The notes beneath the pieces are model-generated. The model had not been told where the DNA came from. It made no database searches and saw nothing but the letters and a program-made list of their open reading frames with translations. A DNA stretch of 64,000 nucleotides from the human T2T-CHM13v2.0 reference genome, Homo sapiens, in the NCBI RefSeq assembly GCF_009914755.1, contig NC_060936.1. The stretch is one strand, 5' to 3'. The position numbers were made by a program, and so were the translations under genes. Shown here one piece after another: positions 1 through 64,000 of the stretch; positions within the stretch are counted from its first letter, which is position 1; every line of letters starts with the position of its first letter.

Positions 1-1321
1 CATTGGTGGAAAGGAATTTGAAAGGAATTTACTTTCTGAAGGGAATACCTGGAGTTAAAAGAACATCTGGTGTTACAAGGTCATCAAAGACCAGGAAATG
101 TATCAAGTCTTCTGGAAACTCACCCAGAGTTCTCATTAGTGATGAGGGAATTGCTATTCTGTAACTGCATAGATGGAACAATGATAACTCATATCCATTG
201 CAAAATGTTTCACCCCACAGAGTGATTAAGCAATTGGTATTTATTGCACCCAAGATATTGTTCACGTTTCTATTTGTGAACAACTCCCGTAACTACTCTT
301 TTACTCCCCATTTCCTTATCATTGCACAATTTCCAGCTGCATCTGTAATGCCTCTGCCCAGTTAAGTGGCTCTTGGCTCCTGCTGAGCATGACTGATGGG
401 CTGAGTTTCCCCTCAGGTTCTTCTAGTGCCCAATTTCCTAGTCTCCGTTAGCAGAACTGCTTTGTCCTATACATACTTTGTCTTAAGGTCAGCTCTGCTC
501 TCAGCTGTGCCCTATCTTCCAGTGGTTGCTCAATCTGGTTCCGTTTGCCTCCATGACATTACTAAAATCTCTTCCCATCTCTTGGATTCAACAGCTCGAA
601 ATCACGTTTTTTTTTTTCTTTTTTCCTATAGAATCATGACTTCCTTTCCCCAACCCCCAGAGTTTACCCTTAGACCTTGGTCGTTTTTATTTTCAGCTCC
701 AATCAGTTAAAATTCTGCTCTAAAGTGGTCAAGTGATGCTTTCCCTTCCAAGGAGAGAGTGGATAGTGTCAATGGGTCTGGTGTGACTAGCACTTGTGCT
801 TAGGGTCACAGGAAGGAAAGGCAATCGGGAAGGATTCCAGTAGAGAAGGTGGAGGAAGGGGCATCAGGCCATTGATCAGTGCTTCTGGTCTCCCACAAGT
901 CTGCTGGCGATGCAGAGCACATGGTATAGGGGTCAGAATATTCCAGACCTGGCCGTGAGAGAGCTCAAAGACATGGGCAAGTAAGTCCCTGCCATCTCAG
1001 AGCTGCAGTCTCTATGAGAGTGGCCCCCCTGGTGGCCCATTTCCCTTCCTTATATTATTGGGGGTCACAAAGTGCCTCACTAAAGAGTGTACTTTCCAGT
1101 CTCCTGGGAAGTTAGATTTAGCCACATAGGTCTGGCTTAGGAGAACTAAGTGAAGTTCTGTGGGGACTTAAGCAGAGGAGGCTGCTTAAAAGTAGGAGAT
1201 AACTGAGTGCAGAGCAGCTCCCTTTTAGCCTTTTCCCTTCTTTCCTGTAACCTGGCATGCAGATGGTGGGATTTCCATAGCTGACTTGCACCATGAGGTG
1301 CTTGGTAATAGAAGTATAGTG

Positions 1322-1423
1322 CATTAGCGTATAGCACCTATAAGGTATTAGTGCACAGGGCCTAATAGGGCATTAGGGCACAGCGCCTATGGGGTATTAG
1401 TGTATAGTATCTATAGTGTATTA
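1322..1423. repeat. Degenerate ~24-bp minisatellite, ~4 copies
   Basis: Units cattagcgtatagcacctataagg / tattagtgcacagggcctaataggg / cattagggcacagcgcctatgggg / tattagtgtatagtatctatagtg. Confidence 0.8.
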
Positions 1424-2076
1424 ATTTTCTGTTGCTATATAAGAAATTACCAGAAATTTAGTGGCTTAAAACAACACATTTATCATCTTACAGTTTCTGT
1501 GGATTTGGAGTCTGAGGATGGAGTCTCTGTTCAAGGTCTTGCGAGGCTGAAATCAAGGCATCAGCTGGGCTGTGCTCTCATCTGGAGCTTGGGCCCCTTT
1601 TCCAAGCTCATTCAGATTTTGGCAGCATTCAGTTCCTGGCAGTGGTGGAACTGAGGTCCTGTTTTCTTCTGGGCTGTTGGATGGGGGTCCACGCAGCTCC
1701 CTGGAGCTGCCCTCACATCCTAGCCTCATGGCCCCTCCCACATGGCTGCTTTCTTCTTAAAGGCCAACTGGAGAATCTCTCTTAGAAAGGCTCAAAAGCT
1801 ACCTTGTAATTTCTTTAGGATGAGCCCAGTGCCTTTTAAGGGCTCACCTGGTTATCAGACCCACTCAGGATATTCTCCCTTTTAATTAAGTTAAAGTCAA
1901 CTGATTTTGGTCTTTGATTACATCTGCAACGCCTCTTCAACTTTGTCATGTAATGTAACCTAATCATGGTGGTAAGATCCATCTTATTCACCGTCCTGCC
2001 TGTGATGGAAGGGAGGGGACTATTCTGAACACCAGGGGCAGGAATTTGGGACCATCTGAGTTCTGCCTCCTACACA
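1417..2076 (-). mobile_element. MaLR solo LTR, MLT1 (MLT1E-like)
   Basis: Starts tgtattaattttctgttgct...aaatttagtggcttaaaacaacacatttat and ends ...ccatctgagttctgcctcctacaca, matching the antisense MLT1 consensus as recalled. Confidence 0.85.
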
Positions 2077-2100
2077 TAAGGTGGTGCAGTAGAAATATAG

Positions 2101-2368
<268 letters not shown>

Positions 2369-2486
2369 AAATGAGATACATGTTCTTTGTTTATTGAAGA
2401 CACTATATTCAGGCCTCTTTTACTAGCTGCTGAAAACAATACCTAAATTGATTTGATTCAACACTGAGGTTGGAGAAGCTATTTCT

Positions 2487-2699
2487 TATTTTGAGACAGG
2501 GTCTCACTTTGTTGCCCAGGCTGTAGTGCAGTGGTGTGACCACAGCCCACTGCAACCTTTAATTCCTGGCTCAAGAGATTCTCCCACCTCAGCCTCCCGA
2601 GTAGCTAGGACTACAGGCATGTGACAACATGCCTGGCTAATTTTTAAATTTTTTGTAGGAATGGGGTCTCGCTATGTTGTCCACGCTGGCCTTGAATGC
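2487..2699 (-). mobile_element. AluJ, 5'-truncated
   Basis: Right arm plus partial left arm. Perfect 13-bp TSD agaagctatttct at 2474-2486 and 2700-2712. Confidence 0.9.
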
Positions 2700-2867
2700 A
2701 GAAGCTATTTCTAAGATTTAATCTTTCCCTTTCTTTGGGGGCATTCTCTTTGCTGTGTGTACACTGGCTGATGCCATGTTTGAAATTCAAAACTCTCTTG
2801 CTTGCCATTCATAGCTCTATGCATCCCAGGTGTACCTTGTAATTCTCCAGTGGTGATTCTGTTTGTT

Positions 2868-3095
2868 GTAGAGAAGAAAGAGCAGAATTTGAAGTTAGAA
2901 GACCTTGCTCCCAGGGTGGGCTTCTTCATTGATCAGCTTTATAATCTTTAGCAAGTTACTTCAATAGTTAAACTTGAATGCCCTTTAAGAAAATGAAGAT
3001 AATAATCATACCTGTCTTGCCTACTGTATAGGATTGATGTGAGGAACAAATGAGAGAAATATGTGAAGGTGTTTCGAGCCCTGTAAATGCCTGAG
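2868..3095 (+). mobile_element. MIR SINE
   Basis: MIR core and tail motifs: gcaagttactt, aaaatgaagataataat, tgtgaggaacaaatgagagaaatatgtgaa. Confidence 0.75.
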
Positions 3096-3399
3096 CAAAC
3101 GTTAATGACATGCCATGACTATCCATGCATTCATCTGTTCATTCTACAAACTTAATCTGAATGCATTATTTGTTAAGCATTGAACTGGTGCTGGGAATTC
3201 TAAGATTAGTAAGAGAGAGTTCCTGCCGTCACAGGGTCATAGTTTTTTGGGGTGGAGGGAGGGACAGACATATAAACAGTGGAGTATGAGATGTGCTAGG
3301 ATAGAAGAATGTATGGATTAGTCCTAATCTGGACCTAAGGGGTCAGTAGAATCTTTCTAGAGGCTTGGGCAAATAAGAGATAGTCCGATGAATAAGTAT

Positions 3400-3640
3400 T
3401 AATAATAATAATTACTATGCATAGAGTATTTGTTATGTATCAGGAACTGTTCTAAGTATGTTATATGTAGCCCTATGGTATAGATACTGTTATTCTAGCC
3501 TCCATTTTGCAGATAAGGAAACTGAGGCACAGGATAATTAATTTGCCCGACATAACACAGCTAGTAAGCTGGTGGAGCCAATCTAGGCTGATCCCATAAT
3601 TGTTCACTCCAGAGCCTGATCCCATAACTGTTATGCACTG
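3400..3640 (-). mobile_element. MIR SINE
   Basis: ccattttgcagataaggaaactgaggcacag...cacagctagtaag core. Confidence 0.85.
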
Positions 3641-3771
3641 GACCAGGTGGGGTGGCCTGTCCAGAGAGATGTAACAGAAAGCCTGTTCTGTGGAGAAACT
3701 GCAAGTAGTTCATCAGGGTCCCAGCAATTCATCAAAAAGTAAAGATGGGGGAAAGAGGGAGTTAAGGGTAC

Positions 3772-3817
3772 AAGGGCATAGAGAGGTAATATAAAAGGGC
3801 ATAGAGAGGTAATATAA
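3772..3817. repeat. Perfect 23-bp tandem duplication
   Basis: aagggcatagagaggtaatataa x2. Confidence 0.95.
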
Positions 3818-4840
3818 AAGCCAGTAAGCTTTTATATTGAGCAAAGGGAAGCCAGGTAAGGGTCTTGGCCAGGGTTGTTCTTTGCAAAGATCACTGTGGC
3901 ACAGACGGATAATAGGTTGGAGGGGTAGTATTGGACACGGAAAATAGTAAGGAAGTGCTGGCAGCTGGGTTTAGGGGAATAGTGAGTCTGGGGACAAAGG
4001 CGTGGATATGTGACACATGAAAAAATTAGACAGGATTATTTGGGTGGTGGTTGACAGAAAAGGAAGAATCAAGAGTGAGTTGTAGTATCTGGTTTTACCT
4101 GACAGAAGGGCCCTTTGCAGAGATGAATGCTAGAGGAACAAAAGGAGGAAAGGTGATGAGATTTGAATATATGGAGTGCGAGGTGCTTTTGATTCATACA
4201 AGTAGGCAGTGAATACAGGTATGAATCTGAGAGATCTGGAATGTGAAGATAGGCTTGGGAATCATCAATATGTGGATTATAATAGAGGCCCTGGGGATGG
4301 ATGAAATTGGCAAGGGAGAGTAATGTGGAGAGATAAGAACCAAGGACAGAAGTGCAGGGAGCACCCATCCTTGAAGTGTGAGCTGGGGGATATGAGGTGT
4401 GCAGAGAGACAGGAGGAACTCAAGAGTGCAGGGGAGTTAGAGATGCAAAAGCACTAAGTGGGTGGTTTCATGCAGAAAGGAGACTCGATACACATTAAAC
4501 AAACAGGACAAGTAAGCGAAGGAGTGAAAAATATTCATTGGACTTGGCCACAAAAAGATGAGCACAATTCCAGTGATTGCTCTGCATGGACATCAGGTTG
4601 CAGAGGGTTGAGAAATAAACGAGAGGTGCAAAGGTAGAGCTAATAAGTACACAAACGAACAAAACCAAAAAATGAGAAACAAGCTTTTTCTAGGACTTTG
4701 TGACAGGAGGAAGTCCAAAGGATAGGTGAAGAGGGTGTAGGATCCAAGGAGAGTTTTTTCTTTCTTTTCCTGTAAGTTGGGGACATATGAGCAAGTTTTT
4801 AGTGTGAAGGAAAAGAACCACTGGAAAGAGCCTACCTGAG

Positions 4841-5046
<206 letters not shown>

Positions 5047-5284
5047 CTACTATAAAGAAAGAAGGATGATAAAGTAAGGTTTCCTGGGGAGGCTGAGGGA
5101 ACAAGGTTCAGCAGCTGAGTGAGAGGATTCATCATAGGGAGAATGTTTTCTTCCTTTAGATGGGGAGAGAGGAAGTGCTCCCTAGGCTCCCACCCACCAC
5201 CCACCTGATTCTGCCAGGCCCGGGACACTGACCTGCCACACCAACCTCTGCCTTGTGCTGTTGTCATTCAGACACGTGCCAGCA

Positions 5285-6075
5285 TGCATCCATTCAGCAA
5301 ATACTGGTTGAGTACCTACTAGGAGCTAGCCCCTTTTTGAAATGCTGGAGATACATTAGTGTTTACAGCAGACAAAAACCCCACCTCTTGAGTTTACCTA
5401 TTCTGGTGGGAGGGCAGAGGCAATAAAATAACTGAGTAAATTATGCAGCATATTAGAAGTTGATAAGGCCTAGGCAGAAAAATAGAAACGGGAGAAAGAG
5501 AGGATTGAAGGGTCTCCCTGAGAAGGTGAGACTTGAGCAAAGATATGAAGGAGGTAAGAGAGGAAGTCCTGCCTATGTTTGGAGGAAGAATATTCCAGGC
5601 AGAGGCAACCGCAACTGCCAAGATCCCAAGGCAGGAGTAGGCCTGGCATCTCTGAGGAGCTGAGTGAGTGAGCAGTGAGGGCTGAGAGGTAATGGCTGGG
5701 TGGAGTTGCAGGACACTTAGGACCTCGTGGGTCACTTAAAGGATGTTGACTTTTATTCTGAGATGGGAGGCCATTGGAAGGTTGTGAGCAGAGGACTGAT
5801 GTAGGTTTTCTTATGGTTTAAAGGATCGCTCTGGCTGCTATGTTGAGGATTGACTGTGGGGAGTGAGGAGGTTGGGGACAAGTGTGGAAGGTCGGAAGCC
5901 AGTGAGGAGGCCATTGCAACAATTCAGGTGTTGAATGATGTGGCTTGGGAGAGTTGCTTTAGAGGAGATTATAAGCAGTGGCTAGACTTTGTATATATCT
6001 TGAAGGTTGAACCAGAAGGGTTTACTGACTGTTTATGAGGAAGACTCCAGAACTTTTGTCTTGAATAATCAGAAA
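5285..6075 (-). mobile_element. L2 (L2a-like) 3' end
   Basis: cattcagcaaatactggttgagtacctac tail; gacttttattctgagatgggaggccattggaagg; tttaaaggatcgctctggctgct. Confidence 0.85.
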
Positions 6076-6726
6076 GCCTCTTATCTGTTCCTTGTGAAAA
6101 AGAAGCTGGTTTTAATTTTCTTTGTATGTTTCATAGTTCCAATTGCAGTTTTGGGTGAACTTCAAGTTTTTGGTAAAAACTATTTAAATTTAATTGAAAG
6201 ATTTGTAGCCCTCTAAACTCATGCCCTATGGGATGATTAAAGTAGCTAATTTGTTGTTTTAAATACACCTTTTCCCTAAACTCAACACTAAATCTCTCAA
6301 AGTAACATCTATTTTCTGGAAGCAAATGGGACTTGTATGGTGTGACTCATAGGTAGGGATTGCTTGGGAATTTTGGGTGGAGGAGAGAAAGGAAAGAGTT
6401 GGCCCAAGGAGGCACCACATTGGAAACCTGGAGCAGCTGAGGGCTCTCAGCTGAGAGGTGACTGGCAAAGTGAAGGTGGGAATCTGAAAAACAAGAAAGG
6501 AAACCCAGATTGATTTTTTCCCTGATACCTTCAGTGTCTGACAATGTGTATTCTGACAATGTACATGCCTCTGTATGGCTTGCAAACAACAAGGACTTTG
6601 TTGCATCTTAAGTTCTTGAATTACAAGCAGAAGGAAGACAACATTTGGAAATGTGTCCTACTTTTGTGTTCTCTTAAAAAAAAAAGCATCAAATTTTTTC
6701 TTTCCCCTTATGGTTCTAGAACTAAT

Positions 6727-7222
6727 GTGCCAGTCACCTGTGTGTTTGCTCTCAGATCCATCCCCACTCTTATCTTTGACTGTTCTGAACTGCAGGTGGC
6801 TTCCACTGCAGACTTCACTTCCCAGCTCCCTTCCCCACTGGCTCCAGGCTTAGTGGGTGTGAAGCACTGCAGGGGATTGCAGGGTGTGAAGTGCTGTACT
6901 GAAGAACAAGGGTATTTCTTCCCCTCTGTCTTTGCTTCAAGTGATGTTCCAAAAGTAGCTATATTTTCTCTCCCAAAAGCCACACATACCACTGAGTGGC
7001 TCAGACTACTAGCTCTGTTAATATCACCTCTTCTCTTTTCTCTCCCACTTCTTGGTACTAGCTTCTTGATTCTGCTAATTGCTGGACTGCCCTATTGCTT
7101 CCTGTTACCTCATTGTTTCCTGTTACCTCTCATAAAAGCTTTGTAACTTGTTCTCCATATTAAATTCCTAATATTGAGCTACCTGGTATGTGCTGTTTTC
7201 TTAGTCGGAACTTGACTGACAT
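6727..7222 (+). mobile_element. ERVL solo LTR, LTR33-like
   Basis: tgtgccagtc...ctctcagatccatccccactc start, attaaa poly(A) signal, and ...cttgactgaca end. Confidence 0.7.
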
Positions 7223-7224
7223 GT

Positions 7225-7650
7225 GTATTTATTGTTGAAATTTGGCAAGAGGAGAGTTTTGTAGAACATAGAAGAATATAAAATCACCACTAATCCCACC
7301 ATCCAAAAGTAGCTATAGTTAGTGTTTTGGTGTGTATCTTTCCAGTTTATTTTCATGTGCATATAAGCATTTTTTTTTTTGTTCACAACTTTGGAGACAT
7401 AGTGTACTCTTTGCTTTGTAATCTTTTTTTCCCATTTGATATATTGAAAAAATTTCTAAATCATTTGGTATTCCTATATAACATGATTTTTAAAAATCAT
7501 GTTATATAGTTAGTTCTGTGACTTCAAATAGATATACTAGAATTTAGTCAGTGGACCACTGTTGGTTGTTCAAATCGTTTCCAATATTTTGCTATTATAA
7601 TATTATATGCAATTTTGGGGGTATATTTCTGATTGTTTCCTTAGAGTAGA
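7225..7650 (-). mobile_element. Old L1ME 3' end fragment
   Basis: aaaatcacc...aatcccacc...tagtgttttggtgtgtatctttccag; tttccaatattttgctattata. Confidence 0.7.
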
Positions 7651-8689
7651 TTGAAAAGGTAACTTCTACAAGAGCAGAGGTGTTTTCTGGCCTGCCCACT
7701 GATGAATTCTCAGTGCCTAAAGCAGTGTGGGAAGGGATACGTACAGTCTAGGGACCTCATACATGTTGAACTGCCTCTCTTTTGGGGGCCAGGGCTGATT
7801 CATCACACAGAAAGTAGTCGGCTCAGAACTGGCTGGCTGCCTGATGTATTGTACAGGATGGAGCCTCCAGGCTACCACAGCTGCTGGGATTCATTCAGCT
7901 GGTGGAATTTGCCTTTTGTAACTGAGAGCCAGCTGGACTGAGAGTGAAGGCCAGGGCCTTGTGGATTCCTGTGAAGTCCACTCCTGTTCCTCCAGGACAT
8001 CTGTTGGCTGCTCTCCTGAGGCTCTTGTAACCATGTTGTGTCAAAGCCCAGGCCCTGCCCCAGCTGGACGAAGCCTGCAGGGGTGGGGATGGAATTTTCA
8101 GGCCCCTTCAACTCTGAACCCTTAAAAACTGAGATTTTCTTAATTTTAGGCTTTCAACTACACTCTTAAATTTACTATTTTGAGGGTTAATTCAGATATC
8201 AAAGAAAGGCTTGATCACCAAGTAGATGGTAAAGGAAGTCCTTTTTGGTAAAGGAAGTTTAACTTAACCTTTACCAGGTTAACCAGCTCACAAGTTTTTT
8301 TTTCTTCTTCAGCAAATGAGGCACCACAGGAAGCTGGAACCTGGTCTCACCATTTATCTTTGGTTTGCCTAAGACCAAATAAATGACTTTATGCCCCAGG
8401 CTAAATAACAACAACATGCCAATAAAATAAAAACCACAAAGACAAAGTGGAATGTGGAGGACATGAAAGTTTCATGCTAGGAATTAAACTAGAACATGAA
8501 GAAGCATCCGGAGATCTCCAGTTCTGAATACCCTGGTCACTGTCAACAAGTTCCAAATGATTTAAAGTACTAATTGAATTTGATAATTGTTTATTGATCA
8601 CATAGTATATACTCTGCATCAGAAGCTGCCTCTAAGTAGTGTCACCTTAAGCAGAAGGGATTGAGGTACAAATTCACATCTCAGTAAAC

Positions 8690-8905
8690 ACTAAAGTGCT
8701 TAATTAGGAGCCCAGGATTGCATTGCTTGGGTTCTAATCCTGGCTTCACCATTATTCGCTGTGTGATCTTGGGGAAGTTGTCAGCTCTTCCTTGGCTTCA
8801 GTTTCCTAGTCTATAAAAAGGATGTAATATCCCACAAAGTTATTGGGAGATTTAAATGAATTAACATATATAATGTATTTGGAACACTGCCTGGGACATG
8901 GCATA
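8690..8905 (+). mobile_element. MIR SINE
   Basis: gggttctaatcctggcttcacc...gctgtgtgatcttggggaagtt...cagtttcct core. Confidence 0.85.
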
Positions 8906-11073
8906 TCTGCTTTGTTGCTCCACAGCTTCTCTCCAATGCCAAGTTTTCCTCTGGGTTGGGGTGCGGTATGACTTGGGGAATTGTTGCCTAGCCATTTATT
9001 TGGTGTGTGTCCCCTGCATCTGCAGGGACTTCCTAGCTTCCACCTCTTTGTAGCTTCCTAAACTTTCACTTGAAATACATGACCTTTGGTCAGTCCCCAG
9101 CTTGCCCCTCAGTGAGGGGTTAATGCAACACACTAGGCTAGGGAATGTAGAAGATAGGGAATTGTAAGGAAAGGTCTTTCCTTGATATGCTCAGCCTGTG
9201 AGGGTCTAACATACCTGGTCCAGGAAGAGATACCTTAGAATAGGATGCTGGCATTGGTATGGGGTTCCTTAAAATCACTGAAAGGAGGCCTAGTCCCTGA
9301 GAATGATTCTTAGCAACTGGACAGTCTGCCAATATTAGGACGATGTACTCAAGACAATCCAGCCTTTCATCCAAATTCAGGAATCTTTGGACGCTATCCC
9401 TTGGGAGATGATCATTTAATTTCTGCTCTAACATTTTATTCATTTGTTCATTCACTCACTCACTGGGCTAGGCCAGTCAAGGGGACTTCACCACTTTGAC
9501 CTATCAGAGGATAGTAAATTCTCCCAAACAACTTCCAGCAGGTCTTTTTTATTCTGGTTTTTCATACAAGTCATCTCTATTTTATATATTTAATGGCATA
9601 CATTATCTTCCTGAATCTTTTCCTTTTCAGACTCATTTGTTCTAGATTCAGATCATTCAACAAAACATGGCATGATTTCCACAGTCTCTGACATTCTGAT
9701 TGCATTGCTTGAGAAAATTCTCAGTCTGGGAATCTCCTTAAAATGCAGCACAGATGATGGCTGAATAGGAACAGCTCCGGTCTGCAGCTCCCAGCGAGAT
9801 CAACGCAGAAGGCGGGTGATTTCTGCATTTCCAACTGAGGTACACAGCTCATCTCATTGGGATTGGTTAGATAATGGGTGCAGCCCACAGAGGGTGAGCT
9901 GAGGCAGGGTGGGGCGTTGCCTCACCCGAGAAGTGCAAGGGGTTGGGAAACTCTCTCCCCTAGCCAAGGGAAGCCATGAGGGACTGTGCCATGAGGAACA
10001 GTGCATTCCAGCCCAGATACTACGCTTGTCCCACAGTCTTTGCAACCTGCAGACCAGGAGATTCCCGCGGGTACCTACACCACCAGGACCCTGGTTTTCA
10101 AGCACAAAACTGGGCGGATGTTTGGGCAGACACTGAGCTAGCTGGAGAAGTTTTTTTTCATACCCCAGTGGCGCCTAGAATGCCAGCAAGACAGAACCAT
10201 TCACTCCCCTGGAAAGGGGGCTGAAGCCAGGGAGCCAAGAGGTCTAGCTCAGCGGATCCCACTCCCACGGAGCCCAGCAAGCTAAGATCCACCGGCTTGA
10301 AATTCTTGCTGCCAGCATAGCAGTCTGAAGTTGACCTGGGATGCTCGAGTTTGGTGCAGGGAGGGGCGTCCACCATTACTGAGGCTTGAATAGGAGGTTT
10401 TTCCCTCACAGTGTAAACAAAGCCGCAGGGGATTCCAACTGGGCAGATCCCCCTGCAGCTTGGCAAAGCCACTGTAGCCAGACTGCCTCTCTAGATTCCT
10501 CCTCTCTGGGGAGGGCATCTCTGAAAGAAAGACAGCAGCCTCAGTCAGGGGCTTATAGATAAAACTCGCATCTCCCTGGGACAGAGCACCTGGGGGAAGG
10601 GGCAGCTGTGGGCATAGCTTCAGCAGACTTAAACGTTCATGCCTGCTGGCTCTGAAGAGAGCAGCGGCTCTCCCAGCACAGTGTTCGAGCTCTGCTAAGG
10701 GACAGACTGCCTCCTCAAGTGGGTCCCTGACCCCACTGCCTCCTGACTGGGAGACACCTCTCAGCAGGGGTCAACAGACACCTCATACAGGAGAGCTCTG
10801 GCTGGCATCTGGCAGGTGCCCCTCTGGGACAAGGCTTCCAGAGGAAGGAGCAGGCAGCAATCTTTGCTGTTCTGCAGCCTTCGCTGGTGATACCCAGGAA
10901 AACAGGGTCTGGAGTGGACCTCCAGCAGACCTGCAGCAGAGGGGCCTGACTGTTAGAAGAAAAACTAACAAGCAGCAAGGAATAGCATCAACATTAACAA
11001 AAAGGATGCCCACACAGAAACCCCACCTGAAGGTCACCAACATCAAAGACCAAAGGTAGGTAGATCCACAAAG

Positions 11074-12059
11074 ATGAGGAAAAACCAGCGCCAAAGGGCT
11101 GAAAATTCAAAAACCAGGATGCCTCTTCTCCTCCAAAGGATCACAACGTCTCACCAGCAAGGGAACAAAACTGGATGGAGAATGAGTTTGATGAATTGAC
11201 AGAAGTAGGCTTCAGAAGGTGGGTAGTAACAAACTCCTCCGAGCTAAAGGAGCATGTTCTAACCCAAAGCAAGGAAGCTAAGAACCTTGAAAAAAGGTTA
11301 GAGGGATTGCTAACTAGAATAACCAGTTTAGAGAAGAACATAAATGACCTGATGGAGCTGAAAAACACAGCACGAGAACCTGGTGAAGCATACAAAAGTA
11401 TCAATAGCTGAATTGATCAAGTGGAAGAAAGGATATCAAATTGAAGATCAACTTAGATTAGAGAAAAAAGAAAGAAATGAAACAAAGCCTCCAAGAAATA
11501 TGGGACTATGTGAAAAGACCTACGTTTGATTGTTGTACCGGGAAGTGACGGGAAGAATGGAACCAAGTTGGAAAATACTCTTCAGGATATTATCCAGGAG
11601 AACTTCCCCAACCTAGTAAGACAGGCCAACATTCAAATTCAGGAAATATAGAGAACACCACAAAGATATTCCTTGAGAAGAGCAACCCCAAGACACATAA
11701 TCATCAGATTCACCAAAGTTGAAATGAAGGAAAAAATGTTAAGGACAGCCAAAGAGAAAGGTCGGGTTACCCACAAAAAGAAGCCCATCAGATTAATAGC
11801 AGATCTCTTTGCAGAAACCCTACAGGCCAGAAGAGAGTGGGGGCCAATATTGAAAATTCTCAAAGAATTTTCAACCCGGAATTTCATTTCCAGCCAAACT
11901 AAGCTCATAAGTGAAGGAGAAATAACATTTTTTACAGACAAGCAAATGCTGAGAGATTTTGTCACCACCAGGCCTGCCCTAAAAGAGCTCCTGGAGGAAG
12001 CACTAAATATGGAAAGGAAAAACTGGTACCAGCCACTGCAACAACATACCAAATTGTAA
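11074..12059 (+). pseudogene. L1 ORF1p remnant (frameshifts/stops)
   Basis: ATG at 11074. ORF-track fragments MENEFDELTEVGFRRW... and RRATPRHIIIRFTKVEMKEK...WYQPLQQHTKL. Confidence 0.95.
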
Positions 12060-12122
12060 AGACCATCAACACTATGAAGAAACTGCATTAACGGATGCGC
12101 AAAATAACCAGCTGGCATCATA

Positions 12123-16047
<3,925 letters not shown>

Positions 16048-16419
16048 ACAATGAGAACACATGGACACAGGGAGGGGAACATCACACACTGGGGCCTGTC
16101 AATGGGTAGGGGTTTAGGAGAGGGAGCATTAGGAGAAATACCTAATGTAGATGATGGGTTGATGGGTGCAGCAAACCACCATGGCATGTGTATACTTATG
16201 TAAAAAACCTGCATGTTCTGCACATGTATCCCAAAACTTAAAGTATAATAAAAAATGCAGCACAAAGATTTAGTCTCAACACTCCATATGCAGAATAAGA
16301 GTCTCCCTGATGGATCTACTAATGGAGCCTAAGACTGTTTTAGCTTTTAAAGGAAAATTTTAAATGAGTCATTATTTGCCCAATTTTCTTCCACACGATA
16401 GCTACGTAATTGGCTTTGT

Positions 16420-16660
16420 AAATCTACATGTAACAGTTTAATTTCACTGCAGCTCACTTATCCTCTGATGTAATTTTGAATTTGCCAGTTAGAGGTATTT
16501 TTAGTGCCCATAATTTTGATAAGCATGAAGATGAATAAGAAAGACAAGGACGGCATACTCCAGCACCCCATCACAAATTTTGCTCTGAGATGAATACCCA
16601 TCTACTAATCAACACTCTTTGACTTTGGATTCAACCAGCTGATTCTTCCCACAACTCAAT
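16420..16660 (-). mobile_element. L3/CR1 LINE fragment (probably continues ~17230-17300)
   Basis: ttgataagcatgaagatgaataag...cagcacccca...aatcaacactcttt...ttcaaccagct and ttctccatcttgtccac resemble the antisense CR1 RT region. Confidence 0.5.
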
Positions 16661-16677
16661 CTATAGTTGCTACTCAC

Positions 16678-17049
16678 ATATCTGATTCAGTTTGGGTTGC
16701 TATAACAGAATACCATGGACTGGGTGATTTAAATAACAGAAATGTATTTCTCGTAGTTCTGGAGGCTGGGGTAGTCCAAGGTCAAGGCACTGGCAGGTGT
16801 CTGGTGACATCCTCTTCCTGGCTTGCAGTTGGCCATTTTCTTATTCTACCCTCACATGGTTGAGAGCAGAAAGAGAGGAAGCTCTCTCATGTCTCTTTGT
16901 ATGTGTATATGGGCACTAATTTCATCATGACACCTCAACCCTCATGGCCTAATTGTTTCCTGAAGGCCTCATCTCCAAAGACCCTAACATTGGAGATTTA
17001 GGCTTCAAAATGCAAATTTTGGGGAGACACAAATGTTCAGTCCATAGCA
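16678..17049 (-). mobile_element. MaLR solo LTR, MLT1A-like
   Basis: gttgctataacagaataccat...gttctggaggctgggg...gacacaaatgttcagtccatagca. Confidence 0.85.
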
Positions 17050-17332
17050 CCAATTTTGAAGCTCTTCACTTAGTAGGGCAACATTGGAAAAGTTATGTAT
17101 AATAACTTCTCTGAACCTCACTATCATCATCTGTAAAGTGGAGGAATATCTACCTTGAAGTGAGGGCTAAGATAAATTATAGTGAAGGTTTATCATAGTG
17201 TCAAGCATTTAATGTCAGTTATTTAATATGTTATTTCTCCATCTTGTCCACTAGATACCACAAAATTGATCTGAAATTTCATTATCACAGTTTCAATATT
17301 TTCCTGTCTTTGGTCTTTTGGAACTTTCCCCC

Positions 17333-17632
17333 TTTTTTTTTTTTTTTTTTTTTTTTTGAGACAGAGTCTCACTCTGTCACTCAGGCTGGAGTGCAGTGGT
17401 GCGATCTCACTGCAAGCTCTGCCTCCTGGGTTCGTGTCATTCTCCTGCCTCAGCCTCCTGAGTAGCTGGGACTACAGGTGCCTGCCACCATGCCCAGCTA
17501 ATTTTTTGCATTTTTAGTAGAGACGGGATTTCACCGTGTTAGCCGGGATGGTCTGGATCTCCTGACCTCATGATCCACCTGCCTTGGCCTCCCAAAGTGC
17601 TGGGATTAGAGACGTGAGCCATGGCACCTGGC
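17333..17632 (-). mobile_element. AluY, full length
   Basis: Long T tract; actgcaagctc, cattctcc and accgtgttagccgggatggtc diagnostics. Confidence 0.95.
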
Positions 17633-18014
17633 TGAGCTTTTCCTATTTTTAATGACTTTTAAAGGATTAATTGGCAATGATCTTGATATAAGCCTAGAGA
17701 TTTGTTTAACAGCTGAGAGCAATTATGACTTCCTATAGAGCACTAGATTAGCCCAGTGACTAATACAAATAATATCATTAATTTGGGTGCTGGGGAGAGG
17801 AACTCCATAAGAGTTGAGAATCAAACCTGGAAGTCAGACAGTAGCTTTTTTTTTTTTTTTTTAAATGTGGTATGCAGAAGTGGAAGACCATGCAGGATAA
17901 TTTTTATTAGATTTTATTACAGAACATTCAGCACAAATATTACTGCTCAGATTGGGGTGGGTGATTGTTGCATTTACTTGGACATTGTTTATCTGATAGT
18001 ATCATCATGATTAG

Positions 18015-18215
18015 GAGGTTCTGGGATCAGACTGACCTGGCTCCATCATTTGCCAGTGTGTGTAAGGTCACAGCTGGAACCTTGACTGAGTCTGTTTGCT
18101 CGTCACTTAAATGGTATCCAGAACATAAGATGGTTTGAGGATCATGGGAGAATGTGTGTCTGAAGTGCTTATCCTGGTTCCTAGTCCATAGTGGTGGACT
18201 CAATAAATGGTAGCC
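18015..18215 (+). mobile_element. MIR SINE
   Basis: atcagactgacctggctcc...aagtgcttatcctggttcctagtccatagtggtggactcaataaatggtagc tail. Confidence 0.7.
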
Positions 18216-20128
18216 GTGATTTTAACTATGGTAAGAGAAAATTTCGCAAAGGAACTGGCCGCCAAACACCACTAAAAATTTAATCATTGCCTTTTTTACA
18301 GCAGGCAGATTATATGAATATTTGCTTTCTTTTCTCTCAAGGGTGTAACACTGTGACCAACGAAGAGAGTGTTTTCTATCAGTGACTCGCAGACTTCCCT
18401 TTCACTGGAATCCAGCATATTAGCTGCATGGTTAACTTTGGAGCCAGGAAAACATCCTGCACATGACACTCCATCAAGCAGAGGAGACATGTTTCTCGGC
18501 TTCTCCTCTCTGGGACTTAATAGCCTCTGAAGGCTAGCCTTTACTGACTCATGAAGCTGTGTCTGCCTGGGGTCAGTGGTGGAGACATTGCGTTAACCCC
18601 AGCAAGCGAGCCATCACCAGAGCTTTGCACAGGGAGACACCACATAGAAAGGCAGATGAGGCAACACACACACCATCCCCAGACAGCCATGGGTCCCCAG
18701 AGACAGGAAAAATATGTGTTTTCTTAAAGAATTAGAAAAGAAAACCTTGCTTTTTCCTGTGTGGCTCATTGGTAGGAGATCTCAAATTCTAACCCTTGTT
18801 TTCTCTTTTACCTCTCTGTCTGCTAAAAAGCACTCCTTAGATCCAGTATCTAGCATGGTGAGCCTCCTGGATGCAGTGCTGCAGTGGCCACTGCTGGGTC
18901 AAAAACAAACACTGGGAAAGGAGGAAAATGATGTTTTTCTCTCTTTCAATAAAGCATTTGAAATCTCTAGTTCTGTTTTCTCCTTTCTCTCTCTGGTGTC
19001 CCATGTATGCAGTGATGAGAAAGGAAGTTCTTCCATCTGGTGTTTGTGACTCAATTATTCCTAACCCATTTTTATGTTGTTCTACCAGTAGTAGTTCCCC
19101 AGGTGCAGGTCACCTTCCTCTCTTATGACTCCCTGTACTCCAGGCTGTTTCTGGGATAGGTGTTCATGGTTGGGGAGAAACTGTACTCTCAACATTAGCA
19201 GAGAACATTTACTGAGTGATTGTAAATTGGTCCCTAGAGAGGTCCTGGGACATTTTCTTAGTGAGCCAATGCTGACTTCTGGAGAGCATTCCTTAGTAGG
19301 TGTCAGGATCAGCTTCATAATCTAGTCTAGAACTTTGTTAAGCTCAAGCTTTATGATAATGTGTGTCCATTTGTAATTATCACCTCTAATCATCATCTGG
19401 AAATGTAGATTTCAATTTGTGTGCAAAGGTGCCCACTGCCTTGGTTTTCTAGTCTGTTTTACGTAGTCTATTCTGTGCTTTTTAAGTCGACATACATTTT
19501 CTTTAGTAGACAAGGAATGATACTCCTGTTAGTAATGAAGAGAATGGTCAAAAAAGGCTGGGGATATGGTTGGGGTTAGATTTGTGCCATCCACATATGG
19601 CGGGTGGCAACCATATTGGACGGTGTAGATGTAGAACATTTCCATGATCACGGAAAGCTCTATTGGGCTTGTCAGATCTGTGTTAGATGACCAAAAAGAG
19701 TAGGATCACCTCCTGCTGGCCTGGAAGTCTCCATTAGCAGAAGCCAAGAGAGTGCTGTAGAATTCTTCGGACTCCTATAAAGACCACTGTCACTTATGTC
19801 TTCTCTACCTCCTCTGCTGCCTGGAGACCACAGGGCTACTCTCATCATGTCACTTATCACATGAAGCCCAGGACTGCCTGGCCATTTTCATGCCAAGACT
19901 CCTCCATGACTTTGCACTTCTCTTAAAGGATTTCACTGGCCCTTTGGAATTTTAAGGTCAATTGTCAGCATAATCTCCCAAAACCTCAACTCTTCACTGA
20001 ATCTTCTCTTCACTTCCTTGCTCTTCCCCAGACACTGCTTCCCTTGCAGCTCTCTTGAAAGATGGACATTTTCTCTCTCATCCTTCTTGTACTGCTGGAC
20101 CTGGAGGTGGGTGAATTATTTTGCCTTA

Positions 20129-20426
<298 letters not shown>

Positions 20427-20714
20427 CACTTCTGCCTCTAGACCTTTCTCTCTCTCCTCCTTAAAATCTGTTATAAATCTCATGTTGTCAATTTAGATCA
20501 CCCTATATCCCTGCTCCCTTGCTGTAGTCCATAAGGACACCTTGGGTCACTCTGCCTGATTTCTTGAGGACTTTTTAGCTTGTGGCTCACTGCCATTCTC
20601 TCATCATTATTTATTTAATTGTTAGTAATGTAAATAGACAGGTAGAGGATTCTTGACTTTTTCTCCTCTGCTTATCTTGTCCTCTGTCTCATCTCAGAAA
20701 CTATCTCTTGTAGT

Positions 20715-21260
20715 TGTCAACCTAAATAATGAGCTCTCTAAGAAATATGTTTATTTGCAAATAGAGCAACGCCTTGTGAATATGTGTGCCATGGTAAACT
20801 CTGTGCGTATTCAGGGAGGTAAAGGAAGACAAAGATTTTTTATGTTTTTTTAAAATTTTTTATTTTTAGAGACAAGGTCTCACTATGTTGCCCCAGCTGG
20901 CCTCGACTTCCTAGGCTCAAGTAATCCTCCCATGTCAGCCTTCTTAGTAGCTGGAATTACAGGCATGTGCCACTGCTGATAAAGGTTTTTAAAGGAAAAA
21001 ATGAGGAATACATAATCATTTTGAAATAATTATCCCTGGCTACAGAGACCAATAACAAGGGTGACACCAGTTCAAGGTTGGACAAGCAGTTGCTGTGCAG
21101 ATGTCCTTGCAGAAGTATTTTTTTTTGTGTGAGGTTGCAATGGCCTTTGTGCAAGGTTGTAGTTTTTGTAGTCTTTCATGATAGTTTTTACTATCAGGCA
21201 TCCTAGCCAGGAGAACCCTCATTTCGTGGCCTTCCCTGGTTCTGTTTGTAAAGGTTTTTT
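20715..21260 (-). mobile_element. ERV1 (MER4-group, MER84/MER72-like) solo LTR, main part
   Basis: Begins tgtcaacctaaat and includes tattcagggaggtaaaggaagacaaag and gatgtccttgcagaagta. Breaks off in a T tract at ~21255. TSD copy tagt at 20711-20714. Confidence 0.8.
20841..20977 (-). mobile_element. FLAM (Alu monomer) inserted in the ERV1 LTR
   Basis: Monomeric Alu. TSD gacaaagattttt (20828-20840) / gataaaggttttt (20978-20990), followed by AA. Confidence 0.85.
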
Positions 21261-21672
21261 AAATTTGTTTTTTTACTTTGAGCATTTTTTATTAATGTAT
21301 GGTTATTCATAACACAGCACGGTAAATAGAGATTTATGCTTTAAATGTTTAAACCTATATGCAATCTTTATATGTTTCCATATTCAGCCTTTATATACAT
21401 TTGGCAAGACTTTGCAAAAGCTGTCATTAGATAAGGATATTGAGTGCACAGGTTGCTGTTAATTCCAGTGGAAACAAAGTCTCTTAACTCATTTTTTTCT
21501 ACTTTGCTGATTTTCCAAACAATTGCATCTTTTTAAATTTCAAAATTATAATTTTGTTGACATTCAGAAATATTGACAATGCATGTAAAGGTATGCACAA
21601 TGCATAGAATATATTACAGCATGGAATGAAACTGCATATTCGTCTGCATTAATCTAATTATGCATATATATA
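21255..21672 (-). other. Non-L1 3' segment (putative 3' transduction) with AATAAA and poly(A) remnant
   Basis: On - strand it follows the L1 A7 tail. AATAAA (tttatt 21288-21293) lies 13 nt before an A-rich tract (21255-21274) that abuts the broken LTR. Confidence 0.75.
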
Positions 21673-21884
21673 TTTTTTTATTATACTTTAAGTTTTAGGG
21701 TACATGTGCACAATGTGCAGGTTTGTTACATATGTATACATGTGCCATGTTGGTGTGCTGCACCCATTAACTCGTCATTTAACATTAGGTTTATCTCCTA
21801 ATGCTATCCCTCCCCACTCCCCCAACCCCACAATAGGCCCCGGTGTGTGATGTTCCCCTTCTTGTGTCCATGTGTTCTCATTGC

Positions 21885-25714
<3,830 letters not shown>

Positions 25715-25774
25715 TATGATGTCAGCTGGTTATTTTGCTTAGTTGATGCAGTTTCTTCCTAGCCTCAGTGGTCT

Positions 25775-26781
25775 TCACAATTTGGCATGTTTTTGCAGTG
25801 GCTGGTACCAGTTGTTTCTTTCCATGTTTAGTGCTTCCTTCAGGAGCTCTTTTAGGGCAGGCCTGGTGGTGACAAAATCTCTCAGCATTTGCTTGTCTGT
25901 AAAGTATTTTATTTCTCCTTCACTTATGAAGCTTAATTTGGCTGGATATGAAATTCTGGGTTGAAAATTCTTTAAGAATGTTGAATATTGGCCCCCACTC
26001 TCTTCTGGCTTGTAGAGTTTCTGCTGAGAGATCAGCTGTTAGTCTGATGGGCTTCCCTTTGTGGGTAACCTGACCTTTCTCTCTGGCTGCCCTTAACATT
26101 TTTTCCTCCATTTCAACTTTGGTGAATCTGACAATTATGTGTCTTGGAGTTGCTCTTCTCGAGGAGTATCTTTGTGGCATTCTCTGTATTTCCTGAATTT
26201 GAATGTTGGCCTGCCTTGCTAGATTGGGGAAGTTCTGCTGGATAATATCCTGCAGAGTGTTTTCCAACTTGGTTCCATTCTCACTGTCACTTTCAGATAC
26301 ACCAATCAGAAGTAGATTTGGTCTTTTCACATAGTCCCATATTTCTTGGAGGCTTTGTTTGTTTCTTTTTATTCTTTTTTCTCTAAACTTCTTGCTTCAT
26401 TTCACTCATTTGATCTTCCATCACTGAAACCCCTTCTTCCACTTGATGGACGTGGCTACTGAGGCTTGTGCATTCATCATGTAGCTCTCGTGCCATGGTT
26501 TTCAGCTCCATCAGGTCCTTTAAGGACTTCTCTACATTGATTATTCTAGTTAGCCATTTGTCTAATTTGTTTTCAAGGTTTTTCACTTCTTTGCCGTGGG
26601 TTCGAACTTCTTCCTTTAGCTCAGAGTAGTTCAATTGTCTGAAGCCTTCTTCTCTCGACTTGTCGAAGTCATTCTCTGTCCAGCTTTGTTCCGTTGCTGG
26701 TGAGGAGCTGCGTTCCTTTGGAGGAGGAGAGGTGCTCTGATTTTTAGAGTTTCCAGCTTTTCTGCTCTGTTTTTCCCCCAT
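25775..26781 (-). pseudogene. L1 ORF1p remnant
   Basis: MGEKQSRKAGNSKNQSTSPPPKERSSSPATEQSW... and KRPNLLLIGV...RRATPRHIIVRFTKVEM, frameshifted. Confidence 0.95.
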
Positions 26782-27356
26782 CTTTGTGGTTTTATCTACC
26801 TTTGGTCTTTGACGATGGTGACATACCGATGGGGTTTTGGTGTGGATGTCCTTTCTGTTTGTTAGTTTTCCTTCTAACAGTCAGGACCCTCAGCTGCAGG
26901 TCTGTTGGAGTTCGCTGGAGGTCTAGTCCAGACCCTGTTTGCCTGGGTATCAGCAGCAGAGGCTGCAGAACAGCAGATATTGGTGAACAGCAAATGTTGC
27001 TGCCTGATCGTTCCTCTGGAAGTTTTGTTTCTGATGAGTACCTGGCCGTGTGAGGTGTCAGTCTGCTCCTACTGGGGTGTGCCTCCCAGTTAGGCTACTC
27101 GGGGGTCAGGGACCCACTTGAGGAGGCAGTCTGTCCATTCTCAGATCTCCAGCTGCATGCTGGGAGATCCACTACTCTCTTCAAAGCTGTCAGACAGGGA
27201 CATTTAAGTCTGCAGAGGTTTCTGCTGCCTGTTGTTTGGCTATGCCCTACCCCCAGAGGTGGAGTCTACAGAGGCAGGCAGGCCTCCTTGAGCTGTGGTG
27301 GGCTCCACCCAGTTCGAGCTTCTGGGCCGCTTTGTTTACCTACTGAAGCCTTGGCA

Positions 27357-27623
27357 ATGGCGGGTGCCCCTCCCCCAGCTTCACTGCTGCCTTGTAGTTT
27401 GATCTCAGACTGCTGTGCTAGCAATGAGCGAGGCTCCATGGGCGTAGGACCCTCTGAGCCAGGCGCGGGATATAATCTCCTGGTGTGCTGTTTGCTAAGA
27501 CCATTGCAAAAGCACAGTATTAGGGTGAGAGTGACCCGAATTTCCAGTTGCTGTCTGTCACCCCTTTTTTTGACTTGGAAAGGGAATTCCCTGACTCCTT
27601 GGCTGTTTTGCAGATCCACTTAA
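27357..27623 (+). CDS. ORF0: L1 antisense ORF0, open (88 aa), reads across the L1 5' junction; expression unknown
   Basis: MAGAPPPASLLPCSLISDCCASNERGSMGVGPSEPG... matches primate L1 ORF0. ATG context gcaATGG; TAA at 27621-27623 lies outside the L1. Confidence 0.6.
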   Translation: MAGAPPPASLLPCSLISDCCASNERGSMGVGPSEPGAGYNLLVCCLLRPLQKHSIRVRVTRISSCCLSPLFLTWKGNSLTPWLFCRST

Positions 27624-28268
27624 ACCCCTGTCTTCCTGCAGGGCATAACTTCACAAATACGTGTGGCGCAGACACAGAGTCCTAGAACATGTTTTGGGGA
27701 ATTGAAAATAGTTCCTTAAGACTGAGGTGTTCAGTGAGGAGGAAAGAAGGGCAAGGGATAAAACTTCATAGAAAATATCCACACTTGCCGTCTTTATTTT
27801 CTTTGGTTCAGTGCCTTAGTGAGTCAGGCTTTTGGACTGTAAACTTTGAATGGAAAGATCTAAGGCTGGGCATGCTTAAGTTTCAGACAAATCATCTGTC
27901 TTTGCTCCTTATGGTTCACACCTGGCATCTGTCAGCAGGGCTGCCTCCTTGGGATGCTGACTGGTGGTTACAAAAGAGAAGCCCCACAGCCTTTCATGAA
28001 ACAACTATATATCCCTGTATCATAGATCATAGAGAACCAAAATGTGTGGTTTAGGAAATGTCAAGCATGTTCAGGAATCTTAGACTTCATTCATTTGCCA
28101 TTAGTTGACATTAGATTGGTATTTCTTTGCCCACTATTGGCTCCTTGAAAACTGAATCCTAACTCTTAGAGCAGTGCCTGCACAGTCTTTCCATAAGGAT
28201 GAATTAATATGGGTGATGCAGCCACAAATTAGGCCTTTCAAATTTTTCAGCTGGTTTTTCCTCCAGAG
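27602..28268 (-). other. Apparently unique ~670-nt segment between the MST exon and the L1 (putative transduced non-coding exon(s))
   Basis: Lies inside the split LTR, so it is foreign to this locus. No L1 homology and no ORF in the track on -. Confidence 0.65.
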
Positions 28269-28405
28269 GGTGTCTGTAGGCTGTACAGGAAGCATGGCGC
28301 TAGCATCTGCTCAGCTTCTGGCGAGGCCTCAGGGAGCTTACAGTCATGGTGGAAGGTGAAGGCAGGAGCCAGGGTATCACATGGTGATAGAGGGAGCAAA
28401 AGAGC
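28269..28405 (-). mobile_element. MSTA/MSTB LTR fragment spanning approximately TSS to splice donor
   Basis: On -: gctcttttgctccctctatcaccatgtg...gtaagctccctgaggcctcgccagaagctgagcagatgctagcgccatgcttcctgtacagcctacagacacc. U3/TATA and the sequence after the GTGAG donor are absent. Confidence 0.85.
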
Positions 28406-28456
28406 TTTTTTTCTTTTAAACACTAGTAACTCCATTTTGGTTCTGAAACTTTCACA
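28406..28456 (-). mobile_element. Remaining terminus of the ERV1 solo LTR begun at 20715
   Basis: aacactagtaactccattttggttctgaaactttcaca, followed by tggt (28457-28460), which matches left TSD tagt with one mismatch. Confidence 0.8.
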
Positions 28457-30996
28457 TGGTCTTACACCAGTGGATCTTGTGCTTATGCTTAACTTGAACC
28501 TTGCCAGAATCTTAATTTCAAACATTCAGCTCCTAGATCATGTTTTTCATCTTTATAGCCCACTTCTTGCAGCAGCCTAGCTCCAACAATCTTTCAACAC
28601 TCCCAGGACCTTCAATCTAGTGTCTCCACCAGTCAAACACCAGAGGCAACCCTTCTGGGTGGATGAATTAAGAAAAGGTGTCTTCTCTGGGCATGAGACA
28701 CAGACTAGATTTTGGCCCTCTTTTACCCCTTTCAGACACAGCTAAGAAAAAAAAAAACTGTGCTGCCTGTTCACACTTCAAATTCGTGATCAGTAACCTC
28801 AAGTGAACCATGATTCCTCCCATCAGCTTGACTGTATTTCCTTTGCATATAATTTTGTTTGCCTAGACAATGATTTAATTTCCTCTTTCTTCTCTTCAGA
28901 GCTTTAACGTCTCCTCCCTCACTGAGTTTCAACTGATGACCTTGCTTTCCAATCCACCAAAGAAATTGGAGCCATGGCAAGAAAACCTCCACAAGTTCCT
29001 CTCAGCACACCTAGTCACCCATGTACATCTCTATCTACATGCTGTACCTTCTCTTTGGCTTGTATTCCTCCACTCGGGCACTGAATCTCATTGCTTTTGC
29101 CTACTCAAGGGCACTGCTGCCAGGATTCTCTCTGCTCCTTTTTATCACCAAATAATGCCTTTGCATTGGATCATTCCTACCAGAATTTAGGCATTATTTC
29201 TTTCCTCTTCAACACAGGTCTCTATAGACCTTATTTCCCTCTTCAGTTGCTCTGTTTTTCTATTTTCTGTCATAGGAAAATTTATCAAATGTATTGTCTG
29301 CACTTGAGGTCTCCATGACTGTGGTCAGTCTTTCACCTCTCTACTCTACTGCTCTTGTTAAGGTCACCAGCGACAACCACATTTTCAAAAACAGTGATCA
29401 AATTATCAGTCTTCCTCTCCTTGGCCTGTTAGAGGCATTTAACATAGTAGGTTGATCTCTCTTCCTTGGAATATTTTTTCATTTAGCTTCAAGGACACCA
29501 CACTCTTCTGGTTTCCATTAACCTTTTTGCAAAGTGATGTCTCCTCTACTGGTTCTTCCTTAACTCTAACCTCTAAATATTGGAACACCCCAGTGTTCAT
29601 TCTTGGTCTTCTTCTCTTTCTGTCTCTCCCTAAATGATCTTATCCAGCCTCATGGCTTCAAGTAACATTTTCCTGTTGATAATTCCCAAATTTATATCTA
29701 TCTTCAGCCTGGACACTCCATAGAATTTCAGACTTGTACTTCATACCCCCATTGCCTAATCAGAATTTCTACTTGGATATCAAATAGGCATCACAAATTG
29801 AACAAGATCAAACTGAACAACTGATATCCATCTCTCCTCTCAAAGAAACTGCTACTCCCATGGTCTTCTTTATCTCTAAGATGGCAATTCCATTCTTTTA
29901 GTTGATTAGCCCCCAAACCTTGGAGTTAATTGATTCATCTTTTGTCTCACACTATCAACAAATCCTATTGGCTCTAGCTTTAAGATATGTCCCAAATCAG
30001 GTCACTCATCTCCTCCATGGCTACCATCTTAGGTGAACCACCATCATCTCTCATTGGATATTTGTAATAGCTTCCTAACTGGTCTCCCTGCTTTCACCTT
30101 TGCTCTGTTATCTGTTTTCCACACAGCAGCTAGTGTAATCTTTCCAATACATAGGCCATATCATGTCATTCCTCTACTCATAATACTGCAATGCTTTTCC
30201 AGATTGCTCAGATAAAAGCCAATGCCCTATGCATGACCTACAAAGCCTTAAATGATCTGGCTCCCTGTTACTTCTATCCCAAGTTACTCTCTGACCTCCT
30301 CTTCCATCACGTTTCCTCCTTCTGTTTTAGTCACACTGCTTTCCTGAGTTCACCAGATAGGCTTTTGCCTCAGGACATTTGCACTTGCCATTCCCATGCT
30401 CAAAATGTCCTTTGTCCAGATACCCACGTGGCTCATGGCCTCACTCCCTTCAGGTGTTTATTCAAAAGTTTTAGTGAAGACTTTTGCAGATACTTTCTCT
30501 AAAATTTCATTCTCCTATGCATACTTTCTATTTCCTTCTCTGCTTTTTCTCCTTAGCACTACTTATCACTATCTAATGTACCTCACATTTTATACCATCT
30601 TGTTTTTCATCTGACTCTCCCACCAGAATTTAAGTTCTGTGGAAGCAGGACGTTTCAGTTGTCTGTGTTGTTCGTTTTGCTCTCTGTTGCGTCTCCAGTG
30701 CTTAAAAACGTGCTGGACTCCCAGCAGGTGGTTAAGAAATGTTTGCTGAATGACTAATTGAAGTTAAAGAGGAATCAGCCAATACTGCCTCTTTTTACAA
30801 GGCATTATAACCTACTGTTTAAGAGCATGGGCTCAAAATCCTGCTGTGTAACATTAGGTAGGTTATTTAATCTGTTTTCCCCTGTGCAAAATGGGGTAAT
30901 AAAATTTCCTACTGCATAGGGTTACTGGGAACATAGAGAAAACAGATATAGAGAAATAACTGTAGAGGTGAAATATTTAGACTAAGTGCACGTTAA

Positions 30997-31298
30997 GTTT
31001 TTTTTTTTTTTCTTTTTTAGCGACAGGGTCTTACTCTGCCACCCAGACTGGAGTGCAGTGTTGTGATCTTGGCTCACTGTGGTCTTAAACTCTGGGGCTC
31101 AAGTGATCCTCCCACTTTAGCCTCCTGAGTAGTTGGGACTTTAGGCATGGGTCACCACACCTGGCTAATTTTTAAATTTTTGGTGGAGATGGGGTCTTAC
31201 TATGTTGCCCAGACTGGTCTCAAACTGGTCCCATGAGCAATCCTCCTGCTTCAGCCTCCCAGAGTGCTGGGATTAAAGTTGTAAGCCACTGCAGCCAG
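30997..31298 (-). mobile_element. AluJ
   Basis: Poly-T, gacagggtct, ggctcaagtgatcctcc, dimeric structure. Confidence 0.9.
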
Positions 31299-31409
31299 AC
31301 ACGGAGTCTTAATTTTCATTATTATTGTTGTCCTCGGCTAATGTTATGTCATCTTCCCGTCTGTTCATTACACCATCCTTATAAGTTATTTATACAATAT
31401 AAACCTATT

Positions 31410-31610
31410 TATAGGAATTCCAGCTCTGCTGCTCATTAGCTGCGTGATATAAGGCAATGTACCTAATCTTTCTGAACCTCAGTTGTCTGATCTTTAGATT
31501 AGAGATAACAGTACTTACTTTGCAGAGTCATGGTGAGGATTAAATGATATTTAAAAGCAGTTAACAACTTGCCCTGACTCATAGTAAATGCTCGATAAGT
31601 AAAAGCTCTT
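31410..31610 (+). mobile_element. MIR SINE
   Basis: tccagctctgctgctcattagctgcgtgat...tctgaacctcagtt...gtgaggattaaatga. Confidence 0.8.
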
Positions 31611-33914
31611 AGCTGTGTTGTGAGGGTGCAGGATATGGAGGAGGCATTCTGGCAGGGCAAGCGGGAGCCAGGCTGTGGAGCTGGTTGGACTGCTTGTGTT
31701 CAAGTTCTTCTAAAATTGAAACTCATAAACAAGCAGCCTGTGCAATCACAGTCTTTAATTCAGTTCTTCTTTACCTAAAGATTGCTCAGGATTTTTTTTT
31801 TAGTAGAGATTGTAATTTTTAGAGTTTCTTGAGATGTGTTTCTTTTTATAGTTGCATCTTCCATAGGCTCTTTTCTCTGATTTTAAAATATTCTATCTAG
31901 AGTCTAAGAGAACACACATGTATCTATTCTCTCTTTCTTTGTTTTTGTTCAACTTGAAGCTAACACTATCTCTTCCAAGGTTTTAGTAGCTTCCATATCA
32001 CCAGTTCTTCCTTGTTGATTGAAATCACACACAGAGTAGCAAATTCACTTGTTTCCCCTCTACCCTTTGAGCATCCAGCAAGGAGATGGACATTATTTTT
32101 ATGTTACAGAGCAACTACATGAAGTTGTCTAAACTGGCCTGTTTTAACCTAATATTCCCTCAAGCCAGACCTAACCAGCTTTTGTACAAGCCTGAGAATA
32201 CCTAACAAGCTGATTATTCAATACCACCCACTTCACCGCATACATTCTTAGGTATTGTTGCACAAACTCATCTTCTGTCCCGATTTCAGAAGGAACTCCA
32301 TGAATGGAAGAATCCCTGAGGGGACAGAAGTGAAGGTTAAATCCTACACTAAATACATGAGCTCATCTTTTTAGAATCCTGCAGAGCCGAGAGTGGAATT
32401 ATGCCAACATTTCACATTGACCAGGCAAACTGTCAGCATTGTCTATTTCCTTTTTATTTTATACAGCGTAAATATCTTTAAAATAACCTACTAAAAAACT
32501 GCAGAGTGAGAAAGACCACCCTCTTCCTAGTCATGATTCAAATTTTAAGTGGGTGTACAAAATGAAGTAAAATGATTAGACACAGAGAACACATTTTAAA
32601 TATAATTTTAAAATAATTTTTCCTGTAAGTAAAAGTGTTGAGTTTGGGTGGCAACAGAATTCTTGGAGCTAAGGGACTTTCCAATTGTGGAATATGACAT
32701 ATTTTGTTATGAGCCATAGTATGGTACAGTTTTGGAAGGAAGTGAACATGATTGCTAATTAGCTTGAATTTATTTAATGCATGAAATAAATCCTCTTCGG
32801 TATTTTGATTACATATGGCGGTGTCCTACCTCCTGCAGAAATGAAATAAATACTAATTGAACTGACAGTTTTTCTTCTAATGAAGTAAGAGCTTGTTAAC
32901 TTCTCCCCCTCAAATCTGTCATCTTCTCTTTATGTAATTCTTAAGTATCCATTCTGATTCCGTGTCTCCCACATTCATCCAGCCCTTGAAAGCAAGCTTA
33001 AAAAAAGAAATGGAATTTTTCAAAGTTGTTTTGCATTCTCATTTATGTTTTTAAAGAATGTCATCAACGAATTTCTCCGGAAACACCATTAGCTGTGCCT
33101 CCGTTGGGCGGGTCATGCCATGGGAAGAGCTCAAACTTCTGAAATCAGGATACATTTTTCTCTTTTCTATTTTTTCCCCTTTTCTTTTTATTGAATGCAT
33201 TTTTTTTACATACAGAAAAATACTTACCCTAGGTGTACACTCAATGCATAATCATGAAAATCATGTACATTAGGGATTTGCCCAAGGTCACAAAGCTTGT
33301 GACAAACAGGGACTCCAGCTTCCTTATTCTTCATCCACTACTTTTTTATGCCCCATTCTACTCAAAACCCCTTTAAACTGTGTGTCTCATCCATGAAGTT
33401 ATTCTTTAGAACTGAACACAGTGGTCTAACAAAAGATACTGGGCAGAAAGTGAGGCTCACCATGACCTTAGTGGGCTCCTAAAAATGTTTGCCTTCCCTT
33501 GAGATTTACGGAATCTTTACCCCTGTGCTGTCTTACAAAATCCATACCAGGATATATTTTTTCTGAGATGTTGAGAATATCAACAGTACTGGTAGGTAAC
33601 TCACTGCTCAGTCAAGTGGCGTGATAGACAGGGGATGCTTTTTTAGTTCTAGTTTTCTGGCCCAGTAGGGGAATGGCCTTTCTCCCTCTTATTTTCAAGC
33701 TCAAGAGTCAACTGTAGCCCCAGAGCCCATCTAGACTTCTCCTTGTATGCATTCCCAAAGTACTCTTGCATTCCTGTGTCATTTTAACCCTTGAATATGC
33801 CTTGCACTGCTCTATAACAGCTTACTGTCTCATCTCCCCAACCAGATTGTCTCATCTCACTATGCGAGAAAAGAGTAAGTCTTAAATGCCATCTCAGGAA
33901 ATGGACACTTCAGA

Positions 33915-34103
33915 GAGCATTTCTCAATGTGTGGTCCTCAACATCCTACATCAGAAACATCTGGGACAGCTCAACGAAAATGCAGATTCTTAGCCCCTAC
34001 CCATGTTGCTTATAATCCAGTATTGGCTGTGGTGAAAACCATGAATAGAGTTTAATAGTGTCCACAGGTGACTCCTATGCACACTAAACTTTGAGAAACA
34101 CAG
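33915..34103. mobile_element. MER5A-like hAT MITE
   Basis: tttctcaatgtgtggtcc...aaaatgcagattct...caggtgactcctatgcacactaaactttgagaaacac. Confidence 0.8.
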
Positions 34104-34298
34104 GCTTATAGGCATGAGGCAGATACTTGATGATTGGCCTGAACAACCTCCCACTGTTTCCCCATGAATACCTTCAGCAGAGTATCTCAAGGCTCACACA
34201 GGCCAGCATGGCTAGGCCTAAGAGTAGAATTCATACATATGTTCACTTAACATACATTAATTATGAGTTTACTCTGCTCGATGTAGGTATATCATGGG

Positions 34299-34665
34299 CC
34301 ATAATGGTTTGGCAGTATCCCCACCCAAATCTCATCTTGAATAGTTCCCCATAATCGCCACATGTCATGGAAGGGAACTAGTGAGAGGTAATTTAATCAT
34401 GGGGGCAGTTACCCTCATGCTGTTCTTAGGACAGTGAGTTCTCATGAGATCTGATGGTTTTATAAGGGTCTTTTCTCCCTTTTGCTTGGCACTTCCTCTT
34501 GCTGCTGCCATGTGAAGAAGGACTTGTTTGCTTCCCCTTCTGCTATAATTGTAAGTTTCCTGAGGCCTCCCCAGCCATGCTGAACTGTGAGCCAATTAAA
34601 CCTCTTTCCTTTATAAATTACCAGTCTTGGGTATATCTTTAGCAGCATGAGAAGGGACTAATATA
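34299..34665 (+). mobile_element. THE1 solo LTR (MaLR)
   Basis: atggtttggc...ccccacccaaatctcatcttgaat...aactgtgagccaattaaacctc...actaatata. 5-bp TSD atggg (34294-34298 / 34666-34670). Confidence 0.93.
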
Positions 34666-35149
34666 ATGGGGAACTAGATATATAGACACAGTTCCCTTGT
34701 GGATCATACAGTCTAATTTTATAATGTAAGGAACCTGGAAATAGTTCCTTTCTCCATCAGCATCTTGCCTTTATTTTCCTTTTTTTATTTCTCAGATATT
34801 TTGTGAATACCTTCCATTAGCCAGATTCTTTTCTATGATGAACAAGACAGATAAGGGCCCCTTTCCTCTCGTAGGGTTTACCCTTCAGTGAGGAGAAAAG
34901 GAAAATAAACAAGTAAACCCAAAGCCCCAAGTTAATTACAGACTGTGACAATTGCACTGAAGTGAATAAACAAAGTAATGTGTGGAGAGACTGACTTCAA
35001 AGGGTGAAGGCTAGGCAAAGTTACTCATGAGGTGCCATCTGATGAGAAGTGATGGATGGAGGCCTTTGGGTCATGACTGGAACTGGGGTAGATTAGTGAG
35101 TCATCTGAGGCACACATGCCTTGGTGGAATACTACCTCTACTACTAATA

Positions 35150-35400
35150 CCACGAGCTATTGTTTATTGAGCATTTCCTGTGTACTGGACTGTGTGTTAA
35201 ACATTTTGCATACTTTATTGTATTCGATCTTTGCAGGAAACCTAGGAGATGGATGTTATTACTTCTACTTTCAGATGAGGAAACTGAGGAAGCTCAGGTC
35301 AGGTGATTTGTTCAGGGACACACAGTAAGTGGAAGAGTGGGCAATTAAATTTGGCTCTGTGTGGTGGCAAAACCTGCACTCTTTGGCACCACAAGATTTC
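35150..35400 (-). mobile_element. MIR SINE
   Basis: tttattgagcattt...cagatgaggaaactgagg. Confidence 0.8.
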
Positions 35401-35504
35401 CACCTTTGGTGATACAAGGCTGTGCTACTGACTGCAGACGAAGCATGACAAAATGCAAAGTGCACAGCCTTGCTGTGATAAGGATGGTTAATATTAAAAA
35501 GAGT

Positions 35505-35730
35505 AATAGTAATGATTTAGCCCTATCGAGCACCTACTCTATTCAAGGTTCATGCAAAGCACCTTGACATTCATTAGTTCATATAATCTTCAAAATAATC
35601 CTATGAAATACAGATGGGGAAAGTGGGGTTTAAAAAGGTTAAGCAACTGGGCCATGGCCACTCAACTGGTAAGTGGTAGGACCAGATTCACACCATGAGG
35701 TCTGGTTCCAAATCTTTGACTCCTTGCCCT
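35505..35730 (-). mobile_element. MIR SINE
   Basis: gagcacctact...acagatggggaaag...ggttaagcaactgggccatggccactcaactggtaagtgg. Confidence 0.75.
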
Positions 35731-37099
35731 TCTGCATCCCTAATAAAAGGAGTTAATGTGTGTGCAATGGTCTTAGACACAGACAAAGTAAAGCTTGAAA
35801 GAACTCATCTCCCTCATTCCCACTCTTTTTTTTCCCCCTGGCCTGGTTCCTGATTTGTGTGACCTTGTCTTCTTGACTTGTGAGATACTTGCTACAGAAT
35901 TGCTGTGCTCTCTTTCCCCATCCTGATTTATGAGGGTTGACAGTTATTGGCAAGTACCTGGGTATGTCACAGGATAATTTGCCACTTTTTTCTATCTTTA
36001 GAATGCTGTCAACCCAGCATTAAATCACCTTCAATCATTAATAAGCTGATACGGGTTATCTGTCATCATCTTTCCATAGATGGGGGTGGGGGCGGGGTGG
36101 GTTGCAGCAAGCAGGACACAGAGCAGCTAAACTGGGATGCTAAGGAGGATGTCTGGCCAGGTTCAGAGCCTGTGGCAGGCTCGGGAGCAAAGCCTTAGCA
36201 AGGACTCTGAAAAACCAGAGTGGAAATGAAGGTGGAGACTCCCAGGGATTGTGATCCCTCCAGGAAGGAAAGAGGCTCCTTGAAATGGAGGAAGGATAGA
36301 GAACCAAAGCAAACTTCACAGTTTTGCCCAGTGCAGCCTTTTCATGTTCACGTTCATGCTGAATCCACGCTGGTGCCACAGTGGTACCAGTCTATATTTT
36401 TGTATTGCTCTGTTTCTATCAGAGCAATGATGGCATCAGATGGCAGTGAATACCGGGGTTTACACCTCCATGTTGCTCTTCAACTGTGGCTGAAATCTGA
36501 GCCTTACCCTGTTTTTGGCAGATCTACTTTTGGAATGTTTGACCCGTTCTGCTTGGGCTAGTCGGCTTGGATTGGATGATATGTCAGGGGAAGACCTGGC
36601 AGCATTCCCTTCACTCTCTGGATTGATTTGGGTTGGGATTAGTGAGATATGGCCTCATTCTCTGTGATTTGGGGTTGAGCTGCACTGGGTTTGGGAGAAA
36701 AACGAGGGTTCATTCTCAATCTGCCAACCTAGATTTCCAGGTCTAGACCACCATGATCTCAATACCTGCCATGTAGTTGCGCTGTTTGAAATTCCTTTTA
36801 TTTTTAAAAACTTAAATCTGAAAAAATGGTGGGAGGTTGTATATTCAAAGAGTGGCTTTATGCCTCACCTTCATCTTGGATTTTTGTGTGAAAAAGTATT
36901 TTGGCATCAGTGTTCCATGTTCTTTTCAGGCTAGCTATATATAATAACCAGGTATCCATGCTAGACACATGAAAACTGTTAATTGTTTCACTGTTGAAAA
37001 AGGATTAGAACTGGGCTTGTGAAATGTTTTACAGAATAGCTTTATGTGGAAGAAGTTCTCAGTAAAAGCTAGAACAGTATCAGCATCATCTCTAATGTT

Positions 37100-37300
37100 T
37101 GAAGGTTGATCAGCGCAGTAAGCCAGAAGTCAGTGGATCTGGGTTCTGCTTTTTGCTTTGGCCCTAACTAGCTGTGTGACAGTGCCAGATCTCCTGGCTC
37201 TTTATGTCTTATTTCCTCAAAGTAAGGTTGGAGGGTGGAGGGTGGAGGGTGGAAGACAGGAGGCTGCAGTAGCTGAGTCCTATGCACCCTTCTAACCATG
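37100..37300 (+). mobile_element. MIR3/MIRc fragment
   Basis: gaagtcagtggatctgggttct...actagctgtgtgac. Confidence 0.55.
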
Positions 37301-40300
37301 ATTACTTTTTAATGAAAGTGAATCTAGACTTCTACAAACTGTCTTTTTGAGTCACTGTCAGAGGCAGCAACTTGACTTTGAACGCTCTTGTGTTTTCACA
37401 TTCTAACAGATAGTGTCTATCTGTATTTTAAAATCATGGTGGCAATCTTTGCCATGAATTTGGGGTTCAGCATTCTATTTCAGGCTCTGATAGTTGTGTG
37501 ATAACGGGGTAAAAAGATTTCCACTGAGTCTTTTAAATTGTAGGACATCTTCTCTTTGGGTTTTCAAATTGTAACTTTGAACATAATCTTTTCTCATTAG
37601 CAGAGGCTTTGTTGAAGCTTTAGACACAGATATCAAAAATCAGTCAGCTTTATGGACTTTTAAAAAAAAATCTTTTTGGCAAGCTTCAATGTGTTGGAAC
37701 AACCATGATACATAAAGGGACTACTTTGCCTGTTAACAGAAGTGCTAAAGACCAGGCTAACAGGTTTGCTGCTGTGCTAATACAGAATAATCTCTGATAA
37801 CTATAATTAACTTGTACGCTTCTGTCTTAGGTTGACTCACCAGAACACTCACACCCTTCAAGATTGATATTCATTCCTCTTTGAGATACGAGCAGATGCT
37901 TCCAACAACTGTCTACAGCCACGATGCCGTAGCCTTGGTTTGTACGCATTTATCCCTGGCAGGCGCGCTATCTATTTTAGGAAGGTATTTTGACACTTTA
38001 CCTCTTGGCTACAGTGTCTCCAAAAATGCACTCAGTGAACGGAACAGTCTCTCTCCTTGCAGGCGTGCAGGCGACAGTCAGCCCCAGCATGTTCTGTGGC
38101 AGAGTCAGCTGGCTCAAGACCAAAGCAGCTAATCAGCGTTGGGTCTGTTCTGGGGCTCAAGGAAGATGCCCTGCCATTCACTGACAGCTTTTCCCTGGGC
38201 TTTCTCTCCTTGCAGGCATTCTTATTCTGTGAAAGGGCTACACAGCTATGCTTGGGGATTCTAATCAAGGTGTCTTTGGATAAGGATGATCGTCTTGTGG
38301 GGCTTCAAGTTTGGACTCTTCTGACTACCCTCTAGTTTTTTCTGGTAATCCTGTAAACTGCCTGGCTTTTCAGGCAAAGCTGTTCTTCCTCTGCGTGGGT
38401 TTACGAGAGAGTTAGGGAGACTATCTGCTGCTTCCTTTTGGGGCAAAGGTGGGAATCATGATGATGAAGCATTTAGCAAATGAGGCAAATAACAAATGCC
38501 TCTTTGACATGCAAATAAATGTTCATAGAAATAAAAATTAAGGGATTTATATTGAAACATGGTCATAGTTTATTTTCTAGATCTGGGCAAGATAAATTAT
38601 ATCAGAAAAGAAAAATCTAACCCAATGAGAATACTTAGTGAAGTTTTACTAGGAAGTAGTAGTGAGGAGGTATTTCAGTGGGGCTTCTTAATGGAGTGGG
38701 CTTCAGGAATGATGTGATGGTGATATTTTCTGAACAATTTTTGGTTTGCTAGAAATCCATGTTCTCCATATTCTCAAACCCTAACCTCATAGCACATAAA
38801 CCACATTGTCAAGAGGACCTGCTGGTTGGTGCTAATGACATTTACCAAAAACACAAAGTGCCTTTAGAGGAAAAAGAAGTCTATTCTTACTGCTGTTTAT
38901 AGTAAATATTTAAAAAATTACAGAGTAGCAGCTGTCAAGTTTTCTGGCATGAAACATAGTTTTATTTGTTTTCAGACATCTTGGGAAAGTCTTAACTTGT
39001 TCTTTATTACATTTTCCTTAATTTTTTTTCTTAGGCTTACGCGTCCCCTCTAATGGATTTTTGTAAGTCAGTAATTAGAAGGGGTAAGGATTCATACATT
39101 TCTTTAACATTATCCTGCGAGAAGGAACATCTCATTACATTATGTGTCCTGAATAAGAAAAGCTATACAAATTGTTGAGAATAACATCTATGTGAGCAAT
39201 CACATTGGCAACAAACAAACAAAAAAACCAGAAACAACTATTAGATCGGGTATGTATTCTTTTGGAGTTATCAAATATAGCTGATGAGATTTGCTGTGAA
39301 TCTTCATTGGTGCCAGCAAGACTGGAGGAGAAAACACAGTTTTCCCAGATCTGGAAAATTTGGGTAATATCTCCCAAACAACCGCATAAAGGCTTCCATG
39401 CATTGACAGCTCCAAGATTCTAAGAGAGATAATCTGTTCCAAGATTTAGAAAACAGTGGTTGAAAATCAGGACATTTCCTGAGGATAAATGACCAGCTGG
39501 AAGGAATTAATTCACAGCATTAAGTTCAACCAAGTGCCATTAACCCGCCTGTTCCTTGGTATTGCTCTAGACTGGTCGTCATTTCTGCAGGACACATGTG
39601 CTGCTTTCCATCCAGGTGAACTGGAGACAGCAGAACAATTGTTCCTGGATAAGATGTCCCATAATACTATTCTTGTGAGTTTGAAAGTTTCCTTAAATGG
39701 CAAGTGCCATTAGCAGGGAAGTTTAATGCTGTTACTGGCAACTGAGGCTGGAAGGGTGGATCTAGCAGGCAGCAGAGCAGAGAACTGGCATGGTGCCTCT
39801 AGTCTGTTGGTTGTGCCAACAATCTCCAAACTCTATGCCACGTGCCTAGGGGTGTTCAACAAACCCATAATCTTGCAAATCTCAGCACTGGAACCTATCA
39901 CTGGGCAACTTTTTAAAGTTATATCAAATAAGTTTGAGAGGAGGTAAAAGGAGTGATTGAATTAAATTAGAGGAAAAGAGAAATAACTGCCTGGGAGTAT
40001 TCATAAAACTATTGTTATTACTTTTTAGGCCTTTGCAATTATACTTCAAAGTCAGGGAGCATCTTCAAAATTTCTCTATTTTCTTTTAGTCATTAATGAT
40101 ATCCTCTATTTGTTATTCTTTTACAGTACAGCATTTTTCAAAGTGAATGAATAGGAATTTTTATGAAGCAGATAAGCAGAGCAGTAAAGCAAAGAAGTCG
40201 GTGCAATTTCTAGATAGGAGAGTCTCTTGTTACTTTAATTACAATATTTGCAGTTAAATTGTTTTGATTATTAGTCTACTGCAATATACAGTATAATTTA

Positions 40301-42385
40301 CATTTTGCTTCATTTTGAGAGCTTAAACAAAGCATGTTTTAAATGATAGCAAAAATCACATTTGAACATTTTTACCTTTAGAAATTCACATTTTAGTTTT
40401 CTACTGATTAAATGGGTTCTCAAAAAAACAGTGTATCTGAGTATAAAAGGGAGTATCTGGAATACAATTACTTAAAATATTCCACTTTGCATTTATAATA
40501 CATTTCAGAATGTGGAATGAATATTTTACGCAGAATCCATTTTTGACTTGAAGATGGTTTTATATTTAAAAGTCTCTACTCAAATGTGTTCTCAAAAAGA
40601 ATTCATTCAGCTATCCCTTGTTTTCATGTTGAAGCTATTGAGAGTATTCAATGATATTCTAAGAGTAATTTTTTTTCCGGTGGTAGAAAAAAATTATTGG
40701 GGCTTTTATGTTAATGCGGTATATTTAGCTGACCTTTGATTCTCTGCATGGTCAAGTAAACAGCAACATTTTTAGGTTTTTATCAGAAAACGAAAGCATG
40801 CCACTTCTCTGCAGACTCTAAGGTATGACATTCAGATTGAAATACCATTTATTGAATTCCAAGATTATGCTACTAACTCTCCTTACATTGTCTTTGTTTT
40901 CACAGAAAATAGGTGAATGTGTGAGTAACACAGATAAAGACAGAAATGGCTTGATAATGTTTTAGGTGACATCTGTCTCCTCGTGTGGCCCATCCTGGGC
41001 CCTGCTCTTTAGTCCCATCTCCTTGTGCTCTGCAGCTGGGGATCCCGCTCTCTGAGTTCATTCTCTCCATGCTCTGTTGGTGGGAAGGTTTGTGATCCCT
41101 GCCTAGGGTAACTGAGCCGAAACCTGTCCTCTGTTGAGCAAAAGACTGAAAGCTCTAACATTTTCTGTGAACACCACAAGAAGCCTCCTGCCAACACCTG
41201 ACTGTAGCAGCCAAAAGGCGTTGCTGTTTAGCCATATCATATTCTATATAGCATGAGCTACAAATATACACAAACAAGTTTAACTTATAAATTCACAGAA
41301 AGCTGGGTCCAGAAGAAGGCTTTGAGCTCATTTAGTGCAGTGAGTTTCAGACTTTCCCCATGGTATGGGGGTTGGGGAAGGGGACAGGAAGGAAGGCTCA
41401 GCCCCTCTCAACAAGAACAGGTCAGCGTTTGTTTTATATATTGTGGTTCTGAGTAGGATTTCTTTAGGGAAAAAGCATTCTGCCATTGTTTGCCACTAAA
41501 ATATTTGAGAACCTCTGGTCCTCTCTTTTTACAGATGAGGAAATAGAACCCCAGACAGATGTTGTGTCTTTATTCAATGTTGCTTGCAAATACAGAGATT
41601 TTCCCAAGGCTTAAATTTCTGGCTTAGTATGTAATAAATGTGTTACCCTTTTCTTGAAACTTCTTGGCTGGAAAGACATGAGCAGAGCATCTGTGTGGCC
41701 TGTCTCTGTGCCGTGGTTTCACTCTTGCAAGCATACCACCTCAGCGTGTGTCAACGTGTGTGTGTGTTACACTCATGCTTGCTTGCATGAGACTGTGTGA
41801 GCCCACAAAGGCAACAAGCCTGTAGAATTTGGGGATCAAGTGGACCACCTCAGTAGCTGAGGGGCCAGTGCTCGGAATACTTCCCTGAGTTTTCCATGAT
41901 ATGGCAGCTGCTTCTTGCTGTAGGAAGCAGATCATAAATACAATCTCAAACTCCTTGGCTCCTATCACCACCAACATGGTTCTGAAACTGGTGTTGATTG
42001 GAGAACTGTGGATGGCTTGGGAGCAGCCACTAGTTTAATGAGAGTATTCTGTCCTGAGTGTTGTATGCAAGCATGTCAGATAGGGGGAAAGGGCAACAAG
42101 ACACTACCACTACTTTGCTGCCAGTGCAGCCAAGGATCCCATACCCATGGCTGCAATCTGATCAGAAATTGCTGATTTCCAACTTTGTTTCTGAAGATCA
42201 TAAAATGGGCATCTAATTTCCCTCTTGTGTACTGCAGTCTGTTCGGTTTGGTCCAGCAAACATTTCTGCAAGCCTCCTGTGTGCCAGGCACAGGCTATAA
42301 ACCACATGTGAAGAGAACACTCCTCTGAGTTAACATAGGCCGTGATGTTCATATTTCTTCCTAAAAGATTATTTTAAAACAGTTT

Positions 42386-42790
42386 TTACATTGTTGGTGG
42401 GAATGCAAAATGGTGCAGCTGCTATGGAAAACAGTATGGAGGTTCCTAATAAAATTAAAGATAAAACTACCATATAATTCAGCAGTCCCATTTTGGGGTG
42501 TTTATTCAAAAGAATCGAAAGCAGCATCTTGAAGAGAGATTAGCACTTCTATGTTCATTGCTGTACTATTCACAGTAATGATAATGTGTTCATCAACAAA
42601 TAAATGCGTAAAGAAATGTGGCCTATGCATACAATGGAACACTATCCAGCCTTAAAGAAGAAAATTCTTTAATAGTGGACATCATGAATGAGCTGTGAGG
42701 ACATTATGCTGAGTGAAATAAGCCAACAGAAGGACAAATAGTGCATGATGATTCCACTTATAGGAGGCATCTAATCATAGTCAAAGTTTT
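42386..42790 (+). mobile_element. L1MB-like 3' fragment
   Basis: ttggtgggaatgcaaaatggtgcagctgctatggaaaacagtatggaggttcc...gacattatgctgagtgaaataagcca. Confidence 0.85.
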
Positions 42791-43734
42791 AAAGTGAGGA
42801 GCTGGGGAAGCCCATCTAAGGGGCTAGCCATTTCTGGTCAGTTGTTAGCATGTAAAATCGTGGTGTTATTGTTGCCATATCTTCTGATTCAAATCAAGAA
42901 ATCCAGATTTTAAAAAATGTTTCATATCTCATTTTGTAAATGTTGGCAATGAAGTAAAAGAAAAAAATTGCAGAGCCCACATCTGTGAGCTGCATCTAGT
43001 TCACAGAAAGCCCGGTTTTCCACCAATGCTTTACAGTAACCTTTGAAAGTGACTGCAGCATTTGTGGTTGATTGTCCTGCTATGTGAAACATATTGTCTC
43101 TGAGTCCATGATGCTGGAAGGATTGAGCTGCACATATGGTTTTGTAGACATATTATGAGCAGCCAGTGAATATTAATCATTAGCAGCAGTTTTATCACCA
43201 CCATTATGCAAGTTTGGGAAAGGTACCACAGAGCAGTTAGTAGCAAACCTGCAACAGTAATCATGGGACTACTTTGGAAAGTGATGATCTAGAATTAAAT
43301 TTCACTCACACGCTTAAAAGCAATTATAAGTAGTAAGAGAGATATATGATTATACCATGGTCAAAAGTCCAGGATATTTTAAAATAGTTTTTAAGTTCCT
43401 ATAGATTGAAGAATCAAGGAACTTGCACTCCATGAAGCCCTAGTACAGTTTGATTATAAAAATATATATTTTGGCTACTCAGTTTTATAGAAAGAGTAAT
43501 GTTTATTTGCTCAATTGGTTACGGCTGCTGCAGCTATTGCTTCTCTATTATACACAATCATAAGCACTTGCTTTCTAGGTTTTATAATTGTATAATAGAG
43601 ACAAAGTTTAACAGGCTATTTCCTGAAAATAAAAAAAAATATTTTTATGAAAATGAATTGAGATGATACTTTAACAAATACCCTTAAGATTAAAATTCAC
43701 AACTTCAAAGCTGCCTTTATGCAAAGTCGAATCA

Positions 43735-43870
43735 GTATTTAGAGCCAGGAGAAATCTTAGAGATCATCTAATTTAGTCTTTCTGATGGGTAAATCAAAGC
43801 ACAGAGAGGTTAAGTGATCAATCCAGTGCCACACAGCTATACAGCACTAGAATTCAAGCCTCTAGCATTG
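43735..43870 (-). mobile_element. MIR fragment
   Basis: ttagagatcatcta...gcacagagaggttaagtgat...cacacagcta. Confidence 0.6.
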
Positions 43871-45792
43871 AGTGTACAAACTCATGACATTTACAGATTT
43901 AACACTATGGTCTCAATTACATGCCAATGATCTAAAATCCATGAACGGTAGTACTTATAATTTTTCTGAAACAGGGATTTGAATGCACGTATAGCGATGC
44001 TGATACACTGAGATGAGTCACTTCCCTGGTGAATGAACCCAGCTGACCACTTGGTATTTAGTCTCAACCCAGCTGTCTTGTTTTCTGCTCCAAAGAGGTC
44101 ATTTAAATTGTTTGATTATATTTTATTGCCTGGCTTATGTAGCAGGCTCGCAATAAAATGTTTCTTAAAGCAATGAATAAAAGACTGCATTTTATAAAGA
44201 GTTATTTGCTGCAGAGGCATTTGAAAATATGAGCATTCAAAATTTCTCATGATGTCAGTCTTCATGAATGTTAACGGTCAGCTGTAGTTTCTATTAATAG
44301 AAAGGACCTCGGGTACAGAGGTAGAGTCCCCAGTGGTTTCTCCAAAGGGAATTTGAGCCAGACCCATTATTTTGTGGGGCTAAAAGGTAAGACTAAAACA
44401 GAGACTTAAAATTGTTGAATCAAATTCTTTCAGTTCTAAAACTAGTCCCTGAGATTAGGTTAGGGACTTTTGAAAACTCCAGCCCTTTCCAGTCTTCTGT
44501 GTCCTGTTCGATAAATTATTGCTTTAGGGATAAAAAATTTCATGCCTAGATGCTGTATGGTGTAATATGATCAGGATTCCCCTTCTAAATGTATGTATTT
44601 GACTTGGGCAAGGCACGTAGCCTCTCTAATTATTGGTTTCCTCATCGGTAAAATTGACAATGATGCCTGCTGCTAGAAAGGTTCTTGGAAGTTCACAGGA
44701 GCCCCCTGGGAAGTCTGGGTTGGGCACTCTCCAGGGTTCCTTCCCATCAGCCTCTCCTTCCTTCACGCACAACATTGCAGTTGTCTCTTGTTTGTGTGTG
44801 ACATTTCACATGAAGCTGTTAGCTCTGGGAGGGGTGGGAGAATGTCTTGCTCTCTTTTCTGTGCAGCTCCGTAAATATTTATTGAATGAATAAAATTGCA
44901 CAATGCGAATGTAAGCAACTGTTGTAATTTCATCTAGGAAGTCTGCTTCCTAATTTGATGGTATTAGTACTTCCTCGACTCTGGGCATGCTCTGACTTCC
45001 TGTATTTAGTTTTCTGACCCCCCAAAAAGGCAGATGGAGAATCCTTACAACCCACATCGAGGGGATTTTGGCACATGATTTCACTGTGCCAAAATGTTTA
45101 TTGGATTGGCATTTTCTGAGCAGGGATTGGGGTTAGCCTACCGTTGACGAAATCTGTTCTTTTTTGTACTTTTCTAATGGAATACTCCAATCCAGTCTCT
45201 CACTCAGGGTTAAATAACAAACCTATAGAATAAACATTAAATAATATAGCCATGGGAAGGGCCAGCACAATCTATGGCTCATAGTGAGTTTCACGAATGC
45301 TGGTTTTACTGCCCCCCTTGCAAACCTTCCAAACCCAGTTTAGTATTTCTGCTACTGATGATTTTCCTATCTGACTTTGCTGAAGATATTTATGACTCGA
45401 GCAGGCTTCTCTCCATAGTAGTCATAAATGAGATTCACCTTGGCCTCACCTTTCTAAATTTTGTGTTGGCTTTAGTCCACCCAATGGTGGATTGAAAGCC
45501 AAAGGTGACTCAGGGCAATGTTGGATCTAAAGATTGATTTTTGCAAGTTCCCTGGACGGGGTCCTCACAGTGGGTGGGGCTGACAGCCTTTTGTATGTGT
45601 CTCCCTTTCCTGATAGAGTGTGGGAATGTGTTATCTGGCTCCTGGCAAAGCCCGCTTGCTTGTCTCTCTTGCCACGTGATAGCCTCTTCCTGGGCTCCAC
45701 AAAGACCACACACTCCCTTCCTGCTCAAAAACTTGCCCCTGTTAGCCAAACCAATGTACTCAGCTCAATGGAGAAAGTAGGGGAGGTTGTCT

Positions 45793-45794
<2 letters not shown>

Positions 45795-45842
<48 letters not shown>
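45795..45842. repeat. (TG)24 microsatellite
   Basis: Uninterrupted TG run. Confidence 0.98.
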
Positions 45843-45845
<3 letters not shown>

Positions 45846-47359
45846 ACAGTATACATCAACGAGAGGGCTGTCATTGGATTTTGTATTGGGTCCCATTTTA
45901 ACTTGTTGCATTATGTCACTGCCCCTACACTGTAACAAGGATCATTGTTTTGAAGACTGGCTTCTCAGGGCTTTTGTTAAGCTAAAAATAATAAAGATTA
46001 TAAGAAATTATTGAAGTAGAATTGGGAAAGTCCACGACTCTGAGACTGCTTTTAATGCAATAAAGCATTCACTTGCTATAATATTTTATTGTTTTGTTCT
46101 CCCCAAAGCACAATTTACAATGGTTTTGTTAAAGGGTTTCAAGTCATTTTGGTAAGTGATCTTTTGTTTTTGTGTCTTGTAATTACCCAGATCAGTTTTT
46201 CCTTGACTTCAACTCATCTTAAAAATTTTCAAAGGCTGTGCCAGGATGGCTTAGTGGGCACCAGGTTTCTTGCTAAAAAGCCAGAAAACCACTATATATT
46301 TGTTCTGGGGAATTGTAAAACATTAAAAGGTGTAAGGGAGTGTTCTTCTGGGGCCCTAAACCAGTTGCATGCTCTCTCCTAAGCCTAAACCCAAGGCTAT
46401 CTTTGGCACTGGAATGAAAAAGCATCATGCCAGAGAAAATTATGCTGAAGTCTTTCTTGGGGACTTGACACAACCAGGCTGACACTTCATGAGGAAAGCC
46501 TTGTGATTCTGGAGACTTTGCCTGGGGCTGTTTACACAGCCTTCTTTTAAAGACACAGGCCCTTCTAGGGGAAATGCTCAGTGTCCTTGGAACTCCTCAA
46601 ACCTTTTCACTGTAAGCAAGTTGCAGGCTTTCTTATGGGCATGGAGTCAAGTAAATACACACTTTAAAATGAATTTCTGATGTCCACTCATGAATGTTTC
46701 ATGTCTGCAAGACATAACATTTTTTTGGAGAGCAGAGGTCTGGTGTAACCACATTTTCGAGGTTGCTTCATTGTTGTAAAACTTGATCTGCAATCCTGTG
46801 ACACGTGTCCCCAGGGGGAAAAAAACAATGAACACCCATTGTTCCATCAATCATGGATAATCAAGTCCAGTTGCACAACGAGTGCATTGTGCAGAAGAGG
46901 AAGCAGTAGCCTAGACAGTGTACCTGTCTTGCTTAGGATCCCCCAGAGCTTTGATCTCTCCCCTCTATTGTCTTCTCTAGCTGTTCCCCACCTCCTGCAA
47001 GCCCAGCCCTGTCTTCGTCTCTAGGACTAAACCGCACCTTAGAGACATTAAGGAGCTCCACCCCAGACCCTGAGGCTCAGAGTCAAGTCACTGTTTCTGC
47101 TGGGTTGGCTTTGAGTCTGCCTTAGACTTTGCACCCCAGCTATGAAAACTGACCTTCTGAGACTCTGCCCTTGTTTCTCATCCAGTCCCTGTATTTGTGT
47201 TCCATCTTGTTCCCATGTGCCTGACTCCTCACCAAGGTCACCCAGGGCCATACTTTCTCCACAAGGGGTCCTTTCCTGATCCTGCTAGTTTCCTTTCTAG
47301 TGCCTGGAGCCTTTTACTGGGCACAGGCAGGTGACACAAGCTCTGATTTAAAATAACGA

Positions 47360-47540
47360 TGATAACGATAAAGACAGTAGTTAACATTTATGAAGTGCTT
47401 ACTATGTGCTGGGCACTGCACTTTGCATATGTCATCCTATTTAATCTTCACAGATATGCTATAAAGTAGATATTACTGATATCTCCACTTTTCATTGGAT
47501 AAACTGAGGCTCAAAAAAGTTGAATACCTTTCTAATCATG
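47360..47540 (-). mobile_element. MIR SINE
   Basis: taacatttatgaagtgcttactatgtgctgggcactg...tttaatcttcaca...aaactgaggctca. Confidence 0.85.
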
Positions 47541-47763
47541 ACTGTGCTTTTCAGTAGGGAGCCCCTTGCTGAGATGAGAATGCAGCCTTTACTCTAAGAC
47601 ATTGCACTTTTGTGCTGTGTGAAGACAGAATTTTCTTACGCTCAATGCCTGTCCAGATTGCCAAGTGCCACCCCCTCCTGAGTCCCCTGTAGCTCTGCTC
47701 TATCTCCTGTTGCGGCACCTAGACTCCATGTCAGGTCTCTCTGGTGAGGCATCCTGATGCTGA

Positions 47764-48492
47764 TGAAACCACTTTTGCAAAATTATATCAGAGAAATCTG
47801 ACATGGTTGACTCCATCTCGCTTCTGACTGCTAAGCTATCCTCAGTCATTTCTGGGCACGTGCCAAACTAACTTTGGGAGGAATTTAGTTTATAGTTTAT
47901 CCTTAAAGCAAGGATGATAATAGCCCTTCCCAAAACTAAAATGTCTTCAGAAAACTAATGAGAGGCCACAAGGTTAGGATTATGAGAGGTGTCTGAATTC
48001 TGCTAAGATATAGATGTAGTATCTATAATCCTTTACTGCTCAGGAGTCATGAGGCCAGAGGTCACAAGATTTGTGACTTCTCCAATTGCTCCTATGGATA
48101 ACATCATTGTAGAATCTAAGATTGGTCTTTTGAGACTTTTTTAGACTTTTTGGCAACTGACTGACCCTGCCTGGACATGTAACTCATGACTCAACCGGTC
48201 CTGTAGCCTCGCCCAGTGGTGAGGACTCAGTGGACAAGGACTTTCTCCACACTTCTATGACTTCATTCCCTAACCAATCAGCAGCACACATTCCCTAGCC
48301 CCTGTCCCACCACATTGTCCATAAAAACTCTAACCTCCAAGCCTTCGGGGAGACTGATTTGTGATTTGAGTGGTAACTCTGTCTTGCGTGTGGCTGGCCT
48401 CACATCAGTTAAACTCTTTCTCTGCTGCAATGCCTCAGTCTCAGTGAATTGATTTTGTGCAGCAGTCAGGAAGAACCCGAATGGTGATTATG
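47764..48492 (+). mobile_element. ERV1 solo LTR, LTR8/LTR8A-like
   Basis: tgaaaccacttttgcaaaattat...aactaactttgggaggaatttagtttatagttta...gaagaaccc. 4-bp TSD ctga (47760-47763 / 48493-48496). Confidence 0.85.
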
Positions 48493-49438
48493 CTGACAGC
48501 CCTACTGGGCCACAACTGTTGTCTATTGCCTGGCACTTTGGATACTGCTCTGCTTCCTGGAATGGACTTCTTCCCGTCACAATCACCTGTCAGGGCCAGT
48601 TTCACCTCAGCCCCCTGAGTCTTCCCTGTTCTATTATTGTTGATTTGGCTTTGCCCTTGGTATGATGGTATTTAGCTTGCAAGGGACTGAATTGGGTAGT
48701 GGGAAAAGAGATGGAGATTTAGCTTGAAGCCAGCATTCAAATCATACAGAGAAAAAACCCACAATTTTAAATGATATCAATGGCTCCTTTGCATTATAGG
48801 AAGGAAAGAAAATTTAGGAAGTAACTCTTAAAGTTCAGGAACACAATTTCTAGAGATCTTTCTAGAATACTCATAGATAACTTCGTAAGTTTTCCATAAC
48901 TGATTATATTGTAAACATTTTAGATGTTCTGAAAAAAACTTGCTTTTTTTCCATCTAAATATGGTAAAATTATCCCTTATCTCTTACAGTTATAATAAAT
49001 TTAGTCCAGAATTACTCAAAACTAAACTCTTGGTCCATCATTTAAGCTCGAATCAGATTGTACCTATATGAATGCCTGTGTACGTGTTCCCAGCTGTCTG
49101 TTCACGTCTACATATGTTCTCACAATGCTTAAGTTTTATCCCAAATATCTAAATCTCCTGTATCAGTCCCATAGAATTTGGGCCACTTCCGACACCTGAT
49201 CCCTCTCTTCCCCACAAAGAACCTCAGTGCCTTATATATCTGCACTTTTTAAATGTTTTGCACATAGTTCTATTTACTCGGACATCTGCATCCCATCCTC
49301 TTCACCTTGACTTGTCTCTGCAGTTTTTAGTTGGGTGGCTTTTTGTTAGTCACTCTATGCCTCCATGACACTGTCAATAAGGTGGGGAATAATAACCTTA
49401 CACAGAGTGCTTACAGGAGTGATTGGCCTATAGGAAGT

Positions 49439-49883
49439 TGTGGGGGGTAAAGAAACTCCATCTTGGATGCTAATCTACCATGTTGACTTCTGATTGACCC
49501 CAGATCTGGGAAGGCCTCTAAGATTTCCAGTTTATCTATTGTTCATGTTCTTACTGTAAATCCTGCCCTTAGGTCAAAATGACCTTGATGTTATTGTACT
49601 TAATATAAATCCTGCCTTTGAGCATCTGTCCTACACATTCCTCCCCTATCCTATAAGAGCTCTGGGTCTGATGGGTAATGTCCGGGGATGCACCATTTTG
49701 TCTAACCACCCCCTAAGACACAGACATAGCTTCTGTTCGTAAGTCCCCATTAAATGTGTGTTTTTTTTTTTGTTTTTTGTTTTTTTTTTTCTGAGAAACT
49801 GGATATGTGAGTCTCTTTCTTTGGTCTCTCAGTTTCCTCAGACTTTGTGGGTAGGTTTTCATAGTCCCACTCACATTGGAATA
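49439..49883 (+). mobile_element. ERV1 solo LTR, MER31-like, inserted in a MIR tail
   Basis: actccatcttggatgctaatctaccatgttgacttctgatt...attaaatg...ctgagaaactggat. Flanked by gaagt direct repeats. Confidence 0.8.
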
Positions 49884-49999
49884 GAAGTGCTCAATACTGT
49901 CTGGCTAAATGTTCTCTCCACCACAAACAGGTAACTCTTTAAGAACTGTTCCGTCTCTACTATATGGGCAAAGGACCTCAAATTATGGGTACAATGAGA

Positions 50000-50170
50000 C
50001 TAATACCATTTTCTGAGCACCTTCTCAGCTTTAGCCTCACTACTAAGCACCTCATATTAATTATTTCACTTAATCCTCACAATGACCACAAAGAGGCAGA
50101 TGTCATCACCCCTGTTTATGGACAATGAGTTTGGGGGTTCAGAGAGGATAAATAAGTTGCTTCTCAGAGA
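50000..50170 (-). mobile_element. MIR SINE
   Basis: ctgagcacctt...ttaatcctcacaatgacc...ttcagagagg. Confidence 0.65.
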
Positions 50171-51524
50171 CCATGTCTTGGACCACTTTCTACACCTTGG
50201 GCTTGCTTGATGTGGTTGGTGTGGTTCTGCAGTATGTTTTTGGTTTCCATGTAAGATAAAGTTAGTGAAGCAGGAGCATTCTTTGGGGACACTGTAGTCT
50301 CCCCCAAACTTTTAACATTTTGGAGAATGTAGGAAGTTTTTGGTAATGTGGTTACAGAAGTATGTATTCCTTGTGGGTACTCCAGGAAAAAAAGGATTGT
50401 TAGAGTCCAGAGAAAGACCAGGGAATGATGACCATCATGGGATAATGTTAATAAAAAACCCAGATAATTTTGCAAAAGTAACTTATTTAGTTATGTTCAT
50501 GGGATGAATAATTGAGGACATTGGAAAAGGGCTGGAGATGCCTTGCAACCCCGTGACCTGAGAGTGAGAAACTGAATGACAGGGTGCCCTGGAAACTGTC
50601 TGTGATCCCCTCACTGTGGTGGCCCTGCCAAGACCCTGCAGCATGGGGTAGGGGGACTCCAAATCTTTAAGATTTGGAAAGGGTCTGGATGAAGTGGTCC
50701 TCAGGGGCTCTGCTGCGTATCTGATGGAGAAAGTGACAAGGCAGGGAATTGTGGGTTAATTTTACCACTACTTCCAAGGTAAATATTTATGATTAGTACT
50801 AAGACTTCTATTGGATAGATGGAAAGAAAAACAGAACATTTGACCCTAAATCCCTAACATCCAACTATTATTATTTCACAATTTCTACTATAGGTTCTAA
50901 AGAGAGAAGAGCAGAGGAAACAGTTTGGGTAAAAGTACCCAGTTTATTGGTATGGGGCTTTGGTCTCAAATCCTGGTGTGTGGAATGAGCTGGATTGGGG
51001 CATGTGTTAGCTGTGAGCATGCCCTTTGCCTGTCTAGGTTAAGGTGGAAGATTGATAGCTGAAAGATAGAGTCAAGATAGAATGAGAATAAGTCTAACTG
51101 GAGTCAGAGCCAAGAAAGCATAGTCCTAAAGACAAACTTGAAAGTGAGGGAATGCTATGCTCATAAATGAGAACAAGCATGAGATTGGCATCATAGAAAT
51201 CTCTGGCTTCTACTGTTGGACCTTGTTTAGTGCAGAACCACATCAGCTCAATGTTGGCATGCTCTCTGCTCAGGAGGTAGTGAGACCAGGTGGGAGAAAC
51301 CTTCCACTTTTCCCAGTAGCTGGAATGTGCCTAAAGCACTAATTAGAGCATTCTTAGAGTTCTTGCAGGAAAGTTTGTGTTCTCTGGGGCTCTAGATTTG
51401 AGTCGACTATAGTGGTTTTCACAATTTTTCTTATGTAATAAAATACTTCTTTTTGGCATAAAAATTTGTAGAGATCTAATATATAACCTGTTAAAAAGTA
51501 TTTCTGTTGGTATAAATTTATTTT

Positions 51525-51824
51525 ATTTTGTATTTTATTTTTTGAGATGGAGTCTTGCTCTGTCGCCCAGGCTGGAGTGCAGTGGCGCAATTTCGGCTCA
51601 CTGCAACCTCTGCCTCCCAGTTTGGGCAATTCTTCCATCTCACCCTCCTGAGTAGCTGAAATTACAGGTGCACACCACCAGGCCCAGCTGATTTTTGTAT
51701 TTTTAGTAGAGATGGGGTTTCACCATATTGATCAGGCTGATGTCGAATTCCTGACCTCAAGTGATCCTCCTGCCTTGGCCTCCCAAAGTGCTGGGATTAC
51801 AGGCATGAGCCACCGCACCCTGCC
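51525..51824 (-). mobile_element. AluS
   Basis: Full dimer. TSD ataaatttatttt / atgaatttatttt. Confidence 0.93.
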
Positions 51825-52278
51825 ATGAATTTATTTTGTAAATTCTAATGTGTAACACTTGGATGCACACCCTCTTTACAAGATACATAATAATAAGACA
51901 GAGGGAGAGAGACAGGGGAGGGGGGCAGATATCCACTTATTCAAAGGGAATCTGTAAACGAGATTTCCAAAATAAGTAAAAAGTTCGGTAACACAGTTAA
52001 AAAAGCAAGAATCCAAACATAAGTCTGTCCCATGGAGTAGTCTGAAGAAGACATTAACATAAATATGTTTAGATTTATAGTGAGATAGATTAAAGCATGA
52101 TTTTGTTTAAAAGAGCAAGAAATTATGAAACAATTCTCGTAAAAATGAAAAACATTGAGGTGGGGAGGGGTGCGGAAAAGAAAAGCTAAGAAAAATGGAG
52201 AATAGATTAAAAGACTAGAATATTCTTTAATAGGAATTCCAGAAGAATAAAATAGAGGGAATGCAACGGTGAAGAATC

Positions 52279-52566
52279 CTTCTTTCTTTCTTTCTCTTTC
52301 TTTCTTTCTTTCTTTTTCTTTCTTTCTTTCTTTCTTTCTTTTCTTTCTTTCTTTCTTTCTCTTTCTTTTCTCTCTTCTCTTCTCTTTTCTCTTCTTTCTT
52401 TTCTTTCCTCCCTTCCTTCCTTCTCTCTTTCTCTCTCTCTCTTTCTTTCTTTCTTTTCTCTCTCCTCTTCTCTTTTCTCTTCTTTCTTTCTTTTCTTTCC
52501 TCCCTTCCTTCCTTCTTTCTCTCTTTCTCTCTCTCTCTCTCTCTTTTTCTTTCTTTCTTTTTTTTC
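52279..52566. repeat. ~290-bp pure pyrimidine (CTTT/CT/CCTT) tract, expanded Alu tail
   Basis: Only C/T on +, with an internal higher-order repeat (ttttctttcctcccttccttccttct x2). Confidence 0.95.
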
Positions 52567-52848
52567 TGAGACAGAGTTTTACTCTGTTGCTCAGACTGGA
52601 GTGAAGTGGCATGATCTTGGCTCACTGCAACCTCCACCTCCCAGATTCAGATGATTCTCCTGCCTCAGCCTCCTGAGTAGCTGGAATTACAGGCTCCTGC
52701 CACTATGCCCAGCTAATTTTTGTATTTTTAGTAGAGACAAGTTTCACCATGTTGGCTAGGCTGATCTTGAACTGCTGGGCTCAAGTGATCCACCTGCCTC
52801 AGCCTCCCAAAATGCTGGGATTACAGGTGTGAGCTACCATGCCTGGTC
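52567..52848 (-). mobile_element. AluS
   Basis: Full dimer. Short TSD aagaatc on both sides, including the CT tract. Confidence 0.9.
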
Positions 52849-53536
52849 AAGAATCAGCATTCTAAAAGATGATCATAGAGAAATGTACTGAAATTGAGGA
52901 AGGACATGAGTCTTTGGATTGAAATTGTGCTCTGAGTACCAATGAGAATGAATAAAAGTAAATTCCTAAGTAGATACATGATGGTGAAACTGCAGAGTAT
53001 CAGGGATAAGGAATGAATCTTAACAGCTATCAATGAGAGAAGATTCTCACAAAGGAGTAGACATCAGACTAGCAGCAGACTTTACCTCAGCAACAACATA
53101 TGCCAGAAGGCAAAGGAGCAAGAGCTTCCATTTACTGAGGAGAAACAGTAACTACTATTTGTGTTTAAAACTAAGCTAAACCATTATTATAAAATGAAGC
53201 ATAGTTAGGTAATTTTGTCAAGGCCACAACATTGGTAAATAGTAGGGCCAGGCTTTGACTTCAGACAGTCTGACTCCAGAACCTGTGCTCTTAACCATTA
53301 TGCTATTAGGAACAAATAGGGACATATCCATAGTTACAATATGATCATATAAACGAGAAAATATCTATGAACAAGTTTGTGTCAGTAAGTTTGAAAATTT
53401 AGGGGAAATTACTATTTTTTTTAAAGAAAAAATAAACTATTAAGGATGTAAAAGGAAGTAGAAAACCTGATTAAATTTTAATTAATATAGATGTTTAATG
53501 AAAAGTCAAAGTTTTCTGTTTTAAAAAGTAAACAGG

Positions 53537-53890
<354 letters not shown>

Positions 53891-54746
53891 TTATGTTTTA
53901 TAAATAATTTCAGGGAGTAAAAAAGAGAAAACTTACTTTGCTCATGTTTTGGCACAGTAGAATTTTGCCAGAACAAGAGCAACATAGAAACTAACATTTT
54001 AGATCACTTATTTATGCACAAATGTTCACATTAAAAAAGTAACACCCCAAATAAGCTGATTCCAGCAGTAAAAATTAAACCAAGGCCATGGTCAGGAATA
54101 TGAAGATCCTTTATTATATCTAAAAATCTATTATAAAGTACATAAGCTATAGATTAACAAAATCAGATTGATCTTCAAAAGATGCAGACAAAGCATTTGA
54201 TGAAATTCAATAGCAATTCTTGATTACAAATATTATAAAATGGGGATGGAGAATATTTCCCAAATAAAATGTATCTATCATATATCTTCAGTAATTACCA
54301 TACTTAACAGTGAGACTTTAGAAACATGTCCATTAAAGTCAGGAAGAACTCAAGGGTGCCTAGTCAACATTTCTTTTCAACTTTGTATGAGTATTTTTTG
54401 TCAATGAAATGAGACAAGAAAAAGAAAAATGAATGAAAAGGGAAGAGATTAAAACTATTCTTCTTTGTGAATATAAGAGTAAAGAGAAATTTATAAGTAA
54501 ATTCATACAAATAATAAAAGAGTTTTTGCAAGGTTGTTGGCTGAAAGGTCAACATAAAAATATCAATAGCATTTGTATTAACAAACAGAAAATGCAGTAA
54601 ATTGAAAGCTTCCTTCTACAATAAGAACTAAAAATAGAACGTAGTTAAAAATAAAGTATGTGCAAAATTTTCAAGGAGAAAATTACAAAATATTGAAAGA
54701 CACAAAAGAAAGCTGAATAAATGGAGAGATCGGTAATGCTCATGAC

Positions 54747-55119
54747 TGATATGTTTTGGCTCTGTGTCCCCACTTAAATTTCACCTTGCATTGTAATCCC
54801 CAAAATCACCACGTGTCAAGGGCAGGACCAGGTGGAGGTCATTGAATCATGGGGCGGTTTCCCCTATACTGTTTTAGTGATAATGAGTGAGTATCACGAG
54901 ATCTGACGGTTTTTATAAGCGTCTGGCATTTCCCCTGCTTGCACTCATTCTCTCTCCTGCCGCCCTGTGAAGAGGAGCCTTCCACCATGACTGTAAGTTT
55001 CCTGAGGCCTCCCCAGCCATTGAAACTGTGAGTCCACTAAATCTCTTTTCTTTATAAATTACCCAGTCTCAGTTGGGTGTTCATAGCAGTTCATAGCAGT
55101 GTGAGAACAAACTGCTACA
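54747..55119 (+). mobile_element. THE1D-like solo LTR
   Basis: tgatatgttttggctctgtgtcccca...aactgtgagtcc...aactgctaca. 5-bp TSD atgac (54742-54746 / 55120-55124). Confidence 0.92.
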
Positions 55120-55672
55120 ATGACTAAGATAATTCAATATTGTAAAGATATCAGTTCTTCCCAAATTAACCCATATATTCAGTGTAATTCTAATCAAACT
55201 TTGTAAGAATATTTTGTGGTACTTGATTCTAAAATTAATACTAAATAGCAAATTGCGAAGAATAACAATGTGGGAGACTTGTCCTAGCAGATCTCAAAGT
55301 CTATTACACTTTAACAACGACCAGTTTGACCGATCAAAAAAACAGCCCAGAAGGAGATCCATGGGCGTATATGACAAAGGTTATCTTTAACATCAGTAGA
55401 AGGAAGGGGAGAGTATTTGATAAATTATGCTGAGACAAAAACTATTAAAAATTATGATGGGACAATTGGTTAGCCTTGTGTAAAAAAAGTACATTCTTAC
55501 CTCAAACTATGCACAAATAATTCCAGGCACACTTAAGTCCTAACTATGACATGAAAATATAAAGTTTTAGATGAAAATGTAGAAAAATACTTATATAACC
55601 TTAAAGTAGGTAAGAAATTTTCTCGAAATGCCACTAAAGGAATGAAGCATGGAAGAAGAGATTGATATTTTT

Positions 55673-55966
55673 AGGGGATAGAAAGGGATGATGAGAAGTT
55701 GGTTAAGGAGCACAAAAATACATTTAGATAGAAGGAATAAGTTTAGTATTTGATAGTACAATAGGAAAATTATAGTTAATTTATTGTATATTTCAAAATA
55801 GCTAGAAGATAAGAATCATTCCCAAAACAAAGACAAGATAAATGTTTGAGGTGATAAATATCCTAATTACACTGATTTCATTATTACACATTGTATACAG
55901 GTATTAAAATATGACACATATCTCCCAAATATGTACAACTGTTGTATATCAATAAAGCCAAAAAAA
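55673..55966 (+). mobile_element. L1MA-like 3' end
   Basis: ttagatagaaggaataag...ttgtatatttcaaaatagctagaaga...ataaatgtttgaggtgat. Degenerate TSD aagaagagattgatat / aagaataaattgatat. Confidence 0.8.
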
Positions 55967-57290
55967 AGAATAAATTGATATATTTGACTACATTAAAATT
56001 TAAAGTAAATGTTCAACAGAAGGTACTGTAAGAAGTTAAAAGACAAGCCACAGAATGGAAGGAGATACTTGTTATGCATATAACTAACAAAAAACTATGA
56101 AAGATAGTATGTATATAAGATCTCTTATAAATTAATGAGAAATAAGCAACCCAAAAGCAAATGGGCAAAAAAAAAGTAAAAGTTAATTCTAAGAAGAAGG
56201 AGTTAAAATGGACCATAAGCAAATGAAAAGATGTTCAAACTAGTAATTAGGGAAACACAAAATGAAAATGGAATACGATTTCACGTCCATCACATTGGCA
56301 AAACTAAACACCAAGTACTATTGGGGCTGTAGAGCAGTTGTAACTCTCATACAATGTTGAGAAGAACATACAACATTAGGGAGAACATTTTGAAGAGTAC
56401 TTTCTGCAACATCTTGTAATTTTCTATTGGAGTGCTTATTTTCTATGAAGCAGCTATTCCACTTCTAGATATATCTCTTAGAAAAGCCTAACACTTGTTA
56501 ATAAGTAGTTTTGTTTAAAGAAGTCTCATTAAAGTCTGCATTTTTTAAACAGAGGAGGTTAATGACCTCAATATCTATCAACAGGAGAACAAATGAATTA
56601 TGATATATTCATACAGTGGTGATTACTAACCCACCAGTTTAAAAATAATTAGAGCCACATGTATCAATATGAATAAATCTCAAAAAACAGACTTTAGCAA
56701 AAAGGTACAGAATAGTTATTGTATATACCGCATATGATATGTATGTTATTTATATATTGTTAAACATTACTGTATGTAACTATAGATACATATATGTTGT
56801 AGTATTATAAAAGCTGTATGAAAATGATAAACAGAATTCTTTAAAGAGGTTTTCTCTGGTGGGGAAGGAATAGAATAGGATTGGGAAATGACATGCTGGA
56901 ATTTTCAATTCTATCTGTAATGTTTTAATTCCAAACAAAGCAAAGTGTAACAATAAAGAGGCAATCAAATATTAGAAATTCTTTCAATGAGAAAAATAGA
57001 CTCTGAGTAAAAGTCTTAATATGTCACACCATGGCCTGATAGGTTCACCATGTGTTCTAGATGCAAAGTAGAGCACATTTTAACTAGCATTCTAGAGCAC
57101 TGATTTTCAAGTATTTTAGCAATATAGTATGCTAAACCCCAATATATAAAACAGATGACTGGTATTTTATGACTAAATATCTTTATGAAACATATATGAG
57201 TTTATGTGAAATATATATATATATATGTATATAATAGGAAGATGTAAAGAACTCCTATTATCGGTATTATCAGTAAGAAAAAGACAACTC

Positions 57291-57535
57291 GAAAACCAAA
57301 CATCGTATGTTCTCACCAACACGTGGGAGCTAAGCTATGAGGACACAAAGGTATAAGAATGATACAATGGACTTTGAGGACTTGAGGAGAAGAGTGGGAA
57401 AGGAGAGAGGGATAGAAGACTACAAATATGGTGCAGTGTATACTGCTCGGGTGATGGGTGCACCAGGATCTCACAAATCCCCACTAAAGAAGTTACTCTT
57501 GTGTACCCCAATAACTTATGGAAAAATAAAATAAT
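57291..57535 (+). mobile_element. L1PB-like 3' end, 5'-truncated
   Basis: gaaaaccaaacatcgtatgttctcac...gtgggagctaagctatgagga. Perfect TSD aaaaagacaactc (57278-57290 / 57536-57548). Confidence 0.9.
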
Positions 57536-57625
57536 AAAAAGACAACTCAATAGATAAATTCTCAAAGAGGATACCCAAATAGCCAACAAACATATAAAAA
57601 AGTGCTTAACCTCATTAGTCAGCAG

Positions 57626-57741
57626 TAGGGAGATCATATATCCCAGTTTGCCTATATTAGCCCCAGATTACGTTAGTTGCTCAGTTATTAAAAGCACACC
57701 TTTCATTTTCTGTTTAAAGGATACATTTTATGGTTGCCCTA
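57626..57741. mobile_element. MER96B-like hAT MITE
   Basis: Imperfect TIRs tagggagatcata / tatggttgcccta; internal tcccagtttgcc. Confidence 0.6.
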
Positions 57742-60379
57742 ACTTACCATGGAAATATGAATTAAAATCACAGTGACAAACCACTACGCATCAGAACTAA
57801 AAAGACTAGCAGTGCCAAAGGTTGGCAATGAAGTGGCGAAGACTAACTCTTATACTCCCAACAGCAGGAAGGTGTCCCGTGGCTAATTCACGACATTTCC
57901 ATAATGGAACTTATTTAGGGATGTCGGGAGAGGTGACTGTTCATGCCAAGCACACTCTATTTTTGTCTTAGGGCTTTTAGAACCCTTTACCATGAGGTCG
58001 GTCTGAGTCTCCGCTCTAAGTTATGGAGCCTTGCCTGTGGAGTGTGTTTCAAGGCTGGTTTAGCTCAGTTTGTAGTTTACAATACGTACCAGTGAGCAAT
58101 TTCATTAGCAATTTAGGTCAAGCATTAATTCAGAGTAAAACTTTGCTCAAACATAATGTTCCCTAGTCCTGTTCTTATAGTCAACTGAGTTATATACACA
58201 TTGATATCTAGGAAGGGGATATCAGAAGCCTTCTGGGGGCAATCTCTCTGTATTCTACCAGTTCTCTGTGAACCTCACTTTCTCAGATCAGCAGAAAGGG
58301 AAGCATCATGAAGAAGTAAAGTGTTCTTCCTTGAGGCTGGCTCCCACTTTTTCCCATTTCATTTGTCTCATCATGTCTGCCTGATCCCCATCCAGGAAGA
58401 AGAGGGGCCAAGGACTCAGAATATCTTATTCTTTGGTGTAACACTAAGACCCCTTCTTCCACAAACCAAGGGACCTAACCAATTGCCCTGGCCTCCAAAA
58501 ACTCGCAGAAACCTCTGCAGTCTACTTTGAAGCCACCATAAAGAGTAAATTCAACCAAAAAGTCTTGACATCTTTCTGGTTCTTCATTCAAAGAGAAATA
58601 TACTTATTTTTTCTCTTTTAAATTAAATTGCAAGAGTCAAGGTCAAGTGGTCACCTGGAATTCCCAGCTGCATTATACTTTCTTCACTTTGTGGGTTCAA
58701 GTCAGACAATGAATGTGACTTCAATTTGCATATGTGGTGAAAATGGATTTTTGTCTGACTTCATCACACTTTCATCAGACAGGAGCAGGGCCTCCGCATC
58801 TTCTGACCAGTTCCATTTTTGATTACCTTTGCTTTGATGCTTGTGGATTTATTAACCAGCTAAGTGCTCACCAGAAACTTCAGCGCTGGGAGCCCTGGGC
58901 CAAAATCACAAAGTGCTCTTTCCCTCACACAAGGCTTTTGTTTAAACATTTCTTGAACGAACCAGCCTGTCAGGTCTGATTCTGTGGGAGAACATATTTG
59001 TAAGACAAAGCAATGCTGTGGCCTACCAGGAGGCCTATGACTCGCACGGTGAATTATTCACTCCTCTGCCTTGCTGGACAGGTCAGGTCACTGGTGTTCA
59101 CAGCGGGGAGCAAGACATTATTCATTACCAGGCTTGGTTTGTTGTCTTCAGTGATCCCCTTCCCCCAGTGATCCCCTGTCAGGTTTTAACAAGCCATCAC
59201 ATTCTTTTAAACTTCCCCTGGGCAGCAGAGGTCTCCCCTACCCCCTTTTTTCTTTTTTTCACTTGCAGAAGGTACAGTAATAGGTAGAAAGCTGGAGTGG
59301 TTGTAAATTGCAGCAGTTAATGTCAAATTGATGGAGCAGTGATCAAACGAAGTTCATAACCACACGATGCAACCTGAGAGTGGAATTCTCTCTCAGACAT
59401 TTCTAATGACTGGGCTATACAATCATAAACGTGAAGACCTTTTCTGGGAGGGGCAATAGAAAGAATTCATGTGGGTGACCACAACCATGAACGAGGATGA
59501 CACTGGACGTCAGTTTTGGAGAGAGCTCTGATGGTTTGGGACAACGGTACCTGAGTAAGAGCCTCAGCTCTGGGACATCTTCAAGAATTAGGATTTTTCC
59601 CAGCTCCTCCACTGGTTTTCTACCCTTGATTGCAGGGATAAGAGAGGAAAAGTTTGCTTGTCTAGAAAAGCCACAGTGGCAAATTGCTGAGCTGTCTGCC
59701 TAGCTCTAGCATCCAGCACAGTCCATTCACAAAACAGAATGAGAGACAATGTCACACAATTAACAGTGACACATTTAAAAACCAATTACGCTAGACGCTA
59801 CGCAGCTGACTTCCAGCTGTCTGTTCAGCTGCAGGCAGCAGGAGGAAAAGTGATTTGATGCAGGAAAACTTTACGCTAAAAAGAATCGGAGAGTAATATC
59901 CAATATATCCCATTGTTGCCTGCATATAGAAGGGAAGGGCAGGTCTGCTCACTTTTACTTTATTATATTTCTCCCCTCTGTTGGATGTAAAAGGTATTAG
60001 TGTCCTAGGGTTAACATATTCAGAATGATTTAGTTGCAGAAAAAGAGGAAATTGCAACTTGATGGCAAGAGTAACGAAATGAAATGAATGACAAAGTCCC
60101 CTAAAATAACTATCAGGGTCTCCTCCCTCCACAGTGGAGGAGCCCCTCTCTGTCTCATGCTTCTCTGACATGGTCTGCACATGCTGCTGGTTGGGTGTGA
60201 AGTTAGTATCCTAGGCAGAAGAGTGAATTGACAACTTTATATGTTTTCAAGTTGTTTAAAGTATAAACCACTTTAGCGATGGATCTTGGAATGGTTGAAA
60301 TTGTGGTTTGTGAAATAAGCACTTAATTTAAGATTGGAAATACCCACAGGAATAACTGAGCCTATAAAATATGAAAATT

Positions 60380-60480
60380 CACATCAACCTGTAATGATAA
60401 ACATATATGAAGTACACAACCTGTAAAGATAAGAGTATATCACATCAACCTGTAATGATAAAAGTATATGAAGTACACAA
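60380..60480. repeat. 61-bp-period tandem duplication with a ~30-bp sub-unit
   Basis: cacatcaacctgtaatgataaa at 60380 and 60441; caacctgtaa(t/a)gataa occurs three times. Confidence 0.85.
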
Positions 60481-61049
60481 AAGCATGACTTGAGTTTACA
60501 AGACTTGTCCAGAGAGCACAGAAAATCACGTGCTACTGGGTAATTCAGACAAATAGCTTTGGCTTGCCCTTAATTACCTAAACAATTCAGGACTGAGCTG
60601 GGCCATTTTTAACTGAATATAATTAGGGTGGTTCCCTTTGGTTGTGTGGACCTGGGTATATAATATGTTGTATTTCAATTCCTATAATTTACAGGCATAT
60701 GAGCAGGCTAAATATTGTAAAGCAGGATATGGTTCCTGGAGGATGCCAGCATCCACCCACTAATTGACCTGCTAAGAACCAGCAGCAACATGCTCTCCAG
60801 TTGTGGTCTGGAGGCTGAATTACAATAAATACCCACATGAGTGTCTTATTTAGATTTGTCCGATTAAAAAAACTCATGTACAAAGCTGATGAGACCTATG
60901 TTAGTTGCAGGTTAATACTTGCTGATTTCTTGCCGTCAACTCTCCAGTAAACAAGAACGAAGGCATGGCCAGGCGCTCTCTGTTGCTGCCAGGAAGGGAG
61001 GCTTTGAGAAGCCAGCTGCAGGGCAGGGGCATGGCCAGGAGCATTGGTC

Positions 61050-61220
61050 TTGGAGCCAGATAATTTGGGTTGCACTCTTTGTTTGGATACTTCTCTTCCT
61101 TTGACCCTTCGTCACTTATGGAAGCTAGACCACAGTTTTCTCATCTGCAAAATAGAGGCAATGATGTGGTTCTCACAGATGGTTGTGAGATACAAGGCGG
61201 CAAGGTTTGAGACTGCTCCT
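61050..61220 (+). mobile_element. MIR SINE
   Basis: ttggagccaga...cagttttctcatctgcaaaatagagg...ggttgtgag. Confidence 0.65.
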
Positions 61221-63009
61221 TATAATTAAGTCGTTGGCATAGAGGAAAAGACTGGTGTTTGCAATCCCTTTACTAGGCAGCATCTTGGTGGGAATTCTGA
61301 GAAAGGACCCAGTGAGCCTATGGCCAGTCTCCTCCAACTTGGGATGGTGTCTAGATTCCAAACAAAGAGCCAGTGGGCAGCAGAAAAGCAAAGCACTGGT
61401 TTCTGACTGAGGGGCCATTGGGCCCCCCGTGGGAGACAGATCTTTAATAATGTTTTTAATGACAGTTCCTTTCCAATGTGGGGGAAGTCTGTACTGAGAG
61501 AAACTCGATGCCTCTGGCCTCGGGCGGCAGAATTACCATGTATCTTTTAATCTCAAGGAATAAGGAGCTTTAGTTCACAACAACCCTGTGCATCTTGTCT
61601 AGGCCTCCTGCTACACTGTGTTCAGGTAATCACATCAAATGGAGAAATCAGATAGTTTCTGGCTGATTCAAAATGTCCTGGCTGAGAGGCAGAGGAGATG
61701 TCAACAGAGATTTCAGGCTCATGGAAAAACGCTCAGGTCCAGCTTCATCTGCTTGTTCCATTCTAATCAGAGAGGTCCTCTGTGGGTCGTAAGACAAGAA
61801 ACTAGGGGTTTAAAGGTCCCTCAGGAACCAGGGACCAAAATCTGGATCTGAGGAGCAAAATGCTTAAACAAGCTCTGTCTGAGGAGTGAAGGTTAAATGA
61901 CCCCAGGAATGGGCCAGCTCTTTCTTAAGCAACTTCCTTGGTTTGGGGCCAGAAGGCCTGATGCCCAGTGTCTGTGAATGCACAGGATTGCAGGCGGAGT
62001 GCAGCACTTGAGCACCTTCTGTGCTTTTCAGCTCAGCCTTGGAGCAGTTTTATTCCATAAATATTATTATATTTTATATTATATATCATATATAAGTGTA
62101 TTATAAAAGGCAAAATTGTGACCTGTTGGGTCTTGGACTCAGAACCCATGCTATGGAAAAAGGGACTTCACCCAGTAATAAAATGCTTTGGGATTAGTCC
62201 CATCAAAAAGATAAAAATCTTAAATTGCAAGCATCATAAGAGATCTAACTTTATTTAATCGTGGACACGTTTCCTGCTCTAACTTTTTAAAGATGGTCTG
62301 CATTTGAAAAGAATTAGGACAATCCTGTATCTTTGATCAACTTGAAAGTCTCTTTAGGGGAAGATATTTAACACTCTGGTTTTTAAACAGAAATCTAAAT
62401 ATGCATCAGCTAATAGTTTCCTACATTAAGCAGTATCAACTTTGCCATTTCATGACATCCAAATGAATAGGAGACCTGTTTTATGCTTAAAAGTGACTAT
62501 CTGTGAACTAAACACACTTGACTGAGAGGTTTTTATGTGTCATTATTTTTGACACAGCTTGTCATTAGTTTTAACTTTGACCTGATTGCAATGAGGAATT
62601 TGGTTGTGCAAGCTTGCCTATTGTTTATCTATACTCAGACTTAATTATTGCTTCCCAGGTCAGTCATCACCATTTTAAGTGGAAAGAAATGGCTTTAACC
62701 CTTGGGATGATTCCCACAGAGTTTATTTTGTGTACTTGGATCATGAGGTCAGATGCATAGAAAAAGTGGTCACAGTACTCCTGGGGTGGGGGTGGGGTGA
62801 AGTGCAGTCCAGCTACTTGGTGGAGGAGAAAAGTGCGAGGCTTTCTCTCTTGTAGAATCACCTTAGTGGAGATGCGTGAGTCAAAAACTAAGGGGCAGAA
62901 GAACGGCCATTGTATGGTGTCTCAGAAGAGTCCTTCTTTCCGTTTCCCCACTATAAAGCTTTTTTTTTTTTTTTTTTTAATTTTCACCATTAAATTCCTT
63001 ACAGTGGGA

Positions 63010-63141
63010 GGCACTATTGATACGATGGGCAGGGTAATTTTTCTCTTGTGTCTAATTCCTGGCTATTGCAGGATGTTTAGCATCTCTGACTTTCTTCCCC
63101 CAATTATTTTGGCAACAACAATGTCTCCAGAATGTTCAAAA
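63010..63141 (-). mobile_element. MER20-like hAT MITE fragment
   Basis: ggcactattga...ttgcaggatgtttagca...aatgtctccaga. Confidence 0.65.
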
Positions 63142-63364
63142 TTTACTAAACACATTAACCTGGTTAGTAGAGAACAAAGCATGACTCAGATGAGAAGGCC
63201 AGAGAAATTTTCTTGGGAAAAGAGAAGAGAGGGAAGCTTCAGATTCTGCTATAGATCATGTCAAGTGGTAGAGGTGCTAAAAATTTCTGTGGAGGAGCAC
63301 CAGCAATGAACCTTGCCTACTAGAATTTAGCTGAATGTGTCCCTTGTTAGGTGGGGAGGGGGGA

Positions 63365-63480
63365 AGGAATAACATTTCTTGAGTAACTACTATGTGCCAG
63401 CAATTTGTAGTAATTATCCAACCTACTCATCATTATTCTGTGAATTAGGTATAATTATTCAACTTTCATATAAGGAACTT
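63365..63480 (-). mobile_element. MIR fragment
   Basis: taacatttcttgagtaactactatgtgccag...ataaggaact. Confidence 0.65.
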
Positions 63481-64000
63481 AGGGCTGACAGTGACAAAGT
63501 TGGGATAGGAATCCCTGACTGCTAAAACTGAAGCTGTCTCTCTTTAAAGATTTGAACTCATTATGAAACTTCCTCTGCATTCTAAGTTCAATGTTTTTCT
63601 TGTCATCCTGGGTGTTCAAGATCATATAAACAGATAAGGAAACTAGGGTTCTGTTACTTAACTTGAACAACTTACCTCTACCATGAACCTGGTAGAAGAT
63701 GCCAATCAGAGCTGGGCCTGCTTAAGTGCTTGCAGCTACAATTACTGTATAATTCCTGACAACATTAGGCCTTGCTTTATACCGTGATGGCCATCATTTC
63801 CTTCTCAAAACTGACCCGTGCAGAGTGACTTGATAAGGTATTCATGATACCATGATGGGCTGGAACTTGGGTCTGGGGTTCAGTGGCAGAGACTGGACAG
63901 GTGTTAGATAAACCTGTTTCCCTTTGCACCAGGACATACGACTAGACTACATTCCTCCGTTCCTTGTGGTTAGGAGTAGTCATAAACTAGATTTTGGCAA

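What the first reader, a model, noticed from the sequence alone, without database searches (positions are those of the whole stretch)
28269..28405. MST fragment bounded like a first exon, with a possible cap-derived G
Seen on -: the fragment starts G-ctcttttgctcc right after the A-rich target and ends ...cctacagacacc, then switches to unrelated DNA. Known (recalled consensus): the MST start region is the CT tract ~25-30 nt after the TATA-like box, and the donor is CAGAACC|GTGAG. Reverse transcription of capped RNA often adds a non-templated 5' G. Inference: both ends match RNA-processing boundaries instead of random breaks, the strongest sign that this is a cDNA of a full-length spliced transcript. 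The intact THE1 LTRs in this window show the equivalent donor (aact|gtgag, ~34587 and ~55028).
Basis: partly seen in the sequence, partly recalled or inferred. Interest (0 to 1): 0.7.

Follow-up and report, generated by a model that had tools for sequence, protein, structure and literature searches.

The report
Fossil cDNA of LTR-driven lncRNA
This 136-base piece is the first exon of an old DNA copy of a spliced non-coding RNA whose later exons lie on chromosome 7; it likely records where a retroviral promoter started that RNA in an early primate germ line, likely down to the copied cap base, but the event is of a well-known kind.

Summary
On the minus strand, 28404-28270 is an MST-type LTR piece. 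It ends at the family's splice-donor position, and the next base starts a segment that on chr7 (C7:15146053) follows an intronic AG with no MST next to it. Three more segments map in order to C7:15.318 and 15.520 Mb, mostly at AG/GT edges. So 28405 to about 21264 is a processed retrocopy (K2P 0.18 to its parent) of a spliced RNA spanning at least 374 kb. A younger L1 interrupts its last exon. The insertion splits one ERV1-type solo LTR, whose other copies serve as empty sites. The G at 28405 is absent from 16 of 16 MST copies at that column, and the target A-run is followed by C in 7 of 7 host-LTR copies. The start lies a median 29 nt after the TATA-like box. A copied cap is my best reading of the G (about 0.7), not proven. 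The parent LTR was not found in 196 kb upstream, so its GT and its 5' base are untested. Known mechanisms; a clean example; modest interest.

The parts
28406..28456 (-). 5' half (51 bp) of the host ERV1-type solo LTR; ends in the T/A-run that was the insertion site (28420-28406, 5' copy of the probable target duplication)
   Evidence: Aligns above 200 shuffles to the start of 4 of 7 host-LTR copies; the other 3 do not match here
28405..28405 (-). Single G between target run and cDNA; likely copied cap
   Evidence: G in 0 of 16 MST copies at this column; run followed by C in 7 of 7 host-LTR copies
28270..28404 (-). Exon 1: MST-type LTR piece from the likely start site to the family's donor position
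   Evidence: parent LTR not located
28180..28269 (-). Exon 2 = C7:15146053-15146142 (+), AG directly before, GT directly after
   Evidence: 75 of 90 identical
28096..28179 (-). Unplaced segment, likely one more exon
   Evidence: Only a self match; inference from position
27801..28095 (-). Exon = C7:15318042-15318328 (+), AG 2 nt before, GT directly after
   Evidence: 79% over 295 columns
27690..27800 (-). Unplaced segment, likely one more exon
   Evidence: Only a self match; inference from position
27601..27689 (-). Start of a late exon = C7:15519578-15519666 (+), AG directly before
   Evidence: 74 of 89 identical
21675..27600 (-). Later, near full-length L1 with broken frames; about 485 bp of parent-matching DNA is missing at its site
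   Evidence: 91-93% to the 39 other copies listed; parent matches on both sides; frames
21422..21676 (-). Continuation of the retrocopy = C7:15520153-15520406 (+)
   Evidence: 82%
21264..21421 (-). 3' end of the cDNA: AATAAA at 21293-21288, A-rich tail remnant 21274-21264; parent counterpart not found
   Evidence: Sequence; no match in the next 6.7 kb of chr7
20715..21263 (-). 3' half of the host LTR, starting with a second T/A-run (21263-21255) and carrying an Alu; the LTR is bracketed by a 4-bp repeat with 3 of 4 bases alike

Best explanation
The fragment is the MST-derived first exon of a processed retrocopy of a spliced RNA whose later exons lie on chr7, likely made by L1 proteins from a full-length capped transcript, with the G at 28405 likely the copied cap. 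Shown: intron loss against chr7, MST end at the family donor position, insertion into a T/A-run of another LTR, a later L1 in the last exon. Inferred steps: (1) an MSTA-like solo LTR upstream of C7:15.146 Mb fired in germ line or early embryo about 29 nt after its TATA-like box; (2) its donor was spliced to cryptic exons spread over at least 374 kb; (3) L1 ORF2p nicked TT|AAAA in the host LTR on chr12, copied the RNA to its end and added one base opposite the cap; (4) an L1 inserted later with a target-site deletion. The copy lacks the LTR promoter and is likely inert.
For: Four segments map in order and on one strand to C7:15146053, 15318042, 15519578 and 15520153. AG lies directly before 2 of 3 located exon starts and 2 nt before the third; GT directly after 2 of 2 located exon ends; chance about 0.002 allowing 2 nt of slop at each edge. 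After the same column the 16 MST copies go on with GT (5), AT (8, plus 1 mapped one base off) or other (2); I read AT as CpG decay of the donor. Start is 26-36 nt after a TATA-like box in 14 of the 15 copies where my loose pattern found one, median 29. G in 0 of 16 copies (11 T, 5 C); C follows the run in 7 of 7 host copies. AATAAA 13 nt before an A-rich remnant. Extra G at full-length junctions: PMC11702581 (passage), PMC3287187 (passages). MaLR LTRs carry promoter, start and donor: PMC5538554 section 4; MSTA-initiated spliced oocyte transcripts: PMC6908575 (passages).
Against: The parent LTR was not found: in C7:14.95-15.15 Mb the two + strand MaLR copies are 71-72% alike and carry a different linked haplotype; the one copy of the matching type is on the wrong strand with 31 mismatches in 129. 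Four pattern searches showed no hit at C7:14-15.2 Mb, one of them listing only 100 of 893 hits. The target duplication is an A-run that cannot be fixed base by base. 3 of 7 host copies carry a G inside their run, so an A-to-G change could mimic the cap base. The donor after exon 2 is a weak one. Two inner segments and the last 150 nt are unplaced. No expression data were available.
Confidence: 0.7

Rival explanations
1. Same spliced retrocopy with an MST first exon, but the G is not the cap: a later A-to-G change at the end of the target run, a private base of the parent LTR, or a random base added during joining.
For: G occurs inside the run in 3 of 7 host copies; 16% of sites differ between copy and parent; 12-15% of truncated L1 and Alu insertions carry extra bases (PMC2912911 Table 4, passage).
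Against: No host copy has G at the last place of the run; 0 of 16 MST copies have G there; the G sits exactly at the junction expected for a start site. My rough estimate is a 0.1 chance of a G here without a cap, against 0.3-0.5 with one.
Confidence: 0.2
2. The cDNA is 5'-truncated: the RNA began farther upstream and reverse transcription happened to stop in the CT tract, so the MST piece is an inner or partial exon.
For: Parent LTR and real start sites not seen; the letters just before the G resemble the MST TATA-like box; a C could give 1 nt of microhomology.
Against: The box-like letters belong to the host LTR. A random stop within 5 nt of the expected start has a chance of a few percent at most (my estimate). 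MaLR LTRs are described as having a donor but no acceptor (PMC5538554).
Confidence: 0.07
3. MST piece, unique DNA and L1 moved together as one L1 5' transduction or L1 chimera.
For: The unique DNA abuts the 5' end of the L1.
Against: The parent match continues beyond the L1's 3' end; the parent has no L1 there; the L1 is 91-93% like its relatives while copy and parent are 84% alike.
Confidence: 0.02
4. A DNA-level deletion or template switch joined an unrelated MST piece to the unique DNA.
For: No parent LTR found upstream.
Against: The join falls on the family donor column and on the base after the parent's AG at once.
Confidence: 0.01

Closest known systems
L1 trans-mobilised processed pseudogenes (mRNA retrocopies)
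   Same: Introns lost, other chromosome, TT|AAAA-type site, poly(A) signal and tail remnant, extra 5' G as reported for full-length insertions (PMC11702581, PMC3287187, PMC4859970; passages)
   Different: The parent is a non-coding RNA (longest ATG-started frame 53 aa in 28405-27601; no Rfam match), so protein-based pseudogene catalogues would miss it; the RefSeq table shows no row here
MaLR LTR-initiated transcripts (LTR gives promoter, start and donor; e.g. MSTA-RHOBTB3 in oocytes, THE1B-CSF1R)
   Same: First exon runs from the CT tract to the conserved LTR donor and is spliced to downstream genomic exons (PMC5538554, PMC6908575, PMC6558280; passages)
   Different: Seen as a DNA fossil, not as living RNA; the parent LTR is not located
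HERV-W processed pseudogenes made by L1 (PMC5016936, PMC5537654; search listing only)
   Same: L1 copies of LTR-started RNA that lack the promoter part of the LTR (that feature recalled)
   Different: Here the LTR is spliced to host DNA, not to viral genes
L1 insertion with target-site deletion (PMC4859970, passage)
   Same: The inner L1 shows no duplication, ends at a T/A site of the parent and parent-matching DNA is missing at its 5' side
   Different: A secondary event; deletion size depends on whether a further intron lay there

Membership tests
Processed retrocopy (L1, in trans) | Introns of the parent removed at AG/GT edges | tested here: met
Processed retrocopy (L1, in trans) | Poly(A) signal and tail remnant at the 3' end | tested here: met
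   AATAAA 21293-21288, A-rich 21274-21264; parent 3' end not found, so the cleavage site is not fixed
Processed retrocopy (L1, in trans) | L1 endonuclease-type site | tested here: met
   T-run then A-run at the split point in host-LTR copies
Processed retrocopy (L1, in trans) | Target-site duplication | tested here: inconclusive
   TTT plus A-run at both ends (15 and 9 nt), no host DNA lost, but runs vary in length among copies
MaLR LTR-initiated transcript | First exon ends at the LTR donor | tested here: met
   Same column as the donor motif in 16 copies
MaLR LTR-initiated transcript | First exon begins at the LTR start site | tested here: inconclusive
   Spacing to a TATA-like box fits (the 28-31 nt rule is recalled); no CAGE or RACE position seen, Fig. 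1a of PMC6558280 is not held
MaLR LTR-initiated transcript | Parent LTR upstream on the same strand with GT after the match | tested here: inconclusive
   Not found in 196 kb upstream; farther DNA not read
MaLR LTR-initiated transcript | Expression in germ line or embryo | not testable with these tools
   Inferred only from the heritable insertion
Cap-derived extra G | G absent from the source | tested here: inconclusive
   0 of 16 family copies; the parent itself not seen
Cap-derived extra G | G absent from the target | tested here: met
   C follows the run in 7 of 7 paralogous empty sites and in the 3' copy; no orthologous empty site available
L1 5' transduction / L1 chimera | Upstream DNA and L1 of one age within one duplication | tested here: not met

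The most novel reading that the evidence does not exclude
The parent LTR and the RNA's 3' end are gone from the human genome, so this copy is the only record of an extinct germ-line lncRNA at least 374 kb long at DGKB-AGMO, with start base, cap and splice pattern frozen in early primates. Such orphan LTR-first-exon retrocopies, missed by protein-based catalogues, could be harvested genome-wide as a fossil start-site map of extinct MaLR promoters.
Probability: 0.35. Interest if true: 0.55.

Novelty: new member of a known kind. Interest (0 to 1): 0.35.

Why it matters
It is direct DNA evidence that an MST-type LTR donor was spliced to host exons in a heritable cell lineage at about the time that family spread, and it gives a likely start site at single-base resolution for an RNA nobody can sample today. 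Retrocopies of lncRNAs are described as under-catalogued (PMC12747553, passage). Each step is known biology, and nothing here suggests present function.

Tried and rejected
Parent LTR: read C7:14.95-15.15 Mb and aligned; three full MaLR copies, none convincing. The copy at C7:15052577 has a mismatch load (24 in 120) that does not exclude it; I reject it on two linked subtype marks shared with the other copies lacking a 4-nt segment. Pattern searches (82 hits, all listed; 2; 893, 100 listed; 70, all listed) showed none at C7:14-15.2 Mb; each had well under even odds of catching a parent this diverged. DNA upstream of 14.95 Mb and most of 15.15-15.52 Mb was not read. Unplaced segments: negative. 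Parent 3' end: not in the 6.7 kb after the parent's Alu. Idea that the letters before the G are a remnant of the MST TATA-like box: rejected, they are host LTR. Coding or structured RNA: rejected. Prior description: searches (0 papers; 0) listed nothing on this locus; DGKB/AGMO look-ups in supplements of PMC6558280 (2 files; one RACE peak at chr7:14.28 Mb) and PMC5538554 (11 files searched, file 1 not searchable; two MLT1K rows in AGMO) gave nothing on this RNA. Earlier scan findings were not available.

Full report
Observation. On the minus strand the window reads A-rich run (28420-28406), G (28405), a 135-base repeat piece (28404-28270), then unique DNA. The piece matches many genomic copies at 81-87%. 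Its motifs are those I recall for MSTA-like MaLR LTRs; no repeat library was at hand.

The parent. The unique DNA matches chr7 in order on the + strand: 28269-28180 to C7:15146053-15146142, 28095-27801 to 15318042-15318328, 27689-27601 to 15519578-15519666, and, beyond an L1, 21676-21422 to 15520153-15520406. These searches showed no other copy. AG stands directly before the first and third match and 2 nt before the second; GT directly follows the first and second. From local dinucleotide frequencies this has a chance of about 0.002 with 2 nt of slop per edge. The parent spans at least 374 kb. Two inner segments (84 and 111 bp) are unplaced; most of the interval where they should lie was not read.

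The 3' edge of the fragment. The boundary is 28270|28269. At that column 16 MST copies (13 top hits, so biased towards likeness, and 3 local chr7 copies) continue with the donor motif: GT in 5, AT in 8 plus 1 mapped one base off, other in 2. I read AT as CpG decay. A conserved donor near the 3' end of MaLR LTRs is described in PMC5538554 (section 4 and passages).

The target. Both flanks are halves of one LTR of ERV1 type (type recalled). The 3' flank matches 39 other copies at 78-86%; the 5' flank aligns above shuffles to the start of 4 of the 7 copies fetched, while the other 3 do not match there. The element has its own 4-bp flanking repeat with 3 of 4 bases alike. The cDNA landed 51 bp in, at a T-run/A-run. 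TTT plus A-run occurs at both ends (15 and 9 nt), which fits a duplication but cannot be fixed base by base. This also explains why the letters before the G look like the MST TATA-like box: they are host LTR.

The 5' edge and the G. The first base lies 26-36 nt after a TATA-like box in 14 of 15 copies where a loose pattern found one (median 29; one copy 19, one none), the spacing I recall for polymerase II starts. The base before it is T in 11 and C in 5 of 16 copies, never G. In 7 of 7 host copies and in the window's 3' copy the run is followed by C. So the G is templated by neither family. An extra G at full-length junctions is reported and ascribed to the cap: most full-length insertions in PMC11702581, three de novo and about 33% of genomic SVAs in PMC3287187, also PMC4859970 and PMC2912911; all seen as passages. 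Against: 3 of 7 host copies have a G inside the run, and 12-15% of truncated insertions carry extra bases. My estimate, an inference, is about 0.7 for the cap.

The missing parent LTR. In C7:14.95-15.15 Mb there are three full MaLR copies. The two on the + strand (15132378, 15052577) are 71-72% alike and share two linked marks that the window lacks; the third has the window's type but lies on the - strand with 31 mismatches in 129. Four pattern searches gave no local hit (one search listed 100 of 893). The LTR is farther upstream, which would be inside the gene whose diacylglycerol-kinase first coding exon lies at C7:14,974,2xx on the - strand (Pfam E 1e-4, just under the curated cut-off; name DGKB recalled), or it has been lost. 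Its GT and its 5' base are untested.

Order and age. Copy and parent differ at 107 of 671 sites (K2P 0.18), close to MST copies among themselves (mean 82.5%, 78 pairs). With recalled rates of 1.2-2.2e-9 per site per year this is roughly 40-75 million years. The L1 is 91-93% like its relatives, is absent from the parent and has parent-matching DNA on both sides, so it came later; about 485 bp of parent DNA is missing at its 5' side, less if a GT-AG intron at L018:1623-2060 had been spliced out. The 3' end has AATAAA 13 nt before an A-rich remnant; the parent match stops at an Alu and the last 150 nt were not found in the next 6.7 kb.

Function and novelty. The longest ATG-started frame in 28405-27601 is 53 aa, Rfam gives 0 matches, the copy lacks the promoter part of the LTR and RefSeq lists nothing here: likely inert. 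MSTA-started spliced RNAs are known in oocytes (PMC6908575, passages) and MaLR starts in lymphoma (PMC6558280, passages). PMC3836709, PMC1794541, PMC13447663 and PMC4805607 (passages) added nothing on start position or on this locus. Searches found no description of this locus; the library lacks most subscription papers, figures were not visible, and one supplement of PMC5538554 could not be searched. Verdict: real, correctly read, a new member of a known kind; interest 0.35.

Noticed in passing
window 21675-27600 (-); L018:1590-2075: The L1 has no flanking duplication, ends at a T/A site of the parent and about 485 bp of parent DNA is missing; a possible GT-AG intron at L018:1623-2060 would shrink the deletion to about 50 bp.
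   Followed up: partly
L018:2330-2540 (C7:15.5204 Mb): The parent match stops at a truncated Alu and the poly(A)-signal region is not found downstream: possibly an Alu-linked deletion that removed the RNA's 3' end.
   Followed up: partly
L046 (C13:32.06 Mb): An MST-type LTR breaks off just after its TATA-like box and joins the A-run of the same host-LTR family; cause not examined.
   Followed up: no
L021:4205-4291 (-), C7:14,974,2xx: First coding exon of a diacylglycerol kinase (DGKB, name recalled). The parent RNA runs away from it and its late exons fall in the AGMO region, likely antisense (strand recalled). The interval is recalled as a fasting-glucose association locus.
   Followed up: partly
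window about 34330-34670 and 54750-55120 (+): Two THE1-type solo LTRs with intact GT donors at 34587 and 55028.
   Followed up: partly
window 20836-20973 (-): A partial Alu inside the 3' half of the host LTR: four nested layers here (LTR, retrocopy, L1, Alu).
   Followed up: no
window 26900-27600: The L1 5' UTR points its antisense promoter region (recalled feature) towards the retrocopy's 5' exons, so antisense read-through is possible; untested.
   Followed up: no
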